DNA from: Acidimicrobiales bacterium
GTDB taxonomy: Bacteria > Actinomycetota > Acidimicrobiia > Acidimicrobiales > CADCSY01
Reading direction: 5' to 3'
Assembly: GCA_038233555.1 (NCBI GenBank)
Contig: JBBSLT010000003.1
Location: 1-46,280, forward strand
DNA: 46,280 nt
Below, in pieces: positions 1-46,280 of the stretch. The position numbers and the translations under genes are program-made. Numbering within the stretch: position 1 is the stretch's first letter; each line of letters starts with the position of its first letter. The notes under the pieces are model-generated. The model was not told the DNA's origin and did not search any database. It saw only the letters and a program-made list of their open reading frames with translations.

Positions 1-200
1 CACACGGCTTCCAGCGCATAAAGGCCTCCTCGTCCGGGTTCGGCTACGACCGTCGGAGTCGACCCAGGATCACCTACATATCATGCGCAGTCCAGCGGGT
101 AGAGCGCCCCATAACGTTCGACGCCGCTGATCACCGGATAGCCGCAAAGTGCCTGCTTGAGAATGTCGACGGGCGTTGCGAACGGTTCGTAGCGTTCGAG

Positions 201-345
201 AGGTCCTGGTCGAGGTAGCTCACAAAGTGCCTGCCGGCCCCCTGCGGGGTCTGGCTTTCGAACGAAGAGCGACTCGGGCTTGGCCGTGGCGTGGCTCGAG
301 AGAGGACTCGCACCCACCCCAAGCAGGAGTGCCCGTCGCGGTTCC
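201..345 (+). ncRNA. Putative IS110 bridge RNA (target-binding and donor-binding loops)
   Basis: Two stem-loops, each GCTC-[11 nt ending CT]...GAG(C/T). 223-234 is identical to 145-156; 320-327 is the reverse complement of 152-159. TAGCGT -10 at 190-195. Ends approximate. Confidence 0.7.
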
Positions 346-370
346 ACCATCCGGCAGACAGGGAGAACGC

Positions 371-1399
371 ATGCAGGTGATCATCGGTGTCGACTCGCAC
401 AAGGCGTCGCATACGGCCGTGGCGATCAGCACGGCCGAGGACGAGCTGGCCCGCAAGAAGGTCCGAGCCACGCGAACGCAGGTCGACCAGTTGTTGGCGT
501 GGGCCGAGCCGTTCCCGACACGGCTGTGGGCGATCGAGGTGGCCGACGGCATGGGCTACTGCTGGCCCAGCAGCTCGTCGCCACCGGTGAGCATGTTTCA
601 CGTGCCGGCGACCCTCGCGGCTCGGACCCGTCTGTTGGGCTCGGGTCGGAGCACGAAAAACGACCCCAACGATGCGCTGTCGGTGGCCGTCACCGCGTTG
701 CGGACCCGGGACCTTCGACAGGTCCGGCCCGTCGGTCACAGCGAGGTGCTCCGTCTCCTGGCCAAGCGCAACACCGACATCGGTAACCAACGCACCCGGC
801 TCGTGTGTCGCATGCACGCTCTGCTCCTCGAGCTCGCCGCCGGCGGAATCGCCAAGGAAATCAATGCTTCTGACGTCCATCGGTTCCTCGCCGCGGTCGT
901 GCCCGCGACGCCGGCCGAGCTCGTCCGCTACGACCTCGCGGTCGAGCTCCTCGCCGACATCCGCCGCCTCGACGATCAGCTCAAGGCCTCCCGTAAGCGG
1001 ATCCGCTCGGCGGTCGCCGCATCGGGCACGACAGTCACCGACCTCTTCGGGGTCGGCCCGATCCTGGCCGCGATGCTCATCGGGTTCACCGGCGACATCC
1101 GCCGGTTCCCCGGCCGGGACCGCTACGCCGCCTACAACGGCACCGCTCCGGTCGAGTTCTCCTCCGGCGGCCGCACCGTGCATCGCCTCTCCCAGCGCGG
1201 GAACCGACAACTCAACCACGCGCTCCACATGGTCGCCGTCTGCCAGCTTCGCCAACCCCACTCCGACGGCCGGGCCTACTTCGACCGGCGCGTCGCCGAG
1301 GGCAAGACGAAGAAGGAAGCCCTGCGCGCTCTCAAGCGCCAAGTCAGCAACGCCGTCTACCGCCAACTCGTCGCCGACGCTGCCTCCGTCCAGGGCTGA
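371..1399 (+). CDS. IS110 family transposase/recombinase
   Basis: RBS GGGAG before ATG 371. MQVIIGVDSHK, WAIE and KNDPND supply the DEDD residues; GVGPILAA HhH; PVEFSSGG catalytic Ser region; GNRQLN. Short out-of-frame patch at ~559-600. Confidence 0.93.
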   Translation: MQVIIGVDSHKASHTAVAISTAEDELARKKVRATRTQVDQLLAWAEPFPTRLWAIEVADGMGYCWPSSSSPPVSMFHVPATLAARTRLLGSGRSTKNDPNDALSVAVTALRTRDLRQVRPVGHSEVLRLLAKRNTDIGNQRTRLVCRMHALLLELAAGGIAKEINASDVHRFLAAVVPATPAELVRYDLAVELLADIRRLDDQLKASRKRIRSAVAASGTTVTDLFGVGPILAAMLIGFTGDIRRFPGRDRYAAYNGTAPVEFSSGGRTVHRLSQRGNRQLNHALHMVAVCQLRQPHSDGRAYFDRRVAEGKTKKEALRALKRQVSNAVYRQLVADAASVQG

Positions 1400-1403
1400 T
1401 AGC

Positions 1404-1497
1404 GGGCCCGGGAGGACAATCGGGAACGACTCGAAGCCAGCGTGACCGGCCTCGCATCCCTGACGACCGGCTCTTCGGCAAGGTCACTCCCGGACCC
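1404..1497. other. Structured non-coding segment 3' of the IS110 transposase
   Basis: GGGCCCGGGAG (1404-1414) pairs with CTCCCGGACCC (1487-1497), one mismatch; internal GTGACC/GGTCAC complement. Confidence 0.5.
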
Positions 1498-1506
1498 GCC
1501 ACAACG

Positions 1507-1700
1507 CTACGACCCACCGCTCACCAGGTCCTCGCGCCCGCCGCCACCGGAGACCCCGAGGATCAGCACGGGGCCCACGCCGGGGGCGTAGAGCTTGTAC
1601 TCCAACACGTCGGGCTCGATGGCGATGGTGTCTTTGGTCAACAGCACCTGGTCGAACTGGCCGAAGGGCACCTCGGCCAGCCCTCGGTGCTGAGCACCTC
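1507..1700 (-). pseudogene. C-terminal fragment of a conserved actinobacterial hypothetical (likely secreted) protein
   Basis: EVPFGQFDQVLLTKDTIAIEPDVLEYKLYAPGVGPVL reads as real protein but has no own start and is frameshifted upstream. Confidence 0.5.
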
Positions 1701-2034
1701 GCCGTCCCCCCGGGCGTCGTAATTGTGGGCCCATACCAGGAAGTGCCAACCGGTCGAGCCAAGGCTCGAACCCCATCCCCACGGCCCAGGGCTCGACCAC
1801 CCACGAGGAGGGCGAGCGCAGGCGCGCCGGGTCGACCGCCAGGCGCACCACCACTGGTAGGCGCCGGAACCAGGCCTGGTGCAGCGCCCGCACGGTCGGC
1901 TCCGGGTGGGAGAAACACCGCCTCGTCGACCGCATAGTTGGGGACACCGGCCCACGCCGCGGGGACCTCTCCGGCGGAGCGGCGATCACCACCCCCCGCC
2001 CCAGCGCGACCGGCCCGGGACAGGGCGTGATCAT
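1701..2034 (-). pseudogene. Frameshifted fragment resembling the N-terminal extension of an Acidimicrobiia UvrD-like helicase
   Basis: PGPVALGRGVVI...LHQAW...PVVVRLAVDPARLR...WLDRL continues as HFLVWAHNYDAR in another frame; no helicase core follows. Family assignment from recall. Confidence 0.45.
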
Positions 2035-2044
2035 CCCCGACCCG

Positions 2045-2128
2045 CTACACCACTCCCAGGACCCTCAGGAGCACCACGATGAGGAGGATGCCAACGATCA
2101 GCCAAATGATGTTGTACGGACTGCCCAT
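2045..2128 (-). CDS. 27-aa single-pass membrane microprotein (MGSPYNIIWLIVGILLIVVLLRVLGVV)
   Basis: ATG 2128, TAG 2045-2047, AAGGGA upstream, GC-rich third codon positions, one hydrophobic helix; below ORF-track cutoff. Confidence 0.65.
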   Translation of the reverse strand: MGSPYNIIWLIVGILLIVVLLRVLGVV

Positions 2129-2382
2129 GGATGTTACGCGTCCCTTCTAGCCGGTGAAACCTTCGCCGCCCGCCGAGAAACTAGCCCAGGCCGCCACTCC
2201 CTCGGCGGACCAGGTCCGCAGGCGCCAACTCGTCGTGGCCACAGCGCCGAGCGACGGCGGCGCTGGTGGCCATGGCCGTGATGTTCCTGGTGGTCACCGT
2301 CTGGGGAAGTGACCGGTCATGGGCGGGCTACGTCCAGGCCACGGCCTGTTCGGCGTCAGCTATGGCGCTTCGGGATGGCTCG

Positions 2383-2430
2383 ATGGGCCAACAGTACGAT
2401 CTCGTGGCATGAGCCAACAGTACGATCACG
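2383..2430 (+). repeat. 22-bp direct repeat, two copies, 26-bp period
   Basis: ATGGGCCAACAGTACGATCTCG (2383-2404) and ATGAGCCAACAGTACGATCACG (2409-2430). Confidence 0.85.
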
Positions 2431-2483
2431 CCGACGGCTAGGAGCCCAGCGACCTCGCCACCGGTGAGGGTCGTGCCGTCGGT

Positions 2484-2837
2484 GTGGTGGGTGTCGGCTG
2501 GTCCGATTTGATCATCGGATTCCTGGTCGCCAACGCCGTCGTCGTCGCAGCGATGTCGCTGCGAGGCCTGGACCCGCCGCCGATGCGACTCACCGGTGTA
2601 GGCGGGCACCTGGCGAACTTCGCCATCGGGATCCCGTTCGTCCTGCTGCTCCCACAGGCCGGGCTGCTGTTCTTCGGCTCCGCCATGCTGTTGGCTGCAG
2701 CAAGAGGCTTTGCCGCCTGCGAGATGCTGGCCGTCTGGAACTTGCTCCGGAGCCGCGACGACCGGATCGGCTGCCCGATCTTCTCCCCCGTCGACCACCT
2801 CGAAGAGCAGATCACCGGCTGCCGCCGGGACTGCTGA
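2484..2837 (+). CDS. Membrane protein (DUF6410-like), N-terminus probably damaged
   Basis: Hydrophobic helices and RGFAACEMLAVWNLLRSRDDRIGCPIFSPVD motif; in-frame start uncertain. Confidence 0.5.
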   Translation: MVGVGWSDLIIGFLVANAVVVAAMSLRGLDPPPMRLTGVGGHLANFAIGIPFVLLLPQAGLLFFGSAMLLAAARGFAACEMLAVWNLLRSRDDRIGCPIFSPVDHLEEQITGCRRDC

Positions 2838-2866
2838 TGCAGCTTCGGGATCGCGTCGTGGGTGCC

Positions 2867-3003
2867 CTGAACGAGGACGAGATCCTGAAGCTCGCCCTCC
2901 CGTCCATGGTCAACGGTGTCTCGCAATGCGTGACCGGCTGATCCACCACCACTTCGACATCGACCTCGACATCCTGTGGGCCACCGTTACGCAGGAACTC
3001 CCG
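2867..3003 (+). pseudogene. HepT-like (DUF86) ribonuclease remnant with internal deletion
   Basis: LNEDEILKLAL followed out of frame by MRDRLIHHHFDIDLDILWATVTQELP (R-x4-H motif). Confidence 0.7.
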
Positions 3004-3027
3004 GCCCGGCGGTGGGCTTCCCTGCGG

Positions 3028-3273
3028 TCAGCTCCCGTTGAGCACGACGGCGGCCGTGAGGAGCGCGAATACGGCGACGACCAAGACGATGGCTGCGTTG
3101 CCCAGTACCGGCATGACGCGGGCAGCCACCGCATCGCGCCCTTGTTGGACCTCGGTGAAGACGGCGCCGGATGTCGTCCGACGCATCGGCTGCTCGGTCA
3201 GCCACGTGCCGAAATGAACGCTCATGCTCAAGGCACCGATAACGACAGCGCTGATACCGATGAGATCGGTCAT
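3028..3273 (-). pseudogene. Truncated membrane protein (DUF1772/anthrone oxygenase-like)
   Basis: RBS AAGGAG before ATG; two hydrophobic segments; short for the family. Confidence 0.4.
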
Positions 3274-3289
3274 TGTACTCTCCTTGATG

Positions 3290-3533
3290 CCCGCCGACCG
3301 GATCGGTCGGGGGTTGGGTGACGGACAGAAGCGGTCGCCGGTTCTGAGTGGGTGACAAGCGTCCGACGGAGCGTGTGCAGCAGCCGCTTGCCTAGGTCAT
3401 CGGGGCTCCAGCCCCGCACGACAAGGAGCTCATGGGTAGTGGTGGCGCTGATGAGCCGTTCCACCAGATCGGTGGCGCTGTCGGTTGACCAGGTCTGGTC
3501 CATGACGCCTTCAGCCGAGAGGCGGGTCAGCAC
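3290..3533 (-). pseudogene. C-terminal fragment of a TetR-like regulator
   Basis: RLSAEGVMDQTWSTDSATDL...HELLVVRGWSPDD pattern; no HTH upstream. Confidence 0.45.
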
Positions 3534-3759
3534 CGATCATCCGTCGGGCACGGCGGGACAAGACGCGTCGCCGATGACCGCATGTCCTGGGAACGTCCCT
3601 GCGTGCGGCCAAGCTCAAACCCGCAAGGTTACGAAGAGGGTTTCGCCGACTTGGCCCGACCATCGGCACCCGTCGTCCGCCACGAGCCCGCTAGCCAGCG
3701 TTCAAGAAGGTGGCCTGACCAGGTCGCAGAGGTTTAATCGCAAGCTAAGGTTCCGGGCC

Positions 3760-4080
3760 ATGCCGATGCCGCCTGAACTGTCCCCCGAGCAGCGCCAGGC
3801 CGCTCTTGCCAAGGCCGGCGCTGCTCGCCGGCTGCGAGCTGAGCTCAAGGAGAAGCTGAAGATGGGATCCACCTCGCTTCCCGAGCTGTTCGACATGGCC
3901 GGAACCGACGAGACGGTCGGCAAGATGAAGGTTCTTACCGTCCTGGAGTCGCTTCCGGGCTTGGGAAAGGTCAAGGCCCGGCGCCTCATGGAAGAGCTCG
4001 GCATCAGCGAAAGCCGCCGCATCCGCGGCCTCGGAGTGCAGCAGCGCGACACGCTGCTCAAGCGCTTCCCCGCCTCCTAA
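3760..4080 (+). CDS. mihF: Integration host factor, actinobacterial type
   Basis: LSPEQRQAALAKA...VGKMKVLTVLESLPGLGKVKARRLMEELGISESRRIRGLG; upstream of gmk. Confidence 0.95.
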   Translation: MPMPPELSPEQRQAALAKAGAARRLRAELKEKLKMGSTSLPELFDMAGTDETVGKMKVLTVLESLPGLGKVKARRLMEELGISESRRIRGLGVQQRDTLLKRFPAS

Positions 4081-4094
4081 TGTCGCACTAACGG

Positions 4095-4637
4095 TTGCTC
4101 ATCGTCATCTCCGGCCCTGGCGGGGTGGGGAAAGGCACCCTGGTGCGTCGCCTGATGGCCGCCGATCCCCAGCTCTGGCTCAGCCGGTCGTGGACCACCC
4201 GGGAGCGTCGGCCCCGGGAGAGCGAGGACGCCTACGTGTTCGTCGATCGGGCCCGCTTCGAGGAGGCCGTGGCCGCCGGCGGCTTCCTGGAGTGGGCGGC
4301 ATTCCTCGGCCACCTCTACGGCACCCCGGTGCCCGAACCGCCCGCTGGCGTCGACACCCTGCTCGAGATCGAGGTCCAGGGCGCTCGCCAGATCCGCCAG
4401 CGCGTTCCCGAGGCCCTTCTTGTCTTCGTCGTCCCGCCCTCGGCCACCGAGCAGGAGCGACGTCTGCGGGAGCGGGGCGACGCCGAGCACAAGGTGCACC
4501 AGCGCCTGGCCAAGGCGGCCGAGGAGGAGCAGGCAGCAGCGGCGCTGGGGGCGGTGGAAGTGGTCAACGACGACCTCGACCGGGCCGTGGATGAGATCGC
4601 CGACCTGATCGAGTCCGCCCGCCGGCAGGCGACGTAG
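4095..4637 (+). CDS. gmk: Guanylate kinase
   Basis: [11 protein letters not shown]-loop, WTTRERR, FLEWA, YGTP. Confidence 0.96.
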
Positions 4638-4740
4638 CTCGGTCATCGAAACCGGCCCATGGGGAGCTGCTCTCCGACCGCTCGGGCTGCCCGACCCTGA
4701 GCTTCCCGGCGTCTTGAGCACCGCCTGGTAGCCTCGGCCC

Positions 4741-5187
4741 ATGGTCTGGCGCAACGACACGATGATGAACCCCCCCATCGAGGAGCTCTTGGGCCGGGTG
4801 GACTCCAAGTTCACGCTGGTCACGCTGGCCTCCCGGCGGGCCCGCCAGGTGAACGCCTACTTCAACCAGCTCGGCGAGGGGCTGGGCGCCATCGTGCCCC
4901 CCCAGGTCGTCTCCAGCGCCCGCAAGCCCCTGTCGATCGCCTTCGAGGAGATCGCCGCCGACAAGATCACCTACGAGCGGATCGAGGAGGGCACCGGCGA
5001 CGAGGACAACGTGGCCGAGGCCATCGAGACCGAGCGTGAGCTCGGCCCCGTCGGCACCCTGACCGATGCCCTCGAGGAGGATGACCCGACCGCGGTGGAC
5101 GACACCGCCGCTCCCGATGACACCACCGCTCCCGATGACACCACCGCTCCCGATGACACCGTCGGCGGCGAAGCTCCCGACGCCTGA
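4741..5187 (+). CDS. rpoZ: RNA polymerase omega subunit with acidic C-terminal extension
   Basis: PPIEELL..VDSKFTLVTLASRRARQVN..KPLSIAFEEI; lies between gmk and coaBC. Confidence 0.95.
   Translation: MVWRNDTMMNPPIEELLGRVDSKFTLVTLASRRARQVNAYFNQLGEGLGAIVPPQVVSSARKPLSIAFEEIAADKITYERIEEGTGDEDNVAEAIETERELGPVGTLTDALEEDDPTAVDDTAAPDDTTAPDDTTAPDDTVGGEAPDA
5098..5160 (+). repeat. 18-bp tandem repeat (~3.5 copies) encoding DDTTAP
   Basis: GATGACACCACCGCTCCC units in the 3' end of rpoZ. Confidence 0.9.
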
Positions 5188-5197
5188 CGCCCGCCCG

Positions 5198-6441
5198 GTG
5201 GGCCCCCTCCATGGTCGCAGGATCGTCCTTGGGGTCAGTGGCGGCATAGCCGCCTACAAGGCGGTCGAGATCTGCCGGCGCCTGGTCGCCGCCGGTGCCT
5301 TTGTCAGCCCCGTCCTCACCACCAGCGCCCAGCGCTTCGTCACCGCCACCACCTTCTCGGCCGTGGCCAGCGAGGCGGCCCGGACCTCGCTGTGGGATGG
5401 CGCCGAGGCCAGTCCCCACACCGTCCTCGGCCAGGGCGCCGACCTGGTGGTGGTAGCGCCGGCCACCGCCCGGGTGCTGGCCGCCTACGCCGTCGGCCTG
5501 GCCGACGACCTCTTGGTGACCACCCTGCTCGCCACCCGGGCCCCCGTGGTGCTCTGTCCGGCCATGCACACCGAGATGTGGGACCAGCCGGCGGTGCAGG
5601 CCAACCTCCTCACCCTGCGCCAGCGCGGTGCCCAGGTGGTCGGGCCGGGCGACGGGCCTCTGGCGGGAGGCGACACCGGCCCGGGGCGCATGGCCGAGCC
5701 GGAGGAGATCGTGGCGGCCTGCATCGCCGCCCTGAACGGATCTTTCGCCGACGAATGCCCCGCCGACGAACGCCCCACCGACCTGGCCGACCTGGCCGGG
5801 CTGGCCATCCTGGTCACCGCCGGGGGCACCCGCGAGCCCATCGACCCGGTGCGCTTCCTCGCCAACCGCTCCTCGGGCCGACAGGGCCACACCGTGGCCG
5901 CCGAGGCTGCCGCCCGCGGCGCTCGTGTCACCCTGGTCACCGCTTCCAACCGCCACCTTCCCGACGGCGTGGAGGTCGTCCCCGTCGACACCGCCGAGGA
6001 GATGCACGACGCCGTGCTTGGGCGCTGCAATGAGGCCGACGTGGTGGTGATGGCCGCAGCCGTGGCCGACTTCCGGCCCAAGCGGGCCGCCCCGGCCAAG
6101 CTGGCGCGCACCGAGGGTGTGCCCGACCTGGTGCTCGAGCCCACTCCCGACATCCTGGCGGCGGTGGTGGCCCGGCGCCGGCCCCACCAGACGGTGGTGG
6201 GCTTCGCCGCCGAGTGGGGCGACGTGGCGGCCGGGGCAGCCGAGAAGCTGGCACGCAAGCAGGTCGACCTGGTCGTGGCCAACGATGTCTCCGCCGCCGG
6301 CGTCGGATTCGAGCACGAGACCAACGCCGTGACCATCCTCGCCGCCGGGATGGAGTTGAATGTAGGACCGGCGGACAAGCGGTCGATCGCTCGCGCCGTG
6401 CTCGACGCCGTCGTCACCTATAGAAGACAGGAGCAATCCCC

Positions 6442-6445
<4 letters not shown>
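5198..6445 (+). CDS. coaBC: Phosphopantothenoylcysteine decarboxylase/ligase
   Basis: [39 protein letters not shown]; start GTG 5198 inferred. Confidence 0.96.
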
Positions 6446-7635
<1,190 letters not shown>

Positions 7636-7639
7636 GCCG

Positions 7640-9466
7640 CTGAGCGAGCGAGTCGTTCGGGTCCTGCCCGACGTCCCCGCCATCGACCGGGCCTTCGACT
7701 ACCTGGTCCCCGACGCCCTGATCGGTCGGGTGCAGGTCGGAACCATCGTGCGCATCTCGCTGCACGGACGGCGGGTTCGCGGCTGGGTGGTGGCCACCGA
7801 CGTCGTGCCCGTGGCCGGCGTGGCGCTGCGCCCGTTGGCCAAGGTCACCGGCTACGGACCGGCCGAAGACGTGATCGATCTGGCCCGCTGGGCGCGCTGG
7901 CGCTGGGCGGGACGCAGCGTCCATTTTCTCCGCACGGCGTCCCCGCTCACCGCCGTGGCCGGGCTCCCTCCATCCATCACGGGCACTTCGAAACCCCAGG
8001 ACCGTTCAACTGCCCAGGATGGAGGGGGGGGCAGAGGCCAAGCGCCTGAGGCCACCACGGGGGAGCCTGAGGTCGCCGCTGTCTTGGCTCGCGACGGTCT
8101 GGCTCGCCACCGCGCTGTTCTCCGGGTGCCGCCGGCAGCGGACGTGCTTCCCGCCATCCGGTTGGCTGCACAGCGGGGCCCGACCCTGGTGGTGGCCGCC
8201 TCCCAGGCCGCAGCCGGCGAGGTGGCGACGCACCTGCGCCGGGAGGGCGTAGACGTTGCCCTGGTGGCGAGGGGGTGGGCCCACGCCGCAGCTGGGGCCC
8301 GGGTGGTGGTAGGAGCCCGGGCCGCAGCCTGGGCGCCCGTGGTCGACCTGGCCGCGGTGGTCGTGCTCGACGAGCACGATGAGTCGCACCAGAGCGAGTC
8401 GTCGCCGACGTGGAGTGCTCGCGAGGTGGCGGCCGAACGGGCCCGTCGGGCCGGCGCCGCCTGTTTGTGGATCTCGCCCTGCCCCTCCCTCGAAGCCTTG
8501 GCCTGGGCCCCGGTGCTGTTCCCCTCGCGCGCCGAGGAGCGCCGCCACTGGCCAGTGGTCGACGTGGTCGACCGGCGCCAGGAGGAGCCCCTGCGGGCGG
8601 GGCTGTACTCGCCCCGGCTGGTCCAGCGGCTGCGTCGGGCTGCCGCCGATCACGAGCGGGGAGGCGGTGCCCGGGCCGTCTGTGTGCTCAACCGCAAGGG
8701 CCGCTCGGCCCTGCTGGCCTGCGCCGGCTGTGCTGAGCTGGCCCGCTGCGAGCGCTGTCAGGCGGCCGTGGGCGCCGGCGAGGGGGCCAGCGTGGTCTGC
8801 CGGCACTGCGCCGTCACCCGGCCGTCGCTGTGTCTCGCCTGTGGGAGCTCGCGCCTCAAGCTCCTGCGTCCCGGGGTGCGCCGGGTCCGCGAAGAGCTCG
8901 AACGCCTGGTCGGCGTGCCCGTGGCCGAGGTCTCCGCCGACGCCGCCGCCGCTGCGCTATCGGACGTGCCCATCCTCGTGGGCACCGAAGCGGTGCTGCA
9001 CCTATCCATCCGGCCCGATGTGGTGGCCTTCTTGGACCTCGACGCCGAGCTGTTGGCCCCCCGCTACCGGGCCGCTGAGCAGGCGCTGGCGCTGGTGGCC
9101 CGGGCCGCCCGCTTGCTCGGCGGCCGGGCCGGCGGGGGCCGGCTGGTGCTCCAGACCCGCCTCCCGGGCCACGAGGTGGTCCAAGCTGCGCTCCATGCCG
9201 ACCCGGGACGGGTGGCGGTGGCGGAGGGAAAGCGGCGCCGGGCGCTGGCCTTCCCCCCGACCACGGCCGTGGCCCTGGTCTCGGGCCCACCGGCGCCTGA
9301 GTACGTGGCCGGACTAGGTGAGCGGACCGACGTAGAGGTGCTCGGCCCGGCCGACGGTCGTTGGCTGGTCCGGGCGCCCGACCACCGGACCCTTTGCGAC
9401 GCCCTGGCCGCCGTTCCCCGTCCCCCCGGGCGTCTACGCATCGCCGTGGACCCGCTACGGATGTAG
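7640..9466 (+). CDS. priA: Primosomal protein N' (actinobacterial type, no Walker A)
   Basis: FDYLVP 3'-binding domain, four CxxC pairs, VGTE, QTR; follows metK; start uncertain (CTG 7640 or GTG 7730). Confidence 0.9.
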   Translation: MSERVVRVLPDVPAIDRAFDYLVPDALIGRVQVGTIVRISLHGRRVRGWVVATDVVPVAGVALRPLAKVTGYGPAEDVIDLARWARWRWAGRSVHFLRTASPLTAVAGLPPSITGTSKPQDRSTAQDGGGGRGQAPEATTGEPEVAAVLARDGLARHRAVLRVPPAADVLPAIRLAAQRGPTLVVAASQAAAGEVATHLRREGVDVALVARGWAHAAAGARVVVGARAAAWAPVVDLAAVVVLDEHDESHQSESSPTWSAREVAAERARRAGAACLWISPCPSLEALAWAPVLFPSRAEERRHWPVVDVVDRRQEEPLRAGLYSPRLVQRLRRAAADHERGGGARAVCVLNRKGRSALLACAGCAELARCERCQAAVGAGEGASVVCRHCAVTRPSLCLACGSSRLKLLRPGVRRVREELERLVGVPVAEVSADAAAAALSDVPILVGTEAVLHLSIRPDVVAFLDLDAELLAPRYRAAEQALALVARAARLLGGRAGGGRLVLQTRLPGHEVVQAALHADPGRVAVAEGKRRRALAFPPTTAVALVSGPPAPEYVAGLGERTDVEVLGPADGRWLVRAPDHRTLCDALAAVPRPPGRLRIAVDPLRM

Positions 9467-9487
9467 CACCCTCCGGAGGTGGCGGGG

Positions 9488-10024
9488 TCAGTTGGTTGGA
9501 AGAGCGCTCCACTCCCGCCGGCGCAGCTCGTAGACGGCGATGGCGGCGACATGCGCCACGTTGAGCGAGCCCACCCGACCCAGCTGGGGCACGAAGGCCA
9601 CGGCATCGCAGGCATGCAGGGTGGCGGGGGAGAGCCCCCGGTCCTCGTGGCCGAGGGCCACGCAGACGTCGGTGGGCAGGTCCACCTGGTGGAGGGGGAC
9701 GGCCCCGTCGGCCAGCTCGAGGCCGAGGAGGAAGTAACCGGCATCCCGGGCGGCGAGAAGTGCGCCCTCGACTGTCTCATGGGTGCTCCAGGTGACGTAA
9801 CGCTCGGTGCCAAGCGACGTCTTGGCCGCCTTGGCGTGGCTCGGGCTGATGGTGGCGCCGCCGAGGTAGAGATGCTCGACCCGTTCGGCCGCGGCCAAGC
9901 GCACCATGGCACCGACGTTGTAAGGCGTCTGCACCGAGTCGAGGAGCAGGGCCAGGCGGCCCGTCGTGCGTTGGCGCCAGTGACGGTGGAGGCGCTTGAT
10001 CTCGGTGTCGCCCAGGTTCCTCAC
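9488..10024 (-). CDS. TrmH/SpoU family RNA methyltransferase
   Basis: PYNVGAMVR, LGHEDRGLS, VGSLNVA; GTG overlaps the upstream gene's stop. Confidence 0.9.
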   Translation of the reverse strand: MRNLGDTEIKRLHRHWRQRTTGRLALLLDSVQTPYNVGAMVRLAAAERVEHLYLGGATISPSHAKAAKTSLGTERYVTWSTHETVEGALLAARDAGYFLLGLELADGAVPLHQVDLPTDVCVALGHEDRGLSPATLHACDAVAFVPQLGRVGSLNVAHVAAIAVYELRRREWSALPTN

Positions 10025-10623
10025 GGGCGGTGCTGCGCCTGCACCTCGAGCAGGCGGTAGCCCATGCGGGAGCGTCGGCGCTCGGTGGGGAATCCCTCGC
10101 CCGTCAGCCACCGGGCCAGCGAGTCGGACCCGAGGTGCTTGTGCACCACCAGCCAGGCTGAACCTCCTGGGGCCAAGCGCCCGAGCCAGCCGGCCAACAG
10201 CGCCTGCAAGGCCGCCTTGCCCACCCGTACCGGCGGGTTTGACCAGATGGCGGCGAACTCGACGTCGTCGGGGAGTTCGTCAGGGGAAACGGCGTGGACG
10301 TTGGTGACGGTGGCGGCGGCGGCGTTGACCTCAGTCAGCGCCAGCGCCCGACGGTTGACGTCGAGGGCCCAGACGGTGGCGGCGGGGGAGCGGTAGCCCA
10401 AGGTGAGGGCGATGGGCCCGTACCCGCAGCCCAAGTCGAGCAGGTTTCCCTCCGTCGGGGGAGACGGCGCCTCCAGCAACAACAGCTTGGTCCCGGTGTC
10501 GACCCCGTCCCGGGCGAACACGCCCCGGTCGGTGGTGAGCTCCAGGCTGAGGTCGGGAAGCGTCAGGTGCACCTGACGCTGGTCGGAGTCGACCGGCGGA
10601 TCGACGTCGAAGTAGTGGCTCAC
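10021..10623 (-). CDS. RsmC/MTS-type small SAM methyltransferase
   Basis: MSHYF, GVF..VDTGT, LDLGCGYG, SNPP. Confidence 0.9.
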   Translation of the reverse strand: MSHYFDVDPPVDSDQRQVHLTLPDLSLELTTDRGVFARDGVDTGTKLLLLEAPSPPTEGNLLDLGCGYGPIALTLGYRSPAATVWALDVNRRALALTEVNAAAATVTNVHAVSPDELPDDVEFAAIWSNPPVRVGKAALQALLAGWLGRLAPGGSAWLVVHKHLGSDSLARWLTGEGFPTERRRSRMGYRLLEVQAQHRP

Positions 10624-10714
10624 CGGGCAGAGAACCTAGTGCCCGGGACCGGTGATGTCCGACGTCGAAGGCCGCTACATGACCTCGTAATGGCATCAAC
10701 AACGATTGGGGCAC

Positions 10715-10739
10715 GCATGGCTGGTGCCATCGGGGGTAA
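10715..10739 (+). promoter_or_regulatory. Possible SigF/SigB-type promoter
   Basis: GGGTAA at 10734-10739; -35 weak. Confidence 0.3.
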
Positions 10740-10774
10740 TGGGACGCGGACGCAACCCCCCCCGAGGAGGACTC

Positions 10775-12328
10775 ATGCGAGACCTGCACGACGTAGCCAC
10801 GCTCATCAACGCCGACCACCGCCTGGTCGAGACGCTCTTCCAGCGCCTGGAGGCGGGCCAGGGCGACCGGCGCACCCTGGTGAACCAGGTGATCTTCAAC
10901 CTGGCCATCCACGCCGGTGCCGAGGAGCAGCGCATCTACCCGGCCATGAAGAAGGCCTTCGACGACGACGGCGACTCCGTGGACGAGGCGCTGGACGAGC
11001 ACCAGAGCATGAAGGACGCCCTCGTCGTGCTGGACCGGGGCGAGCCCGGGGAAGCTGAGTTCGAAGACGCTCTGCGTACCCTTATGGCCGAGGTCCGCCA
11101 TCACATCCCCGAAGAGGAAGGCAATCACCTGCCCCGGCTACGCCAGGCCGTCGGTGACGAGCGTATGGCCGAGTTGGGCAAGGACTTCCTCAAGGCCGAG
11201 CTCCACGCTCCCACCCGACCGCATCCCCACAGCTCGTCCAACCCGGTGGTGGCCGCCCCTGCAGCCCTGGTGGACAAGCTTCGGGACAAGCGCTCTGATC
11301 GCGACGAATCCACCGCCATCGACGCCTCGGGCCTCCTCGACCCCCAGGCCCAAGCCCTGGTTGAGGCCCACGCATCCCTCGGCGTCAAGCCCATGCACCT
11401 GCTCGATGCCAGCCAGGCCCGCAAGCAGCCGACCGCCGCCGATGCCGTCAAGAGGATGCTGAAGGGCCAGGATCGGGACAACAGCCCCGAGCCCGTCGAT
11501 TCCGTGCTCCCCCTCACGATCCCCAGCCCGGCCGGCGACATCGAGGCGCGCGTCTACCGGCCTCAGGGGGCCGACGGCACCGCCCTGCCCGTCCTCGTCT
11601 ACTTCCACGGCGGCGGCTGGGTCATCGCCGACCTCGACGTCTACGACGCCTCCTGTCGGGGCCTGGCCAACCGGGCCGGCTGCCTGGTGGTCTCGGTGGA
11701 GTACCGCCAGGCTCCCGAGCATCCCTTCCCGGCGGCCCACGACGACGCCCTCGTCGCCACCCGCTGGGTGATGGCCCATGCCGGTGATCTCGGAGGCGAG
11801 CCCCGACTCGTGGCCGTCGCCGGCGAGAGCGCCGGCGGGAACCTGGCCGCCGCCACCTGCCTCGCGCTGAAGCAGGCCGGTGAGGCCCTGCCCGTCTTCC
11901 AGCTCCTCATCTACCCGGTGGCCAGCGGGGCCATGGACACGCCATCCTACCAAGAGGCGCAGGACGCCAAGCCGCTCTACTCAGGCTTGATGCACTGGTT
12001 CTTCGCCCAATCCGTCACCGACCCGGCGCAGCTCAGCGACCCGCGCATCTCGCTGGTAGAGGCTTCGGTGGAGGATCTCACCGGCCTTCCTCCGGCCCTG
12101 GTGATCACCGCCGAGCGGGATCCACTGCGTGACGAAGGTGAGCAGCTGGCCAAGGCCCTGTTAGCCGCGGGCGTGCCGGTGGCCGCCACCCGCTATCCCG
12201 GGGTTATGCACGAGTTCTTCGGTGCGGCGGCGGTGATGGACAAGGCGGCCAAGGCTCAAGAGGAAGCGGCCTCGGCGCTGCGGGCCGTCTACGCCCAGAC
12301 CGTCGCCGGCATGGGAGTCAGGAACTGA
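10775..12328 (+). CDS. Hemerythrin (HHE) domain fused to HSL-family alpha/beta hydrolase
   Basis: RBS GAGGAGG; DH, HAGAEE, EH, HHIPEEE, APTRPHP; then HGGGW, GESAGG, DPLRDEG, HEF. Confidence 0.9.
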   Translation: MRDLHDVATLINADHRLVETLFQRLEAGQGDRRTLVNQVIFNLAIHAGAEEQRIYPAMKKAFDDDGDSVDEALDEHQSMKDALVVLDRGEPGEAEFEDALRTLMAEVRHHIPEEEGNHLPRLRQAVGDERMAELGKDFLKAELHAPTRPHPHSSSNPVVAAPAALVDKLRDKRSDRDESTAIDASGLLDPQAQALVEAHASLGVKPMHLLDASQARKQPTAADAVKRMLKGQDRDNSPEPVDSVLPLTIPSPAGDIEARVYRPQGADGTALPVLVYFHGGGWVIADLDVYDASCRGLANRAGCLVVSVEYRQAPEHPFPAAHDDALVATRWVMAHAGDLGGEPRLVAVAGESAGGNLAAATCLALKQAGEALPVFQLLIYPVASGAMDTPSYQEAQDAKPLYSGLMHWFFAQSVTDPAQLSDPRISLVEASVEDLTGLPPALVITAERDPLRDEGEQLAKALLAAGVPVAATRYPGVMHEFFGAAAVMDKAAKAQEEAASALRAVYAQTVAGMGVRN

Positions 12329-12403
12329 GAGGCTTCTCCCCGTCAGGCGAGGCACCGAGCGGGAGACCGGTACCGTTCGTCGTCGTCGACGGGGAGAGCC
12401 AAC

Positions 12404-13564
12404 GTGCACATCCAGTTCAACGCCTCCGAGCGGGCCAGCCTCGGCATCGAGATGGAACTTGAGGTCGTCGACCTCTCCACTCGCGAGCTGGCCAGCGCCG
12501 CCGGCGGGCTCCTCGGCGCCATGGGCAAGGGCCATCCCGGAGGCGAGCACCCCAAGGCCAAGCACGAGCTGTTCGAGTCCACCGTCGAGATCATCACCGG
12601 CGTGTGCGCCGACGTGGCCGAGGCCCGGGCCGACCTGGAGGCCACGCTGGCCGAGCTCTCCGGTCACGCCCGGGCCCGAGGTCTCGGGCTGTTGTGCTCG
12701 GGCAGCCACCCCTTCACCCACTGGGCCAGCCAGGAGATCAGCCCTAGCGCCCGCTATCACCAACTGGTGGAGGAGATGCAGTGGCTGGCCCGGCGACTGG
12801 CCATCTTCGGCATCCACGTCCATGTCGGGGTGCGCTCGGCAGAGAAGGCCATCGCCATCGCCAACGGCCTGACTGCCTACCTTCCCCATCTCCTCGCCGT
12901 CTCTGCCTCGAGCCCCTACTGGATGGGCCAGGACACGGGCCTGGCCTCGTCGCGTTCGAAGGTCTTCGAGGCGCTGCCCATGGCCGGGTTGCCCCATCAG
13001 CTCGCCGATTGGCGCGAGTTCGAGGAGTTCATGACCACCCTTATCCGGTCCAAGGCCATCACCTCCATCCGGGAGGTGTGGTGGGACATCCGACCTCATC
13101 CTGACTTCGGTACGGTGGAGCTGCGGGTTTGCGACGGGGTGCCGCGCCTGAGCGAGGTGGCGGCGCTGGCGGCGCTGACCCAGTGCTTGGTGGAGTCTAT
13201 GGACGCCGGCCTGGATGAGGGTCGGGCACCGGTGGTGCCCAGGGCTTGGATCGTCCGAGAGAATAAGTGGAAGGCGACGCGCTACGGAATGGAGGCGGAG
13301 ATCATCGTCGACGAACGGGGAACCCTACGCACGCTACGTAGCGTGGTGGCCGAGTTGGTCGAGGAGCTGGCACCGGTGGCCCAGCGGTTGGATTGCGCCG
13401 AGGAGTTGGCCTCGGTGGCGACGGTGATCGACGAGGGCCCGAGCTACGCCCGTCAGCGGGCGCTGGTGGCCGAGGGGGCTAGCTTGGCCGATGTCGTCGA
13501 TGCGCTGCTCGAAGAGCTGCGTACCGACCTCCCCGTCCGCCACGGCGACGGCGGGAGGCACTGA
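12404..13564 (+). CDS. YbdK-type glutamate--cysteine (carboxylate-amine) ligase, GCS2 family
   Basis: LGIEMELEVVD, FGIHVHVG, SASSPYW, WWDIRPHPDFGTVELRVCD. Confidence 0.93.
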   Translation: MHIQFNASERASLGIEMELEVVDLSTRELASAAGGLLGAMGKGHPGGEHPKAKHELFESTVEIITGVCADVAEARADLEATLAELSGHARARGLGLLCSGSHPFTHWASQEISPSARYHQLVEEMQWLARRLAIFGIHVHVGVRSAEKAIAIANGLTAYLPHLLAVSASSPYWMGQDTGLASSRSKVFEALPMAGLPHQLADWREFEEFMTTLIRSKAITSIREVWWDIRPHPDFGTVELRVCDGVPRLSEVAALAALTQCLVESMDAGLDEGRAPVVPRAWIVRENKWKATRYGMEAEIIVDERGTLRTLRSVVAELVEELAPVAQRLDCAEELASVATVIDEGPSYARQRALVAEGASLADVVDALLEELRTDLPVRHGDGGRH

Positions 13565-14316
13565 TGGCCGCCGGAAACCGTCCCTTGGTGGCCATCCCCG
13601 CGGGGCGCATGGACGGGAGTCGCATCGAGGGCTGGGGGCCCGATGCCTACGTGGTGGCCGAGCCCTACGTGACTGCCCTGCGCCGGGCCGGTGCCCGGCC
13701 GGTCATCCTGGCGGGGCCCGAGTCCGACCCTCCCGAGGAGGTCCTGGCCCCCTTCGCCGGCCTGTTGCTCGCCGGCGGCGGCGACCTCGACCCGAACCTG
13801 TACTCCTCCCGCCACGATGAGCGGGTCTACGGCGTCGATGAAGATCGCGATGCCCTCGAGCTGGCGCTGGCGCGCACGGCCCTCGATATGGGTTTGCCCA
13901 CCCTGGCCATCTGTCGGGGGATGCAAGTGGTCAACGTGGTGCGGGGCGGGTCGCTGCACCAGCACCTGCCCGATCCCTTGGGCCGGGGCGCCCACGGCGA
14001 TCCCACCTCTGGAGTTCTCGTGACTCACGGGGTGGAGGTGGCGGCCGCCAGCCGTCTGGCCGCAGTCGCCGACACCACCCGGCTGGCGACCTGCACCTCG
14101 GTGCACCACCAGGGCGTCGACCGCCTGGGTGAGGGTCTGGTGGCCGTCGGCTGGAGCGACGATGGCCTGGTCGAGGCCTTGGAGCCGACCGACGACGCCG
14201 GCTGGCTGGTGGCGGTGCAGTGGCACCCGGAGATCACCGCCGCCGGCGACCCCGTCCAACAATCGCTCTTCGATGCCCTGACCCGGGAGGCTCGCCGTTG
14301 CGCCGCCCTGGTCTAG
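13564..14316 (+). CDS. Gamma-glutamyl-gamma-aminobutyrate hydrolase family (peptidase C26)
   Basis: GGGDLDP, AICRGMQ, SVHHQGV, QWHPE. Confidence 0.92.
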   Translation: MAAGNRPLVAIPAGRMDGSRIEGWGPDAYVVAEPYVTALRRAGARPVILAGPESDPPEEVLAPFAGLLLAGGGDLDPNLYSSRHDERVYGVDEDRDALELALARTALDMGLPTLAICRGMQVVNVVRGGSLHQHLPDPLGRGAHGDPTSGVLVTHGVEVAAASRLAAVADTTRLATCTSVHHQGVDRLGEGLVAVGWSDDGLVEALEPTDDAGWLVAVQWHPEITAAGDPVQQSLFDALTREARRCAALV

Positions 14317-14320
14317 GGGT

Positions 14321-16615
14321 TTAGCCGCCCAGTCTAGAGGGGTTCATCGGTCGAATCGTCTCCGGTGTCGTCTCGTCGTCGCCTGCGCTGCCGCCGCTGC
14401 GGGGCGGCGGGTCGGTGCTTCCTGACCCGGACCGGGGATTTTGGGGGGTGATTATGTCGGTGGTCGGGGGCCTCGTGACCGGAGGTTTGAAGCGGGGCGT
14501 GGTGGTGCGTGGCCGCTCGGTCGTCGGCGGGGGCGGGGGCGGGGGCGGCGGGGGTGGGGGCACGGTGAACGACGGCGACGGCTGGTTGGTTGGCGATGTG
14601 GGCGGCGGCGGCGGGGGGGGTGGTTCGTCGAAGTCGGTGGGAGGCACTCCGGCCAACGCTTCGTTCATAAAGGCTTGCCAGGTGGCGGCGGGGATGGATC
14701 CGCCGGTGACCCGGCCGACTCCCTTGATGTTGAACAACGACGTGGGGACATCCTTGTTCCCCATCCACACCGCGGTCGACAGCGTCGGTGTGTAGCCCAC
14801 GAACCAGGCATCGCGCCATTCCTGAGCGGTACCGGTCTTGCCGGCAGCCGGGCGACCGATGTCGGCGGCGGTGCCGGTACCCCCGGAGATGACTCCCTTG
14901 AGGATGTCGGTGACCTTGAAGGCCACGTTGGCATCGATCACCTGCTCGCCCTGCCGGCCGCGATTGTCCTCGAGGAACTCGCCGTCGGCGTTCTTGACGA
15001 ACATGATCGGCGTGGCCGGCTGGCGCAGGCCGTTGGTGGCGAACACGCCGTAGGCCGAGGCCATATCGAGCGGTGAGACCTCTTGGGCCCCGAGGGCGTA
15101 GCTGGTTCCGTGCAGCTCGGGGCTGGCCACCCAGGCCGAGCTGATCCCCAGCTTCTTGGCCGTGGCCGCCACCTCGGGCACGCCGACGTCGTTGATCACC
15201 TGGGCGTAGACGGTGTTGTAGGAGTTCTCGGTGGCGGAGCGCAGCGTTGCCCGCCCCCCTGCCGAACCCTCGTAGTTGCTGACCGTGCAGCCGACGTCGC
15301 CGGTGCAGTTGGGGATTCGGTAGGTGCTGGGGGCGGAGTAGACCTTGGTCGGCTCCATCCCCTGGTCGAGGGCGGTGGCCAGAACGAAGGGCTTCCACGA
15401 CGAGCCCGGCTGGCGGCCCGTGCCGCCTCCTTCGACCATCACATTGTCGGGATTCCAACAGCTGGCGGCCACGTCGACGCGGTCGGCGACCTCGGGCGGA
15501 GGAAAGGCGCACTTGCCCAGGGCCAGGTTGACCTGGCCGCCCACGGCGTTGAAGTCCCGGCCCCCGACCATGGCCCTGACGAACCCGGTGGTGGGATCGA
15601 CGGCGACCACCGACATGTCGATGGGGGGGGCGACGCCGTCAAGGGCATCGGCCACCGCCGCTTCCGCGTCGGCCTGGAGGCGGGGATCGAGGGTGGTGCG
15701 GATCTCCAGCCCGTCGGTGAAGACGGCATCACCGTAGGCCGACTCGAGGTGGCGCCGGACATAGTCCCTGAAGTAGGGGTACTCACTGGTGTCGTTCTCG
15801 ATGGGGAAGACGAGGGTGGAGTCTCGGGGCGGCGTTCCCTTGGCGGTGAGCCACACTCGCTGGTCGACGGCCTCTCGGTGCTCGACCGAGGTGATGTAGC
15901 CCTCGCTCAGCATGGTGTCGAGGACGAGGACCCGCCGTTCCTCGGCGGCCGCGAGGTTGCCTCGCGGCTCGTAGCGACTGGGGGCGGGGATGAGGCCGGC
16001 GAGCAGTGCCGACTCGGAAAGGGTGAGCTCGCTGACCGGCTTGCGGAAGTACGACATGGAGGCCGCACCCACGCCGATGACCCCTTCGCCGAGGAAGATG
16101 CCGTCGAGGTACTTGAAGAGGATCTCGTCCTTGTCGACCAGGCCGTCGAGCTGGCGGGACAGGATGGCTTCTTTGATCTTGCGTTCGTAGGTCCGCTGGG
16201 TCCCCAGGTAGGCGTTCTTCACGTACTGCTGGGTGATGGTGGACCCGCCCTGGGTGATCTCCTGGCCTCGAATGTTGGCGATGAGCGCCCGAAGGTTGGC
16301 GGTGAGGTCGACGCCGCTGTTGGAGTAGAAGCTGCGGTCCTCCATCGAGATGACTGCCTGCTTCAGCACCTCGGGCACTTGTCCGTCCTCGAGGGGAAGA
16401 CGCTGGTCGAACTCCCGGAAGATGGCGATCTCCCGGCCATAGGCGTCGTACACGCGACTGAGCTGGCTACCTCCCGGCGGCCGCGGGTCGGGCAGCTTCT
16501 CGAGATCCGGCGGATACAGAAGGGAGGACAGGACTAGGGCGCTGACCCCCACGGGCATGAGGGCGGCAAGGGAGAGAAAGGCGATGGTGACCCACGCCAT
16601 GGATCGCTGGCTCAT
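14321..16615 (-). CDS. Class A penicillin-binding protein with Pro/Thr-rich tail
   Basis: EDRSF, GGSTITQQYVKN, RKIKE; transpeptidase motifs SWK, SYN, KTG. Confidence 0.95.
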   Translation of the reverse strand: MSQRSMAWVTIAFLSLAALMPVGVSALVLSSLLYPPDLEKLPDPRPPGGSQLSRVYDAYGREIAIFREFDQRLPLEDGQVPEVLKQAVISMEDRSFYSNSGVDLTANLRALIANIRGQEITQGGSTITQQYVKNAYLGTQRTYERKIKEAILSRQLDGLVDKDEILFKYLDGIFLGEGVIGVGAASMSYFRKPVSELTLSESALLAGLIPAPSRYEPRGNLAAAEERRVLVLDTMLSEGYITSVEHREAVDQRVWLTAKGTPPRDSTLVFPIENDTSEYPYFRDYVRRHLESAYGDAVFTDGLEIRTTLDPRLQADAEAAVADALDGVAPPIDMSVVAVDPTTGFVRAMVGGRDFNAVGGQVNLALGKCAFPPPEVADRVDVAASCWNPDNVMVEGGGTGRQPGSSWKPFVLATALDQGMEPTKVYSAPSTYRIPNCTGDVGCTVSNYEGSAGGRATLRSATENSYNTVYAQVINDVGVPEVAATAKKLGISSAWVASPELHGTSYALGAQEVSPLDMASAYGVFATNGLRQPATPIMFVKNADGEFLEDNRGRQGEQVIDANVAFKVTDILKGVISGGTGTAADIGRPAAGKTGTAQEWRDAWFVGYTPTLSTAVWMGNKDVPTSLFNIKGVGRVTGGSIPAATWQAFMNEALAGVPPTDFDEPPPPPPPPTSPTNQPSPSFTVPPPPPPPPPPPPTTERPRTTTPRFKPPVTRPPTTDIITPQNPRSGSGSTDPPPRSGGSAGDDETTPETIRPMNPSRLGG

Positions 16616-16749
16616 ACGCCTCTTTGGGGAGCGGAACGGGGTATCGGCACGGGGTTAGCCTACGGTGCGCTGTGCTGGCTGACGCGGCGCCGGTACCCTT
16701 TCCGGTGCCCCGCCCGTCGCTGAATCCTGTCCGAGGAGCCTCACTTTCC

Positions 16750-16896
16750 GTGTTCGATAACTTCCCCAGGGTGCCGCGCCTCCGTGAGTTGCCCCAGGGT
16801 TGTCTGATCGCCCTGATCGTGGTGGCCACCCTCTGGTTCATCGCCTGGACGGTTGTCCTCGTGCTGGCCCTTGGCCTTCTGCGCTCCACGATCTGA
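16750..16896 (+). CDS. Small membrane protein
   Basis: GAGGAG upstream of GTG 16750; long hydrophobic helix. Confidence 0.5.
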   Translation: MFDNFPRVPRLRELPQGCLIALIVVATLWFIAWTVVLVLALGLLRSTI

Positions 16897-16931
16897 CCGC
16901 AACCGTTGTCCGCTCTTTCTGGGTCACCCAC

Positions 16932-17267
16932 TCAACAGGGTGCGGAGGTGCCTTGCTGCTCGTCGTCGGGGAGCAGGGCACCGGCCAGGCGACCGAGCTC
17001 CCCGTGCAGGGCCTTCACCTTGGTGCGGTCGGCGGCATAGCAGACGAAGGTGCCGACCTGGCGTCTGGTGACGAGCCCAGACTCCACCAGCACGGAGAGG
17101 TGGTGGGAGGCGAGCGAGGGCGACACACCGATGGCACTGGCTAGGTAGCCGGCCGTCCGGGGACCTCGGCGCAGCCATCGTAACATCTGGAGCCGATGGG
17201 GCTCGCCCAGCACGGCCAGGGTGTGGGAGATCTTCTCTACCTGCTGCCGGGAAAAGGCGCTGACCAT
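16932..17267 (-). CDS. ArsR/SmtB family regulator
   Basis: LGEPHRLQML..ASHHLSVLVESGLV..RQVG..CY. Confidence 0.88.
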   Translation of the reverse strand: MVSAFSRQQVEKISHTLAVLGEPHRLQMLRWLRRGPRTAGYLASAIGVSPSLASHHLSVLVESGLVTRRQVGTFVCYAADRTKVKALHGELGRLAGALLPDDEQQGTSAPC

Positions 17268-17328
17268 ATTCCCACCCTACGCCTCGCGCTCAAGCTGGTC
17301 GATGGGCAGTCGCTAGCCTCCCTTCCCC

Positions 17329-18546
17329 ATGAAGGATCGGCTGGCGGCGATTACCGGAATCGGCGTGGTTGCCACCTGTGGCTCGGGGGTCGAGGACTTC
17401 TGGCGGGGGCTCGCCACCGAGCCCGGCGCTCGGGCGCAGCCCTTGCTCGTCGATGCGTTCGACCCCTCGCCGTGGTTGGGCCCCAAGGCAGCTCGACGCC
17501 TCGACCGCTTCAGCCAGCTGGCGGTGGCCGCCGCCGCCATGGCCGTCGACGACGCCGGCCTCGCCGCCGACCAGGTGGATCCCGGCCGCTCGGGGGTGTT
17601 GGTGGCCACCGGCGTGGGCGGCCTGGCCAGCTACGACGAGCAACTGCGGGTGCTCCAGGAACGGGGTTCGAAGCGGGTCTCGCCGTTCTTGATCCCCATG
17701 CTCATGCCCAACGCGGCGGCCGCGGCGGTGTCGATGCGCATGGGCTGGAAGGGTCCGTGCGAGACGGTCACCACGGCTTGCGCGGCGGGAACCCACGGCG
17801 TGGCCAACGCCATGCGGTGGATCGAGAGCGGGCGCTGTGAAACCGTCCTGGCCGGTGCCAGCGAGGCCCATCCGAGCCCGGTTGGCCTGGCCGCCTTCGG
17901 CAACATGACCGCGTTGTCCCCCCAGGGCCTTTCCCGGCCCTTCGATGACGAGCGGGACGGCTTCGTCGCCTCCGAGGGCGCGGCCCTGCTCGTCCTCGAA
18001 GAGCTAGAGCGTGCGCAAGACCGGGGCGCTCACGTCTATGCCGTTCTTCTGGGAGCGGCCAGCAACGCCGACGCCCACCACCTGACGGCCCCTTTAGAGG
18101 CCGGCGAAGGCGCCCTGGACTGCATGCGCCTGGCCCTGGAGGACGCGGAGCTCACCCCCGCCGACGTCGCCCATGTCAACGCCCACGGCACCTCCACCGT
18201 GCTCAACGATGCCGCCGAGGCCGCCGCCATCACCACCCTCTTCGGCCGTCCGGGGCCTCCGGTGACGTCGATCAAGGGCGTGGTCGGCCACTCCTTCGGG
18301 GCCGCCGGTGCCCTCGAGGCCGCCGCCGCCGCCCTCACCATCGACCGGTGTTCCATTCCCCCCACCGCTGGCTACCGCACCCCCGACCCAGCTATGGCGA
18401 TCGATGTGGTTGCCGGCGCCTGCCGCTCCTTCACCCCCGGACCGGTGCTGTCCAACTCCTTCGCCTTCGGGGGCCACAACGGATGCCTCGTGCTTGCCCC
18501 TTCGGGCCATCGCCGCCTCACCGCCGAACCAGAGGTTCGACGGTGA
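17329..18546 (+). CDS. fabF: Beta-ketoacyl-ACP synthase II
   Basis: TACAAG, HGTST, GHSFGA, NSFAFGGHN. Confidence 0.9.
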   Translation: MKDRLAAITGIGVVATCGSGVEDFWRGLATEPGARAQPLLVDAFDPSPWLGPKAARRLDRFSQLAVAAAAMAVDDAGLAADQVDPGRSGVLVATGVGGLASYDEQLRVLQERGSKRVSPFLIPMLMPNAAAAAVSMRMGWKGPCETVTTACAAGTHGVANAMRWIESGRCETVLAGASEAHPSPVGLAAFGNMTALSPQGLSRPFDDERDGFVASEGAALLVLEELERAQDRGAHVYAVLLGAASNADAHHLTAPLEAGEGALDCMRLALEDAELTPADVAHVNAHGTSTVLNDAAEAAAITTLFGRPGPPVTSIKGVVGHSFGAAGALEAAAAALTIDRCSIPPTAGYRTPDPAMAIDVVAGACRSFTPGPVLSNSFAFGGHNGCLVLAPSGHRRLTAEPEVRR

Positions 18547-18632
18547 ACTGATCGTGCTCCGGTCGTCCGGCGAAGCCGGCCGTCCTCCGCTCTGAACACC
18601 TTTCTTGGGCCGGGGTGCGCTTCTCTGGTTGG

Positions 18633-19214
18633 TTATGGGTGGCGGTGGAGGGAGACGGCGTAATCGTCGGTGGGGGACCAGGGGTCTCTCTGCCAGGTCG
18701 ACCAGCGTTCGGCGAACATCAAGCCGGCTTCGGCGCAGTAGCGGTCGTAGTCGGTGAGGGAGATGCGGTCGGGACGGAGCTGGAAGCCGGCGAGGAGAGC
18801 GCCGCCGGGGACGAGGGCCGGCGCCAGGTTGGCGACCACGGCTGCTTCACTGCCCTGGTCCACGAAGATCATGACGTTGCCGGCGAGCACGACGACCTCG
18901 AAGGATGCCGCCGTCAGCTCGACGGTGGCCAGGTCGCCTTGGCGCCAATCCAACCGAGGCGCCTTCGAGCGGGCCGTGCCCAGCATCTCAGCGTCGACGT
19001 CGATGCCGACCGTGGCGATGTGGCGCCGGGCCAGCTCGATGGCCACTCGCCCGGTGCCACAACCGGCGTCCAGCACGGTGCGGGGATCGAGGTCGGCGAT
19101 GAGGTCGGCTTCCCCGTGCACGTCGAGGCCAGCCGCCGCCCGCTCCCGGAAGCGGACGTCGTAGTCGTCGCCTCTGGCGAAGATCCTGAACTTGTCGTCG
19201 TCACGCTCCGACAT
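18633..19214 (-). CDS. Class I SAM-dependent methyltransferase
   Basis: DVHGEAD, VLDAGCGTGR, AGNVMIF. Confidence 0.88.
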   Translation of the reverse strand: MSERDDDKFRIFARGDDYDVRFRERAAAGLDVHGEADLIADLDPRTVLDAGCGTGRVAIELARRHIATVGIDVDAEMLGTARSKAPRLDWRQGDLATVELTAASFEVVVLAGNVMIFVDQGSEAAVVANLAPALVPGGALLAGFQLRPDRISLTDYDRYCAEAGLMFAERWSTWQRDPWSPTDDYAVSLHRHP

Positions 19215-19283
19215 TGCACCATACTGTCCGAGCGAGTGCCGGAGTGCTCCGCTGAGGGCCGATGTTTGGGCTCGGCCCGTGCG

Positions 19284-19883
19284 GTGCATGATGGGATCGA
19301 CGATTGGCCGAGCGAGGAGCAGCCCGTGGATTACGAATTTCGGGGTCCGGGAGTCCAGAACAAGCCGCAGACCAAGGGCAGGCCCCGCCGGAAGGCACCG
19401 CTTCACGCCGAGCGGTCACCCCAGTCCCAGTCGCAGTCCTCACACCGTTCGTCCTCTCGTAGCGTGGTCCAGATCCTGGCCGCCGTGGTAGGAGCGGTGT
19501 TCCTGCTGCTCGGGATTCTCGGCTTCATCCCGGGGGTTACCACCAACTACGACCAACTCGGGCTCATCGGACCCGACTCCCAGGCGCTGCTCCTCGGTCT
19601 CTTCAAGGTGAGCGTGGCGCACAACATCGTCCACCTGGCCTTTGGGGTGGTGGGCTTGCTCGCCGCCTCCCGGGCCGCGGCCTCGGTCGGCTTCCTGGTA
19701 GGCGGCGGGCTCCTCTACGGTGTCGTGTTCATCTACGGCCTCCTCGTCGAGCGGGGCAGCGACTTCGACATCCTGCCGGTCAATGACGCCGACAACATCC
19801 TCCACCTGGGCCTGACGATCGGCATGATCTCCCTCGGGGTGGTCGGTGCCGCCCTGTTGCGGCGCGACCGGGGCCGAGCCTGA
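19284..19883 (+). CDS. DUF4383 membrane protein
   Basis: GILGFIPGVT..LLGLFKVSVAHNIVHL..PVNDADNILHL; start uncertain. Confidence 0.8.
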   Translation: MHDGIDDWPSEEQPVDYEFRGPGVQNKPQTKGRPRRKAPLHAERSPQSQSQSSHRSSSRSVVQILAAVVGAVFLLLGILGFIPGVTTNYDQLGLIGPDSQALLLGLFKVSVAHNIVHLAFGVVGLLAASRAAASVGFLVGGGLLYGVVFIYGLLVERGSDFDILPVNDADNILHLGLTIGMISLGVVGAALLRRDRGRA

Positions 19884-19899
19884 CGCCCGGCGAGGGCGA

Positions 19900-20457
19900 C
19901 TAGGAGAAGGTCGGGTCGACGAGGAGGCCGGAGATCGCCTTCACGACCGGCTCGACCGCCGGGCCGGTCTCACCACCGAGGGGCTCGAGGGTGAAGAAGA
20001 TCTCGGTTCCTGTGGCTCGACCCTGCAGGCTGGCCAACAGCGAGCAGGCGATTCCCTCGTCGGTGGTGACGATGGTGTCGAGGAGACGGGCGTCGGGATC
20101 GAGGTAGGTGATCTCGCCGATGCCGTGGGCGACTTCGACCAGGCGCCGGTACACCTCGTCCGACGGTCCGGCGACGTACAGGCTGTCGCCGTCGTTGACC
20201 ACTCCAACCGCATCGCCCGGGCGTCGCTCGGTCTGGTCGGAAAGCGTCGTCGGCGCCTCGACATCCGGTTCCGGCGGGGCGTTGCGCAGGGTGGCGTAGG
20301 CCTCGACCAGCAGCCCTGTGGCCCGGCCCGCCCGGGCATCGTGGGGAACGATGTCGGGATGAGCGAGACGCAACCGTGAGCGGAAGGCTGTCCGCACCTC
20401 CTCGGGGGAGGCATCGATGCCCACGCCGAGGGTCCTGCGGGCTTCGCCACGGTCCAC
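19900..20457 (-). CDS. J-domain protein with uncharacterised C-terminal domain
   Basis: EARRTLGV..EVRTAFR..HPD..EAYATL. Confidence 0.8.
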   Translation of the reverse strand: MDRGEARRTLGVGIDASPEEVRTAFRSRLRLAHPDIVPHDARAGRATGLLVEAYATLRNAPPEPDVEAPTTLSDQTERRPGDAVGVVNDGDSLYVAGPSDEVYRRLVEVAHGIGEITYLDPDARLLDTIVTTDEGIACSLLASLQGRATGTEIFFTLEPLGGETGPAVEPVVKAISGLLVDPTFS

Positions 20458-20472
20458 GGTGGCTCGTCGCGG

Positions 20473-22029
20473 CTAGGAAGGTGGGGTCTGGCGGCGGACT
20501 TGGTTGGCAGCTTCCATGGTGCAGCGGGGGATCACCGGGGCGTCCCGTCCCGTGCCCCGGCTGGCGGAGGTGGCCGTGGTAGAGGTCTGCTCCTCGTGGT
20601 AGTCCTCCTCCACGTTCACCGTCCAGATGTCATGCGAACCGGTGCCGAGGATGTTCTCGACGCTCAACATGGCTGTAAGCATCGAATGGTCCTGGTTGTT
20701 GTACCGGTGCATCCCGTTGCGCCCGACCGGATGCACGTTGGAGGCGTTGTCGGCCAACCAGCGGCGGAGGACCTCGACGTTGGCCTGGTAGTACTCGTCG
20801 TAGACGGGATAGGCCTTGGGCATGCGTACGACGTAGCCGGCCTCGACCTTGCCCGGCCCCACCAGGCCGAGGACGTTGAGCTCCAACTTGGCCAGCTCGA
20901 TGAGATCGGCGTCGTCCATCGTCCAGTGCTCGTCGCCCTCGAACACGAAGTACTCGAGACCGAGGCAGGTCCGGTCTTCCTTGATGAGGTAGGGCGACCA
21001 CGATCCGAAGTTCTGGATCCTCCCCACCTTCACCTTTGGAGAGTGGATGTAGATCCAATTGTCGGGAAACGAGTACTCCTCGGGCACGACGAGGGCGACG
21101 GTGAGGAAGTCGCGAAATTGCAGATCGTCGGCGGCCTTGCGCACGTCCGCCGGGACAGGCGGCTCCATGGCCCGCACCAGGTGGGGAAATGGCATGCTCG
21201 ACACCACGCTCGTGCAGGCCAGGGTCACCTCCGTGCCGTCGGCTGATTCGGCGACGACCTCATAGGCCTGGCCGTCTCGATGGCGGACGGTGCGAACCTT
21301 GGTCTCCATGCGGATATCGCCGCCGCCTGCCTGCACCTTGTCCCGACAGGCTTCCCACATCATCCCGGGTCCGAACTTCGGATACTGGAACTCCTCGATC
21401 AAGGAGGTGATGTCTTTCTGGTTGCGCTTGGGCACCAGGGCGTTGATGATCGCCTTCGACAGCGACAGGTTCTTGATCCGCTGGGCGGCGAAGTCGGGCG
21501 AGATCTTGCTGGCCGGCACCCCCCACAGCTTCTCGTTGTAGGTCTTGAAGAAGTGCTCGTAGAGTCGCTTGCCGAAACGGGCGGAGATCCACCCCTCGAG
21601 GCTCGACTCGTCGGGCGGTCGCATCCGGGCCCAGGCGTAGGACAGCACGCAGCGTGTCGCCTCCACGACGCCGAGGTTGCCCAGCGCATTCGAGGCCTTG
21701 AGGGGGTAGTCGTAGTACTTGCCGTCGTAGAAGATACGGCTCATGCGGGGCCGGAGAAGGAAGTCGTCCTCGGGAAGGATCTCGTGCCAGAGCGCCTCCA
21801 CCTCGGGCACCTTGGTGAAGAACCGGTGACCGCCGATGTCGAAACGCCAGCCGTCGCGCTCGACGGTGCGGCTGATGCCGCCGACCACCTTGTCGGCCTC
21901 CAAGACGATCGGCCGCTCTCCTGCCTTGGAGAGCTGGTATGCAGCCGTCAATCCCGCTGGTCCGGCGCCGACGATGATCACGTCGCGGTTGGGACCGGTC
22001 GAAGTACGCTCGTCGTCGTCAGGGGCCAT
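20473..22029 (-). CDS. FAD-dependent oxidoreductase (HemY/UGM-like fold)
   Basis: GAGPAGL, FDIGGHRFF, AYPVYD, GRNGMHRYNNQDHSM. Confidence 0.88.
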   Translation of the reverse strand: MAPDDDERTSTGPNRDVIIVGAGPAGLTAAYQLSKAGERPIVLEADKVVGGISRTVERDGWRFDIGGHRFFTKVPEVEALWHEILPEDDFLLRPRMSRIFYDGKYYDYPLKASNALGNLGVVEATRCVLSYAWARMRPPDESSLEGWISARFGKRLYEHFFKTYNEKLWGVPASKISPDFAAQRIKNLSLSKAIINALVPKRNQKDITSLIEEFQYPKFGPGMMWEACRDKVQAGGGDIRMETKVRTVRHRDGQAYEVVAESADGTEVTLACTSVVSSMPFPHLVRAMEPPVPADVRKAADDLQFRDFLTVALVVPEEYSFPDNWIYIHSPKVKVGRIQNFGSWSPYLIKEDRTCLGLEYFVFEGDEHWTMDDADLIELAKLELNVLGLVGPGKVEAGYVVRMPKAYPVYDEYYQANVEVLRRWLADNASNVHPVGRNGMHRYNNQDHSMLTAMLSVENILGTGSHDIWTVNVEEDYHEEQTSTTATSASRGTGRDAPVIPRCTMEAANQVRRQTPPS

Positions 22030-22073
22030 GATGGCTCGCTCGGTAGGCAGTCGGGCGCTGGAACCCTAATGAC

Positions 22074-23843
22074 TCAGGCGGGGAAGGACAGCGACAGGGC
22101 GAAGTCACCGGCTCTGTCGGTCCACCAATGCGCCAAGCGCAGGCCGGCGGCGGCCAGCTCGGCCTCGACGCCCTCTCGGCGGAACTTGGTGCTGATCTCG
22201 GTGCGCATCTCCTCGCCCTCGGCGAAGTCGACCTTGAGGTCGATCCCGGCCAGCCAAGCCGTCTGGTTCGCCAGTGAGCGCAGCCGCATCTCGATGCACT
22301 CAGCCTCGGCGTCCCAGTGGGCGACGTGGGCGAAGCACGACAGGTCGAAGTCGGCCTCGAGCTCCCGATTGAGCACCGACAACACGTTGGCGTTGAAGCG
22401 GGCGGTGACGCCAGCGGCGTCGTCGTAGGCAGCCACCAGGCGAGTTGGATCCTTGACCAGGTCGGTGCCGAGCAACAGCCCTTCACCGGGAGCCATCCCC
22501 CTCGCCACCTCGTTGAGGAACGCGCTGCGCTGGTTTGGATCGAGATTGCCGATGGTTCCGCCCAGGAAGGCGACCAAGCGTCGGCCCCCCCCGGGAAGGT
22601 GGCGAAGGTGGTGCTCGAAGTCGCCCACCACGGCGTGGACGCTGACGTCGGGATAGGCCACGGCCAGCTCGTCAGCTGCGGTACGCAGGGTGGTCTCGCT
22701 GACGTCGAAGGGCACGACCCGGGCCAGCGTCTTGGCGCGAGCCAGGGCGTCGAGCAGCAGACGGGTCTTGGCCGAGGTTCCCGAGCCCAGCTCGACGAGG
22801 GTGTCAGCCGGGCAGGAAGCGGCGATCTCGTCGGCTCTGTGCTCGAGAATCTCGGTCTCGCACCGTGTCGGGTAGTACTCGGGGAGGCGGGTGATGGCGT
22901 CGAAGAGTGCCGACCCTTCAGCGTCGTAGAACCACTTGGGAGGCAGCCACTTCGGGTCGGAAGCCAGGCCTCGGCGGGCGTCGGCGCACAGGGCGCCGGC
23001 GATGTCGCGACCTTCGAGGTGGACGTCGATGCGCACGCCAGCGTCGTCGGACCGCGTGGCTCGGCTCCCATCACCGCTGTCGCCCCGGTGATGGGGGAGG
23101 GGGGAGACGCTCAGCCCGTCGCCGTCGACGTCGACCACCGAGCGGTCGGCCACCCTGGTCCAGCGCCGATCATCGTCCCAAGGCTCTGACGCCACCACCA
23201 CCCCGCTCCCCTCGTGGCGACCGTCGAGGAGAAACAGCGTGTCATCCCACGCCGTGGCGGCTAGGCGCAGGCCGTCGGTCAGGACCAGGTTCAGTCGGGC
23301 CGGCGCCACCGACGTGACGGTGGCCACGCCCGTCGCCAGCGCCTCGGACAGGCTGGCGCCGGCGTCGAGGGCATCAAGGACCAAGGCGAAGATGACCTCG
23401 CTGTCGCTGGTCCCCTCGATCCCGGCGAGGCGTCCGGGCGAGAGCTGGCGGCGCAAGGCGACGCCGGCGCTGCCGGCAAAGTCGTGCACCGCCCCGTTGT
23501 GGGCGAAGAGCCAGGGTCCACTGGTGAACGGTGGGGATCCGCTCTCTTCGACCGCGGCCGGCGGCGTGGCGTCGCGCACGGCGGCCACCACCGCAGGTGC
23601 TCGCACCAGCCCGGCCAGGCTCGCCAGCGAATGATCGGACCAGATCGGGCGGTCGCGGCGGTAGCGGGCCGGCTCGGGGCGCACGGCGTGGTCGTACCAA
23701 CCCACGCCGAAACCGTCGGCGTTGACACGGCCGTGGCGCTGGTGTCGGGGGGCGAAGGACTGGCGCACCAATGAGTGCTCGGGGACGTACAGCAGGGATT
23801 CGAGGCTGACGGCAGGGCCGAGGTAGGCGAGGAAGCGACACAT
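22074..23843 (-). CDS. egtC-egtD: Fused EgtC (Ntn amidohydrolase) and EgtD (histidine N-alpha-trimethylase)
   Basis: N-terminal MCRFLAYLG, NADGFGVGWY, HNG, TSDSE; C-terminal LPPKWFYD, EYYPTR, ELGSG, GGTIGN, AYDD, TEISTKF; no stop between them. Confidence 0.92.
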   Translation of the reverse strand: MCRFLAYLGPAVSLESLLYVPEHSLVRQSFAPRHQRHGRVNADGFGVGWYDHAVRPEPARYRRDRPIWSDHSLASLAGLVRAPAVVAAVRDATPPAAVEESGSPPFTSGPWLFAHNGAVHDFAGSAGVALRRQLSPGRLAGIEGTSDSEVIFALVLDALDAGASLSEALATGVATVTSVAPARLNLVLTDGLRLAATAWDDTLFLLDGRHEGSGVVVASEPWDDDRRWTRVADRSVVDVDGDGLSVSPLPHHRGDSGDGSRATRSDDAGVRIDVHLEGRDIAGALCADARRGLASDPKWLPPKWFYDAEGSALFDAITRLPEYYPTRCETEILEHRADEIAASCPADTLVELGSGTSAKTRLLLDALARAKTLARVVPFDVSETTLRTAADELAVAYPDVSVHAVVGDFEHHLRHLPGGGRRLVAFLGGTIGNLDPNQRSAFLNEVARGMAPGEGLLLGTDLVKDPTRLVAAYDDAAGVTARFNANVLSVLNRELEADFDLSCFAHVAHWDAEAECIEMRLRSLANQTAWLAGIDLKVDFAEGEEMRTEISTKFRREGVEAELAAAGLRLAHWWTDRAGDFALSLSFPA

Positions 23844-23855
23844 GGATCTGTGACC

Positions 23856-25160
23856 TCAGAGGTCTCGGGCACAGCGCAGCCCGGCGAAGATCTGGCGGCG
23901 AATGGGATAGTCCCAGTTTCGAAAGGTGGTGCGCACGGCTGAGGGATGGGTGGCCCACGAGCCTCCACGCAAGACCTTGTACTCCGGGCCCCAGAAGACT
24001 TCGGAGTATTCGCGGTAGGGAAATGATCGAAAGCCGGGGTAGGGCCGAAAGTCCGAGGACGTCCACTCCCAGACGTCGCCCATCATCTGACGACACCCCC
24101 AGGGGCTGGTGCCGTCGAAGCTGGCGCCTGCGGAGGTGGGGCCGAAGCGGGCCTGGCCGAGATTCGCCTGGGTCGGCCCGGGGGCGGCGTTGCCCCAGGG
24201 ATAGCGCCGCTTGGTGAGCGTCGTCGGGTCCCACGACGCCGCCTTCTCCCACTCCGCCTCGGTGGGTAGGCGCTTGCCCCGCCAGCGGGCGTAGGCGTCG
24301 GCCTCGTACCAGCACACGTGCTGGACGGGCTCGTCGGCGGGGAGGTCGACGAGGAGGCCGAAGCGATCGAGGACCCAGGAGCCGGTGCCTTGGTACGCCC
24401 ATGTGCCCGGGTGCTCGAGCGCGGCCTCGTCGCGCCAGGACCATCCCGCTTCGGTCCACCACCGGGGTTGGTGATAGCCACCGTCCTCGACGAACTCGAG
24501 GTACTCAGCGTTGGTGGTGGGCATCGTGTCGATGGCGAAGGACGCCAGGTCGACCACGTGCGCCGGCCGTTCGTTGTCATAGGCCCACGGATCGGCGTCG
24601 CTACCCATGGTGAAGGCACCGCCGGTGACCACCACCTCCGCCGGCACCCCGAGAAGGGCGGATGCATTCTTCGCCGTCGCGAGGGTCACCTCCTCCGGCC
24701 GGTAGCCTGGACGCTCCATAAGCTGGAGCGTGGCCAGCATGGTCTCGTCGTGTTGGTGCTCGTGCTGCACCACCATCCGGTAGATGTAGCCGGCGTCGAG
24801 GAGCGGCTCGCCGCCGTCGAGCCGGGCGCCCTCCAACTGGGCCAGTGCCCGTCCCCGCACCTCGGCGAGGTAGCGACGGGCGCCGGCAGGGTCGAGCAGG
24901 GGCAGCAACGGTCGGTTGGCCCGGGCGTTGGAGAAGGCATCGTAGAGGTGGTCGTAGTCGGCACCCACGGCGTCAGCGCCCAGGGCCCGCACCAGCCACA
25001 GGTCCTCGAAGTTGGCGACGTGGGCCAGGTCCCAGGCCAGCGGCGACATCAGGGGCGAGTGTTGGCGGAGCAGATCGGCGTCGGCGAGGGGCTCGAGCAG
25101 TGTCAGCGACCGTGACCGGGCCTCGTCCAGCTCACGAACCAGCATCTCCTTCAGGTCCAC
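23856..25160 (-). CDS. egtB: Ergothioneine sulfoxide synthase
   Basis: MSPLAWDLAH, QHEHQHDETM, FGE-like domain, RNWDYPIRRQIF; RBS AAGGAG before GTG 25160. Confidence 0.96.
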   Translation of the reverse strand: MDLKEMLVRELDEARSRSLTLLEPLADADLLRQHSPLMSPLAWDLAHVANFEDLWLVRALGADAVGADYDHLYDAFSNARANRPLLPLLDPAGARRYLAEVRGRALAQLEGARLDGGEPLLDAGYIYRMVVQHEHQHDETMLATLQLMERPGYRPEEVTLATAKNASALLGVPAEVVVTGGAFTMGSDADPWAYDNERPAHVVDLASFAIDTMPTTNAEYLEFVEDGGYHQPRWWTEAGWSWRDEAALEHPGTWAYQGTGSWVLDRFGLLVDLPADEPVQHVCWYEADAYARWRGKRLPTEAEWEKAASWDPTTLTKRRYPWGNAAPGPTQANLGQARFGPTSAGASFDGTSPWGCRQMMGDVWEWTSSDFRPYPGFRSFPYREYSEVFWGPEYKVLRGGSWATHPSAVRTTFRNWDYPIRRQIFAGLRCARDL

Positions 25161-25170
25161 GGGATCTCCT

Positions 25171-26418
25171 TCAGCTCCACGATGCCGCCAGGGGACGATC
25201 GGCCAGGCGGGAGGAGCGCCAGCTTTCGAGGGTGTCGTCGGCGGGGCAACGCCCCCGCTCCACGAAGCGGTCGCTGAAGGCAGCCACGGTGGCCACGGTG
25301 GCGGCATCGGCCGAGAGTCGGGGCAGGGCTTCGAGGGCGGCGGCGAAGCAGGAGCGGGCCGCCGCGGCCAGGTTGGGATGGGCGAGGCCGTGCTGCGCCG
25401 CCTCGTCCCACAGGGCTCCCGTGCTGTCGCTGGCCAGCATCGCCCGCTCGGCCGCCTCGGGGTCGTCGAGCAAAGCGGCGCAGACGGCGGCGGCCACCGT
25501 CCACCAGGGATGGGGCAGGGAGTCGATCATGCGCAGCTCGAGCCAGCCCCGGGCCCGTACCGGGGGAAAGAGCGTACCCAGGTGGTATTCGAGGTCGTCG
25601 ACGGTGGGGAAGCCCAGCTCGTGGCCTTGGTCCAGCCACCGGGCGAAGGGCAGGGAGGACAAGATGGGCTCGTAGCGTTCGCCCGAGGTCCGGATCAGCA
25701 TGACCCGGGCGTCGAGGGCATAGCGAGTCCACGCCTCCGCCGGGTCGAGGGTGTCGTCGATGGCCGGCTGGGTGCGGGTGGGGTCGATGCCGGCCCAGGC
25801 CCGAGCTCGCCCGGAGCGCCAGGCCTGGGGTGCGTCGCCGGGCATCGGGGAGTTGGCGAAGGCGGCGAGCAGGACCGGACCGAGGCGGTGGGCGAGATGC
25901 CAGCGCGTCGCTTGCGCCCGCTCGTCGGCGCCGATGTCGAGGTTGACCTGCAGCGCAGCGGTGCTGCACATCATGGTGCGCCCGCAGGGTCCGGCGTGGT
26001 CGAGGTAGGCGGCCATGGCGGCGTAGCGGGGGCTGGTGACGACGAGCTCTTGGCAGGACTGCGGATGGAGACCGACAGCGACAAGGTCGACGCCGAGGCG
26101 CTCGACCTCCGGATCGACCACGGCCAGGTCGTCGGCGAGGACGGCGCAGGCGGCTGAGGGGCCCGGACGGGGAGGGGAGCTGACCTCTAGCTGCCCGCCG
26201 GGCTCGTAGGTGATGTGGCTGCCCCCGGGAAGGGGGCCGATGGCGGCGGTGGCCTGGCGCACGGCGTGGTGGTCGAGTGGCCCCGCGCTCCCGGTGGCGG
26301 GAAGCAGGTGTCGCTCCAGCTCCAGGCCGACCAGACCGCCCTGAGCGGGAGCGAAGCAATGCTCACGGACGAAGGTCTTGACGTCGGCCGCCCGCAGGCG
26401 ACGATGAGGGCTGGGCAC
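25171..26418 (-). CDS. egtA: Ergothioneine glutamate--cysteine ligase
   Basis: VGLELE, TYEPGGQLEVSS, MMCSTAALQVNLD, FANSP, TLFPPVR..WLELR; start GTG 26418 or ATG 26457. Confidence 0.93.
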   Translation of the reverse strand: MPSPHRRLRAADVKTFVREHCFAPAQGGLVGLELERHLLPATGSAGPLDHHAVRQATAAIGPLPGGSHITYEPGGQLEVSSPPRPGPSAACAVLADDLAVVDPEVERLGVDLVAVGLHPQSCQELVVTSPRYAAMAAYLDHAGPCGRTMMCSTAALQVNLDIGADERAQATRWHLAHRLGPVLLAAFANSPMPGDAPQAWRSGRARAWAGIDPTRTQPAIDDTLDPAEAWTRYALDARVMLIRTSGERYEPILSSLPFARWLDQGHELGFPTVDDLEYHLGTLFPPVRARGWLELRMIDSLPHPWWTVAAAVCAALLDDPEAAERAMLASDSTGALWDEAAQHGLAHPNLAAAARSCFAAALEALPRLSADAATVATVAAFSDRFVERGRCPADDTLESWRSSRLADRPLAASWS

Positions 26419-26426
26419 CCGGCTGG

Positions 26427-26507
26427 CTACCGGTACCCGAATTGGGCGGCGACCCATTCGTCGTTCCGCACAGGGGGCAGCCAGATGTGCATGCTCGGAC
26501 GGTCCAT
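26427..26507 (-). CDS. Putative 26-aa upstream peptide MDRPSMHIWLPPVRNDEWVAAQFGYR
   Basis: GGGAGG RBS before ATG 26507; TAG at 26427-26429; TAACCT -10 at 26553-26548. Confidence 0.45.
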   Translation of the reverse strand: MDRPSMHIWLPPVRNDEWVAAQFGYR

Positions 26508-26616
26508 AGCGATCCTCCCGATCGATTGAGGGCAGATGGTCGCAGCCAGGTTAGATGCGCACCCACTCTTCCCCTCGTAGCCGCTTCTCACGCTCGACGA
26601 GGCTGGGGGGTGCTCC

Positions 26617-28053
26617 TCAGCGTCGGCGAAGACGGTCCCAAGCCCGCCCCGCCCGCACCAGGGCCGACCAGCGGCCGGCGCCGGCGAAGGCGGCCTCGGC
26701 GCCGAGTTGGGCGACGGAGGTGGCCAAGGTCGGGTAGACGTGGATGAGCGAGGCGAGGGCGGAAAGGGACAGGCCCTCTCTCATGGCCAGGGCCAACTCG
26801 TGGATGAGCTCCCCGGCGGCGGGGGCGAGGATGTGGGCGCCGACGATGGTCCCGTCGGCGGTGACGATGCTCACGCTGCCCTCGGAATGACCCTCGGCCC
26901 GGGCCCGGTCGGAGTGGCTCAGGTCGAGGCGATGCATCTCCACGGTGTCGCCGTGGCGCAGCCGGGCCTCTTCGGAGGTCATGCCCACGTGGGCCAGCTC
27001 TGGGTCGGTGAAGGTGCACCAGGGAACGAGATCGGCGACGGTTCCCCGCCCCGGAAAGAACATGTCGCGTACCGCCCGCACCGCCTCGTGGGCCGCCGAG
27101 TGGGTGAACTGGTAGCGCCCGGCCACGTCTCCGGCGGCATAGACAGACGGCACCGACGTCCTCATGCGGTCGTCGACCACCACCCCCCGAGGAGTGATCT
27201 CGATGCCGAGGAGCTCGAGACCGAGGTCGTCAAGGTTGGGCACCCGTCCGGTGGCCACGAGGATCTCCTCGGCCTCCCACCGACAGGACTTCCTGTCCTT
27301 CACGCCGTGGACCACCTTGGTCTCGCCTTCGACGGCCACGCCTTCGATCTCGACCCCGGTGTGCAGGTCGACGCCCTCGGCGCTGAGCAGTCGGCCGAGC
27401 ACGGTCACCAGCTCGGGTTGCTCACGGGCAAGGATGTGCGGCGACCGCTCCAGCACCGTGGTCCTCACCCCGAGACGGACCATGGCCTGGGCCAACTCGA
27501 TGGCGATGGGGCCACCCCCGACCATCACGAGCGACGACGGTGCTCGATCGAGGGAAAAGACCGACTCGTTGGTGAGGTAGCCGGCGTCGGTCAGCCCGTC
27601 GATGGGAGGGATCGACGGGTGACTGCCGGTGCACACAAGAACGAAGCGCGTGGACAGGTGGCGATCGCCGGCGACGACGGTGTGGGGATCAGCCAGCCGG
27701 GCCCGGCCTCGAACCACCTCGAGCCCGAGGGCCTCGAAACGCCCGGGACTGTCGTCGGTGGCGGCGATCTCGTCCTGGACGGCACGGATCCGGGCCCAGA
27801 CGGCGCCGGTGTCGACGTTCGGCTCCCGAGCCTCCACGCCCCATCGGTTGGCGTGGCGGACGGTGTGGGCCACCTTGGCCGAGGCCAGCAGGGTCTTGCT
27901 CGGCACGCAACCCGTCCATAGGCATTCGCCCCCGACGCGGTCGCTCTCGACCACCGCCACCCGCAAGGGAAGCGAAGCCGCGAACTCGGCCGCCACCATG
28001 CCTCCCGAGCCCATCCCGATGATCACCAAGTCGTAGCGTTGGGCACGGGCCAC
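26617..28053 (-). CDS. Pyridine nucleotide-disulfide oxidoreductase (MerA/LpdA-like, no C-terminal Cys pair)
   Basis: YDLVIIGMGSGG, GGECLWTGCVPSK, GGGPI, AAGD, HVYPT. Confidence 0.9.
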   Translation of the reverse strand: MARAQRYDLVIIGMGSGGMVAAEFAASLPLRVAVVESDRVGGECLWTGCVPSKTLLASAKVAHTVRHANRWGVEAREPNVDTGAVWARIRAVQDEIAATDDSPGRFEALGLEVVRGRARLADPHTVVAGDRHLSTRFVLVCTGSHPSIPPIDGLTDAGYLTNESVFSLDRAPSSLVMVGGGPIAIELAQAMVRLGVRTTVLERSPHILAREQPELVTVLGRLLSAEGVDLHTGVEIEGVAVEGETKVVHGVKDRKSCRWEAEEILVATGRVPNLDDLGLELLGIEITPRGVVVDDRMRTSVPSVYAAGDVAGRYQFTHSAAHEAVRAVRDMFFPGRGTVADLVPWCTFTDPELAHVGMTSEEARLRHGDTVEMHRLDLSHSDRARAEGHSEGSVSIVTADGTIVGAHILAPAAGELIHELALAMREGLSLSALASLIHVYPTLATSVAQLGAEAAFAGAGRWSALVRAGRAWDRLRRR

Positions 28054-28072
28054 GGCGCAAGCGTACGCTGCA

Positions 28073-28294
28073 GTGGTGACCGACCCACGCATGGAGGACC
28101 ACGCCGTTGGCGTGGAGTTGCAGCTAACCGAGCTGGTTGAGAAGCGAGAGCGGGCCCTGGTGCAGGGACGAACCGACCGGGCCGAGGCGCTGACCGTCGA
28201 GATCGAGGTTCTCCAGTCCGAGCTGGCCTCCACCGCCGAGCGCATCGGCAACGAGCACTTCGAGGCCCCGGCCATCACGTCAGAGGAGACCTGA
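28073..28294 (+). CDS. Small helical hypothetical protein
   Basis: TACGCT -10 upstream; TGATG coupling to next gene. Confidence 0.6.
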   Translation: MVTDPRMEDHAVGVELQLTELVEKRERALVQGRTDRAEALTVEIEVLQSELASTAERIGNEHFEAPAITSEET

Positions 28295-28557
28295 TGGCCA
28301 GCGCCACGCCGTCTCCCACCCCCAACCCCGACGCCATGAAGTACACCCTCGACGGGCCGCTGGCGGCGCCCATGAACGTGGCCAGCGCCGAGGCGGCTGC
28401 TGCTGATGACAACGCCTTTGCCGTCGCCGTGTTCCAGACCGAGGGCGTGGCCTCGGTGTTCGCCACGGCCAACTTTGTCACCATCACCCGTACACCGGGC
28501 GCTGACTGGGAGCCCATTACCGCCGCCGTCCAGGCCGCCGCCGCCGAGCACCTGTAG
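28294..28557 (+). CDS. NifU/Nfu N-terminal domain protein
   Basis: TPNPDAMKY..GVASVF..NFVTITR..DW. Confidence 0.88.
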   Translation: MASATPSPTPNPDAMKYTLDGPLAAPMNVASAEAAAADDNAFAVAVFQTEGVASVFATANFVTITRTPGADWEPITAAVQAAAAEHL

Positions 28558-28574
28558 GGCCCCGTCTCCCGTCG

Positions 28575-28631
28575 CCCCGTTCTTTGTCGCGTTATGAACA
28601 CCCGGTGTAGCCAACGCGACAAAGAACGGGG
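28575..28631. repeat. 19-bp perfect inverted repeat with 19-nt spacer (REP-like)
   Basis: CCCCGTTCTTTGTCGCGTT (28575-28593) / AACGCGACAAAGAACGGGG (28613-28631). Confidence 0.85.
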
Positions 28632-28654
28632 TGGAGGGCCCGTATTCTTCGTCC

Positions 28655-29119
28655 GTGCGGATAGTCGAGGTGGCGGCGGAGGCGACGTACGACCTGCGCC
28701 GGCAGGTCTTGCGCGAGGGGCGAGCCGACGCCGAGGTCGCCTTCGACGGTGACGATGCTGCCGGGGCGCATCACCTGGCCGTGGTGGACGACCGGGAGCG
28801 GCCGCTGGCGGTGGCCACTGCTACCCCGGCCACCTGCCGACGACGGGAGGGCCGGCGGGGATGGAAGGTCCGGGGGATGGCGGTCGCACCGGAGCACCAG
28901 GGCCGGGGCCTCGGCCGCCGGCTGCTGGATGAGATCGAGGTGCGAGCGGCGGCGGCAGGGGTGGAGGTGGTGTGGGCCGACGCACGCGACGACGTCCTTG
29001 CCTTCTACGAGCGCCACCACTGGTCGGTGGAGGGTGAGGGCTACGTCACCCCCGCCACCGGCCTGACCCACCACATGGTCATCCTCGACCTAGCCCCGGC
29101 CAACAGCCGGTGGCGTTGA
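28655..29119 (+). CDS. GNAT family N-acetyltransferase
   Basis: DLRRQVLR, RGMAVAPEHQGRGLG, FYERH. Confidence 0.9.
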   Translation: MRIVEVAAEATYDLRRQVLREGRADAEVAFDGDDAAGAHHLAVVDDRERPLAVATATPATCRRREGRRGWKVRGMAVAPEHQGRGLGRRLLDEIEVRAAAAGVEVVWADARDDVLAFYERHHWSVEGEGYVTPATGLTHHMVILDLAPANSRWR

Positions 29120-29202
29120 GGCGGACCGACAGGTCGCGCCGGCCCTGGCGCAACGGCGCCAGGGTGGCCCGGCACGGTGAGGTCGTGGGTACCGTCGCAC
29201 CC

Positions 29203-29616
29203 ATGTCCCCGGGTGAGCGGTTGGAGGTGAACCGGAGCTGTGCCATCCCCCTGGCTGAGCTGCGCTGGCGCACCAGCCGCAGCGGCGGGCCCGGGGGCCA
29301 ACACGCCAACACCTCCGACACCCGGGTCGAGGTGATCTTCGACGTGGCCACCTCGCCCTCGCTCGGTCCCGGACAGCGTCAACGCCTGCTCGACCGCCTG
29401 GGCGAGCAGGTCCGGGTGGTCGCCTCCGACGAACGCTCCCAGGCCCGCAACCGGGCGCTCGCCCTGGAGCGACTGAGGGTTCGCCTGGCTGCGGCGCTGG
29501 CGGTGAAGCCGTCGCGCCGTCCCACCCGGCCGACCCTCGGCGCCAAGCGCCGCCGGCTGGACGCCAAGAGCCGCCGGGCGGATACCAAGCGCCTGCGCCG
29601 GCCCCCGACCGACTGA
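29203..29616 (+). CDS. arfB: Alternative ribosome rescue factor B
   Basis: SRSGGPGGQHANT, ERSQARNR, basic tail RRPTRPT..KRRRLDAK. Confidence 0.93.
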   Translation: MSPGERLEVNRSCAIPLAELRWRTSRSGGPGGQHANTSDTRVEVIFDVATSPSLGPGQRQRLLDRLGEQVRVVASDERSQARNRALALERLRVRLAAALAVKPSRRPTRPTLGAKRRRLDAKSRRADTKRLRRPPTD

Positions 29617-29636
29617 CGGCTGGCCGGCCCTAATCC

Positions 29637-29840
29637 TCAAGCGGCCTCGAGCTCGTCCACCCGGCGGATGCGCACCACGTCGACGGTGCGGAAGCTGGCC
29701 AGGCGCACGCTCCAGCAGTCGACGACCCGGCGGCCGGCGTCGGTGCTGAAGAAGGTGGTGAGCGGACCTTCGAGCTGATAGGTGTCGGCGCCGGGCACCA
29801 CCACGTTGGCACCGTCGTTGATCGTCACTTCGTAGCCCAT
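29637..29840 (-). CDS. Small hypothetical protein
   Basis: MGYEVTIND..ADTYQLEGPLTTFF..SVRLASFRT; GC-rich third codon positions. Confidence 0.6.
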   Translation of the reverse strand: MGYEVTINDGANVVVPGADTYQLEGPLTTFFSTDAGRRVVDCWSVRLASFRTVDVVRIRRVDELEAA

Positions 29841-29888
29841 GAAGGCATCATGGACGACCGGGGCTGGGGGCATCCAGAGGAGGAACCT

Positions 29889-30581
29889 GTGACTTTCGCG
29901 CACCAGGCTGGGGACAAAGAAGCTGTGGCGGCGGCGGAGGCCGACCTCGGGGGGCGACACCCGGCGCTGGCGACGCTCATCGCCCGCTGTGGGCCGTGCA
30001 CGCTGGCCTCTCGTCGTGGCCCCGCGGGCAGCCACCTCGAGGCCCTGGCCTCGGCCATCGTGTCCCAGCAGTTGGCCGGGCGGGCGGCCGCCGCCATCTG
30101 GGGCCGCGTCCGCGACCTGGACCCCGAGGGCTTCAGCGCCGCCACCGTGGCTGGCCTCGAGCCCGCAGCTCTGCGGGCGGCCGGCCTGTCGGGGGCCAAG
30201 GCGGCGGCTCTCACCGATCTGGCCCACCGCGTCCTCTCCGGTCACCTCGATCTGGAGGAGGTGGCCGGTATGGACGACGAGGAGGTCATCGCCCGGCTCA
30301 GCGAGGTGCGGGGCATCGGGCGCTGGACGGCGCAGATGTTTCTCATGTTCCGCCTCGGGCGCCTGAACGTGTGGCCGGCCGGCGATCTCGGAGTCCGTCG
30401 GGGCTATGCGGTGATCTGGGGCCTGGTCGAGGCTCCCACGGCCATCGCCCTGGAGGAGCTGGGAGAGGAGTTCCGGCCTTGGCGCTCGGTGGCCGCCTGG
30501 TACTGCTGGCGGGCCGTCGACACCGTGACCCCGCTCGCTCCGGTAGCCACCGAGCCAACCGAAGCGACCAGGCTTGCATGA
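29889..30581 (+). CDS. alkA: DNA-3-methyladenine glycosylase II (AlkA/HhH-GPD)
   Basis: IVSQQL, GLSGAK, RGIGRWTA, PAGDLGV, PWRSVAAWY; start approximate. Confidence 0.88.
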   Translation: MTFAHQAGDKEAVAAAEADLGGRHPALATLIARCGPCTLASRRGPAGSHLEALASAIVSQQLAGRAAAAIWGRVRDLDPEGFSAATVAGLEPAALRAAGLSGAKAAALTDLAHRVLSGHLDLEEVAGMDDEEVIARLSEVRGIGRWTAQMFLMFRLGRLNVWPAGDLGVRRGYAVIWGLVEAPTAIALEELGEEFRPWRSVAAWYCWRAVDTVTPLAPVATEPTEATRLA

Positions 30582-30583
30582 AC

Positions 30584-30601
30584 CTACCTACTGGTAGGTA
30601 G
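30584..30601. promoter_or_regulatory. Palindromic operator upstream of the desaturase
   Basis: CTACCTAC-TG-GTAGGTAG perfect 8-bp inverted repeat just before RBS AGGAG. Confidence 0.65.
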
Positions 30602-30611
30602 ACTAGGAGTC

Positions 30612-31544
30612 ATGGACTCCGACGCTGCCCTTCTGCACGAGCTGTCCCCTGTCGCCGAAGATCTGCTCGAGCGCCACCTCTCCAACGCCAAGGAGTGGTT
30701 CCCCCATGAGCTGGTGCCGTGGAGCCTCGGACGAGACTTCGAGGCGGGTGAGGAGTGGGACGCCAGCGAGGCCCCCATGGACGAGGCGGTGCGAAGCGCC
30801 CTGTTCGTGAACCTCCTCACCGAGGACAACCTGCCGCACTACTTCCGCACCATCAACGGCCTCTTCGGCATCGACGACGCCTGGGGAGCGTGGTCGAAGC
30901 GCTGGACGGCGGAGGAGGGGCGCCACGCCATCGTCATCCGTGACTACCTCACCGTCACCCGCAGCGTGGATCCCATCGCCCTGGAACGGGGCCGGATGGT
31001 GCAGGTGAGCCGGGGCGAGGTTCCCGAGCCCGAGTCGGTCATCGACGGGCTGGTCTACGTCTCCCTCCAGGAGCTGGCCACCCGCATCTCTCACGGCAAC
31101 ACCGGGCGTCTGCTCGCCGACCGGCGGGGAAGGGAGATCATGGCCCGGGTGGCGGGAGACGAGAACCTCCATCATGTCTTCTACCGCGACGCCACCGCCG
31201 CCGCCCTAGAGCTCGACCCCTCGCCGGTGGTCATGGCCATCGACCGCCAGGTACGGGGCTTCGAGATGCCCGGCACCGGCATCCCTAACTTCGGCGCCCA
31301 CGCCCGGGCCATCGCCAACGCCGGCATCTACGATTTCCCCAGCCACTACGAACGCATCCTCGTGCCCGTCGTGCTCGGGAACTGGCGCCTGGAGTCGATC
31401 GAGGGCTTGAACCCCGAGGCCGAGGCGGCGAGGGTGCGAGCGCTCACCCACATCGGACGCATCGCCAAGGCCGCCCGGCGGGTCAGCGAACGCCGTGAGA
31501 TGCGTGCCGTTGAGTCCAAGGAGCGCGACCCCGCCCTGGTGTAG
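30612..31544 (+). CDS. Acyl-ACP desaturase (DesA-like)
   Basis: LTEDNLP, WTAEEGRH, QELAT, DENLH di-iron motifs. Confidence 0.95.
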   Translation: MDSDAALLHELSPVAEDLLERHLSNAKEWFPHELVPWSLGRDFEAGEEWDASEAPMDEAVRSALFVNLLTEDNLPHYFRTINGLFGIDDAWGAWSKRWTAEEGRHAIVIRDYLTVTRSVDPIALERGRMVQVSRGEVPEPESVIDGLVYVSLQELATRISHGNTGRLLADRRGREIMARVAGDENLHHVFYRDATAAALELDPSPVVMAIDRQVRGFEMPGTGIPNFGAHARAIANAGIYDFPSHYERILVPVVLGNWRLESIEGLNPEAEAARVRALTHIGRIAKAARRVSERREMRAVESKERDPALV

Positions 31545-31564
31545 GGCACGGTGCGCGTCGCCGC

Positions 31565-32257
31565 TCAGCTCGGAGGGGGAGCGCAGTCGGCGTCCAGCTC
31601 CGGGACCCGGGTACCTACAGTGTCGACCAGGCGCTGGTGGACCTCGTCGGGATCACCCACGCCCTCCACCCGCACGAGGAGACCGAGCTGGTCGAGCCAG
31701 ACCAACAGCGGCGCCGATTCGTGGTCGTAGGCCGCCAGACGTCGGGCGATAGCTGCGTCCGTATCGTCGCTACGCCGGGTCACCGGCCCCCCGCATCGGG
31801 GGCAGCGGGTGATCTCGGCCGCACCCTCTGGGACGCTGAAGGTAGCTCCGCACTTCTGACAGACGCGTCGCGCCGCCAAGCGTGGGAGGACCACGCTGGT
31901 GGGCACGTGGAGCTCGACGGCGACGTCTGCGGCCCGAGCGCCGAGCACCTCGAACAGGGCCTGGCCCTGGGCCAGGGTGCGGGGAAAGCCGTCGAGGAGG
32001 TAGCCGGCCTCGCGGGCCGCGGTGTTGCCCAGGCGGGCCGCGAGGAGGTCGAGGACGACCGCATCGGGGACCAGGGAGCCGGCGTCAAGGTGGGCCGCAA
32101 CCTGGTGGCCCAGATCAGTGCCGTTGGCCGCTTCCGCCCGGAAGAGGTCGCCGGTGGAGATGTGGGGAACCGACAGGCGGGCGGCCAGGCGGGCGCACTG
32201 GGTGCCCTTGCCTGCGCCTTGGCGGCCAAGAACGATCAGCCGGGTTCTGTGCTTCAT
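31565..32257 (-). CDS. adk: Adenylate kinase with zinc LID
   Basis: GRQGAGKGTQ, HISTGDLFR, GSLVPD, LDGFPRT, CQKC..CPRC, RRSDD. Confidence 0.88.
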   Translation of the reverse strand: MKHRTRLIVLGRQGAGKGTQCARLAARLSVPHISTGDLFRAEAANGTDLGHQVAAHLDAGSLVPDAVVLDLLAARLGNTAAREAGYLLDGFPRTLAQGQALFEVLGARAADVAVELHVPTSVVLPRLAARRVCQKCGATFSVPEGAAEITRCPRCGGPVTRRSDDTDAAIARRLAAYDHESAPLLVWLDQLGLLVRVEGVGDPDEVHQRLVDTVGTRVPELDADCAPPPS

Positions 32258-32346
32258 CGTTTCCCCCGCCCTCCGGTCGGTCGAGGCTAACGGCTGCGTC
32301 ACCCCAACTCCACCGGCGGTCAACGTGGCATTCTCCGTCGGGCCCA

Positions 32347-33639
32347 TCAACTTGGACAGCCGGCTGCGACGTCTGGGTCCGACCACGACCAATCCGTGAC
32401 GCTGGCGTCCACGACCGCCGACACCCGAGCCGCGGGATTGGCCATCAACGTCGTCTCCCAGGCCGCCATCCCTCCCGGAGGGATGGCGATGGGTACGGGG
32501 CTCACCAACGCCACCACGCGGTCTGTCCCTACCCCGGCTTGGACTTCGACGGTGGACACGGTGATGGCAGCATCGGCGGCGTTGACGACCGTGCCTCGGA
32601 CCAACATCATGCGCTCACCGGTGACGTCGAGGGCGTTGCTGGGCCCGGCACCAACCATCTCGATGCTCGACACGGTGGCTTCGGGAGGCCTGAGAGGACA
32701 GGCTTCGCCCTGGTCGGGCGGCGTTGGTGGATCAGGAGGGGTCGAGGCCTTCGGTGGCCCGGTCGGCAAGGGCTGGGTCGGCGGACCGTCGACCGAGCGT
32801 GGCGGATCGGGCGGAGACGGCTGGACCCGGCCCGGAGCTGGGCGCTGGGTGCCGGACGGATCGGGGATGGCTTGGGGCTGTTCTGTCGTCGTCTCCGGCG
32901 TCGTGTCCCCTGGCTCCGGGCCCGGGGAACGCCCCGGGGCGTCATCCCCGGGTGCGCTCGGGTCGTCGGTGGTCACCGGAGCATCTTCACCGGCCAGGGC
33001 AGTCGACGCCGGCGGCGTCGTCGTCGCCACGGTGGCCCACGGCGCCCGACCGTCGGGGGCCGACGGTGCAGCCACGGTGCGCAAGGAGGTGGCGGGATCC
33101 CCCGACGGTGCCGTGGCCATGGCCATGGCCGCCAGCACCACCCCCAGAGCGATCAGAACCCGGTGCCTCCGAGCATCGTGTCGCGCCACCGCTCCTGTGG
33201 ACCTGCCCATCGGTGCCGAGCGACTAGGCGTCGAACTGGCGGGCTCGCGCTCGAGGACGGTCATGAGGTTGGCCAGGAACCGGGATGGGGCCAAGGTGGC
33301 ATCGCCGGCGTGGGTGCCGGCCACCACGACGGCGTCGCCCTGCGCATGCACCGCTTCCACAGAGACGAGGTGCTGGAGTAGGCGCACGGCGTGGTCGACT
33401 TCGACGTCGAGCTCCCGGGCGAGGGAGTCCAGCGGGAGGCGGACCCGGCCGGCCTCATCGGCGTGGTCGAGGAGCAGGCCGAGCAGGCTCAGGGCGGCTA
33501 GGCGTTCGCCCCGGTCGGCGCAGGTGGACAGCAGGCGGGCCGACGCAGTGCCGATGACGTCGTCCCCGTCGATCAGGTCCCAGCCTGAGCCGGCCACGCC
33601 CGGAGTGGCGGTACCGGCCTGGTTGTCTCGTCTCGTCAC
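32347..33639 (-). CDS. Hypothetical membrane protein: HTH-like N-terminus, TM helix, Pro/Thr linker, beta-rich C-terminal domain
   Basis: GTGA overlap with upstream stop; LDSLARELDV; VLIALGVVLAAMAMA; VRGTVVN. Confidence 0.6.
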   Translation of the reverse strand: MTRRDNQAGTATPGVAGSGWDLIDGDDVIGTASARLLSTCADRGERLAALSLLGLLLDHADEAGRVRLPLDSLARELDVEVDHAVRLLQHLVSVEAVHAQGDAVVVAGTHAGDATLAPSRFLANLMTVLEREPASSTPSRSAPMGRSTGAVARHDARRHRVLIALGVVLAAMAMATAPSGDPATSLRTVAAPSAPDGRAPWATVATTTPPASTALAGEDAPVTTDDPSAPGDDAPGRSPGPEPGDTTPETTTEQPQAIPDPSGTQRPAPGRVQPSPPDPPRSVDGPPTQPLPTGPPKASTPPDPPTPPDQGEACPLRPPEATVSSIEMVGAGPSNALDVTGERMMLVRGTVVNAADAAITVSTVEVQAGVGTDRVVALVSPVPIAIPPGGMAAWETTLMANPAARVSAVVDASVTDWSWSDPDVAAGCPS

Positions 33640-34403
33640 CGCCGGCTCCACATCCCCTGGTCTTCCAGGACCTGCTTGAGCACGGTGGGCCGGTCGGTCA
33701 TGATCCCGTCCACGCCGAGGTCGAGCAACCGGCTCATCTCCGAGGCGTCGTCGATGGTCCACGCATGGACCTGCATGCCCCGCTGATGGGCGGCATCGAT
33801 CAGGCGGGCGTCGATGACGGCGACGCCGCGGGTGGCGACGGGAACCTGCACGCAAGCGGCACGGAGGCGACCCGTGGGTACCCCCATGGTGGCGGCCTTG
33901 AGCCGGGCCACGCCGAGGGGCCCGAGCGAGAGGCACAGGTTCGGGCCCACCTCCCGGCGTACGCGGGCCAGTCGCCGGTCGGAGAAGGCACCCACGCAGA
34001 CTCGATCGACTGCTCCCGTCTGGCGGAGCGTATCGACCAGCGGCGCCACGGCCGCATCATGCTTGGGATCGATGTTGACCCGGACCGAGGGCCAAGTGCC
34101 GAGGAGGTCCTCTAGACGGGGTATCGGATGGAGACCGTCGACGCGGGCGGAGCGTACGACTGACCACGGTAGATCGGCGATGCACCCGCTGTAGTCGGTC
34201 ATGCGGTCGAGCTCGTTGTCGTGAAAGGCGACCAGGACGCCGTCGGCGGTGGCGTGGACATCGGTCTCGAGGAAGTCGTAGCCGAGCGAGACGGCGTGCT
34301 CGAAGGCCACCATCGTGTTCTCGGGGTGCTCACGGCCTCCGCCCTGATGGGCGAAGGCGAGGGGACCCGGGTGGTCGAGGAAGGGCCAAGGCGAAGACGG
34401 CAC
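33636..34403 (-). CDS. Glycerophosphodiester phosphodiesterase
   Basis: AHQGG, ENT, ETDVH..DG..FHD, WTID, GVDGIMTDRP. Confidence 0.93.
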   Translation of the reverse strand: MPSSPWPFLDHPGPLAFAHQGGGREHPENTMVAFEHAVSLGYDFLETDVHATADGVLVAFHDNELDRMTDYSGCIADLPWSVVRSARVDGLHPIPRLEDLLGTWPSVRVNIDPKHDAAVAPLVDTLRQTGAVDRVCVGAFSDRRLARVRREVGPNLCLSLGPLGVARLKAATMGVPTGRLRAACVQVPVATRGVAVIDARLIDAAHQRGMQVHAWTIDDASEMSRLLDLGVDGIMTDRPTVLKQVLEDQGMWSRR

Positions 34404-34511
34404 GGCCGCTCCACGTTAGCCAGCAGTCGCACCCGGCTGGTCCCAAGCTTCCGGCGGCCCATCAGTCCGAGTGCATGGGGAGCGGCACGGGCGATCGCTA
34501 CGGTGACCACA

Positions 34512-35324
34512 GTGAACGTGACCCAACGCTTCATCGCCCTCGTGGGCGGTCCTGGCGGTGTCGGCCCGCTCGACGAGGCCACCCTGCTGATCGCCGCCCA
34601 CGCCCGGCCCGACCTCGACGTCGCCGCCGAGCGGTCCCGCCTCGATGAGCTGGCGGCAGGGGTGGCGGCTCCCACCTTGGACGCTCTGCGCACCCATCTC
34701 TTCGGCGAACTTGGCTACGCTGGGAACCAAGTCGACTACTACGACCCCCGCAACTCCTATCTGGACCAGGTCGTCAAGCGACGGGTGGGAATTCCCATCA
34801 CGCTGGCGGTCCTGATGCTCGAGGTGGGACGCCGGATCGGGGTGCCGCTGGCCGGGGTATCGATGCCCGGCCACTTCGTCGTACGAGACAAGGTCGACCG
34901 CGACGTCTTCGTCGATCCGTTCGCACGTGGCGCCGTGGTTGATCGTACCGCCATCGAGGCCCGGTTTCGAGCAAGCCAGCCGCCCGACGCCGCCTTCGAC
35001 CCGGCCTACCTCGATCCTGTTCCCGCCTCGGCCGTGATAGCCCGCATGCTCGCCAACCTCGACGCCATCGCCGCCGCCCGGTCGGATCGGGCCATGCTGG
35101 AATGGGTGGTGCGCCTGCGGGTGGCCATGCCCGGCGCGCCGGCGTCATTGCACCGCCGGCTATCCGGCGTGTTGGCGGCACGCGGACGCTTCGACGCCGC
35201 CGCCGACGTCCTGGAGCGCCTGGACGCCTTGGGGACCAGCGTGTTGGGGACCGACGCCTCAGGCGTCGACGGGCGTCCCGACGATCTTGCCCTCGCCCAT
35301 CGCCTGCGGGCCCGCCTCAATTGA
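34512..35324 (+). CDS. SirB1/transglutaminase-like domain protein
   Basis: GN..DYYDPRNSYL..RRVGIPITL..MPGHF..RMLANL. Confidence 0.9.
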   Translation: MNVTQRFIALVGGPGGVGPLDEATLLIAAHARPDLDVAAERSRLDELAAGVAAPTLDALRTHLFGELGYAGNQVDYYDPRNSYLDQVVKRRVGIPITLAVLMLEVGRRIGVPLAGVSMPGHFVVRDKVDRDVFVDPFARGAVVDRTAIEARFRASQPPDAAFDPAYLDPVPASAVIARMLANLDAIAAARSDRAMLEWVVRLRVAMPGAPASLHRRLSGVLAARGRFDAAADVLERLDALGTSVLGTDASGVDGRPDDLALAHRLRARLN

Positions 35325-35355
35325 GCATCGATTTCCGGCCCGTCGTCACCCCGGC

Positions 35356-36204
35356 ATGACCCCGCCGACGACCGCCTTCGTCTTGGGGGGGGCGGGCAAC
35401 ATGGGTGCGGTCCAGCTGGGGATGTTGCGGGCCTTGCTCGAGCGCCAGGTGGTGCCCGATCTGGTGGTGGGTTGCTCGGCGGGGGCGCTCAACGGTGGTG
35501 CCATCGCCTCGGCCCCCACCCTGGCCACCCTCGCCCGCCTCGAGACTCTCTGGACCGACCTCTCCCGCCACGACGTGTGGCCGACGCGCACCCTGGCCAG
35601 CGCCGTGCAGCTGCTGCGCCGCCAACCGGCGGTGAATGACAACGAGGGCCTGCGCCGAGTGGTCGAGCGCTTCCTTCCCGGCGCCTCCTTCGCCGACCTG
35701 GAGATCCCCTTCGCCTGTGTGGCGACTTCCCTCGTCACTGGCCGCGAGCGCTGGTTCAGCGAGGGTCCGCTGGTGGAGGCGGTCCTGGCCTCCTCGGCCC
35801 TGCCTGGCCTGCTCCCGCCCGTCGAGATCGACGGCGAGGCCTTCATCGACGGCGCCACCGTGTGTGTCGTGCCCGTGGCCAAGGCGCTGGAGCTGGGAGC
35901 GACACGGGTGTTCATCCTTCAGATCAAGGACCTCGACGCCGTTCCTCGCCGACCCCGCCGCCCGATCGAGGTGATCCAGCGGGCGTTCGCCATCTCTCGC
36001 AACGCCCGCTTCGTCCACGATATGGCGACCCTGCCTGAGGGGGTGGAGGCCTACGTCCTGCCGTCGGTGCCGTGGCCACGCATGCGCTACGACGGCTTCA
36101 GCCGGACGCCTGAGCTCGTCGAGCGGGCCCACGCCGCCGCCGCCGCCTACCTCGAGACCCGAGACATCGGCCGTTCCCCCCGAAGCGGCGTCGACCGGGG
36201 ATAG
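35356..36204 (+). CDS. Patatin-like phospholipase
   Basis: LGGAG..GA, GCSAG, ASSALPG, DGA. Confidence 0.9.
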   Translation: MTPPTTAFVLGGAGNMGAVQLGMLRALLERQVVPDLVVGCSAGALNGGAIASAPTLATLARLETLWTDLSRHDVWPTRTLASAVQLLRRQPAVNDNEGLRRVVERFLPGASFADLEIPFACVATSLVTGRERWFSEGPLVEAVLASSALPGLLPPVEIDGEAFIDGATVCVVPVAKALELGATRVFILQIKDLDAVPRRPRRPIEVIQRAFAISRNARFVHDMATLPEGVEAYVLPSVPWPRMRYDGFSRTPELVERAHAAAAAYLETRDIGRSPRSGVDRG

Positions 36205-36214
36205 CGTCGCAGGC

Positions 36215-36655
36215 GTGACCGACGCCCGTCCCGTGAACCTAAGCACCTCCGGCCCGCCCGAGACGGTCCTCGAACCCGAGCCGGACGAGGTGCTGGCGGC
36301 GCTGGCCTCGGCCCTCGACGTTCCCGAGGATCGCCGTCGCCAGGCCGTGTCCGCAGTGGTGGCACGCTTTCCCCGCTTCCTCGACGGCTGGGCCCAGCTT
36401 GGTGCGCTAGCCCGTGACGAGGTCGAGGCCTACGCCTGCTACCGGGTGGGCTATCACCGCGGCCTCGACCGCCTGCGCCAATCCGGTTGGCGGGGGTCGG
36501 GCTTCGTTCGCTGGCGTCACCCCACCAACCAGGGCTTCCTGCGCGCGGTCCAGGGCCTGGCCCGCCAGGCCGCCACCATCGGCGAGACCGATGAGGCCCA
36601 GCGGTGCCGCCAGTTCCTCGACCAGCTCGACCCGGACCTCCGAGGCGAGGCCTGA
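36215..36655 (+). CDS. DUF3151 family protein
   Basis: AYACYRVGYHRGLDRLRQSGWRGSG.V.W.H..NQGFLR. Confidence 0.88.
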   Translation: MTDARPVNLSTSGPPETVLEPEPDEVLAALASALDVPEDRRRQAVSAVVARFPRFLDGWAQLGALARDEVEAYACYRVGYHRGLDRLRQSGWRGSGFVRWRHPTNQGFLRAVQGLARQAATIGETDEAQRCRQFLDQLDPDLRGEA

Positions 36656-36690
36656 GCAGGCGCAGCACCGCCGGTCGCCGCTCCGCCCCA

Positions 36691-37344
36691 GTGATCGGTC
36701 GACTGCTGATCGTCGCCCTGTGCCTCGCGGTCGTCGGCTGCGCCCCTGGGGGGAGCGATGGAGGGGCGTTGGCCCGCAGGGTAGCGACGACCACGGTGGC
36801 GCCCGGCCCCCTTCCTAGCACCACCCCGGCGCCCAGCGTCCCCACCACCAGCGGGTCGTCCTCCTCGACGGTCCCGACGTCGGGGGAGGTGGTGCTGGAG
36901 CCGGACGGACTGGCCGTGGTCGCCTTCGGCGACGAGGCCGGCGTCGTCGTGGCCGAGCTGGCCACCCGCCTCGGCCCACCCACCGACGACGACGCCCTGC
37001 CTGCGTGTGCGAGTGGCGAGCTCGACCGCCTGATCGAGTTCGCCGAGCTGTCGGTGCTGGTCGCCACGAACGATGGGGTCGAGCGCTTCGTGGCCTGGGA
37101 CCTCGGCCCCTCCTCGGGCGTCTCGGTCCGCCTGGCGACGGCCGAGGGCATCAGCGTCGGGTCGACCCTGGCCCAGTTGCGCTCGGCCTACGGTGAGCGC
37201 CTCGACCTCTTAGCGGACGATCCCTTCGGTCCCCGCTTCGAGATCGACGTCGAGGGCCAGGGCCGCCTGGGCGGCACCCTGACCGGAACCGGGGCCGGTG
37301 ACACCGTCGCCACCTTGTCCGGCGGTAACGCCAGCTGCGCCTAG
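36691..37344 (+). CDS. Putative lipoprotein
   Basis: Signal peptide ending VVGC, Thr/Pro linker, TAEGISVGST..LRSAYG. Confidence 0.65.
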   Translation: MIGRLLIVALCLAVVGCAPGGSDGGALARRVATTTVAPGPLPSTTPAPSVPTTSGSSSSTVPTSGEVVLEPDGLAVVAFGDEAGVVVAELATRLGPPTDDDALPACASGELDRLIEFAELSVLVATNDGVERFVAWDLGPSSGVSVRLATAEGISVGSTLAQLRSAYGERLDLLADDPFGPRFEIDVEGQGRLGGTLTGTGAGDTVATLSGGNASCA

Positions 37345-37394
37345 TTACAGCTAGTTACGGCTAGTTACGGCTAGTTACGGCTAGTTATGGCTAG
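37341..37394. repeat. 10-bp tandem repeat CTAGTTACGG, five copies plus partial
   Basis: ctagttacag ctagttacgg ctagttacgg ctagttacgg ctagttatgg ctag. Confidence 0.95.
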
Positions 37395-38635
37395 CTCGCC
37401 CGGCGGCTGCCGCCGGCGGAACGAGCCGGGGGCCCACCACGGCGGCGGGCCGCTTTAGGCCGGTCAGCTCCACCACGAGGCGGGCCGGCCGAGACGCTGG
37501 CCAGGTGGCGCTCATGGGCCATGTCGCCGACGTCGGCCGCCTCCACCCGGCGGGGCAGGCCGAGGCGAGCCTGGAGGGTGTCGACGTCGACCACCTGCTC
37601 CCGGCCGACCAGGGACACGACCGTGCCGGACGTGCCGGCCCGGCCGGTTCGTCCCGAGCGGTGTACGTAGTCCTTCTCGTCGGCCGGGGGGTCGAAGTGC
37701 ACGACGCAGGCCACGCCGTCGACATGGATCCCCCGGGCGGCGATGTCGGTGGCCACCAGGGCCTGGACCCGTCCTGAGGCGAAGGCGGCCAACGCCCGCT
37801 CCCGCTGGGCCTGCGAGCGGTTCCCGTGCATGGCGGCGGACTTGATCCCCAGCCGGGCGAGCTGGTCGGCCAGACGGTCAGCGCCTCGCTTCGTCCGACA
37901 GAACACCAGGGCGGGCCACTCGGCGCCGACGACCTGGACGGTGAGGGCCACTCGTTGGGGGCGCTCCGCCCACCAGAAGAGGTGGCGGCTGAGAACCTCG
38001 TCGCTTTGTGGGGCCAACTCGTGGCGGATCGGATCGTGCTGGTACCGGCGGACGAGGACGTCGACGGCACCGTCGAGGGTGGCCGAGAACAGCAGGGTCT
38101 GGCGCTGGGTGGTCACCTGATCGAGCAGGCGTCGGACCTCGGGCAGGAAGCCCATATCGGCCATGCGGTCGGCCTCGTCGATGACCACGAAGTCGACCTC
38201 GTCGAGACGGGCCTCGCCCTTGGCCACGAGGTCAGCTAGGCGACCGGGACAGGCGACGACCACGTCCGCTCCGCTGCGCAGCGCCTCGATCTGGGGGCCG
38301 TAGCCCACCCCGCCGTAGATGGCGGTGACCGAACGGCCCCGGGCCGAGCTCAACATGTGAAGCTCCTTGCGGACCTGGGAGGCGAGCTCCCGGGTGGGGA
38401 CGAGGACCAAGCCACGAGGACGGCGGGACCGGGCCTTGCCCACGCGGGCGATCAGGGGGATGCCAAAGGCCAGGGTCTTGCCCGAGCCGGTGGGGGCCCG
38501 GCCGCACAGGTCGCGCCCGGCCAGGGCGTCGGCGAGCGTCGCCGACTGGATGGGGAAGGGTTCGGTGATGCCTCGACGAGTGAGGCGGGCGACGATGTCG
38601 GCGGGAACGCCGAGATCGGCAAAGGTGACAGACAC
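37391..38635 (-). CDS. DEAD-box RNA helicase
   Basis: PFPIQ, TGSGKT, PTRELA, DEADRM, SAT, ARGI, HRSGRTGR; RBS GGAG before GTG 38635. Confidence 0.96.
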   Translation of the reverse strand: MSVTFADLGVPADIVARLTRRGITEPFPIQSATLADALAGRDLCGRAPTGSGKTLAFGIPLIARVGKARSRRPRGLVLVPTRELASQVRKELHMLSSARGRSVTAIYGGVGYGPQIEALRSGADVVVACPGRLADLVAKGEARLDEVDFVVIDEADRMADMGFLPEVRRLLDQVTTQRQTLLFSATLDGAVDVLVRRYQHDPIRHELAPQSDEVLSRHLFWWAERPQRVALTVQVVGAEWPALVFCRTKRGADRLADQLARLGIKSAAMHGNRSQAQRERALAAFASGRVQALVATDIAARGIHVDGVACVVHFDPPADEKDYVHRSGRTGRAGTSGTVVSLVGREQVVDVDTLQARLGLPRRVEAADVGDMAHERHLASVSAGPPRGGADRPKAARRRGGPPARSAGGSRRAS

Positions 38636-38861
38636 TGATGAACTCCGATGTGAACCGGCGCACCGAGCGCGGCGGGCGGTGGGCGTGATGACCCGGGACA
38701 GGCCGGGGGGCGAAGTGCCCGCGCAGCCCACTGGGGCAGAGCCACCAGCGTTGCCATGGTAGCGGGGCACCGCCAGGGGAGCGATCCTCTGTGGCTTCCT
38801 CTAGAGTGAGGGGGATGAGGAAGTCAGTCGGACTTGCTCGCTGTGTAGAGAAGAGAAGGCA

Positions 38862-39062
38862 ATGGCAACTGGAACCGTAAAGTTCTTCAACGCTGAGAAG
38901 GGCTACGGCTTCATCTCCCGTGAGCAGGGCGACGACGTGTTCGTCCACTACTCCAACATCCAGGGGAGCGGCTACCGGTCGCTCGACGAGGGCCAGCACG
39001 TCGAGTTCGACGTGGCCCCCGGCCGCAAGGGCGAGGAAGCCCAGAACGTCCGGGCCATCTGA
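38862..39062 (+). CDS. Cold-shock protein (CspA family)
   Basis: [27 protein letters not shown]. Confidence 0.97.
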
Positions 39063-39078
39063 GTCCCCTGCCGATCCG

Positions 39079-39108
39079 CAGAGCCGCCGGCAGGGTCCGG
39101 CGGCTCTG
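39079..39108 (+). terminator. Hairpin after the cold-shock gene
   Basis: CAGAGCCGCCGG/CCGGCGGCTCTG 12-bp stem, 6-nt loop, weak U tail. Confidence 0.6.
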
Positions 39109-39158
39109 TCGCGTCTGAAGACCCACGGACCCAGTAGGTCAGTAGGAAGGAGAACCGC

Positions 39159-39434
39159 ATGGGCTCGCAACGAACGAGCTTTGCCAAGCTGCAACGGGAT
39201 CGAGCCAAGAAGGCGAAGGCCGCAGCCAAGCGTGAGACGCGCCTGGAGCGCGTGGACCCCGACGAAGCCGAGCCGATCGAGATCGGGCCCGAGGATGGTA
39301 CCCACGAGCTGTCGGCCCAAGAGCTCTTGGTCCTGATCGAGCAGATCCACAACCAGTACGACGCCAAGCAGATCAGCTTGGACGACTTCGAGGAACGCAA
39401 AGCCGACCTCCTCGCTCGCCTGCCCATCGATTGA
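39159..39434 (+). CDS. Hypothetical protein with basic N-terminal and acidic C-terminal halves
   Basis: RBS AAGGAG; MGSQRTSFAKLQRDRAKKAKAAAKRE. Confidence 0.75.
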   Translation: MGSQRTSFAKLQRDRAKKAKAAAKRETRLERVDPDEAEPIEIGPEDGTHELSAQELLVLIEQIHNQYDAKQISLDDFEERKADLLARLPID

Positions 39435-39454
39435 CCGACCCCGACGGGGGGTAG
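39429..39454 (+). promoter_or_regulatory. Possible SigF/SigB-type promoter
   Basis: GATT-N16-GGGTAG upstream of the SRPBCC gene. Confidence 0.45.
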
Positions 39455-39485
39455 GCCGAGGGAACCGCAACCGAGGAGATCCCCC

Positions 39486-39932
39486 ATGGACAACATCGAC
39501 CAGTCGATCGACGTGAACGTCCCGGTCCGGACCGCCTATGACCAGTGGACGCAGTTCGAGTCCTTCCCGCAGTTCATGGAAGGTGTGGAAGAGGTCACCC
39601 AGGTCAACGCCACCCGTTCCCGCTGGCGTACCGAGATCGGTGGCGTCACCCGCGAGTTCCACGCCGAGATCACCGAGCAGGTGCCTGATCGCCTCATCGC
39701 CTGGCGGGCGGTGGATGGTCCGGACCAGGGCGGAGTGGTCACCTTCGCGCCCACCGATGATGGGGGCACGACGATCGCCCTCGAGATCGACTACGAGCCG
39801 GAGGGCTTCACCGAGAAGGCAGGGGACAAGCTGGGCCTCGTCAAGCACCGGGTCAAGGGCGACCTCAAGCGCTTCAAGGAGTTCATGGAGCAGCGCGGGG
39901 CGGAGACCGGTGCCTGGAGGGGCGAGGTCTAA
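39486..39932 (+). CDS. SRPBCC/polyketide cyclase-like protein
   Basis: AYDQWTQFESFPQFMEGV, ITEQVPDRLIAW, GDLKRFKEFME, TGAWRGEV. Confidence 0.92.
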   Translation: MDNIDQSIDVNVPVRTAYDQWTQFESFPQFMEGVEEVTQVNATRSRWRTEIGGVTREFHAEITEQVPDRLIAWRAVDGPDQGGVVTFAPTDDGGTTIALEIDYEPEGFTEKAGDKLGLVKHRVKGDLKRFKEFMEQRGAETGAWRGEV

Positions 39933-39992
39933 ACCTCGTCTACCTGCGGTGGCTGCGGCGCCGTGGCCGCCATCGTCGGCCAAACTGTGGCC

Positions 39993-40346
39993 ATGGACCA
40001 GCCAGATCCCTATCTCCCAGAGTTGGACCCGGCGTCCCCATTGGCCGCCGAGGCTGCTGCTTCTGCCCGGGAGCTGGTCACCGCCTTCCTAGGGCACAAC
40101 GATGATCCCATCCTGCTCCGGGTGGTCCTGCGCACAACCTTGGCGGAGCTCTACGATGGTCTGAATCCGTCAGCGGTCCAGACCGAGCGGGCGGCGGCCT
40201 TGCTGTGCTCGCTCGTCGCACTGTTAGGGGTGGCCCTCTCCGGGGTCGGCCAGCTTGCCATCGAAGAGGGCGGCGAGGAGATCGAGGTGGCCAAGGTCTT
40301 CGAGCAGCTCGCGGCCAGCGCCATCGATGACGGCCTCACCTTCTGA
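39993..40346 (+). CDS. Hypothetical protein
   Basis: Helical ORF filling the intergenic space. Confidence 0.5.
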   Translation: MDQPDPYLPELDPASPLAAEAAASARELVTAFLGHNDDPILLRVVLRTTLAELYDGLNPSAVQTERAAALLCSLVALLGVALSGVGQLAIEEGGEEIEVAKVFEQLAASAIDDGLTF

Positions 40347-40352
40347 CGCTCG

Positions 40353-40592
40353 TCAGAGCTCCACGCCGAAGCCCGCCGCCATGCGGGCCGCTTCGCCAGG
40401 GCTCAAACGGGTGCACCAGCCGCCGGGCGGGTGGTCATCGGAGAGCGCCGAGATGTCGATGACGGCCTCCACGGGTGCCGGCGCCCACTCCATCCTCTTG
40501 AGGATCTCCGAGTGGTCACGGTCTCCCTCGGGATGGCGCAGCAGGAAACCGGCCCAGCGAAAGTACCGGTACTCGGTGACGGCCTCGGTCAC
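40353..40592 (-). CDS. Hypothetical protein
   Basis: GTG overlaps upstream TGA with AAAG upstream; protein-like composition. Confidence 0.5.
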   Translation of the reverse strand: MTEAVTEYRYFRWAGFLLRHPEGDRDHSEILKRMEWAPAPVEAVIDISALSDDHPPGGWCTRLSPGEAARMAAGFGVEL

Positions 40593-40876
40593 CTTTCGAC
40601 CCACCGGATGGCCTGGGTCGACATGGTGTAGCAGTGGGGGCACTGGGGCCTGACCCACGCCTGGGTCTCCCAGTCACAGTGCTCGCAGCGCCACACCGCC
40701 CGGCCTCGGGTGAGGCCTTCGGGCGCAGTCAGGGGAGGCCCTGGTGGCGTGTCGGCGGGGACGTCGGCCGGCTCGGGAGCACCGAGCAGGCGCCGGAGCT
40801 CGTCGGAGGCCTGAGACGCCGTATTGGGCGCCCGACGGGGTTCTTCAGGCTGGTCAGAACTCGATAGGTGGGTCAT
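40589..40876 (-). CDS. Small zinc-ribbon protein
   Basis: CEHC...CPHC. Confidence 0.55.
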   Translation of the reverse strand: MTHLSSSDQPEEPRRAPNTASQASDELRRLLGAPEPADVPADTPPGPPLTAPEGLTRGRAVWRCEHCDWETQAWVRPQCPHCYTMSTQAIRWVER

Positions 40877-40959
40877 CGATTCAGCACCTTTGTCACTCCC
40901 TGGAGTCCCACTGCGCCCAGGGTAGAGGGCGCGCAACCGGGCTGGGGTACCGTCGAGCT

Positions 40960-41709
40960 GTGTGTGGGCGCTACACCTCGGTCACTCCGGCGGCGGCGCT
41001 GGCCCGTTTCTTCGATGTCGACGAGGTGATGGCCGACGACCTGGGTGCCCGCTACAACGTCGCCCCCAGCCAGCAGGTGTACGCCGTCGCCCGCCGGGGG
41101 CCCACGACCACGTTGGGATCGCTGCGCTGGGGTCTCGTCCCCTCTTGGGCCGACGATCCTCGGATCGGGTCGCGGCTGATCAACGCCCGGGCCGAATCGG
41201 TCGCCGAGCGGCCGGCGTTCCGCCAGGCGTTTGCCCGCCGCCGCTGTCTCGTCCCCGCTGACGGCTTCTACGAATGGCAGGTGGGCCCGGCCAAGGCGGC
41301 CCGTCAGCCTTGGTACATCCGCCATCGAGACGGACGGCCGCTGGCCTTCGCCGGGCTGTGGGAGTCGTGGCGACCCCGTGGTGGCGCCAGTGCCGCCGGC
41401 GATGGCGATGGCGGCGATCGCAGCCAAGGCCGGCGCATCGTCTCGGCCGCCATCGTCACCACCACCGCCAACGAGGCCCTAGCCGGGCTGCACGACCGGA
41501 TGCCGGTGGTGTTGGCGCCTTCCTCCTGGGAGGCCTGGCTCGATCCCGCCAACGATGACCTCGCCGCCCTCCAACGCTTGTTGACGCCGGCACCCGCCGC
41601 GCACTTCCAATGTCTGGCGGTACGTCCCCTCGTCAACAAGGTGGCCAACGAGGGTCCGGAGCTGCTGGTCCCGGCCGATGTCGGGACTCTGGTCGAGGAC
41701 CGGGCCTGA
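40960..41709 (+). CDS. SOS response-associated peptidase (SRAP/YedK abasic-site protein)
   Basis: (M)CGRY, RYNVAPSQ, WGLVPSWA, INARAE, GFYEW, HDRMPV. Confidence 0.95.
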   Translation: MCGRYTSVTPAAALARFFDVDEVMADDLGARYNVAPSQQVYAVARRGPTTTLGSLRWGLVPSWADDPRIGSRLINARAESVAERPAFRQAFARRRCLVPADGFYEWQVGPAKAARQPWYIRHRDGRPLAFAGLWESWRPRGGASAAGDGDGGDRSQGRRIVSAAIVTTTANEALAGLHDRMPVVLAPSSWEAWLDPANDDLAALQRLLTPAPAAHFQCLAVRPLVNKVANEGPELLVPADVGTLVEDRA

Positions 41710-42338
41710 TGGACGAGAGCGGGCCCGGCCACAGGACGTCAGCCAGCGACACGTCAGGCAACGGCGAGGATCGCATCCTCACTGCGCCCAACGTCATCAC
41801 CCTGGTCCGGCTGGCCCTGATCCCGGTCTTCTTGTGGTTGTTGTTCGGTCGGGAGAACCGGGCCGCCGCCGCAGCCCTGCTGGGTGCGCTCGGCGCCACC
41901 GACTGGCTCGACGGCTTCATCGCCCGGCGCTACCACCAGGTCACCACCCTCGGCAAGGTGCTCGACCCGGTGGCCGACCGCCTGCTGCTGGCGGTGGGGG
42001 TGGTGAGCATCGTCATCGACGGCTCGGTCCCCCTGATCGTGGCCGTCCTCGCCATCGTGCGTGAGTCCCTGGTGGCCGTGGCCGCCGTGGTGCTCGCCGC
42101 CATGGGTGCCCGGCGCATCGACGTCACCCTGATGGGCAAGGCCGGTACGTTCTGCCTGCTGACGTCGTTCCCGTTGTTCCTGGCGTCGGAGTCGACGTTG
42201 TCGTGGGCCGGGTGGGCCGAGGTGGCGGCCTGGTGCTTCGTCGTGCCCGGCTTGGTCCTCGGCTACGTGTCCCTGGCCGGATACGTGCCCATGGCGAAGC
42301 GGGCGCTGGCCGGGCGTGGGGTAGGTTCCGAGCCGTGA
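41709..42338 (+). CDS. pgsA: CDP-alcohol phosphatidyltransferase
   Basis: PNVITLVRL, TDWLDGFIARR..GKVLDPVADR. Confidence 0.92.
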   Translation: MDESGPGHRTSASDTSGNGEDRILTAPNVITLVRLALIPVFLWLLFGRENRAAAAALLGALGATDWLDGFIARRYHQVTTLGKVLDPVADRLLLAVGVVSIVIDGSVPLIVAVLAIVRESLVAVAAVVLAAMGARRIDVTLMGKAGTFCLLTSFPLFLASESTLSWAGWAEVAAWCFVVPGLVLGYVSLAGYVPMAKRALAGRGVGSEP

Positions 42339-44827
42339 AGGCCGTGATCATGGCGGGGGGCGAGGGTACGAGGTTGCGCCCCCTGACCTCCAACCAACCC
42401 AAGCCGATGATGCCCCTGGCCAACCGGCCGATGATGGAGCACATCGTGATGCTCCTCCAGCGCCACGGGTTCGACGACATCGTGATCACCGTCGCCTTCA
42501 TGGCCAACAACATCCGCACTTACTTCGGCGATGGCTCGGAGTTCGGGGTGCGCATGGCCTACGCAACCGAGGAGACGCCCCTCGGGACCGCCGGTTCGGT
42601 CCGCAACGCCATGGACGAGCTCGACGAGCGCTTCCTCGTCATCTCCGGCGACGTCCTCACCGATATCGACCTGTCCGAGATCGTGGCTTTCCACGATCGC
42701 CGGGGGGCACTCGCCACCATTGGGCTGACGGCCGTGGAGAACCCCCTCGAGTTCGGCATCGTCATCACCGCCGACGACGGGTCCATCGAGCGCTTCCTCG
42801 AGAAGCCGACCTGGGGCCAGGTGTTCAGCGATACCGTCAACAACGGGATCTTCGTGCTGGAGCCCGAGATCTTCGACTTCATCCCCCCCGAACGTCCCGT
42901 CGACTTCTCGGCCGAGGTCTTTCCCGCCCTTCTGGCTCAGGGCAAGGCGCTCTACGGCCATGTGAGCGAGGGCTACTGGGAGGACGTCGGCACCCTCGAG
43001 GCCTACATGCGGGCGCATGCCGACGTGCTCGACGGCAAGGTGGAGGTCGACGTCCCCGGCTTTCGCCTCGAGGGAGGCATCTGGTTGGGAGAAGGAGCCG
43101 AGGTCCACCCCGACGCCGACGTCGTGGGCCCCGCCGTGGTGGGCGACAACGCCAGGGTGGAGGCGGGCACGCGCCTCGGCCCTTACACCGTGTTGGGCTC
43201 CAACGTCATGGTGCGTCCCGACGCCGACCTGGAGCGAGTGGTGGTGCACGACAACGCCTACCTGGGGGCGGGGGTACGGGCCACCGGGGCGGTCATAGGC
43301 CGTTCGTCCGACCTGCGGGCGGGAGTGCGCTGTGAGGAGGGCGTGGTGCTCGGCGACGAGTGCTTCGTAGGCACCCGGGCGGTGCTCACCGCCGGCGTGA
43401 AGGTCTACCCGAACAAGGCGGTGGAGGCCGGTGCCATCGTCAACTCCTCGCTGGTGTGGGAGAGCCGGGGAGCGCGCGACCTATTCGGGCGCCTGGGGGT
43501 GGCAGGGCTGGCCAACGTCGACATCACCCCCGAGCTCGCCACCAGGGTGGCCATGGCCTACGCCACCACCATGAAGAAGGGCGCACGGGTCACCACCTCG
43601 CGGGACTCCAGCCGCTCGGCTCGCATGCTCAAGCGGGCGGTCATGGCCGGGCTCAACGGAGCGGGGATCAACGTCGAGGACCTGGAGGTGGCGTCGGTAC
43701 CGGTCACCCGGTTCCAGGTGCGCTCGCAGCGGTCCCAGGGCGGCATCACCGTGCGCCTGGTGGCCGGTGACGCCCAGTCGGTGGTGCTCCGGTTCTTCGA
43801 CGACACTGGCAACGACATCTCCACCGACCTGGCTCGCAAGGTAGAGCGCCTGTACTACCGGGAGGACTTCCGGCGGGTCTATCCGGGCGAGATCGGCGAC
43901 ATCGACTTCCCACCGCGCTCCCTCGAGTTCTACACCGCGGCCCTGATGGCCTCGTTCGACTCTGCCCTGGTGCGCAGCTCCGGCTTCAAGGTGGTGGTCG
44001 ACTATGCGCACGGCACCACGGCCTTCGTCATGCCCAACGTGTTGGCCAAGTTGGGGGCCGAGGTCCTGGCCGTGAACCCCTATTCATCGACGCCGGGAGC
44101 CACCTCGTTCGATCGCGACACCCACGCCGCCAACGTCAGCTCCTTGGTCCGTTCGTCGGGCTCGCAGTTGGGCGTGGTCATCGACCCCGACGGCGAGCAC
44201 ATCACCTTCATCGACGACGAGGGCCATGTGCTCGACGACGCCGAGGCGCTGCTGGCCATGGTGCAACTGGTGGCCATGACCACCGAGACGGGCTGTCGCA
44301 TCGCCCTGCCCCTCACCGTGTCGGCTGAGGCCGAGCGCCTCGCCGAGGGCCTCGGTGCCGAGATCGTCTGGACCAAGGTCGACACGGCCGCCCTGATGGC
44401 CTCGGCCCAGGCCGACGACGTGGTCCTGGCCGCCAGCCTCGACGGCGGGTTCATCTTCCCCTCGTTCCTACCTGCGTTCGATGCCGTGGCCGCCTTCGCC
44501 AAGGTCCTGGAGATGCTGGCCCGTGCCGGCAGCCGGCTCTCCAAGGTGGTGGCCAGCCTGCCCCCGACCCATGTGGCGCACCGGCGGGTGAACACCCCGT
44601 GGGAGCACAAGGGCAGCGTCATGCGCACGCTGGTCGAGGAGACGGATCAGCCGATGGTGCTCCTCGACGGGGTGAAGGTGCTCTACGATGATGGCTGGGC
44701 GCTCGCCCTGCCCGACCCCGAAGAGCCGCTGACCCATGTCTGGGCCGAGGCCCAAAGCGACGCCGAAGCCGAGCAGCGGGCAGAGGAGTACGCCGCCCGG
44801 ATCACCCGCATGGTCGGTGTCCGGTAA
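42335..44827 (+). CDS. Mannose-1-phosphate guanylyltransferase / phosphomannomutase-like fusion
   Basis: MAGGEGTRLRPLT..PKP, GTAGSV, SGDVL, hexapeptide repeats, then PMM-like domains (LFG, DPDGE). Confidence 0.9.
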   Translation: MKAVIMAGGEGTRLRPLTSNQPKPMMPLANRPMMEHIVMLLQRHGFDDIVITVAFMANNIRTYFGDGSEFGVRMAYATEETPLGTAGSVRNAMDELDERFLVISGDVLTDIDLSEIVAFHDRRGALATIGLTAVENPLEFGIVITADDGSIERFLEKPTWGQVFSDTVNNGIFVLEPEIFDFIPPERPVDFSAEVFPALLAQGKALYGHVSEGYWEDVGTLEAYMRAHADVLDGKVEVDVPGFRLEGGIWLGEGAEVHPDADVVGPAVVGDNARVEAGTRLGPYTVLGSNVMVRPDADLERVVVHDNAYLGAGVRATGAVIGRSSDLRAGVRCEEGVVLGDECFVGTRAVLTAGVKVYPNKAVEAGAIVNSSLVWESRGARDLFGRLGVAGLANVDITPELATRVAMAYATTMKKGARVTTSRDSSRSARMLKRAVMAGLNGAGINVEDLEVASVPVTRFQVRSQRSQGGITVRLVAGDAQSVVLRFFDDTGNDISTDLARKVERLYYREDFRRVYPGEIGDIDFPPRSLEFYTAALMASFDSALVRSSGFKVVVDYAHGTTAFVMPNVLAKLGAEVLAVNPYSSTPGATSFDRDTHAANVSSLVRSSGSQLGVVIDPDGEHITFIDDEGHVLDDAEALLAMVQLVAMTTETGCRIALPLTVSAEAERLAEGLGAEIVWTKVDTAALMASAQADDVVLAASLDGGFIFPSFLPAFDAVAAFAKVLEMLARAGSRLSKVVASLPPTHVAHRRVNTPWEHKGSVMRTLVEETDQPMVLLDGVKVLYDDGWALALPDPEEPLTHVWAEAQSDAEAEQRAEEYAARITRMVGVR

Positions 44828-44838
44828 CGTCGGGCCTC

Positions 44839-45216
44839 GTGAACGTCCCCGACGACCTGCGCTATTCCCCCGACCACGAGTGGGTGCGAGTGGAAAAGGG
44901 CCAGGCTCGTCTGGGCATCACCGACCACGCCCAGGATGCTTTGGGCGACGTGGTCTTCGTCCAACTGCCGGTGCTGGGCTCGGCGGTCACCGCCGGCTCA
45001 ACCATCAGCGAGGTGGAGTCGACGAAGTCGGTCTCGGAGATCTACGTTCCGCTCACGGGCACGGTGGTGGCAGTGAACGACGAGCTGGGAGACGCTCCCG
45101 AACGTTTGAACGAAGACCCCTACGGCCAGGGTTGGATCTGTTTGCTCGACATGGCCGACCCCAGTGAGCTCGACCGGCTCCTCGACTCCGAGGGTTATCG
45201 CCGTCTCGTCGGTTGA
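44839..45216 (+). CDS. gcvH: Glycine cleavage system H protein
   Basis: HEWV, GITDHAQDALGD, VESTKSVSE, NEDPYGQGW. Confidence 0.97.
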   Translation: MNVPDDLRYSPDHEWVRVEKGQARLGITDHAQDALGDVVFVQLPVLGSAVTAGSTISEVESTKSVSEIYVPLTGTVVAVNDELGDAPERLNEDPYGQGWICLLDMADPSELDRLLDSEGYRRLVG

Positions 45217-45258
45217 GCTGACGACGCCGCGACGATCACAAGCCCCCTAGGAGCCCAC

Positions 45259-45750
45259 GTGGAAGAAGTGTTCTGCAACCAGTGCGGGCATGCCAACCCC
45301 GACAACGCCAACTTCTGCTCTTCGTGCGGTGCACCCCTCGACGTACGCGGCCAAGACCACACCATCACCTTGGCACCGATCGACCCCGAGACCGGTCCGC
45401 CCTCCGAGGAGGTCTCCGTCGCCGTCGACGAGCTTCCTGAGGGTTCGGGGATGTTGGTGATCAAACGAGGACCAGGGGCGGGCTCGCGCTTCGTGCTCGA
45501 TCGATCGCCAATCTCCGCCGGACGTCACCCTGAGAGCGACATCTTTCTCGACGACGTCACCGTCTCGCGGCGCCATGCCGAGTTCGTGGCCCGGGCCGGC
45601 AGCTACGCCCTGTGCGATGCGGGGTCTTTGAACGGCACCTACCTGAACCGGGAGCGCATCGAGGAATGCATGCTGGCCAACGGTGACGAGGTGCAGATCG
45701 GGCGGTTCAAGCTGGTCTTCTTGGACACGTCGACGGCGGGCAGCGAGTGA
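45259..45750 (+). CDS. Zinc-ribbon plus FHA domain protein (GarA/OdhI-like)
   Basis: CNQCG..CSSCG; [30 protein letters not shown]. Confidence 0.9.
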
Positions 45751-46280
45751 ACGGCGGCGCAGCGGAGTCGCGTTCGTTGTCCATCGGGGAGATGCTCGAC
45801 CTGCTCAAGGTTGAGTTTCCCGACGTCACCATCTCCAAGATCCGCTTCTTGGAGAGCCAGGGTTTGCTCGACCCCGAACGCACGGCTTCGGGATACCGCA
45901 AGTTCTATCAAGTCGATGTCGAGCGCCTGCGCTGGATCCTGCGCCAGCAGCGGGAGAACTTCCTGCCCCTCAAGGTCATCAAGGATCGTCTCGAGGCCGA
46001 AGGGGTCTCTTCCGGACCTTCCGCCGCGTTTTCCGAAAAGGCGACCGGCCCGGCTTCGAGTGCCAGCGACCAGCCCCGGTCGGCGCCTGACGCTCCGCCA
46101 TCATCATCATCGTCGTCGCCTCCAGCGCCAACCCCTCCGGCGCCAACCCCTCCGGCGCCAACCCCTCCGGCGCCAACCCCTCCACCGGCACCCCCTCCAC
46201 CGGCACCGCCTGCTTCCCAGGCTGAGCCCGCTCCCATCGCGGCCGAGGTCGAGGCGACGCCCGAGACCTTCAGCCGGGAG
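45747..46280 (+). CDS. MerR family regulator, runs off the window end
   Basis: [43 protein letters not shown]; GTGA overlap; absent from ORF track because no stop in window. Confidence 0.93.
46119..46205 (+). repeat. 15-bp tandem repeat encoding PPAPT
   Basis: CCTCCGGCGCCAACC units, degenerate at the ends. Confidence 0.85.

Follow-up and report, generated by a model that had tools for sequence, protein, structure and literature searches.

A decayed IS110-group element in an Acidimicrobiales genome and the probable bridge RNA of its clade

The DNA analyzed here, referred to below as the window, is a stretch of 46,280 nucleotides from an Acidimicrobiales bacterium (assembly GCA_038233555.1, contig JBBSLT010000003.1, forward strand). 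Positions 155 to about 1518 of the window hold what we take, with a probability of roughly 0.85, to be a decayed single-copy member of the IS110 group, belonging to a clade that possesses a bridge RNA and is common in Acidimicrobiia. The element may instead start at 154, depending on the crossover model. Its features are collected in Table 1. The transposase ORF scored well above the Pfam cut-offs for both domains of the family, DEDD_Tnp_IS110 (64.9 bits against 29) and Transposase_20 (66.1 bits against 21.3). An N-terminal DEDD domain and a C-terminal Tnp domain with the conserved serine were found in the window and in an intact relative (L003), and the residue aligned with the nucleophile of IS621 is kept in both (FSSGG). 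L003 matched the solved transposases of IS621 and ISCro4 with E values of 1e-11 and 3.7e-11, respectively. A ribosome-binding site and the start codon of the transposase lie directly 3' of the RNA structure. The element occurs once in the source genome (2.84 Mb in 345 contigs), and a second IS110-type DEDD match, on contig C263, is unrelated to it. The flanking ORFs gave no Pfam match, and no tRNA was found in positions 1-2500.

Table 1. Features of the element and of its putative bridge RNA in the window
Feature	Position	Strand	Remarks
Left half of insertion site (left target)	145-154	+	All 10 nt shared with the left target guide
Left non-coding end of the IS, encoding the putative bridge RNA	155-370	+	Homologous to the left ends of 70 relatives; conserved covarying fold
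-10-like hexamer GAGAAT	159-164	+	Partner -35 would sit in the missing right end, across the circle junction
5' stem-loop	175-193	+	175-182 pairs with 186-193; helix 1, 80% of cells paired
Basal stem of target-binding loop, 5' strand (long)	200-221	+	Helices 2 and 3, 98% and 92% paired
Left target guide	222-232	+	Sense of the left flank's top strand
Apical hairpin of target-binding loop	233-255	+	Helix 4, 94.6% paired; 5 of 8 pairs compensatory; G+C
Right target guide	256-266	+	259-263 reads five right-flank bases; 264-266 complementary to TTC of the relatives' right junction
Basal stem of target-binding loop, 3' strand	267-281	+	5 nt absent after 275/276 compared with relatives
Stem closing donor-binding loop, 5' strand	283-297	+	Helices 5 and 6, 96.6% and 99% paired
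Left donor guide	298-309	+	Block AGAGAGGA matches the last bases of the relatives' right ends; letters after the block not conserved
Right donor guide	320-327	+	Complementary to the element's first bases (152/153-159)
Stem closing donor-binding loop, 3' strand	327-342	+	Helices 5 and 6
IS110-family transposase ORF, 342 aa	371-1399	+	PF01548 9.7e-18; PF02371 3.8e-18
Remaining proximal part of right non-coding end	1400-1518	+	Includes a nearly invariant structured block, 1404-1500

To place this copy among its relatives, one genome per species was scanned, which yielded 303 loci, and the best 80 of these 303 were kept. Nearly all of the 80 come from Acidimicrobiia MAGs, and the complete genome of Aquihabitans sp. 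McL0605 carries two identical intact copies (L003 and L004). We tabulated 74 of the 80, leaving out six whose match starts inside the protein (L065, L067, L071, L073, L075, and L077). The left-end motif was found in 70 of the 74 (it was unrecognised in L050, L058, L070, and L082), and these 70 left ends align with the window across the whole 5' non-coding region. All 70 end at the position equivalent to 153-155 of the window, where the preliminary description had placed the left junction. This boundary was located by the motif and can be taken as the true one, because identical copies within a genome (L003/L004, L020/21/22/27, and L034/35/36) diverge directly outside ...CCT on the left and ...GGATTC on the right. 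A right end was recognisable in 68 of the 70, reading ...TTGAC(T/A/C)CA(A/G)AGAGGATTC or a close variant (L009, L011, L060, L072, L076, and L081); it lies about 190-220 nt past the point where the protein match stops, and the left end of intact relatives measures about 218 nt. The ends (GCTTGAG... and ...GAGGATT(C)) form no terminal inverted repeats, the repeat shared by both junctions is a single base, and all copies sit in the same REP-loop motif, as is usual for IS110 elements. Relatives are complete with both non-coding ends. In 65 of the 74 tabulated loci, a -35-like TTGAC(T/A/C) near the right end accompanies GAGACT, GAGAAT, or a similar hexamer near the left end, and this -10-like hexamer would be paired with the -35 across the junction of a circular form.

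The fold of the left end was derived entirely from the family alignment, because the single sequence of 155-370 folded no better than its shuffles (z -0.39). In the alignment of the window with 57 distinct left ends (58 sequences), standard pairing was found in 92.8% of cells over 45 pairs, compared to 87.5% in shuffles (0 of 500 as high), and it fell to 36.8-49.6% when the partners were slid. Changes on both sides of a pair were observed in 19 pairs versus 12.5 in the control; they include one pair of helix 1 (CG 31, GC 15), 11 of the 16 pairs of helices 2 and 3, and one pair of helices 5 and 6 (AU 36, GC 16). From 5' to 3', the fold consists of a stem-loop, a long basal stem, loop 1 with its apical hairpin, a second stem, and loop 2, i.e., a structured left-end RNA with a 5' stem-loop and two internal loops, as in bridge RNAs. 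The proposal that the 5' end of this IS110-family element encodes a two-loop, bridge-RNA-like molecule is thereby borne out by stem covariation in the 58 sequences, and the strings and coordinates it gave for both loops were all correct. In the window, loop 1 comprises GCTC (218-221), ACAAAGTGCCT (222-232), the hairpin (233-255), TTTCGAACGAA (256-266), and GAGC (267-270), while loop 2 comprises GCTC (294-297), GAGAGAGGACT (298-308), CAAGCAG (320-326), and GAGT (327-330). Loop 2 had been said to lack an obvious apical hairpin, and indeed only a 2-bp inner helix is predicted in it. A search of 155-370 against Rfam gave no family match even at E values up to 10; sub-threshold matches were confined to 1395-1524 on the minus strand.

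Both loops contain sequences that recur at the left junction. The 12-mer at 145-156 has a single further exact copy in the 46-kb window, at 223-234, and none of 100 shuffles produced such a match. The 8-mer at 152-159 is present as its reverse complement at 320-327; by itself this match is weak (4 matches in the window versus 1.13 expected, with 3 of 100 shuffles reaching 4), and it gains meaning solely through covariation in the relatives. Such covariation between guides and DNA was found in about 70 relatives, in agreement with the earlier naming of the left target, right target, and right donor guides and with the earlier assignment of loop 1 to the insertion site and of loop 2 to the element's own ends.

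The covariation of the loop 1 strands with the flanks, which had been suggested as a check, was examined by permutation. These tests ignore the kinship of the elements, and part of the flank similarity is that of the REP family itself; with this reservation, the left target guide agreed with the left flank at 258 of 416 positions compared to 237.0 +/- 5.1 in permutations (52 distinct pairs; 4 of 20000 permutations as high, z 4.1), and the reverse complement of the right target guide agreed with the right flank at 225 of 488 compared to 181.9 +/- 6.6 (61 pairs; 0 of 20000, z 6.5). On the left, eight positions were tested and the last six carry the signal; on the right, it comes from flank positions 2-5. 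When the right target guide was slid along the flank, matches dropped from 206 of 305 in register to 33-105. The left flank varies among copies of one element and covaries with the guide, and compensated changes were seen from GTG to GCG (L010 and L047) and from GTG to CTG (L072 and L076). Such named, independent compensations weigh more than the permutation counts. Loop 1 therefore covaries with the left and the right target half-sites; both of its strands do so, and the loops are not invariant.

Loop 2 is complementary to the right and left tips of the element. Between the left donor guide and the right end, 7-8 nt agree (A(G/A)AGAGGA), and the two change together in L009 and L072; the core letters of this guide have no match in most lineages. 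For the right donor guide, three covarying states were observed, namely GCTT/AAGC, ACTT/AAGT (L010 and L011), and GATT/AATC (L047, L060, and L072), with a G-U pair in L007, L014, L018, L033, and L076 and one mismatch in L012 as the exceptions. Over 11 variable positions, the guides and their sites differ by at most 2 mismatches in 27 of the 67 distinct combinations and by at most 3 in 46 of them.

Further examination of the junctions gave a different picture from the CT core that had been proposed for both ends. The right ends of the 68 relatives read GGATTC, or the variants GGGATC and GGATCC, instead of ...GGA-CT, such that the left junction (...CCT) and the right junction (...ATT(C)) have one base in common. 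The statement that the left strands of both loops end in CT holds for the window and fails for the family: the last two letters of the loop 2 strand are TC in most lineages, AC, TT, or GT in others, and CT in the window, and since they vary, a CT ending of both strands is not a family feature. No core dinucleotide is the same at both ends and in the four guides, which read different letters at the first core position. The flanks are short palindromes composed of a C-rich arm, four variable bases, GTGCC, the insertion point, G with 3-4 further bases, and a G-rich arm. The natural targets are the loops of short REP-like palindromes, and empty copies of the same target modules are present in the same genomes.

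Occupied sites have the form ...GTGCC-T-[GCTTGAG ... GAGGAT]-T-C-G..., with which three empty sites are compatible: GTGCC-T-CG and GTGCC-TT-CG, the main and alternative registers of the preliminary description, and GTGCC followed directly by G. We favor the last, in which the element probably enters between ...GTGCC and G.... Its left tip would then supply a T and its right tip TTC, leaving only one C common to both junctions, and a target C would stand opposite a donor T directly 5' of the shared base. The circle junction expected from this crossover is ...GGATTC followed by TGCTTGAG, and an empty allele reading GTGCCTCG would be incompatible with it.

A census of empty sister repeats supports this placement. 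In 81 genomes of one Acidimicrobiaceae genus, GTGCC was followed directly by GTACGGGG in 86 of 148 pattern matches (counted by hand); TC stood between the halves in 1 of these matches and TTC in none. The same 81 genomes contained 84 right-junction matches, distributed over 38 genomes (control 1), 19 of which had that right flank. When GTGCC, 0-4 nt, and GTACGGGG were searched for in five genomes, 10 of the 19 matches were gap-free, with TC in 1, C in 2, and TTC in 0, and in the 7 gap-free sites that we read completely the left module is that of occupied sites. Moreover, the spacing between -35 and -10 across the circle junction in 62 of the 65 loci would be 17 nt for the crossover before G, 15 nt for the main register, and 14 nt for the alternative one. 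The empty site is therefore probably 2 nt shorter than the one with CT-CGTT originally proposed. An initial empty-site pattern that demanded CC and GG at set distances did not exceed its control in frequency and was dropped.

The strongest competitor, a serious one that we nevertheless consider clearly less likely, is the main register itself. It proposes an empty site ...GTGC-CT-CG..., a circle ...GAGGA-TT-GCTTG..., a target core CT, a donor core TT, and an exchange 3' of T as in IS621, with the common gap-free repeats not being targets at all. Such an arrangement would put both loops in one register, with 2 spacer nucleotides and then a 9-nt left guide, and an invariant A would face T in both right guides. 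The covariation of the left flank begins exactly 9 nt before this T (positions 3-8), the right target guide reads CTCG in L006, L055/56/79, L059, and L060, and T is near-invariant at the second core position in the IS621-like elements described by Hiraizumi et al. (2024, PMC11208158). By comparison, the crossover before G puts C at that position, against the near-invariant T, and places the guides of the two loops in registers 2 nt apart relative to the stems. Three empty TC sites are also known: L136 in G410, one in G407, and one in G465. The first joins the halves of two loci, as an excision-type exchange would; it consists of the left module of one locus and the right half of another, whose own left half is occupied by an element that has foreign sequence as its right flank, and it looks like an exchange product between two copies.

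The frequencies of these sites speak against the main register. In the 81 genomes, empty TC sites are at background level, 1 of 148, compared to 19 occupied and 86 gap-free sites, and the single one lies in G465, among the 43 genomes without a right-junction match. If TC sites were the targets, they would have to be almost always occupied in genomes carrying the element and almost absent from those 43, and five recent identical copies would each need a separate rare TC variant. The 15-nt promoter spacing is a further difficulty, as are the letters of the guides: in most lineages, the second core position of the left donor guide is C instead of T, and the same is true of the left target guide in L005, L012, and L061/63/64.

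Searches for the junction and for empty alleles among relatives gave the following results. The tandem or circle-junction pattern (AGAGGA, 0-6 nt, GCTTGAGA) was matched 33 times, in 31 of the 401 genomes searched from the class, never with the expected spacer, and the 7 matches viewed in context were all in unrelated sequence. In metagenome contigs, at least 120 stretches were screened for this junction; 8 were flagged by one criterion, and none of them was IS-like. Searches with the flanks of L017 and L026 found no clean pair of occupied and empty orthologues. For L017, G003 has an orthologous left flank with 90% identity, but the two sequences part at the palindrome and stay different rightward of it. 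For L026, the left flank is occupied in G410, whereas G409 has it empty, in the gap-free form. Conservation of the L026 right flank within the genus begins only 400 nt outward, and G410 and G409 were not counted as a clean pair because their right flanks are not orthologous.

The window copy itself is in a state of decay. No right-end motif was found within 420 nt of the stop codon, nor next to IS sequence anywhere in the source genome. Homology to the relatives ends near 1516, and about 90 nt of the distal right end, including the -35 and the left donor site, are missing from about 1519 onward; this copy is therefore not a complete element with both non-coding ends. Having lost the donor site and the outward -35, it cannot form a donor junction, and neither the circle donor GAGAGGA-CT-GCTT nor the right junction that had been postulated for the source genome has a counterpart here. 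The transposase frame is open, but comparison with L003, L005, and L006 shows that it has lost 1 nt at 559/560 and 2 nt near 596-598, and the roughly 13 residues encoded between these deletions are garbled. The garbled stretch is part of the conserved DEDD domain; it follows the WAIE motif and comes immediately behind the second acidic residue. In the basal stem of the RNA, the window is the only row of the alignment with a 5-column gap after 275/276.

Sequencing runs shed light on the history of these lesions. Contigs from runs X1 and X2 reproduce the lesions of the window (X1 may be the source sample), and X3 and X4 contain less-decayed alleles, with T present behind 559 and GGTCG behind 275. 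The X3 and X4 alleles carry the 2-nt lesion without the 1-nt deletion, so the 2-nt lesion is the older one; the 1-nt deletion compensates for it, and the loss of 5 nt from the basal stem is real. A 1976-nt contig of run X4 covers 1519-2383 and continues leftward of 1519 with unrelated sequence. Without a right end, with a garbled DEDD domain, and with an RNA basal stem short of 5 nt, the window copy cannot move. The view of this locus as a decoded programmable recombinase is not supported: the copy is single, frameshifted, and truncated, and the intact relatives lie elsewhere. The empty sites predicted for the source genome were absent as well, with 0 exact matches under the three models; one match with a single mismatch for each of two models (C24:11887 and C32:5337) is uninformative. 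An X3 contig departs from the window behind 155 and an X1 contig does so near 152; because the region 85-155 is high-copy in X3, these departing contigs were not taken as an empty allele. No joints were reported from the sequencing runs. Among the runs listed as containing this stretch, none is recorded as RNA, a result that carries no information on expression.

It might be asked whether the relic is kept for a function in the host, as a domesticated pair of recombinase and RNA, and is not drifting junk. We regard this as improbable. The deletion at 559/560 does restore a frame that the older lesion had broken, the remaining ORF is open, and the locus is near-identical in metagenomes of 13 studies; this recurrence, however, may reflect one widespread species, and the neighboring host ORF, too, seems to be frameshifted and shows different indels in different runs, such that indels may simply be common here. 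The roughly 13 garbled residues fall in a conserved domain, and the RNA stem has suffered a deletion, both of which speak against such a role.

An even less probable reading is that the loops are not guides, the 5' region being a leader that regulates translation of the transposase and the flank matches reflecting a site preference of the protein. The position of the translation start, directly after the structure, would suit such a leader, and the expected values of the permutations indicate that the flank similarity is partly REP conservation. Against it, the compensated changes tie loop letters to the flanks and to the element tip in independent lineages, the register control favors guide pairing, and the architecture is the same as that of the experimentally proven IS621 RNA as described in the cited accounts. 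The poorest fit of all, with hardly any probability left to it, is the alternative register (TCGT), with an empty site ...GTGCCT-TCG... and both T's derived from the target: agreement of the consensus left donor guide (AAAGAGGAT) with the right end would extend to 9 nt and take in an AT core, but TTC stood between the halves in 0 of 148 and 0 of 19 matches, the promoter spacing would be 14 nt, and L009 and L081 have one T at the right junction.

Returning to the reading of the element as an IS110-group member with a bridge RNA, we propose that intact relatives would produce this RNA, that the transposase would bind it, and that it would guide recombination in the manner of IS621. The 5' strand of loop 1 (222-232 here) repeats the top strand on the left side of the insertion point and would thus pair with the bottom strand, and its 3' strand (259-266) complements the top strand on the right side. 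Loop 2 stands in the same relation to the two ends of the element itself, with 298-306 for the right end and 320-327 for the left end.

The bases at the junctions bear on how such an exchange might proceed. Directly 5' of the shared base, left junctions have C and right junctions have T, and the right donor guide carries the complement of C, whereas most right target guides carry the complement of T. Each right guide thus carries the complement of its partner's base, which means that the guides match the integrated junctions, i.e., the products. This match holds both for the crossover before G and for the main register, and it would fit models in which the top strand is exchanged first or exclusively. 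Copy-out and top-strand models have been presented for IS110 (bioRxiv 10.1101/2025.10.25.684509 and 10.64898/2026.08.31.748434), together with an excision complex (PMC13626964). As outlined in these accounts, transfer of the top strand only would leave the target's core base at the left junction and the donor's at the right, and the C and T junctions of the clade look alike to this; the likeness in strandedness is suggested by the sequences and may not extend further. Tentatively, and with somewhat less than even confidence, we propose that target and donor of this clade naturally differ at the first core position and that its bridge RNA is matched to the recombination products, which also serve as substrates of excision, and not to insertion substrates.

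The closest known system is the IS621-type bridge recombinase; among the features tested, the shared core dinucleotide and the completeness of the window copy are the exceptions. The principle is also that of the seekRNA of IS1111/IS110 elements, an element-encoded RNA that reads the target and the element ends. In the IS1111 group, the RNA lies in the right end according to Durrant et al. (2024, PMC11208160), in contrast to the left end in the window clade. Bridge RNAs were predicted in 85.7% of IS110-group elements in the same paper, so an actinobacterial member was to be expected. As far as IS621 is described in that paper and by Hiraizumi et al. (PMC11208158), it shares with the clade a DEDD and Tnp-domain recombinase with a conserved serine, a left-end RNA with a 5' stem-loop and two internal loops, the sense of the guides (the 5' strand of each loop like the top strand, the 3' strand complementary), REP-type targets, and the arrangement of a -35 in the right end and a -10 in the left end. 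Compared to these descriptions of IS621, the protein of the clade is only distantly similar, over the Tnp domain alone (E 1e-11), and both non-coding ends are long. Its junctions lack a common dinucleotide (CT on the left, TT or TC on the right), its left donor guide mostly leaves the core uncovered, its right target guide reads about five flank bases, and its natural sites typically have 2-3 mismatches, a looser match than that reported for IS621. ISPpu9 and ISPpu10 of Pseudomonas also insert into repetitive extragenic palindromes (PMC12288879; bioRxiv 10.64898/2026.03.19.712850), and the extra small RNA gene that these sources describe downstream of the ISPpu9 transposase is reminiscent of the conserved block at 1404-1500; the likeness is one of description, and the window clade belongs to a different phylum.

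The principle of bridge RNAs has been established since 2024, and the window copy is dead. What the locus adds is a case of bridge-RNA guides legible in the raw sequence, from a phylum in which no such RNA has been put to the test. Our literature search found no description of an actinobacterial bridge RNA, and the supplementary tables of Durrant et al. may already list this clade. The intact relative in a cultured Aquihabitans strain offers a GC-rich orthologue that targets REP loops, and the inequality of the junction bases could help to understand the use of core positions and of handshake-like pairing. If the crossover between GTGCC and G is correct, the exchange would take place 3' of a C and not of the near-invariant T, and the clade would represent a natural variant of bridge recombination that bears on directionality and on the choice of the core.

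A block of ~100 nt on the 3' side of the transposase gene of the relic, a decayed single-copy IS110-family element, is nearly unchanged across 34 relatives, and its conservation exceeds that of the protein. Within it, GGGAGGAC and GTCACTCCC form a long-range stem in which one pair shows compensatory change (AU in 30, GC in 4). On the minus strand of the block, Rfam gave sub-threshold hits to two Mycobacterium sRNAs, Ms_IGR-2 (E 0.011) and ncrMT1302 (E 0.13).

Coordinates of features at the relic and of palindromes in the window's own genome
Feature	Location	Strand	Description
Conserved block	window 1404-1500	+	same block directly after the transposase stop in the related IS110-type loci L003-L082
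Longer palindrome, three copies	window's own genome (G000), contigs C30:15068, C57:2860, C66:2814	minus	TCTTTGTCG ... CGACAAAGA
Host ORF adjoining the relic	window 1507-2034	-	protein-like stretches in two frames

Compared with the window, contigs from two sequencing runs (X3 and X4) represent alleles of the relic with an extra T behind position 559 in the transposase ORF and an extra GGTCG behind position 275 in the basal stem of the bridge RNA. By the 1-nt deletion at 559/560, the window has regained the reading frame after an older 2-nt deletion (596-598). The adjoining host ORF, for which the Pfam search returned no match, looks frameshifted, its protein-like stretches being split over two frames; single-base indels within it (at 1586, 1681, 1746, and 1913) differ between runs.

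The longer palindromes, whose centre is ACAGTGCCTCGCACT(G/C), are a REP-like family containing AGTGCCTCG in the window's own genome. A different repeat of 74 nt occupies the start of the contig (window 1-74) and recurs with 97% identity at C33:11664-11737 of the same genome; reads from runs X1 and X2 cover it ~4-10x as deeply as the remainder, and positions 78-92 form a branch point of several run contigs. This genome also contains a second IS110-type DEDD domain (69.3 bits) on the minus strand of a short contig (C263:145-585), which has no similarity to the window's element at the DNA level. A chance sighting in a pattern match was a tandem array of a ~50-nt repeat (CAGTTGCGGAGC.ACTGCAAAGCTGCCTGGTG.CGCGAGGCGCCCCC) at ~1520-1760 of locus L125 in genome G143.

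On the reverse strand of locus L094 (genome G001, ~2440-2477), a palindrome contains, in this order, GTGCC, the first eight bases of the element, GA, and CGGGG, although the site holds no element; it could be an element remnant or a loop variant. In genome G410, the right half of the locus that is intact in genome G409 (L139) is joined via TC (L136) to a left module that elsewhere is an occupied left flank, and in the orthologue of the left half of the G409 locus sits an element whose right flank is different (loci concerned: L136 and L155/L151 in G410, L139 in G409). This arrangement in G410 versus G409 looks like flank exchange between copies.
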